Assembly: GCF_001898115.1 (NCBI RefSeq)
Contig: NZ_MKSQ01000015.1
Span: 6,274 to 70,273, forward strand
Origin: Bosea sp. 67-29
Lineage (GTDB): Bacteria > Pseudomonadota > Alphaproteobacteria > Rhizobiales > Beijerinckiaceae
Direction of reading: 5' to 3'
Length of the DNA: 64,000 nucleotides
Every line of letters begins with the position of its first letter. Position 1 is the stretch's first letter. Under the pieces are notes generated by a model, which was not told the origin of the DNA, ran no database searches, and worked only from the letters and a program-made list of their open reading frames with translations. Of the stretch, positions 1 to 64,000 are shown piece after piece. Both the position numbers and the translations under genes were made by a program.

Positions 1-1
1 C

Positions 2-712
2 GCCTTCGGCTCGCTGGCCCAGATGATGACGGCATCGCCCTATGCCCGTTTCTTCGAGGCCAGTGGCGGGGGCATCCCGCAGGGTGCCCAGATGGCCGGC
101 AACGACGTGCTGAGCCAGATCTTCGGCTCGAACGAGGTTAGCCGGGCGATCGCGGCGCAGGCGGCGGCGACGAGCGGCGTCAACCAGGCCATCCTCAAGC
201 AGATGCTGCCGGTGATCGCCTCGATCCTGATGGGCGGCCTGTTCAAGTCGACCAGCAGCGAAGGCCTCGGCGGGCTGCTCGGCCAGTTCGCCGAGATGAT
301 GCGCGGCCAGATGCCCGGCATGCAGCCCGCGCCCCAGCCTCAGCCGATGCCGGCCAACCCGATGGACGCGATCCTGCGCGGCATGTTCGGACAGGGCGCG
401 GGCCAGGCGCAGCCTCCGGGCAGCTCGACCGGCCCGGCTGCCGACCCTTTCGGCGGGATGCTGGGGCAGATCCTCGGCGGCATGTTCGGCGGCGCGGCTG
501 CCGGCTCCGAGCCCGCTCCGCAACCGCAGCCGCGTCGCGCGCCGGCACCGGAGCCGGACGAGCCGCCGCCGTCCTCCGCCAGCGGACCCGGCTCGATCGG
601 CCTCGATGCGCTGAACCAGATGTTCGAGCACGGCCGGCAGATCCAGGACGATCACCAGAACGCGCTGAAATCCATCCTCGACGCCATGCTCGGCGGCGGC
701 CAGCGCCGCTGA
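2..712 (+). CDS. DUF937 (YidB-like) domain protein, 5' partial
   Basis: Frame is open from the window start; contains DVLSQIFGS..AIAAQAAATSGVNQAILKQMLPVIASILMGGLFK, typical of DUF937, then a Gly/Pro/Gln-rich tail. Confidence 0.7.
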   Translation, partial: AFGSLAQMMTASPYARFFEASGGGIPQGAQMAGNDVLSQIFGSNEVSRAIAAQAAATSGVNQAILKQMLPVIASILMGGLFKSTSSEGLGGLLGQFAEMMRGQMPGMQPAPQPQPMPANPMDAILRGMFGQGAGQAQPPGSSTGPAADPFGGMLGQILGGMFGGAAAGSEPAPQPQPRRAPAPEPDEPPPSSASGPGSIGLDALNQMFEHGRQIQDDHQNALKSILDAMLGGGQRR

Positions 713-748
713 ACGGAAGCGCGGGACGCAAGCGGCCCGCGGCCCGGC

Positions 749-2644
749 TCAGGCGTGCCGGCGCTGCGACCAGTCCTGCTCCGCCAGCGCCATGGTCGCG
801 GCCATGGCCTGCAGCTCCGCCGCGTCGTCGCGGGTGCGGAAGCTGGCGACGAGCTCGTTGAGGCGCTGGATCTGGCCGGCGAGCGCTGTCGCCGAAGCCG
901 CGCTCTGCTCGGCCAGCGCCGCATTCTGTTGGGTCATCTCGTCCATATGGGCCACGGCCTGGCTCATCTCGTCGATGCCGTTCGACTGCTCGGCGGCGGC
1001 GGACGAAATGTCCGAGACGGTGGCGGAGACCTTCTGGGACGCCTCGACGATCCGCTCCAGGGCCGAGCCGGCCGAGCGCACGAGGCCCACACCCTGCGCG
1101 ACCTCGGCGCCGGATTCGGTGATCAGCGCGGTGATGCCCTTGGCGGCCTCGCCCGAGCGCTGGGCGAGCGTGCGGACCTCGGAGGCCACCACGGCAAAGC
1201 CGCGGCCGGCATCGCCGGCGCGGGCGGCTTCGACGGCCGCGTTGAGCGCCAGCAGATTGGTCTGGAAGGCGATCTCGTCGATCACCGTGGTGATGTCGGA
1301 GATCTTCTGGGAGGCAGCCTCGATCCGCGCCATGGCGTCGACGGCGTCCTTGACGATCGCCCCGCCCTTGCGCGCCACCTCCATGGCCTCGTCGGCCAGC
1401 GCGACCGCCTGCATCGAGGCATGGGCGGAAGCCTTCACCGAGGCCGCGAGCTGCTCCGTCGTCGCCGCCGTCTCCTCCAGCGAGGACGCCTGCTCCTCGG
1501 TGCGCTTGGAGAGATCGTCGGCACCGGTGTTGATCTCATGGGCGGCGTTGCCGACGTCGCCGGATGTCGACTGGATCGTGCGGATCGTCTCCGAGAGATG
1601 CGCCACGGCCATGTTGAAGTCGTCGCGCAGCTTGGCGTATTCGACGGCGAGCTCGGCCTCGATGCGGCAGGTCAGGTCGCCACGCGAGAGGCGATCGAGC
1701 CCCTCGCCGAGCGCTTCCATGACCTTGAGCTGCTCGGCCGCCAGCATCTCCTGCTCGCGGGCGCGGGCGGCGCGTTCCTGCTCCGCCAGGCGGCGCTGCG
1801 CCTCGGTCGCCTCGCGCCCTTCGGCGGTCTCGGCCTCGAGGCGGCGCACGGCCTGGCCGTTCTCCTTGAAGACCTGGACAGCCCGCGCCATCGCGCCGAT
1901 CTCGTCGCGGCGCCCCTGCCCCTCGATCTCGACCGCATAATCGCCGGCCGCCAGATCGTCCATGCGCGCCTTCAGCATGTCGAGCGGCCGGGTGATCGAG
2001 CGGCGCGCGAGCAGCATCGCGCCGATCAGGCCGAGGAGCACGCCGGCGCAGGACAAGACCAGCAGCACGAGGTCGAGGCGCTTGGCCTCGGCATCGAGCG
2101 CCAGCCCGTCGGACTGGGTCTGGCTCTTGATCTCGCCATTGAGCTTGACCGCGTCGGCGACGATCGCGGCAAAGGCACGGTCGAGCTCGGACATCACCGA
2201 GAGGGCCGGCAGATCCTCGTCGCGCGAGGCCTGGGACAGAACGTCGTCGATCTTCGGCTTCAGTTCCGAGATCGCCCGCGAGAGCTTGTCGAACTCGGCA
2301 TGGCGCTCGGGAAAGCTGATCTTGGCGTTGACCAGCTGCTGGAGCGCGAGATCGTAGCCCTTGCGTGCGTCCGCGATGCTCGTCGCGTTCTGCTTCATGT
2401 ATTCGGGATAGGCGATCGCCTTGTAGAGATCGCGCAGCACATAGCTCGTGACCAGCGTCGCCTGGGCCGAATCCAGAATCGCGCCGGAGCGCTGGTCGAT
2501 CAGATCGGAATAGGTCTTCTGGATCCGGGCATATTCATGCCCGGCATAGATCGCAGTCCCGATGCTGATGATGCCGATCGCGATCAGCGGAATGGCGATC
2601 TTGGTGCGGATCCGCAGATCCGCAAGGCGCAGAGAAAACGTCAT
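749..2644 (-). CDS. Methyl-accepting chemotaxis protein (TM-periplasmic sensor-TM-HAMP-MA)
   Basis: Two TM segments, HAMP ([12 protein letters not shown]) and signalling hairpin [34 protein letters not shown]. Confidence 0.95.
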
Positions 2645-2750
2645 GCCCGAGCCCGTCCATGCGGCGGCCGGCCGGCCGCACCCCGCGGGCAGAGTTCAGG
2701 CAAAAGCATAAAAATGCGTTAGACGCGGCAAGAATCCCGTCAGCGCCCAT

Positions 2751-2781
2751 AAAAAAGGGCGGAAGCACGAAGCTCCCGCCC
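2751..2781 (-). terminator. Intrinsic terminator of the DUF1127 gene
   Basis: Minus strand GGGCGGGAGC-TTCGT-GCTTCCGCCC followed by TTTTTT. Confidence 0.75.
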
Positions 2782-2803
2782 GTAGGAACGCCGCGCCAAG
2801 GGG

Positions 2804-3178
2804 TCAGGCGCAGCGTGCAACCATGAAATCGTCCTGTCGCTCCAGCACCGGCTCCGGCGCAGCCGGCCGAGCGGCGGCATGGCGGGCAGCGTGCTCGCGC
2901 CGCGCCTGGGCGACGTCGTTGAGCGAGCGGGACCGCGAGGCCAGCACCGCCGAAGGATCCTTGAGCCAGGAGGTCGCGAGGGCGCCTGCGACATCGGAAC
3001 GGACGAGGCCGATATCCTTGAGGCCGCGCTCGTCGAGCTCGGCGAGGCGCATCACCTCGCGGCGATGGATGAGCGCCCGCACCAGCGTCACGGGCAGTCG
3101 GATTCCGGCGGTGGCGACGCGCACGATACCGCCCGGAACGGACGAGAACGACTTCGTGGCAATGGTCATGAGCAGCAT
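2804..3178 (-). CDS. DUF1127 domain protein
   Basis: HRREVMRLAELDERGLKDIGLVRSD motif; GGAGG 5 nt before the ATG at 3178. Confidence 0.85.
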   Translation of the reverse strand: MLLMTIATKSFSSVPGGIVRVATAGIRLPVTLVRALIHRREVMRLAELDERGLKDIGLVRSDVAGALATSWLKDPSAVLASRSRSLNDVAQARREHAARHAAARPAAPEPVLERQDDFMVARCA

Positions 3179-3352
3179 GACGGCCTCCCAAACGGAATGA
3201 GAACGGATCGATGCCCCCCTCAGCCCGGACGCACCAATTGGCCGAAATCCCGGGGAACGCAGCCAACATAGCGAGAGGCTGGTCATCAGCCAAACGAATG
3301 GTTATGATGCCTGACAACACGGATATTGATGAACTATCCGACGGGGATCGCC

Positions 3353-4234
3353 ATGGCCCATGTGCTCGACGCCGATCAGCTGAAGACCTTCGTCGCCATC
3401 GCCGATACCGGCTCGTTCACGCGCGCCGCGGAGATCGTGTTCAAGACGCAATCGGCCGTCTCGATGCAGATGAAGCGGCTCGAGGAGCGCATCGGCCGCC
3501 CGCTGTTCGGCCGCGACGGCCGCCATGCCAAGCTGACCGAGGACGGCGAGCGGCTGCTCGACTATGCGAGGCGCATCGTCAGGCTGAACCTCGAATGCGT
3601 CGCGAGCTTCACCGACGCCGATCTCAAGGGGCGCATCCGGCTCGGCGTGCCGGACGACTATGCCGACCGCTACCTGCCCGAGATCCTCGCCCGCTTCGCC
3701 CATTCGAACCCGCGGGCGGAGGTCACCGTGGTGTGCGAGCCGACGCCGATGCTGGCCGAGCGGATCGCCACCGGCGACATCGACCTGGCGATCATCACCC
3801 ATGTCGAAAGCCGCGGACAGGGCGAGATCATCCGGATCGAGCCGCTGCTCTGGGTCACCTCGGCGCGCCATGCCGTCCACGAGGAGGACCCGCTGCCGCT
3901 GGCGCTCGGGCGGCCGACCTGCAACTGGCGGCAGGCCGCGGTCGATGCGCTGGAGGCCAAGAGCCGCCGCTTCCGCGTGCTCTACGCGAGCTGGAACTCG
4001 ACCGCCGTGGGCGCCGCGGTGGTGGCGGGGCTCGCCGTCTCGGTGCTGCCGGAGAGCGCGGTCAGGCCGGGAATGCGCATCCTGGGGCCGTCGGAAGGCT
4101 TCGCGACCTTGCCATCCTGCAAGATCGGGCTGCTGCGCACGCGCTTCGATCCTTCGGTGCTCTCCAACGCCCTGGCCGAGCACATCATCCAGAGCCTCGA
4201 CAACCTGGCGAGCTTCAAGACCGCGGCGGAGTAG
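3353..4234 (+). CDS. LysR family transcriptional regulator
   Basis: N-terminal HTH LKTFVAIADTGSFTRAAEIVFKTQSAVSMQMKRLE plus substrate-binding domain; divergent from DUF1127. Confidence 0.95.
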   Translation: MAHVLDADQLKTFVAIADTGSFTRAAEIVFKTQSAVSMQMKRLEERIGRPLFGRDGRHAKLTEDGERLLDYARRIVRLNLECVASFTDADLKGRIRLGVPDDYADRYLPEILARFAHSNPRAEVTVVCEPTPMLAERIATGDIDLAIITHVESRGQGEIIRIEPLLWVTSARHAVHEEDPLPLALGRPTCNWRQAAVDALEAKSRRFRVLYASWNSTAVGAAVVAGLAVSVLPESAVRPGMRILGPSEGFATLPSCKIGLLRTRFDPSVLSNALAEHIIQSLDNLASFKTAAE

Positions 4235-4295
4235 CGAGGCGTCATTCTCGGGGGAGGAACGGGCAGCCGATGGCGGGCCTGGCCGCGCTCGTGCC

Positions 4296-4472
4296 TCAGG
4301 GGCCGAAGCCCGCCGCCATCGATTGGAAGAAGCGGGTCACCGACTGGCCGATCAGTGTCGCGCTGGCGATGATCGTCAGCGAGATCAGGCTGACGATGAA
4401 GCCATACTCGATCATCGTCGCGCCACGCTCGTCGCGACGAAAGGCCTCAAAGCTGATGACGATCCGCTCCAT
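4296..4472 (-). CDS. Flp family type IVb pilin (58 aa), not in ORF track
   Basis: Translates MERIVISFEAFRRDERG-ATMIEYGFIVSLISLTIIASATLIGQSVTRFFQSMAAGFGP; G/xxxxEY prepilin motif followed by a hydrophobic helix. Confidence 0.9.
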   Translation of the reverse strand: MERIVISFEAFRRDERGATMIEYGFIVSLISLTIIASATLIGQSVTRFFQSMAAGFGP

Positions 4473-4561
4473 GCCGCCAGTTTAGGCGTCAAGCTGCAGC
4501 CAAATCGTTAATCCATCCGCTGCAATGCGTCGGATGTCGCGTTTTTCCGGGGAGCAGCCGC

Positions 4562-5941
4562 CTAGAGGGCCAGTTCCGCCAAAACCGGCTCGACCCGGCC
4601 GCCCCAGGGGCCGCGATAGCGGGCTTCCAGGCGCTGGGCCAGCGTTTCCTTGCGCGCCACGATGTCCTCGAGCGGAGCAAGGTGGAGACTCTCGTCCCGG
4701 CCGGCGGCATCGCGACGGGCGCGGCGCGCGAGACCGGCGCGGGACAGTTCCAGCACCTCGGACGCGATCTCGGCCAGGCTGCGACCGGCGACCGTCGCCT
4801 GGAGGCCCTGCCTGGGCACGGCATCGCGCAGCGCCTGCCGCTCCGCGGCGCTCCAGCCCTTGACCAGATCCCAGGCGGCGTCGAGCGCGCCGCGATCATA
4901 GAGCAGCCCGACCCAGAAGGCCGGCAGCGCGGTCAGCATCTCGGCCGGCCCGGCATCGGCGCCGCGCATCTCCAGGAAGCGCTTCAGCCGCACCTCCGGG
5001 AACAGGGTCGAGAGGTGATTGGCCCAGTCCGACATCGTCGCGCGCTCGCCCGGCAACTGCGTCAGCCGGCCCGCCAGCAGGTCCCGGAAGGAAGCGCCGG
5101 CGACGTCATGGTAGGTCTCGCCGCGCTTGACGAAATACATCGGCACGTCGAGCGCCCAGTCGACATAGGCCTCGTAGGACATGCCCTCGTCGAAGGCGAA
5201 GGCGAGCATGCCCGAGCGGTCGTTGTCGGTATGGCGCCAGATTTCCGAGCGGAGCGACTGGAAGCCGTTGAGCTTGCGCTCCAGGAAGGGCGAGGTGGCG
5301 AAGAGCGCGGTGGCGACGGGCTGCAGCGCCAGCGAGACCCGCAGCTTGCGGACCATGTCGGCCTCGCTGGAAAAATCGAGATTGACCTGCACCGTGCAGG
5401 TCCGGAACATCATGTCGAGCCCCATCGTGCCGACCTTCGGCATGTAGTTCGCCATGATCCTGTAGCGGCCCTTGGGCATGACCGGCGTCTCGGCGCGGGT
5501 CCAGAGCGGCGAGGCGCCGAGCGCAGCGAAGCCGATGCCGTGCGGCTCGGCCACGGCCTTGACGTCGGCGAGATGCACCGCGAGCTCGGCCTGGGTCTGG
5601 TGGACGTCTTCCAGCGGCGCGCCGGACAGCTCGAACTGACCGCCCGGCTCCAGCGAGATCGCGCCACCGCCATCAGGTCCGGCGAGGCCGATGATGTGAC
5701 CGGCATCGATGATCGGCTCCCAACCGAGCCGCTGCTGCATGCCTTCGAGCAGAGCGCGGATTCCGCCTGCGCCGGAGCGCCCTTCGTAGGGCACCGGCGC
5801 AAGATCCTGACGGTAGAACGGAAACTTCTCGTGCTCCGTCCCGATCCTGAAGCGCGCCTCGGGTTTCTCTCCGGCGGCGATCCAGGAAACCAGCTCCTCC
5901 TTGGAGCCGATCGGGGTCGAGTCGGTGACATCGCGAGCCAT
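4562..5941 (-). CDS. gshA: Glutamate--cysteine ligase (GCS2 type)
   Basis: RIGTEHEKF, SLEPGGQFELSG, TCTVQVNLD, TLFPEVRLKRFLEMRGAD; start MARDVTDS. Confidence 0.93.
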   Translation of the reverse strand: MARDVTDSTPIGSKEELVSWIAAGEKPEARFRIGTEHEKFPFYRQDLAPVPYEGRSGAGGIRALLEGMQQRLGWEPIIDAGHIIGLAGPDGGGAISLEPGGQFELSGAPLEDVHQTQAELAVHLADVKAVAEPHGIGFAALGASPLWTRAETPVMPKGRYRIMANYMPKVGTMGLDMMFRTCTVQVNLDFSSEADMVRKLRVSLALQPVATALFATSPFLERKLNGFQSLRSEIWRHTDNDRSGMLAFAFDEGMSYEAYVDWALDVPMYFVKRGETYHDVAGASFRDLLAGRLTQLPGERATMSDWANHLSTLFPEVRLKRFLEMRGADAGPAEMLTALPAFWVGLLYDRGALDAAWDLVKGWSAAERQALRDAVPRQGLQATVAGRSLAEIASEVLELSRAGLARRARRDAAGRDESLHLAPLEDIVARKETLAQRLEARYRGPWGGRVEPVLAELAL

Positions 5942-6112
5942 GGGCGCTCCGGCAGAACAGGCAACAGGGCCTAGCCTCCCGGCGGCCATCGGCTGCGGGT
6001 TCAAGGCGTGGGGACGACAGACATAGGCGAGAGCCCGAGCCGCGACAACGACCCGGACCTTGCATTCTTGAAAGGTCGCCAAGCGCTGGCGACAGGTCCG
6101 GACGGGATGCGC

Positions 6113-6859
6113 TCAGCCGCCTGCCCAATCGCCGAGCACGGCCTGCACGACCGCCAGCGCGGCAACCGCCGCCGTGTCGGCGCGCAGGATGCGCGGCCCC
6201 AGCGAGATCGCCAGCGTGTTCGGCCGGGCAGCGATCAGGCGCCGCTCGCCCTCCTCGAAGCCGCCTTCCGGTCCGATCAGCACCGCAAGCGGCGCCGGCC
6301 CGCAGGCCTGCAACGCCGTCATCGGGCTGCCCTGCTCCAGCCCCTCGTCGCAGAAGATCAGGAGGCGCCCGGGCTCCAGCGCCGCGAGGGCCGCATCGAG
6401 AGGCTTCTCGGCCGCGATCTGCGGCAGGCCGAGGATGCCGCATTGCTCGGCAGCCTCGATCGCGTTCGCCCGCATCCGGTCGAGGTTGAGCCGCGAGACC
6501 TGGGTCCGCCGGGTGAGGACGGGCTGAAGCGTGCCGGCGCCCATCTCGACGGCCTTCTGCACCATGTAGTCCAGCCGCGCATGCTTCAGCGGCGCGAAGA
6601 GATAATGCAGATCGGCCGGGGAAGGCTGCGGCCTGACCTGACGCTCGAGATCGAGCCGCGCCTGCTTGCGACCCTCCGGCGCCAGGCGCGCCAGCCATTC
6701 GCCGTCGCGCCCGTTGAAGACGAGGACGGCATCGCCGGGCCTCAGGCGCAGCACGTTGAGCAGATAGTTCGACTGGTCGCGCTCCAGCGGCAGCCCGCCA
6801 TCCTGCGCGAAGGCGGCGTCGACGAACAGGCGATGGCGCGCGAAATCGGGGGTGGACAT
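6113..6859 (-). CDS. rsmE: 16S rRNA m3U1498 methyltransferase
   Basis: QKAVEMG, EAAEQCG, IGPEGGF, LGPRILRADTA SPOUT motifs. Confidence 0.95.
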   Translation of the reverse strand: MSTPDFARHRLFVDAAFAQDGGLPLERDQSNYLLNVLRLRPGDAVLVFNGRDGEWLARLAPEGRKQARLDLERQVRPQPSPADLHYLFAPLKHARLDYMVQKAVEMGAGTLQPVLTRRTQVSRLNLDRMRANAIEAAEQCGILGLPQIAAEKPLDAALAALEPGRLLIFCDEGLEQGSPMTALQACGPAPLAVLIGPEGGFEEGERRLIAARPNTLAISLGPRILRADTAAVAALAVVQAVLGDWAGG

Positions 6860-7051
6860 CGGCTCGACCGCCTCCTTCATCAAGAAATCTGTTGAGAGCG
6901 GCGCGAAAACCGCCACATTCCTCGCCTAACGGCAAGGGCCTCCTTGAAGATGACAGGCGAACTCGCAAGAGTCGTTGGCGTCGGCGACGCCTGCTGTTAA
7001 GGACATGGACAAGGCTCGGCCGGAGGCGGCCGGCAACCGGAGAAGGGAATC

Positions 7052-7531
7052 ATGCGGCTCAGGACGGCTTCGGGATTGGCAGCGACGCTCGGCTTCGCCA
7101 TGGCCTCGCTCTTGATCGCCTCACCGGCCAGCGCGCAGGTCTCGGGCTGCGAGCCGCTGCAGAAGCTGCTGACGACGCGGCAGTCGATGGTGGCGAAGAT
7201 CACCGCCGCGCAGAAGGCCAAGCGCAAGATGACGCCGCAGGAGGCCTGCAGCACCTTCGGCACGCTGGTGAACAACGGCAACGAGACGATCAAATTCGCC
7301 AACGCCAACAAGGACTGGTGCCAGATCCCGGTCTCGTTCATCGACGGACTCAAGGCCGACAACGCGCGGATCGCGACTTTCCGCGGCCAGGCCTGCAACG
7401 CCGTGAAGCAGCAGGCCGCGATGCAGCGCCGCGCCCAGCAGCAGGCGCAGAGCGCCAACCCCTTCGCGGGCGCGGATTCGATCACCGGCGGCGCCGGTGG
7501 CGGGATGAAGGTTCCGCGCGGCGCCCTCTAA
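7052..7531 (+). CDS. Hypothetical exported protein with four Cys
   Basis: AGGGA RBS; signal-peptide-like N-terminus ending PASA-Q; GC3-biased codons. Confidence 0.75.
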   Translation: MRLRTASGLAATLGFAMASLLIASPASAQVSGCEPLQKLLTTRQSMVAKITAAQKAKRKMTPQEACSTFGTLVNNGNETIKFANANKDWCQIPVSFIDGLKADNARIATFRGQACNAVKQQAAMQRRAQQQAQSANPFAGADSITGGAGGGMKVPRGAL

Positions 7532-7549
7532 GCCGGGGAAGCGCCGGCG

Positions 7550-8518
7550 ATGTCTGACCCCATCCATGCCGGCCCTGCTCCAGGGGCAGACGCCCCCCTC
7601 CCCGACGCGCTCAGCGGCCATTGGGTCGACAGGCGGGCGCCGCAGGCGACGCGCCCCTTCCTGAAGCTCGCACGGATCGAGCGCCCGATCGGGTGGTGGC
7701 TGCTGCTGCTGCCGTGCTGGTGGTCGGCGGGCCTCGCGGCGATCGCGGCGGGCCGGCCCTATCCCGACCCCTGGCACTGCCTGCTGTTCCTGATCGGCGC
7801 CGTGCTGATGCGGGGAGCCGGCTGCACCTTCAACGACATCATCGACCGCAAGCTCGACGCCGAGGTCGCGCGCACGCGCGGGCGTCCCTTGCCGTCGGGC
7901 CAGGTCACCGCCCGGGCAGCCGCTTTTTTCATGGTCGGCCTCTCGCTCGCGGGCCTCGCCGTGCTGCTGCAGTTCAACCGCTTCACGGTGCTTCTCGGCA
8001 TCGCCTCGCTCGGGATCGTGGCGATCTATCCGTTCATGAAGCGGATCACCAACATGCCGCAATTCGTGCTCGGCCTCGCCTTCTCCTGGGGGGCGCTGCT
8101 CGGCTGGAGCGCGGTCTTCGGCCGGCTCGACGCCCCGGCCTATCTCGCTTACGCCGCCGCGATCGCCTGGACGGTGGGTTACGACACGATCTACGCGATG
8201 CAGGACATCGAGGACGACGTCATCGCGGGCATCAAATCGAGCGCGCGCTATTTCGGCGACCATACCCGCGAGGCGGTGGCGCTCTGCTTCGCACTCGCGG
8301 CGCTGTTCAGCGCAAGCGCGATCTGGCTGGTCGGCGGAGGCGTCTTCGCCTGGCTCGGCTTCGCCGCCTTCGCAACCCATCTCGGCTGGCAGGTCTCGCG
8401 GATCGAGGGCGCGAGCGCGGCCGAGGCCCTGAGGCTGTTCCGGTCGAACGAATATGCCGGGCTGCTGCTGGCAGGCGGGCTCGCGCTCGATACGATCGCC
8501 CGCGGCCTCTTCGCCTAG
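7550..8518 (+). CDS. ubiA: 4-hydroxybenzoate polyprenyltransferase
   Basis: RGAGCTFNDIIDRKLD..V.RT..RP and YDTIYAMQDIEDD aspartate-rich motifs. Confidence 0.95.
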   Translation: MSDPIHAGPAPGADAPLPDALSGHWVDRRAPQATRPFLKLARIERPIGWWLLLLPCWWSAGLAAIAAGRPYPDPWHCLLFLIGAVLMRGAGCTFNDIIDRKLDAEVARTRGRPLPSGQVTARAAAFFMVGLSLAGLAVLLQFNRFTVLLGIASLGIVAIYPFMKRITNMPQFVLGLAFSWGALLGWSAVFGRLDAPAYLAYAAAIAWTVGYDTIYAMQDIEDDVIAGIKSSARYFGDHTREAVALCFALAALFSASAIWLVGGGVFAWLGFAAFATHLGWQVSRIEGASAAEALRLFRSNEYAGLLLAGGLALDTIARGLFA

Positions 8519-9036
8519 TCGACCAGCCGCTCGCTGGCGACGACGACCGGCAGGTCGGCCAGACGGCCCGGCTTGCGGCGGGTCAGGAAGCGCGGCCGGC
8601 GCCCGTTCAGGAAGGCGTGGCGACGGCGGATCCGCACCGGGCCGAGCGCGACCCGGCCGATCTGCGGAAACGGCTCGGTGACCCTGCCATCGACCGATTC
8701 GAGCAGGAGCGGCAGCCCGCTGCGGCGACCGAAGTCCCGCCAGAGGGCGACCGCATCCGCCTGGTCGGCGCTGGCGACGACGATCGAACGGCCATCTCCC
8801 GCGGTCAGAGCCAGCTCGAAGCGCTCGTCATCGCCGGTCGGGTTGGCGAGCCGCAGCGCGACCCCGCTCCATCCCGCCGAAGCGCGCAGGATCCGGACGG
8901 AGCCGACGCGCTCGATCCCCGGCGCCGAAGGCTGGCGCGGCATCGGGTTGCGCGGGACGGTCGCTTGTGTGGTCGGCCCGCCGGGGAGATGCGGCGCAAA
9001 ACCGCCCTCCCCGGCGGCCGGCGTGACGCTGGCCAT
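8515..9036 (-). CDS. DUF6101-like protein (start uncertain, 9036 or 9057)
   Basis: C-terminal W..FGRRSGLPLL and RRRHAFLNGRRPRFLTRRKPG recognised as this family; convergent with ubiA. Confidence 0.65.
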   Translation of the reverse strand: MASVTPAAGEGGFAPHLPGGPTTQATVPRNPMPRQPSAPGIERVGSVRILRASAGWSGVALRLANPTGDDERFELALTAGDGRSIVVASADQADAVALWRDFGRRSGLPLLLESVDGRVTEPFPQIGRVALGPVRIRRRHAFLNGRRPRFLTRRKPGRLADLPVVVASERLVD

Positions 9037-9284
9037 CGGTAATAACGCCTCTCTCAAATCCCTGCTGCAACGGAACCCTCTGTCGATGCGGGGTTCTCGT
9101 GCTTGCCAGGCGAAGATGGGCGGCAGGCGTGTCCGAGCGCTTAAAGGGTTCGGTTAAAGGAGCGTGATTCGCGGCCCGGAGGGCTCGTCCTGGCCCCTTT
9201 TCTGCATGATGCTTGACGGAATCTTTCGCTCCGCGAGCGCATTTTCGGCTTGAAACCGTGGCATTCGCATTCGATAGGGAAGCC

Positions 9285-10109
9285 ATGAGCGCATCCACGC
9301 TACCCCTTGCCGCCGACCTGATGAGGGCGGCGAGCGAAAGCTGCCTCGAAGCCGGACGCCTCGCCCTCGATCTGTTCCGACCGGGTGCGCAGACCGCCGC
9401 CCGGACCTGGGCGAAGAGCGGCGGCTCCCCGGTGACGGAAGCCGATATCGGGGTCGACACCTTCCTGCGCGTGCGCCTGTCGGCGCTGCTGCCGGAGGCC
9501 GCCTGGCTTTCGGAGGAGACGGTCGACGATGCGCAGCGGCTGACCCACCGCTTCGTCTGGGTGGTGGACCCGATCGACGGCACGCGAGCCTATATGAGCG
9601 GATCGCCGGATTGGGCGGTCTGCGTCGCATTGCTCGACGAGGGCGCGCCGATCCTGGGTGTCGTGCACGCACCCGCCTGCGACGCGACCTACACCGCCGT
9701 GGCCGGCAGCGGCGCGCGGCGCAACGGCGAGCCGATCCGCACGTCCTCGGTCCGGACGCTGGCCGACGCCAGGATCGCCGGGCCGAAGCCGATGCTCGAC
9801 GCGCTGGCGCGCGTCCAGCCCTTCGAGGCGGTCGGCAAGATTCCCTCGCTCGCCCTGCGGCTGACCCGCATCGCCGATGCGACGATCGATGCCGGGCTGA
9901 TCTCGCCCGACGCGCGCGACTGGGACCTCGCGGCAGCCGACCTCGTCCTGCGCGAGGCGGGCGGGCGGCTGAGCAGCGGCGATGGCGGAGCCGTGACCTA
10001 TAACCGGCCGGCGCCGGTGCACGGCATGCTGGTCGCGAGCGCCGGCGCGCTGGCGACGCCGCTGCTGGAGACGCTTGCGCAGCTGCACGGGCAGCAGCAG
10101 CCGCGTTGA
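9285..10109 (+). CDS. Inositol monophosphatase / CysQ-like phosphatase
   Basis: SPVTEAD, WLSEE, WVVDPIDGTRAY, DWDLAAA motifs. Confidence 0.9.
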   Translation: MSASTLPLAADLMRAASESCLEAGRLALDLFRPGAQTAARTWAKSGGSPVTEADIGVDTFLRVRLSALLPEAAWLSEETVDDAQRLTHRFVWVVDPIDGTRAYMSGSPDWAVCVALLDEGAPILGVVHAPACDATYTAVAGSGARRNGEPIRTSSVRTLADARIAGPKPMLDALARVQPFEAVGKIPSLALRLTRIADATIDAGLISPDARDWDLAAADLVLREAGGRLSSGDGGAVTYNRPAPVHGMLVASAGALATPLLETLAQLHGQQQPR

Positions 10110-10195
10110 ATTTTTAGACCCGAAACCGCGGCTCACGCTCGCGCCCGCGCGCGGGATGGCTTATGGGGGCGCGGGGCATCCTGCTGGAGACTACG

Positions 10196-10438
10196 ATGAG
10201 CGCGGAACCGGATCAGAAGCAGCTTCTTCACCTCGTCTTCGGCGGCGAGCTCGATTCGCTCGACGGCATCACCTTCAAGGATCTGTCGAAGCTCGACATT
10301 GTCGGCGTCTTCCCGAACTACGCCAGCGCCCATATGGCCTGGAAGGCCAAGGCACAGCAGACCGTCGATCAGGCGCAGACGCGCTACTTCATCGTGCATC
10401 TGCACCGCCTGCTCGATCCGGAAACGGCCAAGGGCTAA
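10196..10438 (+). CDS. DUF4170 domain protein
   Basis: QLLHLVFGGEL..DIVGVFPNY..A..AWKAKAQQTVD..RYFIVHLHRLLDP; GGAG RBS. Confidence 0.85.
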   Translation: MSAEPDQKQLLHLVFGGELDSLDGITFKDLSKLDIVGVFPNYASAHMAWKAKAQQTVDQAQTRYFIVHLHRLLDPETAKG

Positions 10439-10580
10439 GCGCCGACCAGCAGGCAGGCACCGCTCCTTTCCGCCTGCCGGCAAGGCGCGAAGCCCTTCGT
10501 GGCGGCCCGCCGATCACATCCTCCCCGAGCGAGACGGCGACCGCCTCGCTCGACACAGCACTGCTCCGGACCGGAGGCAA

Positions 10581-11327
10581 ATGGGTTTCTCGATCCTCAA
10601 GACCCGCATCGCGCAGGAAGGGCTCGGCCGGCTGCTCGCCGGCTATCTGCGCCTGGTGCGGCGGACGAACCGGATCGTGTTCGAGCCCGCCGACATCTAC
10701 GAGCAGGTCCGGCCGGAACTGCCGGTCATCTACGCCATGTGGCACGGCCAGCACATCATGATCCCGTTCGCGCGGCCGGACTGGATGCCGGCCGCCTCGC
10801 TGGTCTCGCGCCATGGCGACGGCGGCTTCAACGCCGTTGCGCTGCGCGAGCTCGGCATCGGCTCGATCCGCGGCTCCGGCGCGCTCGGCAAGAAGATCCG
10901 CGAAAAGGGCGGGGCCAGCGCCTTCCTCGCCATGGTCCGGCGCCTCGCCGCCGGCGATTCCATGGTGCTCACCGCCGATATCCCGAAGCGGGCCCGCATC
11001 GCCGGGCCGGGCATCGTCTCGCTGGCGCGCGCCTCGGGCCGGCCGATCCGCGCGGTTGCCGTGGTGACGAGCCGCCGCATCGATTTCAACAGCTGGGACC
11101 GCGCCTCGATCGGCCTGCCCTTCGGGCGCTGCGCCATCGTGGTCGGCGAGCCGATCACCGTCGCGCGCGACGCCGACGAGGCGACGCAGGAAGCGGCGCG
11201 GCTCGCCGTGCAGACCAGCCTCGATGCCGTCCACGCGCGGGCCTACGAACTCGTCGGCAGCCGCGATCCGGGCGCGGGCCTGCGCGAGCAGCAGGCCGGG
11301 CGGCCCGCCGCAGGGGCGCCGGCATGA
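10581..11327 (+). CDS. Lysophospholipid acyltransferase family (DUF374) protein
   Basis: AMWHGQH, LVSRHGDG, IRGS, TADIP motifs; GGAGG RBS; sits directly before waaA. Confidence 0.85.
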   Translation: MGFSILKTRIAQEGLGRLLAGYLRLVRRTNRIVFEPADIYEQVRPELPVIYAMWHGQHIMIPFARPDWMPAASLVSRHGDGGFNAVALRELGIGSIRGSGALGKKIREKGGASAFLAMVRRLAAGDSMVLTADIPKRARIAGPGIVSLARASGRPIRAVAVVTSRRIDFNSWDRASIGLPFGRCAIVVGEPITVARDADEATQEAARLAVQTSLDAVHARAYELVGSRDPGAGLREQQAGRPAAGAPA

Positions 11328-12628
11328 GCGGCAAGGGCGCCCTCATCAGAGGCTACCGGCTGGGCACCGCCCTGCTGGAGCCGTTTGCGGCCGGGCTGCT
11401 GCAATGGCGCCGCCGCCGCGGCAAGGAAGATGCGGAGCGGCTGGCCGAGCGGCGCGGCTACGCCAGCGTCAAGCGCCCGAACCGCCAGCTCGTCTGGCTG
11501 CACGGCGCCAGCGTGGGCGAGACCGTGACCCTGCTGCCGCTGATCGCCAGGCTGCAGAAGCGGGGGCTCACGGTGCTGGTGACCTCCGGCACGGTCACCT
11601 CGGCACGGCTTCTGGCGGCGCGCCTGCCGGCCGGGGCCATCCATCAGTACCTGCCTCTCGACGTGCCGCGCTACATGCGCCGCTTCCTCGACTACTGGCG
11701 CCCCGAGCTCTGCCTGATCTGCGAATCCGAGATCTGGCCCAACCTGCTGATCGAGGCGCAGCGCCGCAGCGTGCCGGTGGTGATGGTCAACGGCCGGATG
11801 TCGGAGCGCTCCTTCGCGCGCTGGTACAAGCGGCCCCAGGCGGCGCGCTTCCTTCTGTCCTGCTTCGAGGCCTGCCTGGCGCAGTCGCAGGCCGATGCCG
11901 AGCGGCTGGCGCAGCTCGGCGCGCCGCGGGTCAGCGTCGCCGGCAATCTCAAATTCGACGTGCCGGCCCCGCCGGCCGACGCCGACACCCTCGCCATCCT
12001 CGACGGCATGACCACCGGCCGCCCGGTCTGGATCGCGGCCAGCACCCATCCGGGCGAGGACGAGCTCGTCCTTTCCGCCCATCTGGCGCTGAAGCCCTAT
12101 CTGCCGAAGCTGCTCACCATCGTCGCGCCGCGCCATCCGCAACGCGGCGTCGAGATCGAGGCCCTCGGCCGGGCCAACGAGGTCGCCGTCGCGCGCCGCG
12201 CGGCTGGCGAAAGCCCGGAGCGCGATGTCGAATTCTACGTCGCCGACACGCTCAACGAGCTCGGCCTGCTCTACCGGCTGTCGCAGGTGGCCTTCCTCGG
12301 CGGCTCCCTGGTCGAAGGCATCGGCGGGCACAACCCGATCGAGCCGGCCAAGCTCGGCTGCGCCCTGCTGCACGGCCCCCATGTCCACAACAACGCCGAG
12401 ATCTTCGCAGCCTTCGACCGCGACGGCGGCTCGCGCGAGGTGGCGGACGCCCAGGCTCTGGCCGGCGCCGTGCATCGCTGGCTGAGCGACCCGGCCAGCG
12501 CGCGCCAGGCCGCCCGCTCGGCCGGGCACACGGCCAGCGAGCTCGGTGGCGCGATCAACCGGACGCTGCATGCCATCGAGCCGCTGCTGATGCGCGTCGC
12601 GCTGGGCCAGCGCGAAGGCACGCCCTGA
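11324..12628 (+). CDS. waaA: 3-deoxy-D-manno-octulosonic acid transferase
   Basis: VWLHGASVGE, ESEIWPN, GNLKFD, AASTHPGE, PRHPQR, GGHNPIEPA; ATGA overlap with upstream gene. Confidence 0.95.
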   Translation: MSGKGALIRGYRLGTALLEPFAAGLLQWRRRRGKEDAERLAERRGYASVKRPNRQLVWLHGASVGETVTLLPLIARLQKRGLTVLVTSGTVTSARLLAARLPAGAIHQYLPLDVPRYMRRFLDYWRPELCLICESEIWPNLLIEAQRRSVPVVMVNGRMSERSFARWYKRPQAARFLLSCFEACLAQSQADAERLAQLGAPRVSVAGNLKFDVPAPPADADTLAILDGMTTGRPVWIAASTHPGEDELVLSAHLALKPYLPKLLTIVAPRHPQRGVEIEALGRANEVAVARRAAGESPERDVEFYVADTLNELGLLYRLSQVAFLGGSLVEGIGGHNPIEPAKLGCALLHGPHVHNNAEIFAAFDRDGGSREVADAQALAGAVHRWLSDPASARQAARSAGHTASELGGAINRTLHAIEPLLMRVALGQREGTP

Positions 12629-13647
12629 TGTTGAGCGCGCCGCGCTTCTGGTGGCGCGACCGGCCGGGGCTGCTCGCCTGGCTCCTCTTCCCCTTCGGCT
12701 GGATCTATGGCGCCATCACGCTCGGGCGCATGCGCCGGTCGGGGCACGGTGCCGGCGTGCCGGTGATCTGCGTCGGCAATTTCATCGCGGGCGGCGCCGG
12801 AAAGACGCCGACCGCCATCGCGCTCGCCGCGATGCTGCTGGAGCGCGGCGAGACTCCCTTCGTCCTCATGCGCGGCTATGGCGGGCGGTTGCCAGGCCCG
12901 ATCGAGGTCGATCCGTCGCGGCACGGCCCGGCCGATGTCGGCGACGAGGCGATGCTGATGGCCGGCCACGTTCGCACGATCGTCGCGCGCGATCGCATCG
13001 CCGGCGCGGCGCTGGCCCGAGAGCGCGGCGCCAGCGCCGTGGTGATGGATGACGGGCTGCAGAACCCGACGCTCTCCAAGCGATTGCGGCTGGCCGTCGT
13101 CGACGGCGCAAGCGGCGTCGGCAACGGGTTGTGCCTGCCGGCCGGGCCGCTGCGTGCTCCGCTGGCGGGGCAGCTCGACCAGACCGACGCCGTCATCGTG
13201 ATCGGCCCGGGAACTGCCGGAGAGAACGTCGCCAGGCTGGCGCGCGGGCGCGGCAAGGCGGTGCTCGGGGCGCGGCTGGAGCCCACCGCGGAGGCTGCCT
13301 CCGCCCTGCGTGGTCAAACGGTCATCGCCTTGTCCGGCATCGGGCGGCCCGAGAAATTCAGGGCGACGCTCGAAGCCCTCGGCGCCAGCGTCGCGGCCGA
13401 GCGCGCCTTCGGCGATCACCACGTCTATACGGAAGCGGATGTCCGCGACGTCCTCGCGCAAGCCCGGTCGCGCGACCGGCTCGTGGCCACCACCGAGAAG
13501 GACATGACCAAGCTCGTTTCCCTCTGGCCGGCAGCCGACCGAGCCCGGCTCGTCGTCGTGCCGGTCAGGCTGGCTTTCGAGACGCCGGAGCGGATCGGAG
13601 TCCTGCTCGACAGCGCCTCAGGCGCGGCCCGCCCGCCGCAGCCTTAG
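12628..13647 (+). CDS. lpxK: Tetraacyldisaccharide 4'-kinase
   Basis: VGNFIAGGAGKTP, RGYGG, GDEA, MDDGLQN, GNGLCLPAGPLR, TTEKD. Confidence 0.95.
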   Translation: MLSAPRFWWRDRPGLLAWLLFPFGWIYGAITLGRMRRSGHGAGVPVICVGNFIAGGAGKTPTAIALAAMLLERGETPFVLMRGYGGRLPGPIEVDPSRHGPADVGDEAMLMAGHVRTIVARDRIAGAALARERGASAVVMDDGLQNPTLSKRLRLAVVDGASGVGNGLCLPAGPLRAPLAGQLDQTDAVIVIGPGTAGENVARLARGRGKAVLGARLEPTAEAASALRGQTVIALSGIGRPEKFRATLEALGASVAAERAFGDHHVYTEADVRDVLAQARSRDRLVATTEKDMTKLVSLWPAADRARLVVVPVRLAFETPERIGVLLDSASGAARPPQP

Positions 13648-13842
13648 CAGCGCCGCCTCCGGCGAGGCATAGGCCTCCTGCCACTCGACCGACCAATAAC
13701 GCAGATCGTCGAGCCGGATCGGCGCGCCGGTCACGGCGCAGCGCACGAAGCCGCCGGGCTTGATCACGCGGAATTCGCCGTGTCCGTAATCGAGGACCGC
13801 TTCGGGAGCGGGACTGGGAAGACGCTCGGTGATGTTCATCAA
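13618..13842 (-). CDS. DUF2093 domain protein
   Basis: EAVLDYGHGEFRVIKPGGFVRCAVTG..I.LDDLRYWSV..QEAY. Confidence 0.85.
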   Translation of the reverse strand: MMNITERLPSPAPEAVLDYGHGEFRVIKPGGFVRCAVTGAPIRLDDLRYWSVEWQEAYASPEAALLRLRRAGRA

Positions 13843-13915
13843 AACCGCATTAAATCATTGAATGCGAAACGGAAAGCCGGGATACTGCACAAGCGGTGTC
13901 ATTTTCCGGTCGACG

Positions 13916-14761
13916 ATGTTTCGTGTCCAGTGCCTGTTGGCCTGCGTGATGAGCCTTATGCTGTTCACGGCTTCGGCTGCCCATGCCGGCGGCTATGAAC
14001 GCGTTTCGATTCCGATGGATGGCGGCCATCTCGACGGCATCCTCTTCCGCCCTCCCGGCCAGGGGCCGTTTCCCGCGGTCGTCGCTCTGCATGGTTGCGG
14101 CGGCCTGTGGCGCGAGCAAGGCAAGCTCTCGCTGCGCCACGCCGACTGGGGCGAGCGGCTCGCTGCCTCGGGCTTCGCCGTGCTGATGCCCGACAGCTAC
14201 GGCTCGCGTGGCCTCGGCTCGCAATGCGGCGTGAAGGACTTGAGCGTGCGAGCCGGGCGCGAACGCGTCGCCGACGCCGCCGCGGCGCGGATCTGGCTGC
14301 AGCAGCGCAGCGACATCCGGCCCGGCCAGATCGCACTGATCGGCTGGTCCGGCGGCGGCTCGACCGTGCTCACCGCCATCCGCAGCGACCGGCGCCCGGC
14401 CGATGGCCAGCCGGACTTCGCGCGGGCGATCGCCTTCTATCCGAGTTGCCGGGTCCAGTCGGAATCGCCGAGCTTCGCCGCCAGGATGCCGCTGCTGATC
14501 CTGATGGGCGAGGCCGACGACTGGACCCCCGCGGCACCCTGCGGCTACCTGACCAAGGCGGCGCAGGCGCGCGGCGAGAAGGTCGAATTCGTGGTCTATC
14601 CGGGCGCGGTCCATGATTTCGACCACCCGCGGCTGGATGTGAAGGAACGCGACAACATCGCCTATTCGGCGAGCGGGACGGGCAAGGCGACGGTCGGCAC
14701 CAATCCGGCTGCGCGCGCCGATGCGCTGAAGCGCGTCGACGCTTTCCTCAGGGCTCCCTGA
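13916..14761 (+). CDS. Dienelactone hydrolase family protein, probably exported
   Basis: Signal-like N-terminus; VALHGCGG, IGWSGGG nucleophile elbow, GEADDW, YPGAVHDFD. Confidence 0.88.
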   Translation: MFRVQCLLACVMSLMLFTASAAHAGGYERVSIPMDGGHLDGILFRPPGQGPFPAVVALHGCGGLWREQGKLSLRHADWGERLAASGFAVLMPDSYGSRGLGSQCGVKDLSVRAGRERVADAAAARIWLQQRSDIRPGQIALIGWSGGGSTVLTAIRSDRRPADGQPDFARAIAFYPSCRVQSESPSFAARMPLLILMGEADDWTPAAPCGYLTKAAQARGEKVEFVVYPGAVHDFDHPRLDVKERDNIAYSASGTGKATVGTNPAARADALKRVDAFLRAP

Positions 14762-14798
14762 CGCCGCGTCGTCCCGGCGCGCGCCGGCGCGGCGCCGC

Positions 14799-16391
14799 TC
14801 AGAACAGGTCGCCCTGGCCCGACCCCGACGGCTCCTTGCGGACAGCGCGGGGGGCGGGCTTCGGCGCCGTTCCGCCGCCGCCCGAAACCACGGCGCCGAA
14901 GCGCCCATCGCTGAGCTGAACGGTCAGCGCCTGCCCCGGCTGCGCCTGCGCGACGCTGCGCAGGAGCGCGCCGCCTTCGTCGCGGACCAGGGCATAGCCG
15001 CGCCCCAGCACGGCCTCCGGGCCAAGGGACCGGATCAGCGCCCAGAGCGAGCCGAGACGATCGCCGCGGCGATGCACCCCCTGGGCGAAGGCCCGCGTGG
15101 CGCGGTCGCCAAGCTGGATGCCGCGTTCGCGACGCCGCCCGAGGCTCTGGCCGAAGGCATTGCGCGCGCGCATCTCAAGCGTCGCCAGCCGATCCCGGAC
15201 ATGGGCGATGCGAGCGCGCTCGCTGGCGATCGCATTGCCGCGCGCCGCCGCCAGCCCGCGCGCAAAGCCGTTCAGCTTTTCGCGCAATCCTGCCAGGGCG
15301 ACCCGCGGCGAGCGAGCCTCGAGCCGCCTCGACAGGTTCAGCAGCGCCTGCTCATGAGCGCGGGCATTGCGAGCGAGCGCCGGGGCGAGCCGCGTCGCGG
15401 CAAGATCGAGCCGCTGGCGCGGGCCCGACAGCACGGCTTCCGGCCCCGGCAAGGCCCGGGCGAGCGCGCGCAGATCGCTGCGGCGCCGGTCCGAAAGGCG
15501 GCGCATGGCGCCGCCATGGCGGCGGGCGAGATCGGCAACCAACGCCATCAGCTCGGAGCGTACCGGCACGACCTTTTCGGCTGCGCCGGTCGGGGTGGGG
15601 CAGCGCAGATCGGCGGCGAAGTCGATCAGCGTCGTGTCGGTCTCGTGGCCGACGGCCGAGACCAGCGGGATGGCGGAGGCCGCGGCTGCGCGGACGACGA
15701 TCTCCTCGTTGAAGCCCATCAGGTCCTCGAGCGAGCCGCCGCCGCGCGCGACGATGATGACGTCGGGCCGTGGGATACGCCCGCCCGCGGGAAGCGCGTT
15801 GAAGCCGGCGATGGCGTTGGCGACCTCCGCCGCGCTGGTCTCGCCCTGCACGCGCACCGGCCAGACCAGAACATGGCGCGGAAAGCGGTCCTCCAGCCGA
15901 TGCAGGATGTCGCGGATGACCGCGCCGGTCGGCGAGGTGACGACGCCGATCACACGTGGCAGATAGGGGATGAGCTGCTTGCGCTCCTCGGCGAAGAGGC
16001 CTTCGGCGGCGAGCTTCCGGCGGCGCTCCTCCAGCAACGCCATCAGCGCGCCGATGCCGGCCGGCTCCAGCGAGTCGATGACGATCTGGTAGCTCGACTT
16101 GCCGGCGAAGGTGGTGATCTTGCCGGTGGCGATGACCTCCAGCCCCTCCTGGGGCCGCGTCTTCAGCCGGCCGAAGACGCCCTTCCAGATCACCGCGTCG
16201 ATCTTGGCGTTGGTGTCCTTCAGCGAGAAGTAGACGTGGCCCGAGGCGACCGGGCCGCGATAGCCGGAAATCTCGCCGCGCACGCGGACATAGCCGAAGG
16301 CGTCCTCGATGGTGCGCTTCAGCGCGCCGGAAAGATCCGAGACGCTCCATTCGGGCGCATTGCCCGCCGGCAGTGTCGATTCGCTGTTCAT
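14799..16391 (-). CDS. xseA: Exodeoxyribonuclease VII large subunit
   Basis: [55 protein letters not shown]. Confidence 0.95.
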
Positions 16392-16484
16392 GGCCGGACC
16401 ATAGCGGGACCGCCCCGCCAGCAGAAGCGTTGCCGCCGGGACGCCGGGCAGGTATTGCGCCGGTGACGGAGCAGAGAGGGTGCC

Positions 16485-17762
16485 ATGAAGATTCTTCTGA
16501 TCGGCTCGGGCGGCCGCGAACATGCGCTCGCCTGGGCGATATCGGCCTCCTCGCTCTGCGAGCAGCTCTTCATCGCGCCCGGCAATCCCGGCACGGCGCA
16601 ATGCGGCGAGAATGTCGCCGTCGATATCGCGGACCACGCCGCCGTCGTCGCCTTCTGCCGGCTGCAGGGGATCGGGCTCGTCGTCGTCGGGCCGGAGGGG
16701 CCGCTGGTCGCCGGCATCGCCGACGATCTGCGGGCCGCCGGCATCAAGGTCTTCGGACCGTCGAAGGCCGCCGCCCAGCTCGAGGGCTCGAAGGGCTTCA
16801 CCAAGGAGCTCTGCGCCCAGTTCAACATCCCGACAGCAGCCTTCGGCCGCTTCACCAGCGCCGACACCGCCAAGGCCTATGTCGCGCGGCAGGGGGCGCC
16901 GATCGTGGTCAAGGCCGACGGGCTCGCCGCCGGCAAGGGCGTGGTGATGGCCGAGACGCTCGACCAGGCCAACGAAGCCATCGACATGATGTTTTCGGGC
17001 GGGCTCGGCCAGGCCGGGGCCGAGGTCGTGATCGAGGAATGGATGGTCGGCGAGGAGGCGAGCTTCTTCGCGCTCTGCGACGGCACCAACGCGTTGGCGC
17101 TGGCTTCGGCGCAGGACCACAAGCGCGTCGGCGACGGCGACACCGGCCCCAATACGGGCGGCATGGGCGCCTATTCGCCCGCTCCCGTGATGACGCCGGC
17201 CATGGAACAGCGCGTCATGACCGAAATCATCCACCCGACACTTGCCGGCATGGCCAAGCGCGGCATGCCGTTCCAGGGCGTGCTCTTCGCCGGGCTGATG
17301 ATCACGGCGCAAGGGCCGAAGCTGATCGAATACAATGTCCGCTTCGGCGATCCCGAATGCGAGGTCCTGATGCCGCGGCTGCAGAGCGACATCGTGCCGG
17401 CGCTGCTCGCCGCCTGCGACGGGGTGCTGGGCTCCTTCGATCTGCGCTGGCGCGAGGAGACGGCATTGACCGTGGTGCTCGCGGCGAAGGGCTATCCCGC
17501 CAAGCCGGAGACGGGCAGCGTCATCCGCGGGATCGAGAAGGCCGAAGCGCTCGACGACGTGCTCGTCTTTCATGCCGGCACCAAGCTCAAGGAGGGCGAA
17601 CTCGTCGCCAATGGCGGCCGCGTGCTCAACGTCGTGGGCCTGGGCAAGAACGCGGGCGAAGCGCAGGCCAAGGCCTATCGGGGCGTCGACCTCATCGACT
17701 GGCCGGAAGGCTTCTGCCGCCGCGACATCGGCTGGCAGGCGGTGAAGCGCGAGCAAGGCTGA
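16485..17762 (+). CDS. purD: Phosphoribosylamine--glycine ligase
   Basis: [60 protein letters not shown]. Confidence 0.97.
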
Positions 17763-17794
17763 CACGGTGCCATGACCGGGTCTATGCTCCCGGC

Positions 17795-18709
17795 ATGGCC
17801 AACATCGACAGCCTCTTTCCCGGGTTCAAGGCACACTGGATCGACGGTCCGGTCGGCAAGATCTTCGCGCGCGTCGGCGGCGAAGGCCCGCCGCTCGTGC
17901 TGATCCACGGCTTCCCGCAGACCCATGCCGAATGGCACAGGATCGCGCCCGAGCTGGCGAAGACGCACACCGTGGTCTGCCCCGACCTGCGCGGCTATGG
18001 CTGGTCGGCGGCGCCGCATGGCGACGGTGGCGTGGAAACCTACAGCAAGCGCGGCATGGGCGAGGACATCGTCGCGGCGATGGAGGCGCTCGGCCATATC
18101 CGCTTCGGCGTGATCGGCCATGACCGCGGCGCGCGGGTCGGCTATCGCCTCGCCCTCGACCATCCCGGCCGGGTCGAGCGGCTGGCCCTGCTCGACATCC
18201 TGCCGACCGTCTCGATGTGGGAGGGCATGAACGCAAGCCGCGCCATGCAGGTCTATCACTGGACCTTCCTCGCCCAGCCCGAGCCGATCCCCGAAAACCT
18301 GCTCAAGGCCGACCCCGTCGGCTGGCTCGACCACACCATCGCGAGCTGGAGCCGGGCCAAGAAGCTCGACCTGTTCGATCCGCTGGCGATGCAATCCTAT
18401 GCCGAATCCTTCAGCGATCCCTCGCGCATCCATGCCGCCTGCGAGGATTACCGCGCCGGCGCGACCACCGATGTGACACAGGACAAGGCCGATCTCGCCG
18501 CTCACAAGCGCATCCTCTGCCCGACCCTGATCCTGTGGGGAGAGGCCGGCATCCCGGCCAAGGGCGCGAGCCCGCTCGCCATCTGGCGCGAGAGCTTCGC
18601 GCCGCAGGCCGAGGGCCATGCGATCGAGAGCGGGCATTTCCTGCCCGAGGAGAACCCGCAGGCGACGCTCGCAGCGTTGAAGCCCTTCCTGGCGCAGCCG
18701 CTTGCCTGA
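17795..18709 (+). CDS. Alpha/beta hydrolase, haloacetate (fluoroacetate) dehalogenase-like
   Basis: [31 protein letters not shown]. Confidence 0.85.
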
Positions 18710-18736
18710 GAAGGTGGCGGGGGCCAGATTCGAACG

Positions 18737-19615
18737 ATGTCGCCACGCCACCCCGCCCCCCTCCGGTCCGCGCCCGAGAAAACCTCCGGCGACGTCGCGC
18801 TGGTGCTCGGTGCCGGCGGCGCGCGGGGCCTGAGCCAGATTCCCGTTCTCGAAGCGCTCGATGAGCTCGGCCTGAAGCCCGCGGTGATTTCAGGATGCTC
18901 CGTCGGCGCGATCATCGGCGCCGCCTACGCCGCCGGGCTTTCCGGCGCCGCCCTGCGCGAGCATGTGCTGGCCAGCTTCCGCGACCCGCCGCGGGTGGTC
19001 GCGAAGCTGCTCGACGCCCGCGTCGGCAAGCTCGCCGATCTGGTGCGCGGCCTCGGCAACCCGGTCTTGATCGACGGCGAGCGCCTGCTCGACCTGTTCT
19101 GGCCGGAGGCGGTACCCGACCGTTTCGACGAGCTCGCGATCCCCTTCAGCGCGACGGCGGCGGACTATCATCGCCATGTCGAGGTGACGTTGTCGGAAGG
19201 CCCTCTGACGCCGGCCGTCGCCGCCTCGCTCGCGATTCCGGGGCTGGTGCGGCCGGTCGCGCTGGCGGGCCATGTGCTGATCGACGGCGGGGCGATCAAC
19301 CCACTGCCCTATGAGCGATTGCTGGCGCCCGGCCGGACCGTGCTGGCGATCGACGTCAGCGCGCCGCCCGTCGCGACGAGCGACGGCCGCGTTCCCGGCG
19401 CGATGGAGGCGATCGTCGGCGCCTCGCAGATCCTGACGCGCACGCTGGTGCAGCGCATGGTCGAGCGGCGGCCGCCCGACATCCTGATCCGCAGCGGGCT
19501 CGACGGCATCGGCGGGCTCGACTTCTTCAAGGCGAAGGCGATCCTCGCCGCGGCCGAGCCGATCAAGGACGAGGTCAAGCGAGCGCTGGAACGGGCTCTC
19601 GCCGCGACGGGCTGA
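18737..19615 (+). CDS. Patatin-like phospholipase
   Basis: LVLGAGGARG, GCSVG (GxSxG), IDGG motifs. Confidence 0.9.
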   Translation: MSPRHPAPLRSAPEKTSGDVALVLGAGGARGLSQIPVLEALDELGLKPAVISGCSVGAIIGAAYAAGLSGAALREHVLASFRDPPRVVAKLLDARVGKLADLVRGLGNPVLIDGERLLDLFWPEAVPDRFDELAIPFSATAADYHRHVEVTLSEGPLTPAVAASLAIPGLVRPVALAGHVLIDGGAINPLPYERLLAPGRTVLAIDVSAPPVATSDGRVPGAMEAIVGASQILTRTLVQRMVERRPPDILIRSGLDGIGGLDFFKAKAILAAAEPIKDEVKRALERALAATG

Positions 19616-20336
19616 CGGCCGGCTCCGGCACATCGCAACGGAAGCCGGGCAAGGCGGCTTCCAGCACCGATCGCCCCTCTCCGGTCAGGGCGACCGCGCG
19701 GCTGTCCTTGCGGCGGCGCGTCCAGCCCATCTCGAAACAGCGGCAGGCGAGCGCGGCGGCGAGGTGGCCGGCGAGATGTGGCCGGCGTTCGCTCCAGTCG
19801 AGGCAGGGTCGCAGGGCCGCGCGACGGCTCCTGCCCGGCTGGTCGGGATCGACGCCGAGAGCGGCAAAGATCGCCTTGCCGGAGGCGGTCAGGGCATAGC
19901 CGCCCTCGCTGGCGACGAGATGGCCACCCGCCATCAGCGCGTCGTGGATGCCGATGCCGAGCTTGCCGGCGAAGTGGTCGTAGCAGGTGCGGGCGAAGCT
20001 CAATTCCGCGCCGACCCGCGACGGCAGGCGGCGCCCGCTGCCTTCCATATTCGCCAGCACCATCAGCCCTTCAAGGGCCTGTGCGACCTCCGGCCCGGCG
20101 AGACGATAATAGCGATGGCGCCCCTGCACGGCGACCGCCAGCAGGCCACCCTGCATCAGCTTGGCGAGATGGCCGCTCGCCGTCTGCGGCGCGACGCCCG
20201 CGATCCAGGCGAGCTCCTTCGCCGTCAGCGCGCGCCCGTCCATCAGCGCGTGCAGCATGTTGGCGCGGGCCGGATCGCCCATCAGATGGGCGATCTCGGC
20301 GAGATAAGGGCCTGAATAGCTGTTCGACGTGCTCAT
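19575..20336 (-). CDS. ArsR family transcriptional regulator with C-terminal extension
   Basis: LMGDPARANML..LMDG..TAKELA..AGVAPQTASGHLAKL, QGRHRYY, RTCYDH, CLDWSERRPHLAG. Confidence 0.88.
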   Translation of the reverse strand: MSTSNSYSGPYLAEIAHLMGDPARANMLHALMDGRALTAKELAWIAGVAPQTASGHLAKLMQGGLLAVAVQGRHRYYRLAGPEVAQALEGLMVLANMEGSGRRLPSRVGAELSFARTCYDHFAGKLGIGIHDALMAGGHLVASEGGYALTASGKAIFAALGVDPDQPGRSRRAALRPCLDWSERRPHLAGHLAAALACRCFEMGWTRRRKDSRAVALTGEGRSVLEAALPGFRCDVPEPAVSPSRREPVPALA

Positions 20337-20441
20337 GGCCGCATGATGCGCTATCGCCGCGCTATCGCAAGCGAGGACGCTACGGTGACGGCCGTAGCAT
20401 CGACCGGCGACAGATGAGCACGACGATGCCAGAAGCGGGGC

Positions 20442-21185
20442 ATGGACAACACGGCTCTCCTCCTCTTCGTCACCGCGACCTTCGTGCTCGCCGGCTTCGT
20501 CAAGGGCGTCATCGGGCTGGGGCTGCCGACCATCGCGGTCGGCATCCTCGGCGTGGTCATGGCCCCGGCGCAGGCGGCCGCCCTGCTGGTCGTACCCAAT
20601 CTCGTCACCAATGGCTGGCAGATCGCGACGGGACCGAAGCTGCCGGCGACCTTGCGGCGGCTCTGGCCGATGCTGCTCGCCATCTGCCTCGGCACCTGGG
20701 CCGGCGCCGGCCTGCTCCAGCAGCAGAAGCATGGCACGGCGACGCTCTGGCTCGGCGGCGCGCTGATCCTCTATGCGCTGGTCGGCCTCAAGGCGGCGAA
20801 GCTGCGCGTGCCCGCCGGCTGGGAGATCTGGCTCGGCCCCGTCATCGGCTTCACGACCGGCATCGTCACCGCCGCGACCGGCGTCTTCGTGCTGCCGGCG
20901 GTGCCCTATCTGCAGGCGCTCGGCTTCGACAAGGACGAGCTCGTGCAGGCGCTCGGCATTTCCTTCATCATCTCGACGCTGGCCCTGTCCTTCGGGCTGA
21001 TCGGCGCGGGCGCGCTCAACGGCGACGTGGCCTGGCAATCGCTGCTGGCCCTGGTGCCGGCGCTCGCGGGGATGGGAGCCGGCCAGTTCATCCGCGGCCG
21101 CATCTCGCCGGCGACCTTCAAGATCTGCTTCTTCGCCGGCCTGCTGGCGCTCGGCAGCTATCTCTGCTGGCGCAGCTTCGCCTGA
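20442..21185 (+). CDS. TauE/SafE family membrane transporter
   Basis: About 8 TM segments; AGFVKGVIGLGLP repeated-unit motif. Confidence 0.88.
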   Translation: MDNTALLLFVTATFVLAGFVKGVIGLGLPTIAVGILGVVMAPAQAAALLVVPNLVTNGWQIATGPKLPATLRRLWPMLLAICLGTWAGAGLLQQQKHGTATLWLGGALILYALVGLKAAKLRVPAGWEIWLGPVIGFTTGIVTAATGVFVLPAVPYLQALGFDKDELVQALGISFIISTLALSFGLIGAGALNGDVAWQSLLALVPALAGMGAGQFIRGRISPATFKICFFAGLLALGSYLCWRSFA

Positions 21186-21228
21186 CGGCCCCTCTCTTGC
21201 TTGACCCTGCTCGTCGCTTCGCCTGCCG

Positions 21229-21247
21229 TTAACCGCTGGCTAACCAT
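21229..21247 (+). promoter_or_regulatory. CtrA-like binding site
   Basis: TTAA-CCGCTGG-CTAACCAT; one mismatch to TTAA-N7-TTAAC, about 40 bp upstream of the 21287 gene. Confidence 0.55.
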
Positions 21248-21286
21248 ACCGGCGCAGCCTCAACCCGGAGCGACAGGAGCAAGCAC

Positions 21287-21538
21287 ATGGATGTCTTCAC
21301 CATGGTCATCATGGCCTGTGTCTCGGGCGAGCCGCACTGCACGACGTCGCGGATCAGCGAGATCGGCTTCACCACCGCGCAGGCCTGCGAGGACAAGATC
21401 GACGCCATCACCGGCGCGATGACCAAGGACTTCGGCAAACGGCCCGAATTCAAGGGCCGGCAGGTGACCTATGACGTCTCCTGCATGGATCGCACGCAGC
21501 TCGCCCGGAAATTCGGCGTCACCTCGTCGGATACCTGA
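21287..21538 (+). CDS. Small hypothetical protein (83 aa, four Cys)
   Basis: AGGAG RBS; strong GC3 bias. Confidence 0.8.
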   Translation: MDVFTMVIMACVSGEPHCTTSRISEIGFTTAQACEDKIDAITGAMTKDFGKRPEFKGRQVTYDVSCMDRTQLARKFGVTSSDT

Positions 21539-21541
21539 GGC

Positions 21542-22006
21542 TCAGCGCCGCTCGCGGAAAAACTCCCTCAGCAGCGCCGCCGCCTCGCTCTCGCGCAATC
21601 CGCCATAGACCTCGGGCGCGTGATGGCAGGTCGGGCTGTCATACAGCCTGACACCGTTCTCGACCGCCCCGCCCTTCGGATCGCCTGCGCCGAAATAGAG
21701 CCGCCGGATGCGGGAAAACGAGATCGCCGCCGCGCACATCGGACAGGGCTCGAGCGTGACGTAGAGGTCGCAGCCGATCAGGCGCTCGCTGCCGATAGCC
21801 GCACCGGCCAGCCGCAGCGCCAGCATCTCGGCATGGGCGGTCGGGTCCTTCAGCTCCAGCGTGCGGTTGCCGGCATGGGCCAGCACTGCACCGTCGCGCA
21901 TCACCACCGCGCCGACCGGCACTTCTCCACGCGCCGCAGCCGCCTTCGCCTCGTCGAAGGCCAGCGCCATGGCGTCGATGGCGGAGGATGGTTGCGGCTG
22001 CGGCAT
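21542..22006 (-). CDS. tadA: tRNA adenosine(34) deaminase / nucleoside deaminase
   Basis: GEVPVGAV, AHAE, TLEPCPMC, LREFFRERR. Confidence 0.9.
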   Translation of the reverse strand: MPQPQPSSAIDAMALAFDEAKAAAARGEVPVGAVVMRDGAVLAHAGNRTLELKDPTAHAEMLALRLAGAAIGSERLIGCDLYVTLEPCPMCAAAISFSRIRRLYFGAGDPKGGAVENGVRLYDSPTCHHAPEVYGGLRESEAAALLREFFRERR

Positions 22007-22129
22007 CGAAAACCCCTGCTTTGGTGCTCGCAGCGAGGAAAAGCCTCTGCTACAAGCGCCGGTCATAGCGAATAAGCGAGCCAGGCCTTTCCCGCAAAGC
22101 GGATGTGCTCGGCCGGCTCAGGAGCAGTC

Positions 22130-24202
22130 ATGAAAGACGACGACAACAACAGAGGTCGCGGCCCGGGCAAGGGCGGCGGCGCCGGCAGCCGTGGCGGCGG
22201 CAAGGGCTTCGGCGGCAAGGGGCCGGGAAGCAGGGGCGCGGGCGGGCACAGCTTCGGCGGGCGCGACGGCGAAAGCCGCGGCGGCGAGCGCAAGGGCTTC
22301 CGCGAAGCCGGCGAGCGCCGCTCTTTCCGCGGCCATTCCGAGGGCGAGGAGCGCCCGGCCCGCCGCTTCGGCAAGCCGACCGAGGGCAGCGCCCCGCGTC
22401 CGCGCCGGACGGAGGGCGAACGGCCGGCACGTTTCAAGCCCGAAGGCGAAGGCCGCCCCTTCCGCGAGCGGAGCGGCGAGGAGCGCCCCCGCCGCAGCGA
22501 TCGCGGCGGCGAGCGCGTCTTCCGGGAACGTCCGGAAGGTGCGGAACGGCCGGCACGCGGCGGCTTCGGCCGCCCTCCCCGTCGCCCGGAAGCCGGCGAC
22601 GGCGAGCGGCGCTTCGAGCGCCCTCGGCCGCAACGCGGCGAGCGCGATGCCACCCGCGGCGAGCGGCCGCGCCGCCCCCGCGAGGAGGCTCCCACCGAGG
22701 GCAAGCTGATCGCGGCGCAGGAGCCGGAGCGCATCGCCAAGGTGATGGCGCGGGCCGGCGTCGCCTCACGCCGCGACAGCGAGGCGATGATCGCGGAAGG
22801 CCGCGTCAGCGTGAATGGCACGGTGCTCGAAAGCCCGGCCTTCGACGTCAAGCCGACCGATGTCGTGCTGGTCGATGGCGAGCCGCTGCCGGCGCGCGAG
22901 CGCACGCGGCTCTGGCTCTACCACAAGCCGCGCGGCCTGGTGACGACCAATTTCGACCCCGAAGGCCGCCCCACCGTTTTCGAGGCGTTGCCGGAGGACC
23001 TGCCGCGCGTGCTCTCGATCGGCCGGCTCGACATCAACACCGAGGGCCTGCTGCTGCTGACCAATGACGGCGGACTGGCGCGGGTGCTGGAATTGCCGGA
23101 GACCGGCTGGCTCAGGCGCTACCGCGTGCGCGCCTTCGGCGAGGTGACGCAGGACAGGCTCGACACCGTGAAGGACGGCGTTGAGATCGACGGCGTGCAT
23201 TACGGGCCGGTGATCGCCCGCTTCGAGCGCCAGCAGGGCTTCAACACCTGGCTGACGGTCGATCTACGCGAGGGCAAGAATCGCGAAGTCAAGACCGTGC
23301 TCGAGCATCTCGGGCTCGCGGTCAACCGGCTGATCCGCATCTCCTTCGGCCCGTTCCAGCTGGGCGAGATCGAGGAAGGCGAGGTCGAGGAAATCCGCTC
23401 GCGCGTGCTGCAGGACCAGCTCGGCACCGAGCTGGCGGCCAGGGCCGGCGCCGATTTCGAGGCGCCGCGCCGCGACGCGCTGCCGAGCGCGCCACGCCGC
23501 GCGCCCGCCGCCGAGGATCGCCCGCGCCGGCGGCGCGAGACCGGTGACGAAGCGCATGAGACGAAGCGCGAGGCGGTGCGCGAGCTGCGCGGCGACAAAT
23601 CCTGGAATCGCGGCGTCTGGCGCGATGCCGAGACCGAGCCGCAGCGCGCCCGCAAGGCGCCGCCGCGCCGTGGCGCCGATCCGCGCGTCGAGCGCGAGGT
23701 TCGCGAGGCCACGGGTGCCGTCGAGCGCAAGCGCGACAAGGCCATCGCCGATCCCAAGGGCCGGCGCGTGCTGGTCGAGCGGATCAGCGCCCCTTCGCGC
23801 GAAGACCCTGCCGAGCCGGAAACCCGGCGCCGGCCGGATCGCAAGCCCCGCAACGAACGCGGCAGCGGCGAGGCACGCGCGCCACGGGCTCCGGTGCGCA
23901 GCGTCGGCGAAAGGCCCGCCCGGCGTTCGCGCGACGAAGCCGGTGGTCGTGACCGCGCCGATGAGCGCCCCTGGCAGGATCGCTCTCCACGCGGCGAGCG
24001 TGGCGAGCGTGCGCCCCGCGACGGGGCGGAGCGCCCGGCCCGCCGCTTCAGCGAGCGGCCGGCCGGCGACAAGCCGCACGGACGCAGCTTCGGCGACAAG
24101 CCTTTCGGCGGACGCCCCTCCGGCGGCAAGCCGGGCGGCGGTGGCGGCCGTCCGGGCGGCAGGGGCCCTCGCCCCGGCGGCCCGCGCGGCAAGCGCGACT
24201 AG
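22130..24202 (+). CDS. rluB: rRNA pseudouridine synthase (RluB/RsuA family) with long low-complexity tails
   Basis: S4 domain ERIAKVMARAGVASRR, YHKPRG, IGRLDINTEGLLLLTNDG, EGKNREV, LIRISFG. Confidence 0.85.
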   Translation: MKDDDNNRGRGPGKGGGAGSRGGGKGFGGKGPGSRGAGGHSFGGRDGESRGGERKGFREAGERRSFRGHSEGEERPARRFGKPTEGSAPRPRRTEGERPARFKPEGEGRPFRERSGEERPRRSDRGGERVFRERPEGAERPARGGFGRPPRRPEAGDGERRFERPRPQRGERDATRGERPRRPREEAPTEGKLIAAQEPERIAKVMARAGVASRRDSEAMIAEGRVSVNGTVLESPAFDVKPTDVVLVDGEPLPARERTRLWLYHKPRGLVTTNFDPEGRPTVFEALPEDLPRVLSIGRLDINTEGLLLLTNDGGLARVLELPETGWLRRYRVRAFGEVTQDRLDTVKDGVEIDGVHYGPVIARFERQQGFNTWLTVDLREGKNREVKTVLEHLGLAVNRLIRISFGPFQLGEIEEGEVEEIRSRVLQDQLGTELAARAGADFEAPRRDALPSAPRRAPAAEDRPRRRRETGDEAHETKREAVRELRGDKSWNRGVWRDAETEPQRARKAPPRRGADPRVEREVREATGAVERKRDKAIADPKGRRVLVERISAPSREDPAEPETRRRPDRKPRNERGSGEARAPRAPVRSVGERPARRSRDEAGGRDRADERPWQDRSPRGERGERAPRDGAERPARRFSERPAGDKPHGRSFGDKPFGGRPSGGKPGGGGGRPGGRGPRPGGPRGKRD

Positions 24203-24205
24203 GCG

Positions 24206-24766
24206 ATGCGGATCGTCGGCGGGCGCCTGCGCGGCCGGTCTCTGACCGGCCCGAAGCCGGGGATCGGCAGCATCCGGCCGACCTCGGACCGCTTGCGCGA
24301 ATCCCTGTTCAACGTGCTCGCCCATGCCTATGGCGACGCGGTCGAGGGCGCGCGCGTGCTCGACCTCTTCGCCGGCACCGGCGCGCTCGGCTTCGAGGCG
24401 CTTTCGCGCGGCGCGGGTTTCGCCCTTCTCGTCGATGACGGGATGGAGGCGCGCGGCCTGATCCGCGAGAACCAGATGGCGCTGGGCCTCGCCGGCTTCA
24501 GCCGCATCTTCCGGCGCGACGCGACGAAGCTCGGCCCGATCACCGGCATGGCGCCGTTCGGCCTGGTCTTCTGCGACCCGCCCTATCGCAAGGGGCTGGG
24601 CGAGAAGGCGCTCGCCTCCGCCCGCGGCGGCGGCTGGCTGAAACAGGATGCGCTCGTCGTGCTGGAGGAGGCGTCCGATGCCGAGATCGGCCTGCCCGAA
24701 GGCTTCGAGGAGCTGGAGCGGCGGGCCTATGGCGAGACGCAGGTGGTGATCCTGCGGGCGGAATAA
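24206..24766 (+). CDS. rsmD: 16S rRNA m2G966 methyltransferase
   Basis: MRIVGG, RPTSDRLRESLFN, LDLFAGTGALG.EALSRGA, DPPY. Confidence 0.95.
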   Translation: MRIVGGRLRGRSLTGPKPGIGSIRPTSDRLRESLFNVLAHAYGDAVEGARVLDLFAGTGALGFEALSRGAGFALLVDDGMEARGLIRENQMALGLAGFSRIFRRDATKLGPITGMAPFGLVFCDPPYRKGLGEKALASARGGGWLKQDALVVLEEASDAEIGLPEGFEELERRAYGETQVVILRAE

Positions 24767-24863
24767 GACTGCATAGCCGGCATCCGCCGCAAAAGTAGAG
24801 AACTTATCCCCGCTCGCAATTCGGCGCTTAGTCTCCGCATCCGCCGCGGAGATCAAGCGCCGG

Positions 24864-25601
24864 ATGCCGTTCCCAAGACCGATAGAGCCGTACGGACACG
24901 CTCGGGCCGCTCGCCGCCACGCCCTTGCCTGTCAGCTTGCCGGCGAGCGCATGATGCGCGCACTCGCCTGTCTACAGGCGCTCGTCGAGAAGGGCGGTTT
25001 CAACCCCGAACAGCCGCGCGTACCGGCGGGCAGCCCCGAGGGGGGCCAATGGACAAACGGCGAGGGTGGCGGGCAGAGCCGCCAGCCCGGCATCGGCGAC
25101 AATGGTGGGCCGACGCTCGATCCGCCCAAGGATCCTTCGGCAGACAGGTCATCGAAGATCAAGGCGGCCAAGGCACTAGCCAAGGCTATCGCGCGACAGG
25201 CGCTGCGGCGCGCAGGCCCGATCGGCGCGGTCGTCACGGCAATCGAGGCCGCACACTGGCTTTATACGGAGTGGCCTTCGATCCGCTCCTATCAGGACGC
25301 GCCGAAGTCGTTCTCCGAGCTCCAGGAACAGGCCGGCAAGAAGCGGCCGGGCTATGATGATCATCACATCGTGGAGCAAGGCGCGGAATCGCGTGAGGGC
25401 TTTCCGCGTGCCCACATCGATGGCGCGGGCAATATCGTCAGCATCCCGCGATACAAGCACCATGAAATCACGGGATGGTACGCGACACGAAATGCCGAGT
25501 TCGGCAATCTCTCACCACGCGACTATCTCCGCGGACGAGGTTGGGGCGAACATATGGAAGTCGGCCGCGATGCCCTCCGGCGTTTCAAGGTGCTGAAATG
25601 A
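24864..25601 (+). CDS. Putative polymorphic toxin with HNH/AHH-like C-terminal nuclease
   Basis: N-terminal GFNPEQPRVPAGSPEGGQWT; C-terminal DHHIVEQ..GN..IP..KHHEI; GGAGA 10 nt before the ATG. Confidence 0.65.
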   Translation: MPFPRPIEPYGHARAARRHALACQLAGERMMRALACLQALVEKGGFNPEQPRVPAGSPEGGQWTNGEGGGQSRQPGIGDNGGPTLDPPKDPSADRSSKIKAAKALAKAIARQALRRAGPIGAVVTAIEAAHWLYTEWPSIRSYQDAPKSFSELQEQAGKKRPGYDDHHIVEQGAESREGFPRAHIDGAGNIVSIPRYKHHEITGWYATRNAEFGNLSPRDYLRGRGWGEHMEVGRDALRRFKVLK

Positions 25602-25969
25602 CTCCATCGAAGCTGAAGTCACTTACCTCCGCAGAACTCAAACAGCTTTTCGAAAATCTTTGCATTGCGCAATATGATGCTTTGGAAGGCAACGAGATCG
25701 CGAGTTTCAATCGCCGCTTCGACCGAATTCTCGCCATCGAAAACGAACTGAAATCGAGGCCCGGCGACCAAAGACGAATTCTAATGACATTGTTCGGGCA
25801 TCCGAACATGCAGGTCCGGCTGACGGCCGCCCGCGCCAACCTCGCAGTCGATTACATCGCTGCGCGCCGAGAACTCCAGGCAATCGTCGATGAACAATGG
25901 TTTCCGCAAGCTGGCGACGCGGGCATGACGCTTTGGAATCTCGATCGCGGCTTCTACCACCCGACCTGA
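25598..25969 (+). CDS. DUF2019-like protein, candidate immunity protein
   Basis: ATGA overlap with upstream stop; ELKSRPGDQRRIL..LFGHPNMQVRL.AA; visibly AT-richer than flanks. Confidence 0.7.
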   Translation: MTPSKLKSLTSAELKQLFENLCIAQYDALEGNEIASFNRRFDRILAIENELKSRPGDQRRILMTLFGHPNMQVRLTAARANLAVDYIAARRELQAIVDEQWFPQAGDAGMTLWNLDRGFYHPT

Positions 25970-25972
25970 GCG

Positions 25973-26452
25973 TCACCCCCGCCTTGCCGCCTCGATCGCG
26001 GCCACGTCGATCTTGCGCATGGTCATCATCGCGGTGAAGGCGCGCTTGGCCTCCTCGCCGCCGGCCGCCATGGCCTCGGTCAAGACACGCGGCGTGATCT
26101 GCCAGTTCACGCCCCATTTGTCCTTGCACCAGCCGCAGGCGCTTTCCTGGCCGCCATTGCCGACGATGGCGTTCCAGTAGCGGTCGGTCTCCGCCTGATC
26201 GTCGGTCGCGATCTGGAAGGAGAAGGCTTCGCTCTGCTTGAAGGTCGGGCCGCCATTGAGGCCGATGCAGGGGATGCCGGCCACCGTGAAATGGACGACC
26301 AGCGCGTCGCCCGCCTTGCCGGAGGGAAAATCGGTCGGCGCGCGATGGACGGCCTGCACCGCGCTGTCGGGAAAAGTCTCGGCGTAGAAGCGGGCAGCGG
26401 CTTCCGCATCCCTATCGTACCAGACGCAGATCGTGTTCTTGGCAATCGCCAT
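25973..26452 (-). CDS. VOC family protein (PhnB / 3-dmu-9_3-mt-like)
   Basis: AEAAARFY..TFP, GLNGGP.F, EAFSFQI, CGWCKDKWGVNWQI, AMMTMRKID. Confidence 0.9.
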   Translation of the reverse strand: MAIAKNTICVWYDRDAEAAARFYAETFPDSAVQAVHRAPTDFPSGKAGDALVVHFTVAGIPCIGLNGGPTFKQSEAFSFQIATDDQAETDRYWNAIVGNGGQESACGWCKDKWGVNWQITPRVLTEAMAAGGEEAKRAFTAMMTMRKIDVAAIEAARRG

Positions 26453-26612
26453 GGCTCTTCCCTTCAGGCTCGCGGATCGCTCCCGCCCGCCCCGGAGGCG
26501 CAAAGGCGATCACGCCCCCGGTCGCTGGCGAAGCATTCCGATGAAATGCATCGCGGCTGCCTGCGTTCCATCCGCCCCAGGCAAATCAGCGCCACGACGC
26601 GGGGCACCGAAC

Positions 26613-26900
26613 CTAGATCCAGGCGCAGAGCGCAAACTCCGAGGCCGTGCTCCACGAGGCCGGCGTGAACATCGCGACGGTCAGCAGGTCCCATTTGCTC
26701 TTGAGCAACTGCCGCAGCTTGCCGATATCGTTCGCAGCGGCCGGCGTGGCCGCCTGCGCCGCGGGAACCGCCGCAGCGACGGCGACTGCGACATAGCCGC
26801 TGGCCTCGCAGCGCGGGCAGGCCTCGACATGCCCGGGATAGGCGAAGTTCGCCACCGACCGGAGACCCCGGCAGCCCGGGCAGACCATCTGTGTCTTCAT
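26613..26900 (-). CDS. Small hypothetical protein with two CxxC motifs (95 aa)
   Basis: GGAGGG RBS; MKTQMVCPGC...CPRC. Confidence 0.55.
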   Translation of the reverse strand: MKTQMVCPGCRGLRSVANFAYPGHVEACPRCEASGYVAVAVAAAVPAAQAATPAAANDIGKLRQLLKSKWDLLTVAMFTPASWSTASEFALCAWI

Positions 26901-27088
26901 GCTTCCCTCCCGCCCGCATCTTTTTGGCGAAATCCGACTGGCCGATGCGCCCGCCGCCTCCCGCAGAATGCATTGAAGCACAAATCGCCGCTCGACGCGC
27001 CCCCAATCCGGCAGGCCGCAGCGAGCCGGCCCGATATCTCTCTCATCGCTCAGGCGCGAGCGCGGGAGCGGCCCCGCGGCGCGCGGCC

Positions 27089-28903
27089 TCAACGGCGGCC
27101 AAACAGCCGCTCGATGTCGGCGAGCTTCAGCTCGACATAGGTCGGGCGGCCATGGTTGCACTGGCCGGAATTGGGAGTGACCTCCATTTCGCGCAGCAGC
27201 GCGTCCATCTCCTCGGGGCGCATGCGCCGGCCGGCGCGCACGGAGTTGTGGCAGGCCATCGTCGCCAGCACATGGTCGAGCCGCCTTTCCAGCGAGCCCG
27301 GAGCCGAAGAGACCGGGCCATGCTCGGCGAGCGCGTCGGCGACGTCGCGGACGAGCCGCTGGAGATTGCCGCCGGCGAGCTGCGCGGGAGCCTCGCGCAC
27401 CAGCACGGCCCCGGGGCCGAAGGCCTCGATGACCAGACCGAGGCTTTCCAGCTCGCCGGCCGCCGCGTTGAGCCGATCGGCATCGACCGGGTCGAGCTCG
27501 ACCACTTCCGGCAGCAGCAGCGGCTGGCGGGCGATGCCGGAGCGGGCGCGCTCGGCCTTGAGCCGCTCATAGACCAGCCGCTCATGGGCGGCGTGCTGAT
27601 CGATGATGACGACGCCTTCGCGGGTCTGAGCGACGATATAGGTCTCGTGGAGCTGGGCGCGGGCGGCACCGAGCGGCCGGTCGAGCGCCTCCGGCGCGGG
27701 CTCGGCGAGATGCGCGCGGGCATCGGCCGAGGAGGCGACGAAATCGGAGAAGCCGGCCTGCGACGGCGCGGCGTATGCGCTCGGTGGCGCGCTCCATCTG
27801 GCGGTTTCCGGAAAGGCGGGGCGCGGAATCGCGTTGCCGCCGCCCATCGAGAGCACGGCGCGGAAGGCGTCGAGCGTGCGGGCGCCGCCGGTCGTGGTGG
27901 CGCGGTGGCCGGCGGCGGCGAGCGCCGCCTTCAGCCCGGAGACGACGAGGCCGCGCACCAGCGCCGGGTCGCGGAAGCGCACCTCGCTCTTGGCCGGATG
28001 GACGTTGACGTCGACCGCGCGGGGATCGCAGCCGATGTCGAGAAAAAGCACCGGATGGCGGTCAGAGGGCAGGACGTCGGCATAGGCGCCGCGCACCGCC
28101 GAGAGCAGCAGCTTGTCACGCACCGGGCGGCCATTGACCGAGAGATGCACGCCGGCCGAGGTGCCGCGATGGAAGGTCGGCAGCCCGGCGAAACCGGAGA
28201 TGCGGAAGCCCTCGCGCTCAGCCTCGATGCACAGCGCGTTCTCCGGGAAGTCGCGGCCGAGCGCCCGGCCGAGCCGGCGCAGCAGGCCGTCCTCGCCGAT
28301 CGGCTCGGCCGGCCAGTCGAAATTTCCGGCATGCTCGCCTTCGAGCGAGAAGCGGATCTCGGGATGGGCGATGGCGAGGCGGCGTAGCATCTCCGAAACG
28401 GCCTGCGCCTCGGCCCGGTCGCTCTTCAGGAACTTCAGGCGGGCGGGGGTGAAGACGAAGAGGTCGGAGACCTCGATGCGCGTGCCGGGCGCGGCCGCGG
28501 CTGGCCGGACGACACCCTTCTCGCCCGCCTCGACGACGAGGCCCGAGCCTTGCGGCGCATCGTGGCGGCGGGTCACGATCGAGAGCCGCGCGACCGAGCC
28601 GATCGAGGGCAGCGCCTCGCCGCGGAAGCCGAGGGTCCCGATGGCGAAGAGGTCGCCGTCCGGCAATTTCGAGGTGGCATGGCGCTCGACGGCGAGTGCG
28701 AGGTCCTGCGGCGTCATGCCGGCACCGTCGTCGACGACGCGGATCAATTCGCGGCCACCCCCGGCGATGGTCACGGCGATGGCACGGGCACCGGCGTCGA
28801 TCGCGTTCTCGACCAGCTCCTTCACGGCCGCAGCCGGGCGCTCGATCACCTCGCCGGCGGCGATGCGGTCGACGAGGACGGGGTCGAGGCGGCGGACGGT
28901 CAT
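27089..28903 (-). CDS. mutL: DNA mismatch repair endonuclease MutL
   Basis: [59 protein letters not shown]. Confidence 0.97.
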
Positions 28904-28950
28904 GGGAACGGACGATTCTCCTGTCCGGAGCCTAACCCCGGACGGCTGGC

Positions 28951-30246
28951 TCAGGCGAGCCCGACCGGCCGTCCGACAGCCTCGACGAGCAGGTCCGGCT
29001 GGCCGAACAGGCGCGCCGCCGCCCGCCTTACATCCGCCAGGGTGACGGCCGCGAAGCGCTGGTTGCGGCTGGCGAGAAAGTCGGGCGTGTCGCCGCGCAG
29101 GGCGAGAGACAGCAATTCGCCGGCGATCTTCGGCGAGGTGTCGAAGCGCAGCGGATAGGAGCCGATGATGTAGCGCTTGGCCTCCTCGACCTCGTGTTCG
29201 GTCGGGCCGTCGCTGGCGAGCTTCGCCATCTCCTCGCGGATCACCTTCATCGACTCGGCCGCGCGGTCGTTGCGGGTGGCGGTGCCGCCGACCAGCATGG
29301 CGCTCTCGCGCAGCGGCAGCAGGCTGGAGGAAACGCCGTAGGCGAGGCCGCGCTTCTCGCGCACCTCCATGAACAGGCGCGAGGTGAAGGCCGAGCCGCC
29401 CAGGATATGGTTCAGGACGCTTGCCGGGATGAAATCGGGATCGTCCCACATCAGCCCCGGCCCGGCGAAGCGGAGCACCGTCTGCGGCACGTCGAGGTCG
29501 ATGACATGGGTTTCGCCCAGGCCCTGGATCGGCAGAGGCGCGGCCGGTCGCTGGCGCGGCGCACCGGCGGGCAAGGCACCGAACAGCGCATCGAGGCGTC
29601 CGGCCAACTCGTCGGCGGTGATGTCACCGACCACGACGATTTTGAGGCCGGCGCGATCGAGCAGCGCCGGGGTCAGGGAGCGGAGCGCCGGCGCTTCCAG
29701 CCGCGAGACGCTGTCGATGTCACCCTTCTCGGGACGGCCATAGGCGTGGCCGGGAAAGGCCGAGGCATAGAGCGCGTTGCGGCAGAGCGTCTCCGGGTTC
29801 TTGGCCTGGCGCTGCAGCCCGGCGACCACCTGCGCCTTGACGCGTGCGACCGCATCGGCGTCGAAGCGCGGCTGGTTGAGCGCGAGGCCGAGCAGGTCGA
29901 AGGCGGTGTCGCGATGGGTCGAGAGCGTCTGCAGATAGCCGTGGAAATCGTCGCGGCGGGCATCGAAGCCGAGCCCGATGGCGTGATCGGCCATGCGGCC
30001 CTGGAAGGCCTCGGCATCGAGATCGCCGGCGCCTTCGTCGAGCAGGCCGGAGATCAGATAGGCGCTGCCGGCGGCGTCGGCCGGATCACGCGAGCAGCCA
30101 CCGTCAAAGGCGAAATCGACCGCGATCAGCGGCAGGCTGTGCTCCTCGACCAGCCAGGCCTCGACGCCGCCCGGCGAGCGCACCGTCTGGACGTCGATGG
30201 CCGGGCCGGCGGTGTTGAGCTTCGGGGTCGGAAGGGGCGCGTTCAT
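28951..30246 (-). CDS. M16 family peptidase, non-catalytic subunit
   Basis: M16 fold motifs [16 protein letters not shown]; lacks HxxEH ([11 protein letters not shown] in its place). Confidence 0.88.
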
Positions 30247-30302
30247 GGCGTTTCCTGTCGGCCGGGCTTCGCGGCCCGCCTTTTTCGACTCAAGGGGCGG
30301 CG

Positions 30303-31592
30303 TCAGGCCGGCAGCAGCAGGCCGGTGACGCTGCGGTCCGGCCTGAGATAGCGGCGCGCCGCCTCGACCACCGCCTCGCGCGGCACCGCCTCGATGCGTT
30401 GCGGCCAGGCGAGCACGTCGGCGACCGTCTCGCCGACGGCGAGCGCCGAGCCGAAGATGCGGGCGAGCGAGGCCTGGTTGTCACGGGCGAAGACCGTCTC
30501 GGCGACGAGCCGGGTGCGGGCGCGGGCGAGCTCCAGCTCGCTCGGCCCGTCCGCGAGGAAGGCGGCGAGCGCAGCGTCGAGCCCGCTTTCCAGCGTCGCC
30601 ATCGCAACGCCGGGACGCGGGCTGACCGAGAGCTGGAAGGCGGCGCGGTCGACCATCGAGCCCATGAAATAGGCGCTGGCGCCCGCCGCCAGCTCGTCCT
30701 CGGCGCAAAGCCTGCGGTAGAGCCGCGAGGTGGTGCCGCCGCCCAGGATCTCGGCAACGAGCTCCAGCGCGAAGACCTCTTCGGCCGTGCCGCTGGTATA
30801 GGTCGGCGTCAGCCAGCCACGGCGCAGCGAGGGCTGCTGCACGCGCGGGTCGTTGAGCTGGACGCGGCGGGAGGCGCGCGGATCGGGCTCGATCGGCCGC
30901 TCGCGCACGGGCGCGGCGCCGCGCGCCGCGATCCTGCCATAGGTGTCCTCGGCGAGGCTGCGGACCTCGGCTGCGTCCGTATCGCCGGCGACGACCAGGA
31001 TCGCGTTCTCCGGCGTGTAGAAGCGCTGGTAATAGGCGAAGGCGTCGTCGCGGTTCAGCCGCTCGATCTCGTGCTCCCAGCCGATGATCGGCGTGCCGTA
31101 GGGGTGATGGAAGAAGAGCGAGGCCGAGAATTCCTCGCCGAGCTGGGCGGCCGGGTCGGAATCGACGCGCATGCGCCGCTCCTCCAGCACCACGTCGCGC
31201 TCGGGCCCGACGACGCTCTCGTCGAAGGAGAGGCCAGTCATGCGGTCCGCCTCGTAGTCCATCATCGCGCGCAGGTGCTCCTTCGGCACGCGCTGGAAAT
31301 AGGCGGTGTAGTCATAGGAGGTGAAGGCGTTCTCCTGGCCGCCGAAGCCTGCGACGATCTTGGAGAACTCGCCCGCCGGCCAGCGCTGCGTGCCCTTGAA
31401 CATCAGGTGCTCGAGGAAATGCGCGATGCCGGACTTGCCGGCCGGATCGTCGGCAGAGCCGTTGCGATACCAGACCATGTGAGTCACCACCGGCGCGCGG
31501 CGGTCGCTCACCACCACGACGTCGAGGCCATTGCCGAGCCGGAAGGATTCGACGGGTTCGGCCAGGCCGGGCTGGCGCGCATGATTGTTCAC
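30303..31592 (-). CDS. M16 family zinc peptidase, catalytic subunit
   Basis: GIAHFLEHLMFKGT (HxxEH), NAFTSYDYT, VVLEERR; GTG start with GGAG RBS. Confidence 0.92.
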   Translation of the reverse strand: MNNHARQPGLAEPVESFRLGNGLDVVVVSDRRAPVVTHMVWYRNGSADDPAGKSGIAHFLEHLMFKGTQRWPAGEFSKIVAGFGGQENAFTSYDYTAYFQRVPKEHLRAMMDYEADRMTGLSFDESVVGPERDVVLEERRMRVDSDPAAQLGEEFSASLFFHHPYGTPIIGWEHEIERLNRDDAFAYYQRFYTPENAILVVAGDTDAAEVRSLAEDTYGRIAARGAAPVRERPIEPDPRASRRVQLNDPRVQQPSLRRGWLTPTYTSGTAEEVFALELVAEILGGGTTSRLYRRLCAEDELAAGASAYFMGSMVDRAAFQLSVSPRPGVAMATLESGLDAALAAFLADGPSELELARARTRLVAETVFARDNQASLARIFGSALAVGETVADVLAWPQRIEAVPREAVVEAARRYLRPDRSVTGLLLPA

Positions 31593-31616
31593 CGGATGCC
31601 GTCTCCACGCTCAGAC

Positions 31617-31645
31617 AAGAAAGGGCGGGCACGATGCGCCCGCCC
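31617..31645 (-). terminator. Probable intrinsic terminator
   Basis: GGGCGGGC stem on both arms, then TTTCTT on the minus strand; between the hypothetical gene and the M16 gene. Confidence 0.5.
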
Positions 31646-31712
31646 CTCGATATGCAACTTGGTCAAGCAACCGCACTTCGGCAAGGGGCGGCGCGAGCGC
31701 CGGCCTCTCGGC

Positions 31713-32363
31713 CTACGGACGCAACACCGGCCGCTGCCCGGTCACGAACTCGCGCTCGCCGGATGCCTGCTTGTCCTCGACCGGGCCGGAGGCGCCTGGA
31801 CCCAAGGTCGCCGTGCTGGCCGGCCGGCGGTAGCCCACCGGCGGCTCGGTCAGGGTCTTGCGCTCCGGCTCCTCGCCGTAGGTCAGCTTCGACTCGTTCT
31901 CGAGGTTGCGCTTAGCGGCGAGTTCCTTGCCGATGCGGATCGGCTCGAGCTGGTTGGTATAGGAATCGTTGTTGCCATAGCGGGGCGGCGCCACCCGCGG
32001 CGCGTTCGCCGTGCGGCCGCGCTGGAGCTCGCGCGCCGACAGCATCGGGTTGTGCCGGTTGCCGTCATCCTCGACATACGGACGCGGCGACTTCTCTTCC
32101 TTGCGGCGCAGGACGTCCGGGTCCCGCGGCCAGGCCGCGTTGCGCGCGCTCGCCGGCTGCTGCGGCGGCGGCAGGGTCGAATTCGGCGGCACGACCAGCG
32201 GAGCGCGCTCGCGATAGTCGATGTCGCCGCCCGGGCCGCCACCGCCGAAGGTGCCTTCCATCAGGTTCTTGAAGAGCATGCCTTCCTGAGCGAAGGCGGG
32301 CCCAGCCGCCAGCACAAGCCCCCCGGCGAGCAGCAGATGCGTCACGCGGATGCGTTGCGCCAT
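31713..32363 (-). CDS. Conserved exported hypothetical protein
   Basis: Signal peptide ending PAFA-Q; IDYRERAPLVVPP, WPRDPD, LTEPP.GYR.P. Confidence 0.75.
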   Translation of the reverse strand: MAQRIRVTHLLLAGGLVLAAGPAFAQEGMLFKNLMEGTFGGGGPGGDIDYRERAPLVVPPNSTLPPPQQPASARNAAWPRDPDVLRRKEEKSPRPYVEDDGNRHNPMLSARELQRGRTANAPRVAPPRYGNNDSYTNQLEPIRIGKELAAKRNLENESKLTYGEEPERKTLTEPPVGYRRPASTATLGPGASGPVEDKQASGEREFVTGQRPVLRP

Positions 32364-32436
32364 GTCAAATCTCCCTTTGGACAATCCTGCCTCGCCTCAA
32401 GCACGAACGAAGGGCGAAAGGATGGCGGAACCGTCA

Positions 32437-32919
32437 TCAAGCCGTCTTGTCCCCAGCCGGCCGGAAGGACTCATACAGGAGACCCAGGACGCCGACAACG
32501 ATCGCCACATCGGCGATGTTGAAGATATACCAGCTGAAACTGCCCCAGTGAAAATGCACGAAATCGACGACGGCGCCGTACCAGGCCCGGTCCAGCCCGT
32601 TGCCCAGCGCGCCGCCGATGATCAGCGCCAGGCTGAAGACGGTGAAGCGCGCCTCGCTGCGCCACATCCAGCGCCAGAGCCAGATGGCGGCGACGAAGGA
32701 GACGACCACCAGGAACCAGCGGCCGATATCCGTTCCCTGCTGGAACAGCCCATAGGAGATGCCGCGGTTCCAGGCGAGCACGATCGTCAGGAACGGCGCG
32801 AGATCGAACGGGCCGTTCTCGGCGAGGCCGACCCCGTAGAGCAGCCAGCATTTCAGGATCTGATCGGCCACGAAGACGATCAGGACCGTGGCGAGGCCGA
32901 GGCGGCGGGCTGGCGTCAT
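32437..32919 (-). CDS. lspA: Lipoprotein signal peptidase II
   Basis: WNRGISYG, GGALGN..DR..YGAVVDF, FNIAD. Confidence 0.95.
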   Translation of the reverse strand: MTPARRLGLATVLIVFVADQILKCWLLYGVGLAENGPFDLAPFLTIVLAWNRGISYGLFQQGTDIGRWFLVVVSFVAAIWLWRWMWRSEARFTVFSLALIIGGALGNGLDRAWYGAVVDFVHFHWGSFSWYIFNIADVAIVVGVLGLLYESFRPAGDKTA

Positions 32920-35900
32920 CAGGCGCCTACCCCGAGTTCCCTGAGCGCCTTGGCGTCGCGCGGCGTCACCTGCGGATAGGCGGGATCAGCCGTCTTCGGA
33001 TCGAAATACTTCCAGGACCGGGCGCATTTGATGCCGTCGGCGCGATGCGGCACCACCGCGACGCCGGGCACATCCGCGAGGCGGAAGGCCTCTTCCGGTC
33101 CCTCGCCGCTCTCGATGCGGATGCCGGAGGTGATGCTGACCTCGGCCAGGTCGATTCCCGACAGCGCGGCCATGAGGTCCGGATCGGCGACGAAGACCTG
33201 CGGCGCGGCCTCGAGCGACGAGCCGATGCGCTTGGCGGCACGCTCCAGCTCCAGCGCACCGGTGACGACGCGGCGCACGCGGCGGATCTTGCTCCAGCGC
33301 TCGGCCAGCTCGGGATCGAGCCAGGTTTCCGGCGCCTCGACGAAAAGCTCGAGATGTACCGAACCATCTTCAGCCTTCACCTGCGGATAGCGCTCCAGCC
33401 AGGCTTCCTCGGCGGTGAAGACCAGGATCGGCGCGAGCCAGGTCGTCAGGCAGCGGAAGAGATGGTCGACGACGGTGAGCGCGCTCCGGCGGACATGGCT
33501 CGACCGGGGATCGCAGTAGAGCGCGTCCTTGCGCACGTCGAAATAGAAGGCCGACAGCTCGGTGTTCATGAACTGCGAGAGCAGGAACACCACCTTCTTG
33601 TAGTCGTAGGTCCGATAGGCCTCCATCACCTGCGGACCGAGCTCGGCGAGACGGTGCAGCATCAGCCGCTCCAGCTCCGGCATGGTCTGCGGATCGGCGA
33701 CGCGGACATCCTCGCTGAAATGCGCGAGCGTGCCGAGCATCCAGCGCTGGGTGTTGCGCAGCTTGCGATAGGTCTCGACGAAGGTCTTGAGGATCTCCTT
33801 GCCGATGCGCAGATCGTCCGAATAATCAGCCGCCGCGACCCAGAGGCGCAGGATATCGGCGCCGGAATCCTGGATGACCGTCTGGGGCGCGGTGACGTTG
33901 CCCTTCGACTTCGACATCTTCTCGCCCTTCTCGTCCAGGCAGAAGCCATGGGTCAGGACGACGTCGAAGGGGGCCCGGCCGCGCGTGCCGCAGCTTTCGA
34001 GCAGGCTCGAATGGAACCAGCCGCGATGCTGGTCCGAGCCTTCGAGATACATCACACGATCCTTGCCGCCATCGACGACGCGATGGGTCTTGAGGTCGGC
34101 GCGCTTCTCCAGGGTGAAGGCATGTGTCGAGCCTGAATCGAACCAGACGTCGAGCACGTCGGTGACGCGCTCATACCTGGCCGGATCGTAGCCGAAGGGT
34201 CTGAGGAAGCGGGCGCCGTCCGTGTCGGTGAACCACGCATCGGCGCCCTCGGCCTCGAAGGCTGCCGCGATCGCCGCGTTGACCTTGGCGTCGAGGAGGA
34301 TTTCCTTCGTCTCCTTCTCGACGAAGACGGTGATCGGCACGCCCCAGGCGCGCTGGCGCGAGACCACCCAGTCGGGGCGGTTGGCGATCATGCCGGTGAT
34401 GCGGTTCTCGCCCACGGCCGGGACCCATTCGGTCTCCTTGATCGCCTTCAGGGCGCGGTTGCGCAGCGTGTCGGCATTGCCGCCGGCGACAGGCTTGGGA
34501 TCGGCCGCATCCGGCGCGCCGGCCTCGCCGATCGGCTTGTCCATGGCGATGAACCATTGCGGCGTGTTGCGGAAGATCACCGGCTTCTTCGAGCGCCAGG
34601 AATGCGGGTACTGATGCTTCAGCCGGCCGCGCGCGACGATGGTGCCGGCCTCGACCAGCGCCTTGATGACGACGTCGTTGGCGTTGCCCTTCTCGCCCTT
34701 GTCGGTGATGACCTGGGCGCCTTCGAAGCCCGGGGCATCCTTGGTGAAGCGCCCGTCCTCATCGACGGTGTAGGGGATGCGGGTCTCGATCTCGCGCTCG
34801 TGAAGCTGGCGGCCATTGGCCATCCAGATGTCGAAGTCCTCGCGGCCATGGCCCGGCGCGGTGTGGACGAAGCCCGTGCCGGCATCGTCGGTGACATGAT
34901 CGCCGTCGAGCAGCGGCACGTCGAAATCATAGCCGCGGCCGCGCAGCGGATGGGCGGCGGTCAGGCCGGCAAGGTGCTCGGCCGGGACATCGGCGACCAG
35001 TTCAAAGGCCTCGACCTTGGCCGCCTTGAAAACGCTCTCGGCGAGGTTTTTGGCGAGGACATAGGTCGCGCCGGTCTTGGCCCAGTTGTTCTCGGGCGCA
35101 GCGGTGACGCGATAGAGGCCATAGGCGATCCTGTTGTGGAAGGAGATCGCGCGGTTGCCCGGGATCGTCCAGGGCGTGGTCGTCCAGATGACGATGGAAG
35201 CGCCCGCGAGCGGCGCCGGAGCATTCAGCACCGGAAACGCGACATAGACCGTGTCGCTCGTATGTTCTTCGTATTCGACCTCAGCCTCGGCGAGCGCCGT
35301 CTTCTCGACCACCGACCACATCACCGGCTTGGAGCCGCGATAGAGCTGGCCGGTCTCGGCGAATTTCATGATCTCGCGGGCGATCTGCGCCTCGGCGGGA
35401 TAGGCCATGGTGAGATAGGGATCGTCCCAGTCGCCCTCGACGCCGAGGCGCTTGAACTCCTTGCGCTGGACATCGACCCAGTGTTCGGCGAAGGCGCGGC
35501 ATTCCCTGCGGAACTCGACAACCGGGACGTCGTCCTTGTTCAGCCCCTTGGCGCGGTACTGCTCCTCGATCTTCCACTCGATCGGCAGGCCGTGGCAGTC
35601 CCAGCCCGGCACGTAGTTCGAGTCGTGGCCGAGCATCTGCTGCGAGCGCGTGACCAAGTCCTTCAGCACCTTGTTGAGCGCATGGCCGATATGGATGTTG
35701 CCGTTGGCATAGGGCGGGCCGTCATGCAGGACGAAACGGTCCCGCCCCTGGCCTGCCTCGCGCAGCTTGCGGTAGAGATCGATCCTCGCCCAGCGGGCGA
35801 GCAGCTCCGGCTCACGCTGCGGCAGGCCGGCGCGCATCGGGAACTCGGTCTGTGGCAGGAAGAGCGTCTGTGAATAGTCGACGCCGTCGGCGGCTGCGGC

Positions 35901-35927
35901 GTTCGCGGTCTTGGTGCTGTCGGTCAT
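32919..35927 (-). CDS. ileS: Isoleucine--tRNA ligase
   Basis: [37 protein letters not shown]. Confidence 0.97.
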
Positions 35928-36038
35928 GGTGCGGCTCGGACAATCGGGACGGCGGGCCTGTCGTCGGGCCCCGGCGCATCCGCATTTGAAACGGGAAAAG
36001 CGGTCTTCAACCCGGACTGCGCAAGCGCCCGCACCTGT

Positions 36039-36110
36039 CTAGTGCGAGGCGGCAGCCGGGCCCGTAATTCGCCGGGACAGATCGATCAGCAGAGCGCGTT
36101 CGGCGGGCAT
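36039..36110 (-). CDS. Putative ileS leader peptide (23 aa)
   Basis: MPAERALLIDLSRRITGPAAASH*; preceded by a TGCTAGAA -10-like box and overlapping a hairpin arm. Confidence 0.45.
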   Translation of the reverse strand: MPAERALLIDLSRRITGPAAASH

Positions 36111-36133
36111 GAGGGGCTTCTAGCAGGCGAGCA

Positions 36134-37117
36134 TCACGGAAGGAAGGGCGGCGTCTTCGCCAGGATGTCGCGCGCACGGGCGGAATCGGCATCCATCTGA
36201 GCGATCAGCGCCGCGAGCGAATCGAACTTCTCCTCGCCGCGCAGCCACTCGACGAAGGCGACGTCGACACGCTTGCCGTAGAGATCGCCCGAAAAATCGA
36301 AGACGAAGGTCTCCAGCCGCGGCGCGCCGTCGTCGAAGGTCGGACGGCGGCCGAAGCTGGCGACGCCATCATGCCAGGCGCCGTCGATCCGCATCCGCAC
36401 GGCATAGATGCCGTGGCGCAGCCGGCAATCGCGGGCAAGCTGCATATTGGCGGTGGGATAGCCGAGGTCGCGGCCGCGCTTGTCGCCGTGGGTGACGAGC
36501 CCGCGCACGGTCCAGGGCCGGCCGAGGAAGGCGGCGGCCCGGGCGACATCCCCTTCCTCCAGAGCCGTACGGACCAGCGTCGAGGAGACGGGCTCGCCCT
36601 GCCAGGAAAACGGCGGGACGACGGCGACGGGAACGCGGACCGCGAGGCCATGGGCCTGCAGCATCTCGGGCGAGCCGGTGCGGCCCTTGCCGAAGTGGAA
36701 ATCGTAGCCGCAGACGAGCCCCCGCGCGCCCAGTCGGGCGATGAGCAGATCGTCGACAAAGCGTTCCGCGGGGATCGCGGCGACATCGCGATCGAACGGC
36801 AGCACGAAGACCTGGGCGAAGCCTGCCTCCGCCAGCCCTTCGAGCTTGAGCTGCGGCGAGGTCAGCCGGAAGACCGGCTCCTCCGGCCGGAAGACGCTGC
36901 GCGGATGCGGCTCGAAGGTGAAGGCGGCCGGCCTGGTGCCGAGATCATGCGCCATGGCACCGGCCACCCGCGCCAGCTCGGCATGGCCGCGATGCACGCC
37001 GTCGAAATTGCCGAGCGCCAGCACGGCGCCGCGCAGGCTGTCGGGGATGGGCTTGTCGAGGTCGAGGACCACGGCCGCCGGCTCTGGGCGCGGCGGCGCA
37101 TCGGCTTGGGATGGCAT
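36134..37117 (-). CDS. ribF: Bifunctional riboflavin kinase / FAD synthetase
   Basis: LGNFDGVHRGH, FEPHP, GYDFHFG, VSSTLVR, GRDLGYPTAN, LRGEEKF. Confidence 0.96.
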   Translation of the reverse strand: MPSQADAPPRPEPAAVVLDLDKPIPDSLRGAVLALGNFDGVHRGHAELARVAGAMAHDLGTRPAAFTFEPHPRSVFRPEEPVFRLTSPQLKLEGLAEAGFAQVFVLPFDRDVAAIPAERFVDDLLIARLGARGLVCGYDFHFGKGRTGSPEMLQAHGLAVRVPVAVVPPFSWQGEPVSSTLVRTALEEGDVARAAAFLGRPWTVRGLVTHGDKRGRDLGYPTANMQLARDCRLRHGIYAVRMRIDGAWHDGVASFGRRPTFDDGAPRLETFVFDFSGDLYGKRVDVAFVEWLRGEEKFDSLAALIAQMDADSARARDILAKTPPFLP

Positions 37118-37212
37118 CGATCGAGAATGTCCACTTGCCCGGACAGGCGGGCGACGCTCGTGTTTGCGGCCAAGGCCGGCGGGGCGTCAAGGCCGCAGGC
37201 CGGTCGGGGGGC

Positions 37213-37668
37213 TCAGGGGCGGGCCTTCGGCGGCATCGCAACCCAGGCCTCGCCTTCCATCACCGCCTTGCCGTCGACCAGGCACTCGCAGAAGAAGCGG
37301 GCCCGGCGCCGCTCCGCCACCAGCTCGACGACCTCGACGCGGGCCGTGACGACGTCTCCGATCTTCACCGGGGCGAGAAAGGTCAGCGTCTGCGAGAGAT
37401 AGACGGCGCCGGGGCCGGGCAGGCGCGTGCCAAGCAGCGCCGAGACCAGGCTTGCGGTCAGCATGCCATGGGCGATGCGCTGGCCGAACTTGGTATTGGC
37501 CGCGAACTGGTCGCAGAGATGGATCGGGTTGGCATCGCCGGACAGCTCGGCGAAAAGTGCCACGTCTCGCTCCATCACCGTGCGCATCAGGCTTTCGCGC
37601 TGGCCGACCGCCAGATCCTCGAAAGCATGAACCGTGTAGAGCGTCCCGGGCATCGGCTGAACCGTCAT
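37213..37668 (-). CDS. MaoC family dehydratase
   Basis: FAELSGDANPIH, IAHGML, LPGPG, FLAPVKIGD. Confidence 0.9.
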   Translation of the reverse strand: MTVQPMPGTLYTVHAFEDLAVGQRESLMRTVMERDVALFAELSGDANPIHLCDQFAANTKFGQRIAHGMLTASLVSALLGTRLPGPGAVYLSQTLTFLAPVKIGDVVTARVEVVELVAERRRARFFCECLVDGKAVMEGEAWVAMPPKARP

Positions 37669-37913
37669 TGAGTCTCTCGCGGCGCTGGCAGTCCCCGCCC
37701 CCGGCCTCGACTTACCGATCATTTCGCAATCGCACAAAGGCGGCAATTGGACTTTGGTGCGGCGCAGCACATGCCGCTGCGTCACTTCGCGATCGAATTA
37801 ACGGCTTTGCAATACGCCGCGGCTATCACGGAGCACGAGTGGAGGCCGCCCTGAACGGGCGGCGTGGCGCGGGTATGTTCCGGCGCCGCAACCGCCATGC
37901 CTGGAGCGTCTCA

Positions 37914-38297
37914 ATGGCTCTCGATCCGTCAATGCCGATCCTCGTCGTCGATGATTACCAGACGATGATCCGGATCATCCGGAACCTTCTGAAGCAGCTC
38001 GGCTTCGAGAACGTCGACGACGCCGCAGACGGCTCGGCGGCGATCGAGAAGATGCGCGACAAGAAGTACGGGCTGGTCATTTCCGACTGGAACATGGAGC
38101 CGATGAGCGGCTTCGAGCTCCTGCAGCGCGTCCGCGACGAGGACAAGCTGGCCACAACGCCGTTCATCATCGTCACGGCCGAATCGAAGACCGAGAACGT
38201 CATCGCCGCGAAGAAGGCCGGCGTCAGCAACTACATCGTCAAGCCGTTCAACGCACAGACGCTGAAGACCAAGATCGAATCGGTCTGCGCCGCCTGA
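37914..38297 (+). CDS. cheY: CheY-like single-domain response regulator
   Basis: ILVVDDY, ISDWNMEPMSG, IVTAE, YIVKPF. Confidence 0.88.
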   Translation: MALDPSMPILVVDDYQTMIRIIRNLLKQLGFENVDDAADGSAAIEKMRDKKYGLVISDWNMEPMSGFELLQRVRDEDKLATTPFIIVTAESKTENVIAAKKAGVSNYIVKPFNAQTLKTKIESVCAA

Positions 38298-38363
38298 GAC
38301 GGGGCCTTCGGGCCCCGGCCCTCCCCGGGGCGGCGGCCCCGCCCATCGGTGACCGCTCGCTCC

Positions 38364-39320
38364 TCACCAGACCAGATGCGGAATGGCGTAGTCCGGGCGA
38401 TGCGTCTGCCGGCCGAACCAGCCGTGCCGCTCCTCCCAGGAGGCCTGCATCAGGTCCTGGGCATGGATGCCCGCCAGCACCATGATGCCGGCGGCCCCGA
38501 ACCCGGCGGCCCCGGCGATATCGGTGCGGATCGCGTCGCCGATCGCGCAGATCCGGTCGCGTGCGACCGCCGAACCGCGTTTCTCCTCCGCAATGGCGAG
38601 TGCCATCTCGTAGATCGGCCGGTGCGGCTTGCCGGCATAGATCACGCTTCCGCCGATCTCCTCATAGGCCAGCGCGACCGATCCGGCGCAGGGCACGATC
38701 TGACCGCCGCGCTCGACCACCAGGTCGGGGTTCGCGCAAATCATGGTCAGCCGGCGTGCGGCAAAGCCCTCGAGCAGGTCCGCGTAGGTCGCCGGGGTAT
38801 CGGTCTCGTCGTCGAACAGCCCGGTGCAGAGCACGTAGGACGCCTCATCGGCGCGCGTCTCGGGCGCATCGAGCCCGGCGATGAGCGGCAGGTCGCGGTC
38901 GGGCCCGAGCCGGAACATCGGCTGGCCGGCACGCGCCTCGATCAACGAGCGGCAGACATCGCCGGAGGTGACGATCGCATCCCAGGCGGCGGGCGGCACG
39001 CCGAAGCCGTCGAGCTGGCGGGCGATCAGATCGCGCGGCCTCGGCGCATTCGTCATCAGCACGACGCTGGTGCCGCGCTCGCGCATCCTCACCAGCGCAT
39101 CGACCGCGTCGGGAAAGGCGGCCACGCCGTTATGGACCACGCCCCAGACGTCGCAGAAGCACAGGTCGAAGCGATCGGCGATCTCCGAAAACCCCGGAAG
39201 GGCGGCGACCGGTTCGGCGTCCGTCAGCGGCAAGGCGTTTCTCCACGAATGAGGGCGGATGGCGGAGGCTTGCTCTAGACGGGATTCGCCCGGCACGGAA
39301 CCCTGGTCGGGTCCGTCCAT
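38364..39320 (-). CDS. HAD-IIA hydrolase (TIGR01459-like); start uncertain
   Basis: FCDVWGVVHNG, TNAPRP, CANPD, AGKP, IGDAIRTDI. Confidence 0.88.
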   Translation of the reverse strand: MDGPDQGSVPGESRLEQASAIRPHSWRNALPLTDAEPVAALPGFSEIADRFDLCFCDVWGVVHNGVAAFPDAVDALVRMRERGTSVVLMTNAPRPRDLIARQLDGFGVPPAAWDAIVTSGDVCRSLIEARAGQPMFRLGPDRDLPLIAGLDAPETRADEASYVLCTGLFDDETDTPATYADLLEGFAARRLTMICANPDLVVERGGQIVPCAGSVALAYEEIGGSVIYAGKPHRPIYEMALAIAEEKRGSAVARDRICAIGDAIRTDIAGAAGFGAAGIMVLAGIHAQDLMQASWEERHGWFGRQTHRPDYAIPHLVW

Positions 39321-39335
39321 GCGCTGCACGCCGGC

Positions 39336-40799
39336 TCAGGCGCTGGCGCGCCTCAGCACCGCCCGGAAGGGCAGCCTTTCCGGCATCGGGGCCGGCTCCG
39401 CCGGGGCGGAGGCAGCCGGCTGCGGATAGTCCAGCACCTCCGCGGACGGCATCGGCGCGGCAGGCTCCGGCCGGGCGGGCGCGGCCGGCGCGGGCTCGGC
39501 GAAAACATCCGGCTTCACCGGGCGCGGCGGCGAGAAGGCATTGCCCTGCCCCATGCCGGCACCGAACTCGATCATATCGGCCGCGGCCGGATTGTCTTCG
39601 ACGGCCTCGGCGACCAGCGTGATCGAGGCCCGGGTGAGCATCGCCGCGAGATCGCCGGCAGCAATGTCGCTCGCCACGCGCCCATCGGCATGGGCTTCGA
39701 GAAGCGCCGCCTTGATCTTGACGAAGCGGACGCCGCGGTCGAACAGCGAACGTGGATCGAGGCGCAGATCGACGACCTGATCGAGCGCGAACCGCACGCC
39801 ATTCGCCGACATCGCCCCGAGCAGGCCGAGGCTCGTCGGATCGAGCGAGCGAAACACAGCCTGCGGCATCTCGATGACGAGGCGGCCGATATGGTCGCGA
39901 TAGCGATCGAGAATGCGCGTCAAAGCCGCCAATGCCCGCGACGAATTCCAGGTTGCGGCGCTGAAATTGCAGGAGACGAAGACGTCGCCCTCTTTCGAGG
40001 CGAGATGGCGGGCGATCGCCAGCGCGCGGGTCAGGACGAGCGCATCGAGCGTCGGCCCGAAGCCGCGCTCCTCGACCACGTCGAGGAATTCATGCGACAT
40101 CAGCAGCGTGTTCTCGTCGATCCGCAGGCTGGGCAAGGCCTCGTAGCCGCGCGTCCGGCGCTGCGGCAGCGAGACGATCGGCTGCAGCTGCACCTCGACC
40201 CGCCCCTCGCCGAGTGCCTCGCCGACGAGCCGGGCGCGCTCGGCTTCCGCCTTCTCGCGTGCGGCAGCGGCCGCCGCCGCCCGCTCGGCCGCGAGCTTCT
40301 CGGCATGCTCCCGGCGGGCCGCCTCGGGATCCAGCCGGACTTCGGGAGCGATGCTCGCCGTCTGTGGCGCAGGGGGGACCGCGGGCGGCAGGCGCGTCAG
40401 CTTCTCGTCATGGTCGGCGAGCGTCGTCGCGACCTGGTGAATCAGATCGCCGAGCAGCCCCACCTCGGCCGTCAATTCATTGATGGCGGCCCTGGCCGGA
40501 GCGGCATCGACGTCGCGCATCGGCATGAGCTCGATCCGCTGCGAGAGCGCGTCGATCCGGATCGCGCCGGTCGCCAGCCGCACCTTGACCTCGCCCAGCC
40601 CCGCCAGCAGCAGCTCGCGATGTGCGGCATTCCGGCGTTCCAGCGTCCAGACGCTGGCCGCCACTCCGAGACCGGAGGCCAGGAGCCCCAGCGCCGTACC
40701 CAGGGCACCGGGCAGCAGAATGGCCACGACGGCGCCGGCCGAGACGCCGGTCACGGCGCCGGCGAGAGGGTGCAGGGCTTTCAGGCGCACAGGAGCCAA
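39336..40799 (-). CDS. Membrane-anchored degenerate EAL domain protein
   Basis: N-terminal TM pair and coiled coil; LQPIVSL, YEAL, VAEAVE, GQG; DDFGTG loop replaced by DQVVDL. Confidence 0.85.
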   Translation of the reverse strand: MAPVRLKALHPLAGAVTGVSAGAVVAILLPGALGTALGLLASGLGVAASVWTLERRNAAHRELLLAGLGEVKVRLATGAIRIDALSQRIELMPMRDVDAAPARAAINELTAEVGLLGDLIHQVATTLADHDEKLTRLPPAVPPAPQTASIAPEVRLDPEAARREHAEKLAAERAAAAAAAREKAEAERARLVGEALGEGRVEVQLQPIVSLPQRRTRGYEALPSLRIDENTLLMSHEFLDVVEERGFGPTLDALVLTRALAIARHLASKEGDVFVSCNFSAATWNSSRALAALTRILDRYRDHIGRLVIEMPQAVFRSLDPTSLGLLGAMSANGVRFALDQVVDLRLDPRSLFDRGVRFVKIKAALLEAHADGRVASDIAAGDLAAMLTRASITLVAEAVEDNPAAADMIEFGAGMGQGNAFSPPRPVKPDVFAEPAPAAPARPEPAAPMPSAEVLDYPQPAASAPAEPAPMPERLPFRAVLRRASA

Positions 40800-40982
40800 G
40801 GCAGCGCTCGCGCGTCGGGGTTAATCGGGAAAAGCGAACGAATCACAACGCTGCGCGTGAGAATACGCGCCGACGCGGCGACAAGCGAGCGATACCACGC
40901 ACGCGACTCCTTGCGTGTCAGAACAAGGCGCCCGGGCCGCTGCGCCAAGAGCAGGACGCAAGAGGCATGGGGGCAGGAGGCG

Positions 40983-42716
40983 CTATCGGCTGCCCAGGCC
41001 GAGATCGCCGAGCATCCGCTGCACCACCTCCTCGGCAAAGCCCTTCCGGGAGAGGTAGTCGCGCGGATCCGACTGGAATCGCGGGGAGCGCTCCTTCAGC
41101 GCCCGCAGCGCCGCGTCGCGCTTGGCGACGTCGTTGTTGCTGCCGGCTTGCAACGCCTGCCCGAGCAGGCTGAGCGGGGTGGTGTCGGCGGCGAGCACGG
41201 CAGCATAGGTTTCGGAGAGGCGCCTCGCGCCGGTCAGATAGGCCGCCACATAGGTATAGAAATCATACCAGGGGGGCCGGCCGGGGCTGATCGAGATCGC
41301 CCGCTCCAACAAGGGCAGCCCTTCGGCCGGACGATTGAGCCGAACATAGAGCGAGCCGAGATCGGCCATGATGTCGGGATCGTAGGGGTTGCGGTTCAGC
41401 GCCTCGCGCCCCGCCTTGATCGCATCGCCGACCGTCCCGCGCAGGAACAGGACATCCATCATCGCCTGCTGCGCCCGGGCACCCGACGGCGCGAGCTGCA
41501 TCGCGACCAAAGCCGAAGAGAGGGCGCGGTCCAGCGCCGCGCGCCGGTCCACATCCGCGCCCGACGCGACTTCGTTGGCACCGAGCATCGCGAGCTGGGC
41601 CCAGGCGGGATAGAATTCCGGATCGCGCTGCACGAGCTGCTCGAGGCACTGGCGGGCCGCCGCGCGCCGCTCCGCCGTCATGAAGCGACGGTAGTCGAAA
41701 GCCTGGAAGACGCACTGCATCGCGGAAGACGAGGCGTTCTGCCGAAAATCGGCGTGGATGATGCCGAACGGCTCCGCCAGGCGCGTTCCGATCCGGCGGC
41801 CGACATCGACGAGGTCCTGATCCTGCAGGAAGGCATCGGCCGGACGGCTTGCGGAAGCCGTCCACACGATGCGCCCATCCTTCGAGCGCAGGCGGCCGAA
41901 GCCCTCGAGCACGCCGTCCGTCGAGACGACGCTGATCTCGAAGACGTAATCGGCGCCCTCCGGCGCGGGTTCGCCGGGCGCGGGCGCCTTGATCACGAAG
42001 AGGTCGTCGAACCGCGCCATCACGTCGACGAACACCTCCGAGATGCGGCGGAGCGCGTCGGCGGTCTTGGCATCCTCCGGAATCCGCGGCATCACGATGG
42101 CTACCACGACCGGCTGGGTCGGGAGGGACGGACGTTCCTGCACCACCGTCGGCGGAGGAACCGGCGAGGGACTGCTCTGCGTCGTGTAGCGCTCGTCGAG
42201 CGGCTGCAGATACCAGGCGAACAGGGCGATGAGCGACAGGGCCAGGGCCGCCAGAGCAGCCTGAAGCCAGCGTCGGGCGGCCGGGTCGGGCTCGGGCGCC
42301 TCCCCGGCGTCAGGCTCGACGTCCTCTTCGACGGGCTCCACCGGCTCCGGCGCCCCGAATTCGAAGGCCGGAACATAGCCGCCGACCGGCATCGACACGC
42401 GCACCGGGTCGAGCCGCCCCTCGCCGGCATAATACTGCGTCAGGGCGCGACGCAGCCGGCCGGCCTCGACCCGCACGATCGGATCGATCTGCGGATCGAA
42501 TTCGGACGGACGCCCGAGCGCCTCCACGGCAATGGTGTAGCCTTTCAGCTCGGCGCTGCGGCCCTCGATCGCCCGCTCGACGACGAAGCTCAGGAAGGCC
42601 GAAAGCTGAGGCGCGGCGCTGAAGGCATCGGATGCGAGGATACGCGCGAGCCCGGCACGAAGCGACACGGCGGCCTCTTCGTCCAGCCGTGCGTTGTCTT
42701 CGGCACTATCGCCCAT
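40983..42716 (-). CDS. Membrane-spanning protein with N-terminal wHTH-like domain and C-terminal TolB-N/TPR-like region
   Basis: ILASDAF..APQLSAFLSFVVE..LKGYTIAVEALGR..FDPQIDPIVRVEAGRLR; one TM helix; TPR-like A..A..LNPYD. Confidence 0.75.
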   Translation of the reverse strand: MGDSAEDNARLDEEAAVSLRAGLARILASDAFSAAPQLSAFLSFVVERAIEGRSAELKGYTIAVEALGRPSEFDPQIDPIVRVEAGRLRRALTQYYAGEGRLDPVRVSMPVGGYVPAFEFGAPEPVEPVEEDVEPDAGEAPEPDPAARRWLQAALAALALSLIALFAWYLQPLDERYTTQSSPSPVPPPTVVQERPSLPTQPVVVAIVMPRIPEDAKTADALRRISEVFVDVMARFDDLFVIKAPAPGEPAPEGADYVFEISVVSTDGVLEGFGRLRSKDGRIVWTASASRPADAFLQDQDLVDVGRRIGTRLAEPFGIIHADFRQNASSSAMQCVFQAFDYRRFMTAERRAAARQCLEQLVQRDPEFYPAWAQLAMLGANEVASGADVDRRAALDRALSSALVAMQLAPSGARAQQAMMDVLFLRGTVGDAIKAGREALNRNPYDPDIMADLGSLYVRLNRPAEGLPLLERAISISPGRPPWYDFYTYVAAYLTGARRLSETYAAVLAADTTPLSLLGQALQAGSNNDVAKRDAALRALKERSPRFQSDPRDYLSRKGFAEEVVQRMLGDLGLGSR

Positions 42717-42889
42717 CGGGGTCCATTCAGTTCACGCCCCTATGGGCAGATTACGCCATCGCTGACGTGGCGTCACGTTGCAATTCCGACATGCACATTC
42801 GCCAGCGGACGCAGCCATGACGCGGTTCGGCGCGATTTACACGCTGCATCGACCTGCTAGGTTGAACGAACGTTAATTCACAGGACGCC

Positions 42890-44230
42890 GTGATGACCGC
42901 CGCCGCCCCCATCGCCACACCGAACGATCTCGAAGCCTTCTGGATGCCGTTCACACCGAACCGGTCGTTCAAGAAGAATCCCCGCATGATCGCCCGGGCC
43001 GAGGGCATGTACTACTATACGCCGGAGAACAGGCCCGTCATGGACGGCACGGCCGGGCTGTGGTGCTGCAATGCCGGCCATGCGCGCGAGCCCATCATCC
43101 AGGCGATCCAGGCGCAGGCGCGCGACCTCGACTACGCTCCCTCCTTCCAGTACGGCCATCCCAAGGTCTTCGCCGCCGCCGCCCGCATCGCAGCGCTGGC
43201 GCCGGGCGATCTCGACCATGTCTTCTTCGCCGGCTCCGGCTCGGAAGCGGCCGACTCGGCGCTCAAGATCGCGCTGGCCTACTGGAACGTCTCGGGCAAG
43301 GCTTCGAAGACCCGGCTGATCGGCCGCGAGCGCGGCTATCACGGCGTCGGCTTCGGCGGCATCTCTGTCGGCGGCATGTCGAACAACCGCAAGTTCTTCG
43401 GCTCGCTGCTCACCGGCGTCGACCACCTGCCCCATACCTATGACCGCGAGAAGCAGGCCTTCAGCAAGGGCGAGCCGGAATACGGCGCGCATTTCGCCGA
43501 CGAGCTGGAACGCCTGGTGGCGCTGCACGACGCCTCGACCATCGCCGCCGTGATCGTCGAACCGATGGCGGGCTCAACCGGCGCACTGCCGCCCCCGAAG
43601 GGCTATCTCAAGCGGCTGCGCGAGATCTGCGACAAGCACGGCATCCTGCTGATCTTCGACGAGGTCATCACCGGCTTCGGGCGTCTCGGGTTCGCCTTCG
43701 CCGCCGAGCGCTACGGCGTGATCCCGGACATGATCACCTTTGCCAAGGGCGTGACCTCCGGCACCGTGCCGATGGGCGGCGTGATCGTGCGCAAGCACAT
43801 CTACGACGCCTTCATGGGCGGCCCCGACAACGTCATCGAGCTGTTCCACGGCTACACCTATTCCGGCCATCCGCTGGCGGCGGCCGCGGCGCTCGCCTCG
43901 CTCGACATCTACCGCGACGAAGGGCTGTTCGAGCGAGCCCGCGCCATGGAAGGCGCCTTCGCCGACGCGGTGATGAGCCTCAGGGGCGAGCCGAACGTCG
44001 TCGACATCCGCACGCTCGGCATGGTCGGCGCCGTCGACCTCGCATCGCGCGCCGACGGAGCCGGCAAGCGCGGCTACGAGGCGATCGAGCGCGCCTTCCA
44101 CGAGGAAGGGCTGATGATCCGCACCGCCGCCGACACGATCGCCTTCTCCCCGCCGCTGATCATCACGGAGGCGCAGGTGGAGGAACTGGTCGGCAAGCTG
44201 CGCCGGGTGATCCGGTCGGTTGCGAACTGA
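42890..44230 (+). CDS. Class III aminotransferase (omega-amino acid / beta-alanine:pyruvate type)
   Basis: DGTAGLWCCNAGH, GSGSEA, YHG, LIFDEVITGFGRLG, ITFAKG, HGYTYSGHP. Confidence 0.92.
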   Translation: MMTAAAPIATPNDLEAFWMPFTPNRSFKKNPRMIARAEGMYYYTPENRPVMDGTAGLWCCNAGHAREPIIQAIQAQARDLDYAPSFQYGHPKVFAAAARIAALAPGDLDHVFFAGSGSEAADSALKIALAYWNVSGKASKTRLIGRERGYHGVGFGGISVGGMSNNRKFFGSLLTGVDHLPHTYDREKQAFSKGEPEYGAHFADELERLVALHDASTIAAVIVEPMAGSTGALPPPKGYLKRLREICDKHGILLIFDEVITGFGRLGFAFAAERYGVIPDMITFAKGVTSGTVPMGGVIVRKHIYDAFMGGPDNVIELFHGYTYSGHPLAAAAALASLDIYRDEGLFERARAMEGAFADAVMSLRGEPNVVDIRTLGMVGAVDLASRADGAGKRGYEAIERAFHEEGLMIRTAADTIAFSPPLIITEAQVEELVGKLRRVIRSVAN

Positions 44231-44244
44231 GGCCCGCTGCTTCG

Positions 44245-44481
44245 ATGGCCCGTGTTGAGAGCATTGAGATGGGCTCGTCAGAAGGAGCCCTTCACCCAAG
44301 CACTGTCCGTGCACGGGTGAAAATTTTTGGAGATGGAACCAAAGGCCCCATCATCCAGATCGATACATTTGGCTCTGCGGATCGCGAAATTCCCGGAAAG
44401 CTCAGTCAGACGATCCAATTCGACAGAGATACTGGCCAACAGCTGCTAGCGATCCTTCAGCGGACATACGGAAACAAGTAA
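44245..44481 (+). CDS. Small hypothetical protein (78 aa), AT-richer
   Basis: Fills the gap between two genes; IQIDTFGSADREIPGKLSQTIQFD looks like a structured domain; atypical codon usage. Confidence 0.6.
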   Translation: MARVESIEMGSSEGALHPSTVRARVKIFGDGTKGPIIQIDTFGSADREIPGKLSQTIQFDRDTGQQLLAILQRTYGNK

Positions 44482-44500
44482 GTAGCGGCTTGCGACCGCC

Positions 44501-44995
44501 CTACACCCGCCGCAGCTTGTTGTAGCGGGCGATCAACCTATCGCGCTTGAGCCGCGAGAGGCGATCGATCCAGAAGACGCCGTCGAGCTGGTCGATCTCG
44601 TGCTGATGGCAGACGGAAAGCAGGCCCTCCGCCTCCTCGACCTGCTCTGCCCCGTCGAGATCGCGGTAGCGCACCCGCACGCGGGCATGGCGTTCGATCT
44701 CATCGGTCACGCCCGGCATCGAGACGCTGCCCTCGACGTGGCGGATAGTCTCGCGCGAGACCGAGTCCAGTACGGGATTGACGTAGGTCCGTACGCTGCC
44801 CGGCACCAGCTCCAGCACCACCAGCCGCAGCGAAACACCGATATGCGGCGCGGTGATGCCGATGCCGGGCGCTTCCCGCATCGTGTCGAGCAGATCGGCC
44901 GCAAGCTCGCGCAGATCGGCATCGAAGCGCGTGACGGGTGCCGCCGCCACGCGCAGGCGCGGATCGGGAAAGCTCAGGATCGGCCGCGACGGCAT
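44501..44995 (-). CDS. Peptide deformylase-like protein, probably inactive
   Basis: PDF fold motifs degenerate: GIGITAPH, EGSVS, HEIDQ. Confidence 0.88.
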   Translation of the reverse strand: MPSRPILSFPDPRLRVAAAPVTRFDADLRELAADLLDTMREAPGIGITAPHIGVSLRLVVLELVPGSVRTYVNPVLDSVSRETIRHVEGSVSMPGVTDEIERHARVRVRYRDLDGAEQVEEAEGLLSVCHQHEIDQLDGVFWIDRLSRLKRDRLIARYNKLRRV

Positions 44996-45148
44996 AGGCT
45001 TGTTCCGACTTCCTGCTTGCATCCCCGATTCCGAGCTTCACGGAACCGGCCCCTCCGGCAAACCGCTTCCCGATGTTATCCGGAAGCGCATCATGCGATC
45101 GAACGGCGACAGGCGCCTCGCGAGCCTGCCGCCGATTCGACGGCGAGC

Positions 45149-45922
45149 CTACTTCGTGGTGTAGCCGCCATTCACGAGGATGGTCTGGCCGGTCATCCAC
45201 CAGCCGTCCGAGACGAGGAAGCGAATCCAGGGCACGATGTCCTGGATATCGGTCAGGCCCGTCTTCGAGAAGGGCGAGAGCGCGGCGGCACTCTTGTGAT
45301 AGGCGACCGCATCGGCCCCTTCCGCGGGGTAGAAGAACGGCGTGTCCATCGGGCCAGGGCCGATGGCGGTGACCGAGATTCCCCGCGCGCCGAATTCCTT
45401 CGAGGCGGCGCGGGTATAATGCTCGACCGGGGCCTTGGTGCCGGCATAGCTCGCATAGAACGGCGTGAAGGCGCCGAGCAGCGAAGTCACCAGCGTGCAG
45501 ACCTTGCCGTTGTCGCTGACCTGCCTGCCGGCCTCCTTGAGGAAGAAGAACGCCGTCTTCGAGTTGACCGCGCTCATCTCGTCGAACTCGGCCTCGCTGA
45601 TCTCGACCATCGGCTTCTTCAGCACCTTGCCGACCGTGTTGACCGCGATGTCGATCGAGCCCATCGCCGCCTTGGCTTCGGTGAAGAGCTTCTCCATGGC
45701 GGAAGCCGAGGTCAGGTCGGCCTGGAAGGCGAAGGCATCCGCGCCGGCCGCCTTGATCGCGGCCATGGTCTTTTCGGCCTCGGCCTTGGCCGGAGCGCTG
45801 TTGTAGTGGATCGCGACGGCCTTCGCGCCCTGCGCCGCCAGGTCCTTCGCCAGCAGGCCGCCGAGATTCTTGGCGCCGCCGGCGATCAGAACCGTCTTAC
45901 CCTTGATGCCGTGGTCGGCCAT
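45149..45922 (-). CDS. SDR family oxidoreductase
   Basis: IAGGAKNLG, INTVG-like AVNTVG, YAGTK (YxxxK), GPGPMDT. Confidence 0.92.
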   Translation of the reverse strand: MADHGIKGKTVLIAGGAKNLGGLLAKDLAAQGAKAVAIHYNSAPAKAEAEKTMAAIKAAGADAFAFQADLTSASAMEKLFTEAKAAMGSIDIAVNTVGKVLKKPMVEISEAEFDEMSAVNSKTAFFFLKEAGRQVSDNGKVCTLVTSLLGAFTPFYASYAGTKAPVEHYTRAASKEFGARGISVTAIGPGPMDTPFFYPAEGADAVAYHKSAAALSPFSKTGLTDIQDIVPWIRFLVSDGWWMTGQTILVNGGYTTK

Positions 45923-46038
45923 CGCATGCTCCTGTTCGCCTGGAATCGATGGCGACAAGATATCGTCTCAAAATCGGCTATAAAGATTTCGATTATGACA
46001 TCACTGGTCAGATATTTCGAACAATCTGGAGTGCCGAT

Positions 46039-46941
46039 TTGGACCGCATCGACCTCTTTCGCATCTACGCCCGCGTCGTCGAATGCGAGAGCTTCACCCA
46101 GGCGGCCAAAGCGCTGGGACTGCCGCGCTCCTCGGTCTCGGCGGCGGTCGCCGCGCTGGAGCAACGGATCGGCACCCGGCTGCTCCAGCGCACGACGCGG
46201 CGCGTCTCGGCGACACCGGACGGCGCGGCCTTCTACGAGCATTGCTCCCGACTCGTGGCCGATGTCGAGGAGACCGAGGCGTTGTTCCGCCACAGCGCCG
46301 CAAGCCCGGCCGGACGGCTCAGGATCGACGTGCCCGGCCGGATCGGGCGCCTGATCATCGCGCCGGCCCTGCCCGATTTCCTCGCCCGCTATCCCGAGAT
46401 CGATATCGATCTCAGCGTCACCGACCGGGCGGCCAACCTGATCGAGGACGGCATCGATTGCGTGCTGCGCGTCGGCCCCTTGAGCGATTCAGGGCTGATC
46501 GCGCGCTCGGTCGGGGAGTTGCCACTGATCAATGTCGCCAGCCCCGGCTATCTTGCGGCGCATGGCGTGCCGACGCATCCCGGCGAACTCGATGGGCACA
46601 GGGCTGTCAACTACGCCTCGCCGTCGACGGGGCGGATCGAGCCCTGGGAATGGCTGGAGGACGGTACGCTTCATGGCCGCGCCCTGCCCGGCCGCGTCAC
46701 CGTCAACAGTGCGGAAGCCTATATCGCCTGCTGCCTCGCCGGGCTCGGCCTGATCCAGATCCCGGCTTATGACGTCGCCGAGCATCTCGCGGCGGCCGAG
46801 CTCGTCGAGGTCATGCCCCGCCACCGGGCTGCGCCGATGCCGATGACCCTGCTCTATCCCCACCGCCGGCACCTCTCGCGCCGGCTGCAGGTCCTCGCGG
46901 ACTGGCTCGTGGCGCTGCTGCGCACGCGGCTGGCGAACTGA
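46039..46941 (+). CDS. LysR family regulator (CrgA-like), TTG start
   Basis: [27 protein letters not shown]; GGAG 7 nt before TTG; divergent from the SDR. Confidence 0.92.
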
Positions 46942-46947
46942 ACCCTG

Positions 46948-47048
46948 GGGCACTGCCACGTTTCTCCGAAACGCGTCAGTGCTCCAGACCTTTGTTTTAT
47001 CGCATTTTCTTCACGCGAACCGGTATCCACTTCGCTCGAAAATGCTCT
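46948..47048 (-). repeat. REP/MITE-like intergenic element
   Basis: AGAGCATTTTCGAGCGAAGTGGATACCGGTTCGCGTGAAGAAAATGCG plus terminal hairpin GGGCACTG..CAGTGCTC between convergent genes. Confidence 0.7.
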
Positions 47049-47051
47049 GGC

Positions 47052-49253
47052 TCAGGCCGCCTGCTTCTCGGCCGTGCCGTAGAAGCTCTCGCCGGTCTTG
47101 GCCATGCGCTTCAGCAGCCGATTCGGCTTGAAGCGCTGGCCATGGGCCTTGGCCAGCTTCTCGCAGAGCTTCACGAAGGCCGCCGCGCCCATGTTGTCGA
47201 TATAGGACAACGTGCCGCCCGAGTAAGGCGCGAAGCCGAAGCCGATGATCGAGCCGACATCCGCCTCGCGCGGATCGGTGACGACGCCTTCCTCATAGGT
47301 CTTCGCGGCTTCGAGCGCCTGCGTCACCAGGAGGCGATGCTTCAGCTCCTCCATGTCGACGCTCTCGGGATCGAGCCGCTTGCCGACGAGATCGGCAAGG
47401 CCCGGCCAGAGCCGCTTCGGCCCGGCTTCCGGATAGTCGTAGAAGCCCTTGCGGTTCTTGCGGCCGAGGCGGCCATGCTTCTCGACCATGTCGGCGAGCA
47501 GCTTCTCCTGCGCCGGATCGACCGCGCCTTCGCCGAGCTGGGCCTTGGTCGCCTTCAGCACCTTGTAGGCGAGATCGACGGCGACCTCGTCATTGAGCGA
47601 GAGCGGCCCGACCGGCATGCCGGCCTGCTTGCCGGCGGCCTCGATCATCGCCGGCGGCACGCCTTCCATCAGCATGAGGTGGCCTTCGCGGATATAGTTG
47701 CCGACGCAGCGATTGGCGTAGAAGCCACGGGTGTCGTTGACGACGATCGGCGTCTTCTTGATGGCGCGGACGAAGTCCAGCGCCATGGCGAGCGCCTTCT
47801 TGCCGGTCTTCTTGGCCATGATGACCTCGACCAGCAGCATCTTCTCGACCGGCGAGAAGAAATGGATGCCGATGAAGTTCTTCGGGCGCTGGCTGGTCTC
47901 GGCGAGGCCGGTGATCGGCAGCGTCGAGGTGTTGGAGCCGAAGATGGTGCGCGGGCCGACCACGGCCTCGACCTTGGCGATGACCTCGGCCTTGACCTTC
48001 GGGTCTTCGAAGACGGCCTCGACGATCAGGTCGCAGCCCTTGAGATCGGCGTAATCGGCGGAGGCCTTGATGCGGCCGAGCAGCGCGTCGCGGTCGGCGG
48101 TCTTGGCGCGGCCCTTCATGATCTGGTCGGAGACCAGCTTGTGCGAATAGGCCTTGCCCTTCTCGGCCGCCTCGATGTCCTTGTCGACCAGCACGACCTC
48201 CAGGCCGGCATTCGCCGTGACATAGGCGATGCCGGCGCCCATGAAGCCCGCGCCGATGACGCCGACCTTCTTGAGCTTGGACGGCGGCACGTCGGCCGGG
48301 CGGCGGGCACCCTTGTTCAGCTCCTGCATCGAGACGAAGAGCGAGCGGATCATCGAGGCCGCCTCCTTCGTCCTGAGGATCTTGGCGAAGTAGCGGCTCT
48401 CGACCTTGAGGCCGAGATCGATCGGGAGTTGCAAGCCCTCATAGACAGCCGAGAGGATGGCGCGGGCGGCCGGGTAGTTGTCGTTGGTCTCGCGGCGATA
48501 GATCGCGTTGGCCGGCGGCCAGATCTGCATGCCGGCCGGCGAATGCACCTTGTTCGAGGGCAGCTTGAAGCCCTTCTGGTCCCAGGGCTGCGTTGCCTGC
48601 GGATTGGCCTTGAGCCAATCCTTGGCGTTCTGGACGATGTCGGCGCGCGGCGCGACCGCATGGACGAGGCCGGAATTGCGCGCCGGCAGCGCCTTCACCT
48701 GCTCGCCCTTGAACATCATCTGGAGCGCGTCGCCGGTCTGCATCAGGCGCGAAACGCGCTGGGTGCCGCCGGCGCCGGGGAAGAGCCCGACCTTGATCTC
48801 GGGCAGGCCGACCCGGGTCGAGGCATCGTCCGAAACGACGCGATACTGGCAGGCGAGCGAGAGTTCGAAGGCCCCGCCGAGGCAGACGCCGTTGATCGCC
48901 GCGGCGAAGGGTTTTCCGCAGGTTTCGAGCTTGCGGTAGAGCAGAGAGAGCTTGCGGCTCTCGTCGAAGAAGCTCTGCATCGCGACCGCCTCGCCCTTCT
49001 CCCTGGCGAGCTTCACATAGAGATCGCGCAGGCCCTGGAGCATGGTGAGATCGGCACCGCCGGAGAAGCTCTCCTTGCCGGATGTGATGACGCAGCCCTT
49101 GATGGCTTCATCGCCCGCGACCTTGTCGACGATCTGGTTCAGCTCTTCCATCACCTCGGGGGTGATGACGTTCATCGAGCGGCCCGGCATGTCCCAGGTC
49201 GCGACGGCGATGCCGTCGGCGTCGGTCTCGAAGCGGAAATTGGTGAGGTTCAT
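47052..49253 (-). CDS. 3-hydroxyacyl-CoA dehydrogenase / enoyl-CoA hydratase (FadB/FadJ-like)
   Basis: [52 protein letters not shown]. Confidence 0.94.
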
Positions 49254-49276
49254 GATCTCTCTCCCTGCCCTTCCGC

Positions 49277-50485
<1,209 letters not shown>

Positions 50486-50534
50486 TTGGTGGCCTCCCGG
50501 GAGCGCCGTCGGGCGGCGCGTTCTGGTGCCGGAC

Positions 50535-50613
50535 GTCATGGTCGGGCTTGACCCGACCATCTCGTCATCCAGCGGGTTCTGCAAGCGATGCCCGGGGCAA
50601 GCCCGGGTATGAC
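50535..50613. repeat. REP doublet (two inverted ~27-bp palindromic units)
   Basis: GTCATGGTCGGGCTTGACCCGACCATC and, on the opposite strand, GTCATACCCGGGCTTGCCCCGGGCATC. Confidence 0.8.
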
Positions 50614-50623
50614 GGCGTTGTCG

Positions 50624-52411
50624 TCAGAACTGCTCGGCGCTGAGCGCCATGGTGGTGTCCGCGCCGGAGGTGATCCGCGCCAGATGGGCAGCGGTCTCCG
50701 GCAAGGTGCGCTCCATGAAGAAGCGGGCCGTGACGAGCTTGCCGCTCATCCGCTCGTCGGCACCGGCCGTGAGCTTCTCCTGCGCGGCCTTGGCGATCTT
50801 GACCCACATGTAGCCGAGCGAGACGAGGCCGAGCAGGTGCATGAAGTCGGTCGCGCCGGCGCCGGCATTGTCGGGCTTGGCGAGGGCGTTGTTCATGAAC
50901 CACATCGCCGCCTGCTGGAGATGGCCCAGCGAGATCTGGAGCGGCCCGAGCAGCGGCTTCAACGCCTCGTCCTCGGCATTCTCCTTCAGGAAGCCACCGA
51001 CCTCGTTGAAGAAGGCCATGATGCCACGACCACCATCGCGGCCGAGCTTGCGGCCGACGAGATCCATCGCCTGCACGCCGTTGGCGCCCTCGTAGATCAT
51101 GGCGATGCGGGCATCGCGGACGAACTGCTCGACGCCGGTCTCGGCGATATAGCCGTGGCCGCCGAACATCTGCTGCGCCTTCACCGCGTTGTCGAAGCCG
51201 ATATCGGTGAGCACGCCCTTGAGCACCGGCGTCATCAGGCCGAGCTGGTCGTCTGCGGCCTGGCGCTCGGCCGCATCGCCGGAGCGATGGGCGATGTCCG
51301 ACTTCAGCGCGTTCCAGAGCACGAAGGCGCGCGCGGCCTCGTTGAAGGCCTTGATCGACATCAGCGTGCGGCGCACGTCCGGGTGGACGATGATCGGATC
51401 GGCCGGCTTGGCGGGCTCCTTGGCGCCGGTCAGCGCCCTGCCCTGCAGGCGCTCCTTGGCATAGGCGACGGCGTTCTGATAGGCGACCTCGGACTGGGCG
51501 AGGCCCTGGATCGCGACGCCGAGGCGGGCCTCGTTCATCATCACGAACATGGCGTTGAGGCCGCGATTCTCCTCACCGACCAGCCAGCCCTGCGCGCCTT
51601 CATAGTTCATGACGCAAGTGGCGTTGCCGTGGATGCCCATCTTGTGCTCGATCGAGCCGCAGGAGACGCCGTTATTGGCGCCGACCGAGCCATCCCCGCC
51701 TATCTTGTTGCGCGGCACGACGAAGAGCGAGATGCCCTTCGTGCCGGCCGGTGCGCCCTCGATGCGGGCGAGCACGAGATGGATGATGTTCTCGGTGATG
51801 TCCTGCTCGCCGGCCGAGATGAAGATCTTGGTGCCGGAGATGGCGTAGGAGCCGTCGCCGTTCGGCACGGCCTTGGTCTTGAGCAGGCCGAGATCGGTAC
51901 CGCAATGCGGCTCGGTCAGGTTCATCGTGCCCGACCAGGTGCCGTCGATCATCTTCGGCAGATAGGTGCGCTTGATCTCGTCGGAGCCGTGGACGTAGAG
52001 CGCGGCGATCGCGCCCATGGTCAGGCCCGGATACATGGCGAAAGCCATGTTCGCGGCCGAGGCATATTCGTTCATCACGGCGCCGAGCGTGTAGGGCAGG
52101 CCCTGGCCGCCATACTCGGGATCCATCGCAAGGCCGATCCAGCCGCCGCCGGCATAGGCCTCATAAGCCTCCTTGAAGCCCTTCGGCGTGGTGACGCGGC
52201 CGTCTGGGTGGCGGGTGCAGCCTTCCTGATCGCCGGAATAGTTGATCGGCTGGAGGACTTCCTCGCAGAGCTTCGCGCCCTCGCCGAGGACGGCCTCGAT
52301 CACGTCGGGCGTGGCGTCCGAGAACCCCGGAAGGTTGTTGTAGCGCTCGATGTTGAAGACGTCTTTGAGCAGGAAAAGCGTATCGTCGACGGGCGCCTTA
52401 TAGACCGGCAT
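50624..52411 (-). CDS. Acyl-CoA dehydrogenase
   Basis: TMNLTEPHCGTDLG, GTKIFIS, IEHKMGIHG, QMFGGHGY, IYEGANG. Confidence 0.95.
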   Translation of the reverse strand: MPVYKAPVDDTLFLLKDVFNIERYNNLPGFSDATPDVIEAVLGEGAKLCEEVLQPINYSGDQEGCTRHPDGRVTTPKGFKEAYEAYAGGGWIGLAMDPEYGGQGLPYTLGAVMNEYASAANMAFAMYPGLTMGAIAALYVHGSDEIKRTYLPKMIDGTWSGTMNLTEPHCGTDLGLLKTKAVPNGDGSYAISGTKIFISAGEQDITENIIHLVLARIEGAPAGTKGISLFVVPRNKIGGDGSVGANNGVSCGSIEHKMGIHGNATCVMNYEGAQGWLVGEENRGLNAMFVMMNEARLGVAIQGLAQSEVAYQNAVAYAKERLQGRALTGAKEPAKPADPIIVHPDVRRTLMSIKAFNEAARAFVLWNALKSDIAHRSGDAAERQAADDQLGLMTPVLKGVLTDIGFDNAVKAQQMFGGHGYIAETGVEQFVRDARIAMIYEGANGVQAMDLVGRKLGRDGGRGIMAFFNEVGGFLKENAEDEALKPLLGPLQISLGHLQQAAMWFMNNALAKPDNAGAGATDFMHLLGLVSLGYMWVKIAKAAQEKLTAGADERMSGKLVTARFFMERTLPETAAHLARITSGADTTMALSAEQF

Positions 52412-52457
52412 GATCGTCCTCCCTCATGTCGCGCAGCCGCGCCTCCCGGCTGACCAG

Positions 52458-52487
52458 TCAAGATAGTTCATATATAAACAATCTTGA
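52458..52487. promoter_or_regulatory. 30-bp AT-rich palindrome, putative operator of the beta-oxidation operon
   Basis: TCAAGATAGTTCATATATAAACAATCTTGA; 13 of 15 pairs complementary; 46 bp upstream of the ATG. Confidence 0.65.
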
Positions 52488-52551
52488 GCAGCTTGCAATG
52501 GGGCGACCGGCATATTCGCCCGCCGCGACGGCCGATCTAAGGCCGAGGCAT

Positions 52552-52577
52552 AAAAAAACCCCGGCGAACCGGGGTTT
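52552..52577 (-). terminator. Intrinsic terminator of the MerR gene
   Basis: AAACCCCGG-TTCG-CCGGGGTTTTTTT on the minus strand. Confidence 0.85.
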
Positions 52578-52602
52578 GGAAATTGTCTTGGGGGGGCGGC
52601 GG

Positions 52603-53061
52603 TCAGGCCGATCCGAGCCGCGCAAGCGCGCCCTCAAGTTCCTTGATCGCGTCCTCGATCTCGGCGCGCTGGCTGCGCAGGAGGTCGAGCTGCTCGACGA
52701 TCTGCTCGCGGGACAGGTGAAGCCCGCCGACGGCAGCCGACTTCTCGGCGGCGCCCGCCTTCTTGTCCTCGTTGGCAAGCATCGCGCGGATCTCGATGAG
52801 CGTGAAGCCGAGCTGCTTGCCCTTGAGGATGAGCGCCAGCCGGGCGCGGTCGCGCGCCGAGTAGATCCGCGTCATGCCCGAACGGGCGGGGGCGATCAGA
52901 CCCCTGGATTCGTAAAAGCGCAGGGTGCGCAGCGTCACCCCGAAATCACGGGCGAGGTCGCTGATCGTGAAGCCTCCGGCATCGGCGCCGTCGTCCGAGG
53001 CAGTATCCACGCGGGTCTCATGAATCGAGGAACCCGCCAAAGCCGTGCTGTGGCGCGACAT
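52603..53061 (-). CDS. MerR family transcriptional regulator (start 53061 or 53100)
   Basis: FTISDLARDFGVTLRTLRFYESRGLI.P.R.G..R.Y..RDRARL..ILKGKQLGFTL.EI. Confidence 0.92.
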   Translation of the reverse strand: MSRHSTALAGSSIHETRVDTASDDGADAGGFTISDLARDFGVTLRTLRFYESRGLIAPARSGMTRIYSARDRARLALILKGKQLGFTLIEIRAMLANEDKKAGAAEKSAAVGGLHLSREQIVEQLDLLRSQRAEIEDAIKELEGALARLGSA

Positions 53062-53261
53062 GCGTTCAATCCTTGAAGAGGGACCGCTTCGCCGACTCAT
53101 ACTGGCAGCGTCGCTGGTGGGTGAGAGAGCAGGATGCAGCAAGCCCTCTCCTAGCGTCAGGTAATCCATCCCTATCGCGGGGTAAGTTACGGTTACATGT
53201 AAACGAAACCCTGCTTTTGGAATGGCGCTTTTGGAAAAAATTAACGGGTGAGGCCGAATTC

Positions 53262-53277
53262 TTAACCCGCTGTTTAC
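53262..53277 (+). promoter_or_regulatory. CtrA-like site upstream of podJ
   Basis: TTAA-CCCGCTG-TTTAC, plus a half site TTAAC at 53241. Confidence 0.5.
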
Positions 53278-53421
53278 CATGTCGGCGAAATCTCGGATGC
53301 GCGGACCGGCTTCTCGACGTCGTCAACGTTCCTTTCATGGATCGCCGGATCGCGCGGAGGCAGCGGTGTTCAGGGAGCCGCGCCGGCACGCAGGAGCAAG
53401 ACCCTGGAGGCGAGCACAATC

Positions 53422-56400
53422 ATGGCGAACAGCTTGCCCTGGAGCGTGAAGGGCGTCGATCCGAGAACGCGCGACGCGGCGAAGGCGGCGGCGCGGAGGG
53501 CGGGCATGACGCTGGGCGAATGGCTCGACCACAAGATCCGCGTCGAGAGTGCAGAGCAGCAGCCGGCGGGAGCTTCGGCAGCGGTGCCCGAGCAGCTCGA
53601 CATCGCGGCGCTTTCGGAGCGCCTCGCGCAGCTGTCGCAGGGCAAGACCGACACCGCGCCCCGCGCCGAGCCCCGCGCCCCGTCACGCTCCGAGATCGAC
53701 TCGCTCATCCGCCAGGCCGCGACGGCCGAGAAGCTTACGCGCGAGACGAGCACCCGCACGGCCGGAGCCCTCGATTCCATCGCGCGCTGGATCGAGCAGG
53801 CCGAGGACCGGATGGCGTCCGGCGAACGCGCTGCCGCCGAGCGGCAGGAGCGGGCGACCAACGTCATCGCCGAGGCCATCAAGACGATGGGCGACCGGAT
53901 CGTCGAGATCGAGCGCCGTGCCGGCGAGGCCCGCCCGCAGGCCAGCGAGCGCGCGCCGCGGCTGGCCTTCAGCCGCGACGGCCTCGCCGCCGCCGTCACC
54001 GACATCCGCACGCGCCAGCGCCTGCTCGACCGCGAGGAGGAAGCTCCAGCGCAGCCGATGCAGGAGCGCATCTCGGCGCTGCGCGAAGATCTGCGCGGCC
54101 TCGGCGCGAGGCTGTCGCCGGACACACGCCGCCCGGGCGGCCAGCAGCGTCCGGCCGCGCCCTTCGCCAGCGACTTCGCCCATGCCATCGAGAGCAAGAT
54201 CGCGGCACTGGGCGAGCGCCTCGACAAGCTCGCCGGCAGCGACCATTTCGAACCGGTCCTGAAGCCGCTGGCCCGGCTGGAGGCGGAGGTCTCGCGGCTG
54301 TCGCGCGACCGTGCGGGCGACGACTACCATCACATCCAGCACGAGATCGCGCATCTGGCGGGCAAGATCGACGCCCTCGCCGCCGGCGGCAACGGCGCCG
54401 ATCTGGCGCCGCTCGCGCGGGACATGGCCGAGCTGCGCGGCCTCGTCCTGCAGAGCGGCAACGATCAGCGCCTGGAGGAGCTCTCGCAGCAGATCGCCAT
54501 GCTCGGCTTCGAGCTGGGGCGCCTGCGCGAGACCCAGCCGGACCTGCGCGAGATGCGCAACCTCTCCGCCGCCATCGAGGATGTTCGCGGCGCCGTCCTC
54601 TCCGATCATGGACGCGGCTTCGACCCGGCGCCGCTCGCGGCGCTCGCAGGCCAGATCGACAGGCTGTCGCAGAAGGTCGACGAGGCCGCGACGCAGCGGC
54701 CCGCCGATCAGCTCGACCACCGCATCGACGCCCTCCAGCAGCATATCGAACGGCTCGCCGAGCATAGCCCGGCCGCCGTCACGCGCCAGATCGAAGCGCT
54801 GGCGGAACGGATCGAGAGCATCGCGGCCTCGAGCGAGTTCGCCCGCATGGCCGAGAGCCGTCAGGCTCAGACCGATCTGAGCCCGATCGAGGACATGCTG
54901 CGCCATCTCGCCGAGAAGATCGACGAAGCCGGCACGCCCGGTGCGAAGGCGGATTCCTTCGAGGCGCTCGAGCAGCAGATCTCGGGCATCGCCGCGCGGC
55001 TCGACGAGGCCGCGGCGACGCGCACCGCCGAGAGCGGCATCGAGCGGACGCTGCAGGACCTCGTGGTGCACCTGCGTTCCATGCGCGACGAGACCGCGGC
55101 CGAGCGGGCCGCGCTGGCACAGGCGACCAGTTCGGCCGCGCCCGGAAAGGGCATCACCGAGCTGTCGAGCCTCGTCACGGGCCTGAGGGACACGCAGGTG
55201 TCCTCGGAACGCCAGACCCAGGACGCGCTCGGCGCCCTGAACCAGACGCTCGAAGCGATCATGGGCCGCCTGTCGAACCTCGAGGGCGAGCTGCTGGCCG
55301 ACCGCAAGGCGCCCGCCGGACGCGCCGCGGCCGCCCGCGCTCCGGACCCTGTGATGCGCGCCGCCCCGCCGCAGCCGCGCGAGCCGCTGGCCGGCGCAGC
55401 GGCCATGCAGCGGGACCGGAGCACTTCCGGAAGCGACATGCCAGCCCGGACCGAGCCGACGCTCGGCATGCCGAACTCGGCTTTCGACTTGCCGCTCGAG
55501 CCTGGCTCGGGCCGCCCTCGTCCGGATGCCTCCGCCGGGACCGGCCAGGATGCGCAGTCGGTCCGCCAGAGCCTGATCGCCGCCGCACGCCGTTCGGCGA
55601 AGGCCGCAAGCGAGGCGGCCGCCGCGCCCACCCCGGCCGCGGAACCGTCGGCGAAGGGCCCCGGCCGGCTGCGCGAGATGATGGACAAGCGCAAGCGCCC
55701 GCTGCTTCTCGGGCTGGCCGCGCTGATCCTGGCGCTCGGAACCGCGCAGGTCGTCACCAGCACGCTGCGCAAGGGCACGAAGACCGTCAGCAACGAAAGC
55801 CCGAGCCTGGTCGCTCCCCCGGTCGCCCCGCCGGAATCTCAGCCTGCCAAGCCTGACGCCGCGCCCGAGAAGGCGCCGGCCAAGGACCAGTCCTCGGCGG
55901 CTCCCGCATCGAACGCGACCGCGGCCCAGGAGGCCGAGGTCCCTGCCGCGCCCGAATCGGCAGCTGCGCGGACCCAGGCATCGGCGCCCGAAGCGACGCC
56001 CGACGCGGCCGCCTCCCGGCCCGCCGGCGAACAGATCCAGGCCGTGACCGGCCTCGGCGACCTGCCGACCGGCCTGGGCAGCGCCGGGCTGCGCAAGGCG
56101 GCGCTCGATGGCGACGCACGCGCCGTCTACGAGCTCGCCAGCCGTGCCGCGGACGGCCCCACCGGCTCGCGCGACGCCAAGCTTGCGCTGCGCCTGTTCG
56201 AGCGTGCCGCTGTCGCCGGGCTCGCACCGGCCCAGTTCCGGCTCGGCAACATGTTCGAGAAGGGTGTCGGGGCACCGCGGGATCTCTCGCTGGCGCGGAT
56301 CTGGTATCAGCGCGCCGCCGAGCGCGGCAACGCCAAGGCGATGCATAACCTCGCCGTGCTCTCGGCCGAAGGCGCCGCCGGCAAGCCCGACTACGCGACC

Positions 56401-56745
56401 GCGGCGACCTGGTTCGCGAAGGCGGCCGAGCTCGGCGTTCGCGACAGCCAGTACAACCTCGCCGTTCTGCTCGGCCGCGGCCTCGGCGCCCCGACCGACC
56501 TGGCGCAATCCTATGTCTGGTTCGCCGTGGCAGCCGCCCAGGGCGACGAAGACGCCGCCCGCAAGCGCGACGAGGTCGCCCAGCGCCTGAAGCCCGACGA
56601 GCTCGCCACGGCCAAGGCGCGTGCTGCCGGGTGGAAGCCGAAGGTGCTCGACGGTGCCGCCAACGAGGTGACGCCACCCGCCAAGGGCTGGGATGCGAGT
56701 CCGACGGCGACGACCGCCAAGCCCGGAAAACCGGCGCGAAGCTGA
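53422..56745 (+). CDS. podJ: Polar organising protein PodJ-like (coiled coil, TM, Sel1 repeats)
   Basis: PWSVKGVDP..R.AAK.AARRAGMTLGEWL N-terminus; long coiled coil; TM; Sel1 repeats AQFRLG, AMHNLA, SQYNLA. Confidence 0.8.
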   Translation: MANSLPWSVKGVDPRTRDAAKAAARRAGMTLGEWLDHKIRVESAEQQPAGASAAVPEQLDIAALSERLAQLSQGKTDTAPRAEPRAPSRSEIDSLIRQAATAEKLTRETSTRTAGALDSIARWIEQAEDRMASGERAAAERQERATNVIAEAIKTMGDRIVEIERRAGEARPQASERAPRLAFSRDGLAAAVTDIRTRQRLLDREEEAPAQPMQERISALREDLRGLGARLSPDTRRPGGQQRPAAPFASDFAHAIESKIAALGERLDKLAGSDHFEPVLKPLARLEAEVSRLSRDRAGDDYHHIQHEIAHLAGKIDALAAGGNGADLAPLARDMAELRGLVLQSGNDQRLEELSQQIAMLGFELGRLRETQPDLREMRNLSAAIEDVRGAVLSDHGRGFDPAPLAALAGQIDRLSQKVDEAATQRPADQLDHRIDALQQHIERLAEHSPAAVTRQIEALAERIESIAASSEFARMAESRQAQTDLSPIEDMLRHLAEKIDEAGTPGAKADSFEALEQQISGIAARLDEAAATRTAESGIERTLQDLVVHLRSMRDETAAERAALAQATSSAAPGKGITELSSLVTGLRDTQVSSERQTQDALGALNQTLEAIMGRLSNLEGELLADRKAPAGRAAAARAPDPVMRAAPPQPREPLAGAAAMQRDRSTSGSDMPARTEPTLGMPNSAFDLPLEPGSGRPRPDASAGTGQDAQSVRQSLIAAARRSAKAASEAAAAPTPAAEPSAKGPGRLREMMDKRKRPLLLGLAALILALGTAQVVTSTLRKGTKTVSNESPSLVAPPVAPPESQPAKPDAAPEKAPAKDQSSAAPASNATAAQEAEVPAAPESAAARTQASAPEATPDAAASRPAGEQIQAVTGLGDLPTGLGSAGLRKAALDGDARAVYELASRAADGPTGSRDAKLALRLFERAAVAGLAPAQFRLGNMFEKGVGAPRDLSLARIWYQRAAERGNAKAMHNLAVLSAEGAAGKPDYATAATWFAKAAELGVRDSQYNLAVLLGRGLGAPTDLAQSYVWFAVAAAQGDEDAARKRDEVAQRLKPDELATAKARAAGWKPKVLDGAANEVTPPAKGWDASPTATTAKPGKPARS

Positions 56746-56918
56746 TCATCCTGCCGAACCGTCATGCTTCCGACGTGTTGGCGCGGCAGGAGGAAAAATC
56801 GTTTCTCGAGGCGGGCCGGAAGCGGCCCGTCTTGCGTTTTCGACAGTTCGTTTCAACCCGGGTAGCCTGGGAACCTCGGCGAGAGCGCTCGCTCGAACGC
56901 CGTCGATGAGGGGTAGAA

Positions 56919-57848
56919 GTGCAGATTTACCTGCCGATCGCCGAGCTCCCGATCAGCGTGCTGATGGTGCTCGGGCTGAGCGGCGCCGTCGGGTTCATCT
57001 CAGGGCTGTTCGGCGTGGGAGGCGGCTTCCTGCTCACCCCGCTCCTGATCTTCCTCGACATTCCGCCGGCGGTCGCGGTCGCAACCGTCGCCGCGCAGGT
57101 CGCAGGCTCCTCCACCACGGGCGTGCTCACCTATCTCCGGCGCAGGGCGCTCGATCTCAAGCTGGGCAGCGTCCTGGTCTCGGGCGGCATCATCGGCACC
57201 GTGCTGGGCGTGCTGTTCTTCAACACGATGCGCCGGCTCGGCCAGCTCGAGCTCGTCATCACCCTCTCCTATGTCACGCTGTTCTCGATCATCGGCGGGC
57301 TGATGCTCTACGACGCGTTGCGGGCGATGCTGCGGGTCAGGGCCGGCAAGCCGGCCCGGCTGAAGCGGCGAGGCGGCACGCATCCCTGGTGGATGGGCCT
57401 GCCCTTCCGCCAGCGCTTTCCACGCTCCGGCCTGTATTGCAGCGTCCTGCCGATCGCGCTGCTCGCCGTCGTCATCGGCTTCATCGGCGCGGTGCTCGGC
57501 GTCGGCGGCGGCTTCATCCTGGTGCCGGCACTGATCTACTTCTTCCGCATTCCGCCAGCCGTCGTCGTCGGCACCTCACTTTTCCAGATCCTGGTGACGA
57601 TGACAGGCGCCACGCTGCTGCACGCCGTCACCAACCAGTCCGTCGACATCATCCTCGCCATCCTGCTGCTGCTGGGCGGGGTGATCGGCGCGCAATTCGG
57701 CGGCCGTGCCTCCCGCAATCTCAACGTCGAATCCTTCCGGCTGCTGCTCGCCCTGCTGATCCTGTCGGTGGGGTTGCGCTTCGCGATCGAACTCTTTCTC
57801 GCGCCGAGCGAACCTTTCTCGGTCGTCGTTCCGGAGAGCGCGCGATGA
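56919..57848 (+). CDS. TauE/SafE family membrane protein (GTG start)
   Basis: MQIYLPIAE, SGLFGVGGGFLLTP and GVGGGFILVP repeats. Confidence 0.9.
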   Translation: MQIYLPIAELPISVLMVLGLSGAVGFISGLFGVGGGFLLTPLLIFLDIPPAVAVATVAAQVAGSSTTGVLTYLRRRALDLKLGSVLVSGGIIGTVLGVLFFNTMRRLGQLELVITLSYVTLFSIIGGLMLYDALRAMLRVRAGKPARLKRRGGTHPWWMGLPFRQRFPRSGLYCSVLPIALLAVVIGFIGAVLGVGGGFILVPALIYFFRIPPAVVVGTSLFQILVTMTGATLLHAVTNQSVDIILAILLLLGGVIGAQFGGRASRNLNVESFRLLLALLILSVGLRFAIELFLAPSEPFSVVVPESAR

Positions 57849-58627
57849 AACGGATCCTGCGCAGCGCGGCCATTCTGGTTTCCCTGCTGCCCGCACTTCT
57901 GCCTGCGGCCACGGCCGGCCGTGCCGAGGGGCTGATCGCGGCGATGTCCAGCCATCAGATCCAGATCACCTCGAACTACACCGGCAGCCAGCTCACCGTC
58001 TTCGGTCTCGTCGAGCGCGACGGGCGCAGCGTCTCGCGCGGCGACCCCTACGACCTCGTCGTCACGGTGCGCGGGCCGCGCCGCATGCTGCTCGTGCGCC
58101 AGAAGGAGCGCCTGGGGCCGATCTGGATCAACAGCACGCAGCGGCGCTTCCCCGACAACCCGGTGTTCCTGTTCGTCGCGACGAACAGGCCGATCAGCGA
58201 GATGATGGGCGAAGACACCGCCCGGCGCGACCGCATCGGCCTGGTCAATGCCGAACGTGGCGCGCAAGCCTGGTTCGACGACAGCACCACGGCCCTGTTC
58301 CGGGAAAGCCTCGTCAGGATCATGCAGAACAAGGGGCTCTACGCCTATGAGGAACGAGGCGTGACCTTCCTCTCCAGCGCCCTGTTCAGCGCGCCGATCG
58401 ACGTGCCGGCCACGGCCCCGACGGGCTCCTACACCGTCGATGTCGTGCTCTATGCCGGCGGCGTGCCGCTGGCGCGCCAGCAGACCAATTTCGAGGTGAT
58501 CAAGACCGGTACCGAGCAGCGCCTGGCTTCCGGCGCCTACGAATGGCCCTGGCTCTACGGTCTGGTCACCGTCGTGCTGGCGCTGGTCTTCGGCTGGGGC
58601 GCCAGCGTCGTCTTCCGGCGCGACTGA
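57845..58627 (+). CDS. TIGR02186 family membrane protein
   Basis: IQITSNYTG..L.VFG, VRQKER.GPIW.N, C-terminal TM; ATGA-coupled to the TauE gene. Confidence 0.85.
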   Translation: MKRILRSAAILVSLLPALLPAATAGRAEGLIAAMSSHQIQITSNYTGSQLTVFGLVERDGRSVSRGDPYDLVVTVRGPRRMLLVRQKERLGPIWINSTQRRFPDNPVFLFVATNRPISEMMGEDTARRDRIGLVNAERGAQAWFDDSTTALFRESLVRIMQNKGLYAYEERGVTFLSSALFSAPIDVPATAPTGSYTVDVVLYAGGVPLARQQTNFEVIKTGTEQRLASGAYEWPWLYGLVTVVLALVFGWGASVVFRRD

Positions 58628-58639
58628 CGGAACGGACAC

Positions 58640-59878
58640 TCAGCCAAGGAGCGCCGCATAGGGCAGGAACGGCTGGATGCTGCCCTGCTCGGCCCCGGCC
58701 CGGTCCGGCGCCAGCTCGACCAGCCCGTCGGATTGCACCAGCGAGACCAGGGAGCCCGCGCCTTCGCCCGGATGCTTCCGCGCCACAGGCAGCCCGTCGG
58801 AGGCGGGTTCCAGCGAAGCGCGCAGGAACTCGCGCCGCCCGGCCCTGCCGCGATGCGCGAAGCCGAGCCGGACCTGTTGCCGCGTCAGCGGCGGGCAACC
58901 GGTCCCCGCCAGCCGCGCAAGCATCGGGCGCGCCACGAAGGCAAAGGTTACGAAGACAGCGACCGGATTTCCGGGCAATCCGAGGAAGGGCGTGCCGCCG
59001 ACCCGGCCGACCGCGACCGGCTTGCCCGGCTTGATCGCCACGCGCCAGAAATCGAGCGAGGCGAGCGCCGACCTGACGTGATCTTCCTCGCCGACCGAGA
59101 CCCCGCCCGAGGTGATGACCAGGTCGCAGTCGGCGGCCGCTTCGGCGAGCTGCGCGGCAACGCGGTCGCGGTCGTCCCGCAGGATACCGAGATCGACGGT
59201 TTCGGCGCCGGAGCGTGCGAGCAGCGCCCGCAGCATCGCCCTGTTCGCGTCGTAGATCCCGGCCGGCGGCAGGGGGGCGCCCGGCTCGGTCAGTTCATCG
59301 CCGGTCGAGAACAGCGCCACGCGCGGGCGCCGGCGCACCACCACGTGATCGCGCCCGAGCGCTGCCAGCAGGCCGAGATCCTGCGGCCGCAGACGATGAC
59401 CGGGCGCGAACAGGCTGTCCCCCGGCGCGACATCCTCGCCAGCCGGCCGCAGATTGTCGCCCCGTCGCAAGCCCGGCGGCAGCACGACGGCGTCGCCGTC
59501 GTCGCCGACATCCTCCTGCATGACCACCGTGTCGGCGCCAAGCGGCATCGCGGCACCGGTGAAGATGCGCAAGACGCCGGGCGCGGCCAGGGTTCCCGGC
59601 GCCTCGCCCGCCGCCGTCCGGCCTAGAACCGGCAGGCGGGTTGCGGCTCCCGTGGCGAGATCGTCGAACCGCAGTGCGTAGCCGTCGACCGCCGAATTGG
59701 CGAAGGGCGGCAGCGGCAGACCCGCCCGGATCTCCTCGGCGAGGACACGGCCATCGGCCTGCGACAAGGGCAAGCTGCGGGTGCCGGCGACCGGAGCGAC
59801 CAGGGCAGCCGCCCGCGCGCCGGCTTCCTCGACCGGCATCAGGGCATCGGCGGGTTCCGTGCCGCTCAGGCGCACCAC
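58640..59878 (-). CDS. moeA: Molybdopterin molybdotransferase
   Basis: SAVDGYA, IFTGAAMP.GADTVVMQE, FSTGDEL, TSGGVSVG, KPGKP, GLPGNP. Confidence 0.95.
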   Translation of the reverse strand: MVRLSGTEPADALMPVEEAGARAAALVAPVAGTRSLPLSQADGRVLAEEIRAGLPLPPFANSAVDGYALRFDDLATGAATRLPVLGRTAAGEAPGTLAAPGVLRIFTGAAMPLGADTVVMQEDVGDDGDAVVLPPGLRRGDNLRPAGEDVAPGDSLFAPGHRLRPQDLGLLAALGRDHVVVRRRPRVALFSTGDELTEPGAPLPPAGIYDANRAMLRALLARSGAETVDLGILRDDRDRVAAQLAEAAADCDLVITSGGVSVGEEDHVRSALASLDFWRVAIKPGKPVAVGRVGGTPFLGLPGNPVAVFVTFAFVARPMLARLAGTGCPPLTRQQVRLGFAHRGRAGRREFLRASLEPASDGLPVARKHPGEGAGSLVSLVQSDGLVELAPDRAGAEQGSIQPFLPYAALLG

Positions 59879-60073
59879 GGCGAATCCTGCTGCGTTACGC
59901 CACCCATCGTCATCGGAAACCGTCTCTCCCAGGGCTGGCGGCGGCTGCCGCGGCGCTCCCGTTTGTTCCCCGCCGGAGATGCATGGTCAAGCCGCGGCAA
60001 CGCGCCGGTTGCCCCGGCGGGAAATGCCATCATATGAAGCATGGCGATGCGAACCACCCCGGCGGGCGCGACC

Positions 60074-60301
60074 ATGGACACGATTGCGCTCGATCTGCGC
60101 GGCCTCAAATGCCCCCTGCCCGTGTTGCGCGTCCGCAAGGCGCTCGGCGCGGCGACCGCCGGCAGCGTTCTCGTCGTGCAATGCACCGACCCGATGGCGG
60201 CGATCGACCTGCCGAACCTGGTGCGCGAGACGGGAGACCTGATCGAGCGGCAACCCGGCGAAGGGCGCACGCTGGTCTTCCATATCCGCAAGGCGGCCTG
60301 A
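60074..60301 (+). CDS. tusA: TusA family sulfurtransferase
   Basis: LDLRGLKCPLPV (CPxP), TDP.A..D. Confidence 0.88.
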   Translation: MDTIALDLRGLKCPLPVLRVRKALGAATAGSVLVVQCTDPMAAIDLPNLVRETGDLIERQPGEGRTLVFHIRKAA

Positions 60302-60332
60302 GGCTGCCGCGCAAGCAACGGAGTCTATCGAG

Positions 60333-61451
60333 GTGAGCCTTTCCCAAGCCGACATCCTGCGGGCGCTTGAACTGGTGAAGCTGCCGGCGAGCGGGCAGTC
60401 TCTCGCCGCATCGGGCCGGGTCGCCGACATCCTGATCGACGGCGGCAAGGTGATTTTCGCGATCGGCATCGACGCGACGGAGGCGAATGCGATGGAGCCG
60501 GTGCGCAAGGCGGCGGAAAGCGCGGTCGGCGGTCTTCCCGGAGTGACCCAGGTGCTGGTGGGCCTCACCGCCGACAAGGCACCGCCTTCGGCCGGGATGC
60601 AGGCCCGCCAGCAGGCGCATCGCCCCGGCCCCGGCGGCGCACCACCGAAGCCCGCCGGCGTGCCGGGCGTGAAGCAGATCATCGCGGTCGCGAGCGGCAA
60701 GGGCGGCGTCGGCAAGTCGACCACCGCCGCCAACCTCGCCGTCGCCCTGTCGACGCTCGGCCTCAGGGTGGGCGTGCTCGATTCCGACATCTACGGTCCC
60801 TCGATGCCCAAGATCTTCGGCATCACCGGCAAGCCGCAGATCGTTTCCGGCCGCACGCTCGCGCCGCTGGAGGCCTATGGGCTGAAGGTGATGTCGATCG
60901 GCTTCCTCGTCGACGAGGAGACGCCGATGATCTGGCGGGGGCCGATGGTGATCTCGGCGATCACCCAGATGCTGCGCGAAGTCGCCTGGGGTGAGCTCGA
61001 CGTGCTCGTCGTCGACATGCCGCCAGGGACCGGCGACGCGCAGCTCACCATGGCCCAGCAGGTGCCGCTCGCCGGCGCCGTGATCGTCTCGACGCCACAG
61101 GATCTCGCCCTGCTCGACGCGCGCCGGGGCGTAGCGATGTTCAGGAAGGTCGCGGTGCCGATCCTCGGCCTGGTCGAGAACATGAGCTATTTCGTCTGCC
61201 CGGAATGCGGGCACCGTTCCGACATCTTCGCCCATGGCGGCGCTCGGCACGAGGCGGAGCGGCTCGGCGTCCCCTTCCTCGGCGAGATTCCGCTCGCCAT
61301 GCCGATCCGGGAAACCTCCGACGGCGGGCGCCCGATCGTCGCCAGCGATCCGCAAAGTGCCCATGCCAAAGCCTACGTCGCCCTGGCGCGGCAGGTTCAG
61401 GCGGCGCTCGGCGGCGCCGTGAGGGCGGCACCGCGCATCGTCATCGAATAG
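60333..61451 (+). CDS. mrp: Mrp/NBP35 Fe-S cluster carrier ATPase (ApbC)
   Basis: ASGKGGVGKST, DSDIYGPS, IWRGPM, DMPPGTGD, CPEC. Confidence 0.93.
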   Translation: MSLSQADILRALELVKLPASGQSLAASGRVADILIDGGKVIFAIGIDATEANAMEPVRKAAESAVGGLPGVTQVLVGLTADKAPPSAGMQARQQAHRPGPGGAPPKPAGVPGVKQIIAVASGKGGVGKSTTAANLAVALSTLGLRVGVLDSDIYGPSMPKIFGITGKPQIVSGRTLAPLEAYGLKVMSIGFLVDEETPMIWRGPMVISAITQMLREVAWGELDVLVVDMPPGTGDAQLTMAQQVPLAGAVIVSTPQDLALLDARRGVAMFRKVAVPILGLVENMSYFVCPECGHRSDIFAHGGARHEAERLGVPFLGEIPLAMPIRETSDGGRPIVASDPQSAHAKAYVALARQVQAALGGAVRAAPRIVIE

Positions 61452-61475
61452 CCTGCCGCACACTATCGCGACGGC

Positions 61476-61509
61476 TTGACGCCATCGCGGTATTGTTCTC
61501 TATATGTTC
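61476..61509 (+). promoter_or_regulatory. Sigma70-like promoter overlapped by an alphaproteobacterial LexA box
   Basis: TTGACG at 61476; GTTC-TCTATAT-GTTC at 61495-61509 covering the -10 region. Confidence 0.7.
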
Positions 61510-61536
61510 CCATCAATTCAGGATGGAGGGCAAGCG

Positions 61537-61947
61537 ATGGCCGTGTTTCCCGCCCGGCACATCAGCGTCGGCATCGCCCGCCCGGCGCAGGAGGTCTACG
61601 ACTTCCTCTCCGACCCCGCTCATTTCCCGCAATGGGCAGCAGGGCTCGGCCACAGCTTCGAGCATGTCGAGGGCATGACATGGCGGGCGGAGACGCCGAT
61701 GGGGCGGATGCGGGTGCTGTTCAGCGAGCCGAACCGTCACGGCGTGCTCGACCATGCCGTCATCCCCGAGGACGGGCCGGCGATGCACAACCCGATGCGT
61801 GTCGTCGCCAATGGCGATGGAGCCGAGGTCATCTTCACCCTGTTCCAGCGGCCGGGCATGTCCGGCGACGAGATGGCGGCGGATGCGGGGATGGTCGCGC
61901 GCGACCTCGCAGCATTGAAGATCCTGCTGGAGGGCGGACGCGCGTAG
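61537..61947 (+). CDS. SRPBCC / polyketide cyclase-like protein
   Basis: GGAGG RBS; VYDFLSDP..FPQWA.GL, N..GVLDH, NPMRVV.NG.G.EV.FTL, DLAALK.LLE. Confidence 0.85.
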   Translation: MAVFPARHISVGIARPAQEVYDFLSDPAHFPQWAAGLGHSFEHVEGMTWRAETPMGRMRVLFSEPNRHGVLDHAVIPEDGPAMHNPMRVVANGDGAEVIFTLFQRPGMSGDEMAADAGMVARDLAALKILLEGGRA

Positions 61948-62049
61948 AGCATCGGACCGAAAAGTCGAATCCGCCTTTCGGAAGAAAGCGCTGCTCGAGC
62001 CCTGAACTGGATCATCGTTATGGCGTCCGATCAGACGCGCGACGCTCTA
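61945..62049. repeat. MITE/REP-like element with TAGAGC...GCTCTA termini
   Basis: Terminal inverted repeats supply the TAG stops of both convergent genes; internal hairpin GCGTC..GACGC; resembles the 46948-47048 element. Confidence 0.7.
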
Positions 62050-62673
62050 GCGCGGGCTCCGGATCAGCCGCTCGGCTTCGGCCAGATCGGCGGGGGTATT
62101 GATGTTGAAGAAGGGGTCGAGAGGCTCCGTCGGCCATTCGGCGACGGCGACGCCATGCCGCCCGGCCCATTGGCCGAGCCGCCGTTCCCCGGCCGACAGG
62201 GCGGCGCGCAGATCCTCCCGCAAGGCAACCGGCCATAGGCCGATGGCGTGATGTCGCCGTCCGCCCGAGGTGGCGCAGGCGATCGGCGTGCCGGCGGCAG
62301 CGCGGGCCGCATGCAGGCGCTCGACGAGATCATCTGGAACGAAGGGCGTATCGGCGGCCACGCTGACGAGGCTGTCCTCGCCGGGCCGTTCGGCGGCAAG
62401 CCAGTCCAGCCCCGCGAGAATGCCGGCAAGCGGGCCGGCGAAGCCCGCCAGGGTGTCCGCCACCACGGGCAGCCGGTACGCGGCGAAGCGGGCCGGATCG
62501 CCATTGGCATTGAGCAGAAGCCGGCCGCACTGCCCCCGCAGCCGCTCGACCACATGCGCAAGGATCGGCCTGCCGGCGAGCATGTGCAGGGGCTTGTCGC
62601 CGCCGCCCATGCGGCGGGCAAGGCCGCCGGCGAGGATCAGCCCCGTCACCGGGCGAGACGGAGAGCCGCTCAT
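62047..62673 (-). CDS. mobA: Molybdenum cofactor guanylyltransferase
   Basis: LILAGGLARRMGGGDK, GPLAGILAGL, DTPF, FFNINTPADL. Confidence 0.94.
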   Translation of the reverse strand: MSGSPSRPVTGLILAGGLARRMGGGDKPLHMLAGRPILAHVVERLRGQCGRLLLNANGDPARFAAYRLPVVADTLAGFAGPLAGILAGLDWLAAERPGEDSLVSVAADTPFVPDDLVERLHAARAAAGTPIACATSGGRRHHAIGLWPVALREDLRAALSAGERRLGQWAGRHGVAVAEWPTEPLDPFFNINTPADLAEAERLIRSPR

Positions 62674-62704
62674 GCAGGTGCCAGGGGCGGCATCATCGCC
62701 CGGC

Positions 62705-63220
62705 TCAGGCCGCGAGCCGAACCACATCGGTGGCCCAGCGCTCGACAGCCGGCAGATCGGCAGACAATGCAACCCAATCCTCGCCGGCGAAGGCACGCCA
62801 GGCGGGCAGGACATCGCGGCGGACGGCGAGCAGCACCGGCAGCCCCGCCATCACCGCCCGCGCGATCTCGTCGCGCAGCCCTTCGCCGAGGGCCTCCTGC
62901 TTGCCGAACTTGTTGACGATGACGAGGTCGACCCGCTCCGCCAAGGCGCCGGAGAAGGCAACGGCTGCGGCAGCCAACCCGGCCGGATCGAGCCGGCAGC
63001 CCTGGGCCAAGGCACCGAGATCCTGGCTGATCGGGAAGCGCCTGCCGTCGGCGAGGTCCTCCAGCGACATCGCCATGCAGCGATCGGCGCACGCCGCGTC
63101 ATTGTGCTGGATGACGCCGCCGAGCCTCAGGCCACCACGGCGCAACCGGGCGACGACGGCCTGCATGAAGGCGTCGATCCCGAAGTCGCTCTCGTAGGGG
63201 ATGGCGGCCAGACGGGTCAT
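62705..63220 (-). CDS. DUF2478 domain protein
   Basis: ISQDLG....GCRLDP.GL, DLVIVNKFGKQE..G.G. Confidence 0.85.
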   Translation of the reverse strand: MTRLAAIPYESDFGIDAFMQAVVARLRRGGLRLGGVIQHNDAACADRCMAMSLEDLADGRRFPISQDLGALAQGCRLDPAGLAAAAVAFSGALAERVDLVIVNKFGKQEALGEGLRDEIARAVMAGLPVLLAVRRDVLPAWRAFAGEDWVALSADLPAVERWATDVVRLAA

Positions 63221-63402
63221 GGCCGTTTCATCTCACGAAGTTGCCGCCCGCGCCAGAGATCCCGGTGGCGATGCGGTCTGGGCGAGAAGCCGGAGAAGTG
63301 TTGCGCCGCACCTACAGCCGGGCCGAGCGTCTCTCGCTAGGGTGGTGACGGCTCAATCCGGGCGGCCGGGCTGGCCGAAGGCCTGTGACCCGACCGGAAC
63401 GC

Positions 63403-64000
63403 ATGAACCGACCCTCTTCCCAGACCCAGCTCGACCCAGCGGCCGATGCCGCGCGGCTGCTGCGCCGCATCGGCTTTGCGACGCTCGCTCTCGTCCTGCC
63501 GCTGGCCGCGCTGGTCTCGCGCCGCGCTGCCGTGGTGCTGGTGCCGATCGGCATCGCGCTGCTGATCATCGCGGCGCTGGTGGAAGACCCCGGTCAGTTC
63601 CTTGCCGGCCTCAAGGCGGCCCTGCTCAGCCGGCCCGGGCTGATCCTGATCGCGTTGATCGCCTGGTCCGTGCTGTCGCTGGTCTGGAGTCCCTATCCCG
63701 GCGCTGCCGCGGAGAAGGCCGGCAATCTCGCCCTCGCCGTGACCCTCGGCTTCGTCGGGCTCTCGGCGCTGCCGGAGCGGATGCGCGCCTCGAATCTCAA
63801 TCTTGCTGCGCTCGGCACCGGCATTGCCGGGATCTTCGCGCTCGGCCTCATCATCGTGGCGGCGCTGCGTCATGCCGAGGCGCCGCAGGGAGCCGTCGAA
63901 CGCGGCGTCTCGATCATCCTGATCATGGCCTGGCCGGCACTGGCCTGGCTTCTGTCGCGAGAGCGGGGAATGACCGCGCTCGGCCTCGCCCTGATCGTGG
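63403..64000 (+). CDS. Polytopic membrane protein (possibly O-antigen ligase-like), 3' partial
   Basis: MNRPSSQTQLDPAADAARLLRRIGFATLALVLP...; open to the window end with several TM helices. Confidence 0.7.
   Translation, partial: MNRPSSQTQLDPAADAARLLRRIGFATLALVLPLAALVSRRAAVVLVPIGIALLIIAALVEDPGQFLAGLKAALLSRPGLILIALIAWSVLSLVWSPYPGAAAEKAGNLALAVTLGFVGLSALPERMRASNLNLAALGTGIAGIFALGLIIVAALRHAEAPQGAVERGVSIILIMAWPALAWLLSRERGMTALGLALIV

What the first reader, a model, noticed from the sequence alone, without database searches (positions are those of the whole stretch)
24864..25969. Orphan toxin-immunity-like pair with a QPRVPAG-GGQW tag and no visible delivery system
Seen: the 245-aa ORF has three modules. 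(i) N-terminal KGGFNPEQPRVPAGSPEGGQWT followed by a Gly/Pro linker with GIGDNGGP; (ii) a helical amphipathic middle; (iii) a C-terminal domain DHHIVEQ..GNIVSIP..KHHEI. It overlaps by ATGA a 123-aa, AT-richer gene. Established: HH..N..H is the beta-beta-alpha metal (HNH/AHH-like) nuclease pattern, and toxin followed by a coupled small immunity gene is the polymorphic-toxin layout. Inference: from memory, the PRVPAG..GGQW motif recurs in proteins encoded beside phage or GTA portal and head genes of Alphaproteobacteria. It may be a capsid-loading or export tag, so this solitary cassette could hitchhike on particles encoded elsewhere. There is no signal peptide and no RHS, VgrG, PAAR or MuF domain here.
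Basis: partly seen in the sequence, partly recalled or inferred. Interest (0 to 1): 0.82.

Follow-up and report, generated by a model that had tools for sequence, protein, structure and literature searches.

The report
Virion-linked toxin–immunity cassette stranded in Bosea
This gene pair is a probable nuclease toxin and its immunity protein; the toxin's short "address" segment recurs on phage portal proteins and inside gene-transfer-agent gene clusters, which suggests that virus-like particles carry such toxins between bacteria.

Summary
A 245-aa ORF (24864-25601) overlaps by ATGA a 123-aa, AT-richer ORF (25598-25969) in a Bosea chromosome.

- **Immunity partner:** ORF B is Pfam DUF2019 and matches PDB 2I9C. 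A DUF2019 gene follows the toxin in 78 of 80 related genome loci, often as 2-5 tandem copies.
- **Toxin domain:** the C-terminus has invariant HH...H and near-invariant N, a confident beta-beta-alpha model, and only sub-threshold AHH/HNH matches.
- **Motif:** K[YF]xPxQPRVPAGxxxGGQWT marks a constant/variable junction. In at least 120 viral contigs it follows portal, MuF-like or other head proteins and precedes about 49 different C-termini, including RNases, ADP-ribosyltransferases, Zeta and deaminase domains.
- **GTA link:** in 28 of 52 non-Bosea Hyphomicrobiales loci the same cassette sits inside an RcGTA-like portal-protease-capsid-g15 cluster.
- **Bosea context:** the cassette lies at tadA-rluB-rsmD-[A-B]-mutL in 25 genomes with both flanks. 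The window holds no head gene.

Best reading: a virion-associated polymorphic toxin–immunity cassette relocated to a housekeeping locus. Toxicity and particle loading remain untested.

The parts
24864..25601 (+). ORF A, 245 aa: modular toxin (targeting/constant module, linker, helix, AHH-like C-terminal domain). An alternative annotated start lies at 24951 (M30).
   Evidence: 249 homologues, mostly Bosea; 1628 representative clusters at E<=1e-3; alignment.
24864..24989 (+). aa 1-42: N-terminal helix (predicted 11-43), homologous to the segment that follows the portal domain in portal::toxin fusions.
   Evidence: helix. (A residues 7-77 align to L028, L116, L041 and L072). (these are portal-cluster proteins, and the portal Pfam domain ends about 50 aa before the motif).
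24990..25055 (+). aa 43-64, KGGFNPEQPRVPAGSPEGGQWT: the conserved junction motif (consensus K[YF]xP[DN][QE]PRVPAGxxxGGQWT).
   Evidence: unique in the window, 0/100 shuffles. (at least 120 viral contigs, 141 ORFs). (sequence identity collapses right after it).
25056..25139 (+). aa 65-92: Gly/Pro-rich disordered linker containing GIGDNGGP.
   Evidence: pLDDT below 50 over residues 65-96. (G78, N80, G82, P83 nearly invariant within the close family).
25140..25292 (+). aa 93-143: long helix that travels with the toxin domain. Orphan fragments in relatives begin inside it.
   Evidence: helix 93-143. (the L187 orphan copy starts at ...AAETASWLYDKLPY).
25293..25598 (+). aa 144-245: compact C-terminal domain, putative beta-beta-alpha-metal (AHH-like HNH) nuclease. 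HH lies at 25362-25367, N190 at 25431-25433 and H199 at 25458-25460.
   Evidence: pLDDT 93.6, pTM 0.85, beta 24-28 / beta 51-55 / alpha 56-66 of the domain. (invariant H167, H168, H199). (AHH sub-threshold). (weak fold hits, mostly HNH).
25598..25969 (+). ORF B, 123 aa: DUF2019, an all-alpha HEAT-like protein and the predicted cognate immunity protein. It is translationally coupled to A through ATGA.
   Evidence: PF09450, E 7e-39, 132 bits against a cut-off of 23.3. (PDB 2I9C, E 1.8e-32). (downstream of the toxin in 78/80 loci, often 2-5 copies). (co-occurs with the toxin domain in viral contigs).

Best explanation
ORF A and ORF B form a polymorphic toxin-immunity cassette of a virion-associated class (phage head or gene transfer agent).

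**The parts.**
- ORF A has a constant N-terminal module: a helix plus the K[YF]xPxQPRVPAGxxxGGQWT motif. In phages the same module is the joint between a virion protein and an exchangeable toxin tip. The virion protein is mostly the portal, and sometimes a MuF-like or other head protein.
- A flexible linker and a helix follow.
- The C-terminus is an AHH-like HNH (beta-beta-alpha-metal) domain that most likely cuts nucleic acid.
- ORF B (DUF2019) is made from the same message through the ATGA overlap. It binds and neutralises the toxin in the producer and in kin.

**Proposed action.** In relatives the cassette lies inside RcGTA-like head-tail clusters and phage head modules. There the toxin would be made with the head proteins, taken into the particle through its N-terminal module, probably released by cleavage at or near the motif, and injected with the DNA. 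Recipients that lack the matching DUF2019 would be damaged.

**In Bosea.** The cassette moved to the rsmD-mutL interval and has been kept intact across the genus. It serves as immunity against incoming A-type toxins and possibly as cargo loaded in trans into particles encoded elsewhere.

**Shown:** the anatomy, the toxin/DUF2019 linkage, the shared module, the diversity of tips, the GTA and phage-head context of relatives, and the Bosea synteny.

**Inferred:** nuclease activity, neutralisation by B, encapsidation, cleavage and delivery.
For: **Pairing.**
- DUF2019 lies right after the toxin in 78/80 genome loci, with 2-5 tandem copies in many.
- Viral contig L021 has three A-type cassettes and five DUF2019 genes after a capsid gene.
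- Locus L187 carries an orphan toxin C-terminus plus extra DUF2019 genes, next to a Gln_amidase toxin with Imm35.

**Constant/variable architecture.**
- Of 141 motif-bearing viral ORFs, only 7 share ORF A's C-terminus.
- The C-termini fall into 49 clusters.
- Their Pfam hits include RNAse_A_bac (12), Ribonuclease (5), ART-PolyVal (3), Zeta_toxin, ADPrib_exo_Tox and MafB19-deam.
- Within one contig, the 189 nt up to and including the motif are 75% identical on average (up to 94%), against 64+-4% between contigs. The next 150 nt fall to background.

**Carriers.**
- Phage_portal is found in 28/60 N-terminal parts, with Portal_Mu 2, Phage_portal_3 2, Mu_F 1 and S78 1.
- PHROGs adds more portals and a head-morphogenesis protein.
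- Contig L041 shows short motif toxins between terminase and a portal::toxin fusion.

**GTA context.**
- Neighbours of non-Bosea cassettes include Phage_capsid (15), Peptidase_S78 (11), Phage_portal (4) and GTA_TIM/Rcc01698_C (2).
- 28 of 52 loci show portal-protease-capsid-...-g15 on the same strand as the cassette.

**Catalytic signature.**
- H167, H168 and H199 are invariant and N190 nearly so.
- The model is beta-beta-alpha.
- AHH hits appear in 10/146 members.

**Selection.**
- The pair is intact at one locus in 25 Bosea-clade genomes with both flanks. A is 49-77% and B 62-85% identical, against 81-92% for the flanks.

**Expression.**
- Read-size contigs at 99-100% identity occur in a soil metatranscriptome. 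This is a weak sign of transcription.
Against: - No family model reaches its threshold for ORF A. The best AHH score is 14.8 bits against a cut-off of 22.3.
- All Foldseek matches have E > 0.05. PDB sequence and profile searches found nothing relevant.
- The window has no head or GTA gene. I could not test whether this Bosea has a GTA or a motif-bearing portal elsewhere.
- The motif also follows non-portal carriers, including an apparent g15 fusion in L160. It may therefore be a general linker or recombination joint rather than a portal-specific address.
- No cultured phage in INPHARED matched.
- Nothing here shows toxicity, binding or packaging.
Confidence: 0.55

Rival explanations
1. A chromosomal toxin-antitoxin or abortive-infection module that acts only inside its own cell. 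ORF B holds ORF A in check until stress or phage infection frees the nuclease. The portal-tail-like N-terminus might sense or be recruited by assembling phage heads.
For: The cassette is solitary, forms a two-gene operon with a 4-base overlap, and is kept at a housekeeping locus in 25 Bosea genomes. Other solitary copies lie near PhdYeFM/PIN and HicAB pairs and an IS element. A 21-residue stretch resembles the Xre/MbcA/ParS antitoxin C-terminal motif in 32/146 members, below threshold.
Against: PADLOC gives no hit. ORF B has no DNA-binding domain hit. The family shows polymorphic-toxin hallmarks that TA pairs lack: exchangeable tips behind one constant module, orphan tips and poly-immunity arrays. 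More than half of the non-Bosea copies sit in GTA head-tail clusters, co-oriented with the head genes.
Confidence: 0.17
2. An orphan cassette kept mainly for immunity or as a recombination reservoir. Bosea retains DUF2019 to survive A-type toxins injected by relatives' phages or GTAs. ORF A persists through addiction, or as a spare tip that can recombine through the conserved module, and is not itself delivered.
For: No delivery genes lie in the window. The motif marks a recombination-type junction. Orphan tips and extra immunity genes are common in relatives. B identity does not track the flanks (Spearman 0.17, against 0.82 for RsmD versus MutL), which suggests allele exchange.
Against: ORF A is full length, with its own start codon and complete N-terminal module, in all 25 syntenic genomes. 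CDI/Rhs-type orphans usually lack these. Transcript-like contigs cover the toxin domain (weak).
Confidence: 0.2
3. Not a toxin. An HNH packaging or DNA-processing factor of phage and GTA heads, like the HK97 gp74-type HNH proteins that assist terminase, with DUF2019 as a regulator.
For: The HH...N...H signature and the location next to terminase, portal and capsid genes in relatives. That HNH proteins assist terminase in HK97-like phages is from my own knowledge and was not checked here.
Against: The same position behind the same motif is occupied by RNases, ADP-ribosyltransferases, Zeta toxin and deaminases. Multiple tandem DUF2019 copies and orphan tips do not fit a single packaging factor. 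The Bosea copy is far from any packaging genes.
Confidence: 0.05

Closest known systems
MuF polymorphic toxins of temperate phages (Zhang et al. 2012, PMC3482391; Jamet et al. 2017, PMC5576092; Bxa/Apk2, PMC11699363)
   Same: A head-module protein carries an exchangeable C-terminal toxin followed by small immunity genes. The genes sit by the portal gene. Delivery with the ejected DNA is proposed but unproven. One motif carrier here is MuF-like.
   Different: ORF A has no MuF domain. The commonest carrier here is the portal itself, and many members are short stand-alone proteins. A sharply conserved QPRVPAG...GGQWT joint marks the boundary. I found no mention of this motif string in the paper library, nor of a conserved motif or linker in the MuF paper. 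Many copies lie in RcGTA-like clusters.
CdiA-CT and Rhs toxin systems with orphan modules
   Same: A constant region ends in a short conserved motif, after which the sequence diverges abruptly. An immunity gene lies downstream. Orphan tips and extra immunity genes occur. RNAse_A_bac (the CdiA-CT RNase A domain) is the commonest tip here.
   Different: The carrier is a virion protein, not a type V or type VI secretion substrate. The motif is unrelated to VENN or DPxGL. Those two motif names are from my own knowledge.
AHH clade of HNH/EndoVII nucleases (Pfam PF14412)
   Same: An xHH[IV]VE-type signature, then Asn, then His, on a predicted beta-beta-alpha core. Weak AHH hits cover that region.
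   Different: It scores below the Pfam cut-off. It has a C-terminal helical extension with a GGLSPRxYLRGK motif that AHH lacks.
DUF2019 / PDB 2I9C (RPA1889 of Rhodopseudomonas palustris)
   Same: ORF B is a clear member.
   Different: Neither Pfam nor the PDB entry names a function, and the two papers in the library that mention DUF2019 concern lignin catabolism. Here it is consistently the gene after an AHH-like toxin, so an immunity role can be proposed.
Capsid-targeting sequences of phage T4 internal proteins and the C-terminal tail of the HK97 prohead protease (from my own knowledge)
   Same: A short peptide directs a passenger protein into the procapsid and can be removed by the head protease. 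The passenger then leaves with the DNA.
   Different: There is no sequence similarity. The role of the Bosea module in targeting is not shown.

Membership tests
Polymorphic toxin systems (sensu Zhang et al. 2012) | A constant N-terminal module joined to alternative, unrelated C-terminal toxin domains | tested here: met
   Only 7 of 141 motif ORFs share ORF A's C-terminus. There are 49 C-terminal clusters, and their Pfam hits include recognised toxin domains. Identity drops immediately after the motif.
Polymorphic toxin systems (sensu Zhang et al. 2012) | A cognate immunity gene immediately downstream, with orphan tips and/or poly-immunity arrays | tested here: met
   DUF2019 is downstream in 78/80 loci, with 2-5 copies in many. 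Arrays occur in L021 and an orphan tip in L187.
Polymorphic toxin systems (sensu Zhang et al. 2012) | The toxin is toxic and is neutralised specifically by the partner | not testable with these tools
   This needs expression and rescue experiments.
HNH/EndoVII superfamily, AHH clade (PF14412) | Match to the family model above its curated cut-off | tested here: not met
   ORF A has no hit. 10/146 relatives hit with a best E of 0.017; the best score seen was 14.8 bits against a cut-off of 22.3.
HNH/EndoVII superfamily, AHH clade (PF14412) | Conserved His-His, then Asn, then His on a beta-beta-alpha-metal core | tested here: inconclusive
   H167, H168 and H199 are invariant and N190 at least 90% conserved. 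The AF2 model has strand (YDDHH), strand (NIVSI), helix (PRYKHHEITGW) at pLDDT 93.6. Foldseek hits are mostly HNH proteins, but all have E > 0.05.
DUF2019 (PF09450) | Match to the family model above its cut-off | tested here: met
   E 7e-39, 132.4 bits against 23.3, covering 104 of 105 profile positions. PDB 2I9C matches at E 1.8e-32.
MuF polymorphic toxins | An N-terminal MuF domain (PF04233, PF06152 or the MuF3/MuF4 profiles) | tested here: not met
   ORF A has no Pfam or PHROGs hit. The MuF3/MuF4 profiles were not available.
MuF polymorphic toxins | Encoded in a prophage head module next to the portal gene | tested here: not met
   The window has no portal, terminase or capsid gene. The feature is met only in relatives (L041, L187, L021).
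Accessory gene of an RcGTA-like head-tail cluster | Location within a portal-protease-capsid-...-g15 (GTA_TIM/Rcc01698) cluster | tested here: not met
   Not met in the window. Met for 28 of 52 non-Bosea relatives.
Type II toxin-antitoxin systems | The antitoxin has a DNA-binding domain and autoregulates; the toxin acts in cis | tested here: inconclusive
   ORF B has only the DUF2019 hit and a weak HEAT hit, with no HTH or RHH domain. PADLOC gives no hit. Regulation cannot be tested here.

The most novel reading that the evidence does not exclude
RcGTA-like gene transfer agents, and related phage heads, of Hyphomicrobiales are loaded with polymorphic toxins addressed by the helix-QPRVPAG-GGQWT module. 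The particles would then work as kin-discriminating weapons as well as DNA carriers: only recipients with the matching DUF2019-type immunity survive uptake. Under this reading the solitary Bosea cassette is cargo loaded in trans into particles encoded elsewhere in the genome.
Probability: 0.3. Interest if true: 0.9.

Novelty: new variant of a known kind. Interest (0 to 1): 0.74.

Why it matters
Three things would follow if this holds.

1. **A function for DUF2019.** The family has a solved structure (2I9C) but no assigned role. That toxin family has 1628 representative clusters at E<=1e-3.

2. **A recognisable constant module.** The module marks toxins attached to virion proteins, mainly portals. 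This extends the MuF-toxin idea and gives a simple search handle for cataloguing such toxins.

3. **A new question about gene transfer agents.** The same cassettes lie inside conserved RcGTA-like clusters in Nitrobacter, Rhodopseudomonas, Pseudolabrys, Afipia and others. GTAs are usually discussed as devices for DNA exchange among kin. A toxin cargo would add kin discrimination or killing to their biology and bear on why they are maintained. This can be tested directly by particle proteomics and killing assays.

Tried and rejected
**Searches that found nothing.**
- A 55-aa motif-only query to the protein database returned nothing because no indexed words were shared. I used a DNA pattern scan instead.
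- tblastn of ORF A against cultured phages (INPHARED) found no match at E<=1.
- PDB sequence and profile searches gave nothing relevant.
- NCBIfam, PADLOC and PHROGs gave no hit for either ORF.
- Paper searches found nothing for the motif string, for toxins in GTA clusters, or for DUF2019 function.

**Searches that were inconclusive.**
- Foldseek on the full-length model and on the domain model, against PDB and BFVD, gave no hit below E 0.05.
- The promoter/terminator scan was uninformative.

**Method problems.**
- Alignment A5 was too diverse to seed a genome scan. A1 was used instead.
- My first portal HMM, built from viral contigs, missed the GTA-type portals and reported only 3/80 loci. 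The Pfam scan of neighbours and the follow-up tblastn corrected this.

**Ideas rejected.**
- A decaying prophage remnant: the pair is intact in 25 syntenic genomes.
- A ParS/MbcA-type antitoxin identity for ORF A: only 21 residues match, at 13 bits.
- The extra DNA between rsmD and ORF A in some Bosea genomes encodes long open reading frames whose translations look like membrane proteins and regulators (by eye, no family search). None carries the motif, so it is not another cassette.
Full report
**1. What is there**

The window carries a 245-aa ORF (A, 24864-25601) and a 123-aa ORF (B, 25598-25969). They share ATGA at 25598-25601.

GC falls from 0.69 for the window to 0.648 in A and 0.543 in B.

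The flanks are housekeeping genes:
- tadA-like (21542-22066, minus strand)
- rluB-like (22103-24202)
- rsmD-like (24206-24766)
- a VOC-type gene (25973-26503, minus strand)
- mutL (from 27089, minus strand)

The closest database protein is 99% identical and labelled Bosea sp.. The same DNA is found in bioreactor and wastewater metagenomes.

NCBI starts the protein at M30. I prefer the 245-aa form for two reasons. Residues 1-29 are conserved in homologues of 60-79% identity. Residues 7-77 also align to portal-fusion proteins.

**2. ORF B**

B is a full-length member of Pfam DUF2019 (E 7e-39, 132 bits against a cut-off of 23.3). It matches the structural-genomics entry 2I9C, RPA1889 of Rhodopseudomonas palustris, at E 1.8e-32. 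Neither Pfam nor the PDB entry names a function. The only two papers in the library that mention DUF2019 are about lignin catabolism.

**3. ORF A**

No curated library recognises A. The family is nevertheless large: 1628 representative clusters at E<=1e-3 and 151 at E<=1e-30. The top 150 all keep the same layout of motif, helix and C-terminal domain.

AlphaFold2 gives the following:

| Region (aa) | Prediction |
|---|---|
| 11-43 | helix |
| 65-96 | disordered |
| 93-143 | helix |
| 144-245 | compact domain; modelled alone, pLDDT 93.6 and pTM 0.85 |

The core of the domain is a strand (YDDHH), a strand (NIVSI) and a helix (PRYKHHEITGW).

Across 146 diverse representatives only H167, H168 and H199 are invariant. 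G163, Y164, E171, N190, P195, W205, P218 and R219 are at least 90% conserved. This is the His-His / Asn / His pattern of AHH-type HNH nucleases.

The direct tests stay below threshold:
- Pfam AHH hits 10/146 members, with a best E of 0.017. The hits cover the GYxHHIVE region.
- Foldseek against PDB and BFVD returns lists dominated by HNH proteins, including Cas9 HNH domains, Cap5, TagI, T5 SciA, homing endonucleases and McrA. No hit is better than E 0.05.
- A recurrent 21-residue similarity to the Xre/MbcA/ParS antitoxin C-terminal motif (32/146 members) covers only FGGLSPRxYLRGK. I treat it as a shared helical motif, not as family identity.

I therefore call the domain AHH-like, but not a member by the Pfam model.

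**4. A and B are a toxin-immunity pair by context**

A genome scan found 143 relatives, and 80 loci were kept. Nearly all are Hyphomicrobiales.
- DUF2019 follows the toxin in 78 of the 80 loci. Many loci hold 2-5 tandem DUF2019 genes.
- Viral contig L021 has three A-type cassettes and five DUF2019 genes just after a capsid gene.
- Prophage-like locus L187 reads terminase, portal, A-type toxin, DUF2019, an orphan A C-terminus, two more DUF2019, then a Gln_amidase toxin with Imm35, then a head-tail connector.

Orphan tips, poly-immunity arrays and neighbouring Pfam-recognised toxin/immunity pairs are the hallmarks of polymorphic toxin loci (PMC3482391).

**5. The motif**

It gave 141 ORFs with the extended consensus K[YF]xP[DN][QE]PRVPAGxxxGGQWT.

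What lies downstream of the motif:
- Only 7 ORFs share A's C-terminal domain.
- The rest fall into 49 clusters.
- Pfam hits include RNAse_A_bac (12), barnase-type Ribonuclease (5), ART-PolyVal (3), Zeta_toxin, ADPrib_exo_Tox, ART and MafB19-deam.

What lies upstream of the motif:
- Phage_portal in 28 of 60 parts long enough to test
- Portal_Mu in 2, Phage_portal_3 in 2, Phage_Mu_F in 1, Peptidase_S78 in 1
- PHROGs adds two more portals and a head-morphogenesis protein

About half of the ORFs are short, with fewer than 150 residues before the motif, like ORF A. In contig L041 two such short toxins flank the terminase gene, upstream of a portal::motif::toxin fusion.

Where one contig holds several copies, the 189 nt up to and including the motif are 75% identical on average (up to 94%). 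Between contigs the figure is 64+-4%. The next 150 nt fall to background.

The motif is therefore the joint between a constant part and a variable part. It resembles VENN in CdiA or DPxGL in Rhs; those two names are from my own knowledge. ORF A residues 7-77 align to the tail that follows the portal domain in portal fusions. No paper in the library holds the motif string.

**6. The GTA link**

I first looked only for portals, using an HMM built from viral contigs, and found 3 of 80 loci. A Pfam scan of the genes next to the 52 non-Bosea cassettes changed the picture:

| Neighbour family | Members |
|---|---|
| Phage_capsid | 15 |
| Peptidase_S78 | 11 |
| Phage_portal | 4 |
| GTA_TIM | 2 |
| Phage-tail_3 | 2 |
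| Rcc01698_C | 2 |

tblastn with those proteins showed that 28 of the 52 loci hold the cassette inside a co-oriented series of portal, protease, capsid and, about 8-10 kb further on, a g15 (Rcc01698-like) gene. Identity between genera is 58-78%.

The order, sizes and conservation match the RcGTA-type head-tail cluster as I know it from the literature. The genera include Nitrobacter, Pseudolabrys, Rhodopseudomonas, Afipia and Xanthobacteraceae.

The insertion point varies: after the portal, between protease and capsid, after the capsid, or after g15. Several clusters hold further motif ORFs with other C-termini. Rhodopseudomonas sp. NSM (L206) has five. L160 looks like a g15::motif::toxin fusion.

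I found no paper that describes toxin cassettes in GTA clusters.

**7. The Bosea situation**

In the 25 Bosea-clade genomes where both flanks are on the contig, the cassette sits at tadA-rluB-rsmD-[A-B]-mutL.

| Protein | Identity to the window copy |
|---|---|
| RsmD | 81-92% |
| MutL | 83-92% |
| A | 49-77% |
| B | 62-85% |

- B identity does not track the flanks (Spearman 0.17). A tracks them partly (0.50). RsmD against MutL gives 0.82.
- Low GC is kept in every genome: A 0.60-0.68 and B 0.52-0.63, against 0.70-0.74 for mutL.
- Other genes come and go between rsmD and mutL. None of the extra open reading frames there carries the motif.
- No head or GTA gene lies in the window.
- Solitary copies also occur in other genomes, some near TA pairs and an IS element.
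- Read-size contigs from a soil metatranscriptome match 25345-25618 at 99-100%. This is only a weak sign of transcription.

**8. Interpretation**

*Shown:*
- a modular protein with a constant virion-linked module
- an AHH-like domain with an HNH-type invariant signature
- a tightly linked DUF2019 partner
- polymorphic-toxin population structure
- phage-head and GTA context for relatives
- long retention at one housekeeping locus in Bosea

*Inferred:*
- nuclease toxicity and its neutralisation by B
- entry into particles through the N-terminal module
- release by cleavage near the motif
- delivery with the DNA

The closest known systems are the MuF toxins (PMC5576092, PMC11699363). For those too, delivery is still a hypothesis.

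*Rivals:*
- a cis-acting TA or abortive-infection module
- an orphan cassette kept for immunity or as a recombination reservoir
- an HNH packaging factor

The first two remain open for the Bosea copy specifically. The third fits poorly, because unrelated toxin tips occupy the same position and immunity genes form arrays.

**9. Verdict**

The kind of system is known: virion-associated polymorphic toxins. What appears unreported in the library I could search:
- the joint motif
- the portal as the main carrier
- the stand-alone short forms
- the DUF2019 immunity assignment
- the embedding in RcGTA-like clusters

I rate this a new variant of a known kind, with high interest because it makes a GTA-toxin hypothesis directly testable.

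Noticed in passing
L159, L165, L166, L177, L182, L206 (genome loci): RcGTA-like clusters in Nitrobacter, Rhodopseudomonas and others have 3-6 kb of extra DNA between the protease and capsid genes. That DNA holds further motif-bearing ORFs with non-A C-termini, and in L166 also extra DUF2019 genes. The head gene block looks like a general docking site for toxin cassettes.
   Followed up: partly
L160:5620-10600 (+): A 1660-aa stop-to-stop frame joins the g15 (Rcc01698/GTA_TIM-like) tail protein to the motif and an A-type toxin domain. It is either a real tail-protein::toxin fusion or a lost stop codon in a MAG. If real, the module is not specific to portals.
   Followed up: partly
window 25476-25598 (aa 205-245 of ORF A): The end of the toxin domain (FGNLSPRDYLRGRGW...) gives a recurrent sub-threshold match to the Xre/MbcA/ParS antitoxin C-terminal toxin-binding motif in 32/146 family members. 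Foldseek also lists ParS (6d0h_D) weakly. Its meaning is unknown.
   Followed up: partly
window 22103-24202 (+): The RluB-like pseudouridine synthase (S4 plus PseudoU_synth_2 domains in the Bosea orthologue) has long Arg/Gly/Glu/Pro-rich low-complexity extensions at both ends. GC reaches 0.78 there.
   Followed up: no
window 25973-26503 (-): The 176-aa VOC-type gene between ORF B and mutL is present in only one of the 25 syntenic Bosea-clade loci (L135, 94.6% identical). Other genomes have nothing or different genes there, so the rsmD-mutL interval has variable content.
   Followed up: partly
L021:2882-8436 (+): The three A-type cassettes in this viral contig each appear split into an N-terminal ORF and a C-terminal ORF in different frames. 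This could be true pseudogenes, programmed shifts, or assembly errors across near-repeats.
   Followed up: no
L007:3232-3270 and 6628-6666 (-): Two motif ORFs in this 7.8-kb viral contig are identical over the compared 339 nt. This looks like a duplicated or circularly permuted assembly rather than two genes.
   Followed up: no
L016 and L081 (viral contigs): Two proteins end right after the motif (...GGQWTK*) with no toxin tip. Their N-terminal parts have no PHROGs hit. A motif at a bare C-terminus hints that the motif has a role of its own.
   Followed up: partly
L148 and L176 (Bosea sp. Tri-44, same contig): This Bosea genome has a second, divergent A-B cassette (36% identity over aa 1-245) about 230 kb from the syntenic one. 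Its neighbours were not examined in detail.
   Followed up: no

Follow-up and report, generated by a model that had tools for sequence, protein, structure and literature searches.

A conserved peptide deformylase paralog of Bosea and other Alphaproteobacteria with replaced metal ligands and a new motif 1 histidine

A paralog of peptide deformylase (PDF) in Bosea sp. 67-29 was found to have discarded the cysteine and one of the histidines that bind the catalytic metal and to have moved a histidine across the site, with the general base, the substrate groove and the ribosome anchor all retained. PDF, an essential enzyme, serves as an antibiotic target; its Fe-Cys centre is known to be vulnerable to oxidative, nitrosative and zinc stress. 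We regard the paralog either as a natural experiment in the rebuilding of a metalloenzyme centre or as a dedicated binder of nascent N-termini, and we tentatively favour a cysteine-free rebuilt catalytic centre that would act on nascent N-termini. The gene lies in a stretch of 64,000 nucleotides, which is referred to below as the window.

The gene and its three motifs

The coding sequence of the 164-residue paralog occupies positions 44501..44995 on the minus strand, running from an ATG at 44995-44993 to a TAG stop codon at 44503-44501, which is included in these coordinates. Judged by profile matches its homology to PDF is unambiguous and well above chance: Pfam PF01327 scored 144.6 bits (E 2.5e-42), TIGR00079 113.6 bits and the full-length NCBIfam model NF009484 260.6 bits (cut-off 190; model positions 1-164 of 165). 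An alternative in-frame ATG upstream at 45022 would lengthen the protein by 9 residues. Because the NF009484 model begins Met-Pro-Ser and nearly all homologues have 164 residues, 44995 is the likely start, and the assumption of this start in a preliminary description of the window was likely right. Directly 3' of the stop codon a weak terminator-like hairpin, a consensus match only, was located at 44484..44500 on the minus strand.

Direct translation gave GIGITAPH for motif 1 (residues 44-51, 44843..44866), EGSVS for motif 2 (residues 88-92, 44720..44734) and HEIDQ for motif 3 (residues 132-136, 44588..44602), all on the minus strand. In a HMMER residue alignment the PDF of P. aeruginosa (1n5n, 8s1x) has GIGLAATQ, EGCLS and HECDH opposite these motifs; translation and alignment together confirmed the motif readings of the preliminary description. 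From residue 88 on the paralog's own numbering equals that of E. coli PDF. In motif 1 His51 stands for E. coli Gln50 and Thr48 for Ala, in motif 2 Ser90 stands for the metal ligand Cys90, and in motif 3 His132 and Glu133 are retained and Gln136 stands for the metal ligand His136. In E. coli PDF Gln50 stabilises the oxyanion, and Cys90 and His136 are ligands of the metal. Since Cys90, His136 and Gln50 are replaced by Ser90, Gln136 and His51, this sequence cannot build the canonical Cys-His-His metal site. What sets the paralog apart is this apparent swap of a ligand from motif 3 to motif 1, along with the Cys-to-Ser exchange. Motif 3 runs on into LDGVFW (44570-44602 by direct translation of both), which ends in Phe141-Trp142 (44570..44575, minus strand), an invariant pair that is specific to the family; canonical PDFs mostly have Leu-Phe here. 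The motif definition of EC 3.5.1.88 asks for Gln50 in motif 1, Cys90 in motif 2 and the second His in motif 3. The paralog carries another residue at each of the three positions, and it should therefore not be classed among the functional peptide deformylases.

A family with a fixed signature

The best NCBIfam match, NF009484 (PRK12846.1-5), is labelled 'peptide deformylase' with the grade equivalog, and UniRef calls some of its members 'Peptide deformylase-like'. The existence of a dedicated model and of such names bears out the earlier statement that deformylase-like paralogs are known in Alphaproteobacteria. By its sequence the paralog is an ordinary member of NF009484, a family already catalogued.

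A representative library of 1.84 billion proteins was searched and the best 150 matches were examined. Among the clearly full-length sequences of these 150 only two motif states were present, Q/C/H-E-H (113 sequences) and H/S/H-E-Q, and no intermediate combination was detected; the H/S/H-E-Q state reached down to 43-45% identity to the query. Three library representatives of 331-336 residues matched the query in two separate stretches; in the aligned part their motifs are canonical, and they resemble two PDFs joined in tandem.

An alignment of 53 family members, spanning many genera, with 80 canonical PDFs revealed that His51, Ser90, His132, Glu133, Asp135, Gln136, Phe141 and Trp142 are conserved in 100% of the members. 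At the position of His51 the canonical PDFs have an invariant Gln. Further switches fixed in the 53 members versus the 80 canonical sequences are M35L, A48T, L91V and V93M, besides L141F and F142W at the family-specific pair. Groove and scaffold residues common to both groups are G46, E88, G89, S92, P94, R102, C129, Q131, L137 and G139. Across family sequences that are 41-91% identical to the window protein 17 columns are invariant, and the window protein carries the full signature of His51, Ser90, His132-Glu133, Gln136 and Phe141-Trp142. Of another 240 cluster representatives, 239 carried the signature, the sole exception having an internal deletion.

In a maximum-likelihood tree of 154 PDFs the 53 family rows, including the window protein, formed one clade (SH-aLRT 100) on a stem of 0.38 substitutions per site, with a median of 0.08 for internal branches. 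The midpoint root of this tree is placed on the stem of the family itself and singles out no sister group among canonical PDFs. In the order-level search canonical Cys/His/His defs scored up to 197.5 bits on NF009484 and true members 209-286 bits; at a cut-off of 190 the model therefore does not cleanly separate both kinds. We concluded that the database name 'peptide deformylase, equivalog' is probably wrong for this family.

Predicted structure

AlphaFold2, run on a family alignment of 50 sequences, predicted the fold with a mean pLDDT of 96.6 and a pTM of 0.90. A Foldseek search of the PDB with this model returned peptide deformylases only, the best being of type-1B (TM 0.93-0.95, rmsd 1.1-1.5 Å over about 164 columns), and on the E. 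coli and Pseudomonas PDFs the model superposed over its whole length (164 columns). The predicted fold is that of a complete type-1B PDF, including the C-terminal helix. This helix, predicted for residues 148-163 (44507..44554, minus strand) with pLDDT above 89, is the counterpart of the ribosome-docking helix of type-1B PDF, which has been described as a ribosome-binding element (bioRxiv 10.1101/2022.04.20.488877). Its basic residues are conserved among the 53 members (R151 in 98%, R153 in 92%, K160 in 92%), and the conservation of its Arg and Lys residues is at least that in canonical PDFs. In a sequence search of the PDB the best match was a canonical PDF (128 bits), and no solved structure of a family member was found.

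Host genome and distribution

The assembly (4.86 Mb, 29 contigs) contains two PDF-family genes. The second one, on another contig (C16), encodes a 179-residue Def with the motifs GIGLAAIQ, EGCLS and HEIDH and lies directly upstream of fmt; its product and the paralog are 41% identical (BLASTP). Housekeeping deformylation is thus already covered by a canonical def-fmt pair, and the window gene is therefore an accessory paralog. It has no linkage to fmt and is flanked by an aminotransferase gene and an SDR/LysR pair. Linkage of def to fmt is common, not universal, for functional PDF genes.

Within the genus the paralog is nearly core, being present in 35 of 41 genomes with the frame intact in 34 of the 35 copies. 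At the level of the order about 42 of 301 genomes had it, always beside a second, canonical PDF match, and at the level of the class 11 of 401, including six other taxonomic families. A phylum-level sample gave no copy outside the window's own order. The gene is retained in three genomes of 2 Mb that belong to one genus, and in none of the samples searched was it the sole PDF of a genome. The family is patchy across Alphaproteobacteria and confined to one class among the genomes searched. We consider the paralog dispensable, because it is absent from about 85% of the order genomes sampled and interrupted by a premature stop codon in one same-genus genome.

Gene neighbourhood and upstream regions

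The closest database matches of the paralog, at 91-96% identity, carry the name Bosea, and the gene order aminotransferase, paralog, SDR, LysR is maintained in the nearer species of the genus. Regions of 12.5 kb round 20 family members from different taxonomic families were clustered all-against-all. No partner gene was conserved in these 20 loci; the only recurring items were antisense shadow ORFs and generic ABC ATPase and LysR genes. An SDR-LysR link, seen alike at the Bosea and Tistrella copies, was rejected as the two SDRs are just 24% identical. In one lineage the family member has another context: in S. meliloti (CP090106.1) it is divergent beside mgtE, a magnesium transporter gene, with a MerR-family regulator just beyond, and this arrangement was seen in that lineage only.

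Upstream regions of 220 nt from 46 members were scanned for Irr/ICE, RirA/IRO, Zur, Fur, EcfG, RpoH and sigma-70 patterns, none of which was recurrent, and no promoter-like site was detected upstream of the window paralog. The scan neither supports nor contradicts metal or stress control of the gene. PADLOC gave no defence-system match for the locus. We concluded that the paralog is a catalogued variant of a well-known enzyme, for which the gene context gives no functional clue.

Between the class-III aminotransferase gene and the 3' end of the paralog there is a 78-residue ORF (44245-44481, plus strand), contained in a 240-bp stretch with a G+C content of 0.55, compared with about 0.67-0.70 around it. 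This ORF had no Pfam or PADLOC match and was not found in the 18 same-genus genomes searched; the stretch holds an orphan gene or else is a non-coding insert.

Selection and history

In 14 pairs dN/dS was 0.10-0.35, which indicates purifying selection. The Ser90 codon was AGC or AGT in 43 members and TCG or TCT in 3; as both AGY and TCN codons are used, the serine has persisted although the codon class changed. When both proteins were compared across one set of 20 genomes, the mean pairwise identity was 57% for the paralog versus 65% for Def, the paralog being lower in 87% of the pairs, and the pairwise identities of the two proteins were loosely congruent (r = 0.48). In some pairs the paralog was the more similar protein; between the Bosea genome and a genome of another family, for instance, it reached 74% identity and Def 66%. 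Pairs of this kind hint at lateral transfer. Copies on plasmids or megaplasmids were found in Mesorhizobium, Aminobacter, Acuticoccus (NZ_CP094832.1, 80 kb) and Tistrella (pTM2); some of the Mesorhizobium plasmid copies were split or fragmentary, with 65-76% of the query covered. One same-genus orthologue has an in-frame TAG at codon 144, a position at which Gln or Asp is usual in the family. This stop removes the C-terminal helix, and the frame beyond it still reads RLSRLKRER...; it arose from a recent nonsense mutation or else from an error in sequencing. The window gene is intact, under selection and not decaying, and the coupled, invariant replacements, together with the retention of His132 and Glu133, argue against simple decay.

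A separate observation concerns histidine codons: that of His51 (window 44843-44845) was CAT in 33 of 39 members despite their G+C-rich genomes, and that of His132 was CAC in 34 of 46.

A rebuilt centre or a binding protein

The preliminary description had offered two options, a binding pseudo-enzyme and a rebuilt site to which the change from Gln to His would contribute a ligand. This framing held up, and the coupled invariant changes together with the retention of His132 and Glu133 mildly favour the second. The cysteine-free rebuilt centre is the reading that we put forward, with less than even confidence, because the three exchanges occur together and have become fixed, the catalytic Glu has been retained and the new His occupies precisely the position of the oxyanion Gln. 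In the proposed mechanism the C-terminal helix would still dock at the ribosomal exit, and the groove (Gly46, Glu88, Gly89, Cys129, Gln131) would take nascent (formyl-)Met N-termini. His51, His132 and Glu133 would form the core of the rebuilt centre, and Ser90 and Gln136 would be partners offering O and N atoms, giving either a thiolate-free metal site with N/O ligands alone or a metal-free acid-base site. The product would be a conditional or low-rate amidase of the deformylase type, which would have no Fe-Cys centre sensitive to oxidation, NO or zinc.

Several observations bear on this proposal. Motif-deviant accessory PDFs are common, and the authors of a survey propose that such proteins may use other cofactors under oxidative stress (PMC12690207); catalytic residues can 'migrate' in apparent pseudoenzymes (PMC10211241). 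Retention in 35 of 41 genus genomes at a stable locus, and in the three 2-Mb genomes, counts in its favour, and Glu133 and His132 are counted for a rebuilt catalytic centre because both are invariant and would not be needed by a pure scaffold. Against the proposal, the faster evolution of the paralog relative to Def and its dispensability may be held, as may the fact that neither a neighbour in 20 loci nor an upstream motif in 46 members points to stress control. Ser and Gln bind Fe2+ or Zn2+ poorly, which counts against a metal site. Since every paralog-bearing genome of the order sample keeps a canonical def, deformylation by the paralog is not implied by its presence. In Salmonella PDF Cys90 is required for activity and is the target of NO (PMC7683392), which is counted for a cysteine-free centre; the C90S variant of that PDF is non-functional (PMC7683392), which speaks against it. 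A literature search yielded no paper on the function of the family or its EGSVS/HEIDQ motifs and no experimental data for any member.

Close behind, also with less than even confidence, comes a form of the other option of the preliminary description: a non-catalytic pseudo-enzyme that hydrolyses nothing and instead holds N-termini with formyl-Met (or Met), occupies the uL22 docking site of the ribosome, or does both. Such a protein would protect or mark part of the nascent chains, or be a competitor of Def and Met-aminopeptidase (MetAP), and its invariant Ser/His/Gln/His/Glu set would form a hydrogen-bond network that replaces the structural role of the metal and holds the ligand. The loss of two of the three metal ligands argues for it, and so do the inactivation of a canonical PDF by C90S alone (PMC7683392), the constant presence of a canonical def beside the paralog in the order sample and the competition of PDF and MetAP for overlapping ribosomal sites (PMC13234167). 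For S. aureus and S. pneumoniae the motif-deviant accessory PDFs have been reported to be inactive (PMC12690207). The conserved groove and C-terminal helix are in keeping with a binder as well, and from the alignments this conservation fits the rebuilt centre equally. An invariant general base, Glu133, and a new His at the oxyanion position nevertheless exceed what binding would be expected to need, and no partner gene is conserved alongside in the 20 loci.

We consider it unlikely that the paralog is a substrate-switched hydrolase that works off the ribosome and has a specific peptide or a small compound with an N-formyl or N-acyl group as its substrate. Invariant family changes round the pocket (A48T, L91V, V93M, L141F, F142W) would suit such a switch, and the accessory, patchy distribution with some plasmid copies is typical for catabolic functions. 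The 20 loci, however, share no conserved metabolic neighbour, the SDR-LysR neighbours of Bosea and Tistrella being related at no more than the family level (24% identity), and the ribosome-docking helix is conserved as in Def or more. An outside chance is given to a silent formyl-methionine 'reader' that docks at the ribosomal exit, captures fMet chains and passes them to a protease or marks them. If this were true, the paralog would be a bacterial fMet/N-recognin component, of a kind that a 2026 review still lists as unidentified (PMC13234167). An equally novel possibility is that a metallo-amidase has become a metal-free Ser90-His enzyme.

That the paralog is an ordinary, fully active peptide deformylase with neutral motif changes is very improbable. 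The NF009484 label says as much, and PDF activity tolerates some motif variation, as in the A48S Def2 of Vibrio and the type 3 PDFs of T. brucei (PMC12690207). Here, however, the changed residues are the metal ligands themselves and not their neighbours, C90S being inactive (PMC7683392); all of the 113 other full-motif representatives (113/113, best 150 matches) retain Q/C/H, and the paralog gene stands apart from fmt. The label itself is weakened by canonical defs, which pass the cut-off of 190 with 197.5 bits. A decaying duplicate, a pseudogene in progress with no function, is hardly credible and is, by the sequence conservation, effectively refuted: the TAG at codon 144 in one same-genus genome, the fragmentary copies on Mesorhizobium plasmids and the loss of the gene from many lineages are outweighed by dN/dS of 0.1-0.35, 17 invariant columns at 41-91% identity, a confident fold and a frame intact in 34 of 35 genus copies.

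Whether a rebuilt centre or a binder, either answer would explain why the paralog is retained in nitrogen-fixing and soil bacteria such as Bosea, Bradyrhizobium, Microvirga, Mesorhizobium, Sinorhizobium and Shinella, and either would correct the name that NF009484 now bears.

Comparison with known peptide deformylases

The nearest known system is the type-1B Def (EC 3.5.1.88; E. coli 1bs4/1xen, P. aeruginosa 1n5n), with which the predicted model of the paralog shares the whole-length fold at TM 0.93-0.95; in structure-based alignments the identity to Pseudomonas PDF is 41-42%. Both have the groove residues, His132, Glu133, Asp135, Gly139 and a basic C-terminal helix. The paralog differs from type-1B Def in the family-wide replacements Cys90 to Ser, His136 to Gln and Gln50 to His and in A48T, L91V, V93M, L141F and F142W, and also in that it is not beside fmt, is accessory and evolves faster.

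The 'type 3' PDFs (DefA of S. aureus and S. pneumoniae, archaeal and trypanosomatid proteins) are likewise extra copies with motif substitutions and are reported to be weakly active or inactive (PMC12690207, PMC5591237). The paralog is unlike them in its type-1B-like fold and sequence, in the catalytic Glu that is kept and in the new motif 1 His. It scored below the cut-offs of the inactive PDF-like families of staphylococci and streptococci, with 77.7 bits on NF011189 (cut-off 232) and 47.7 bits on NF006670 (cut-off 162), and by these scores membership in either family was ruled out. In the staphylococcal PDF-like protein, too, the Cys has become Ser and the second His has become Gln, but the Glu is gone and Gln50 is still present. 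Conserved extra PDF genes of Alphaproteobacteria are also represented by the clustered and disabled copies of Rhodobacterales (PMC12690207). Those copies sit in def clusters beside fmt, whereas the NF009484 paralogs stand alone, with neighbours that vary between families.
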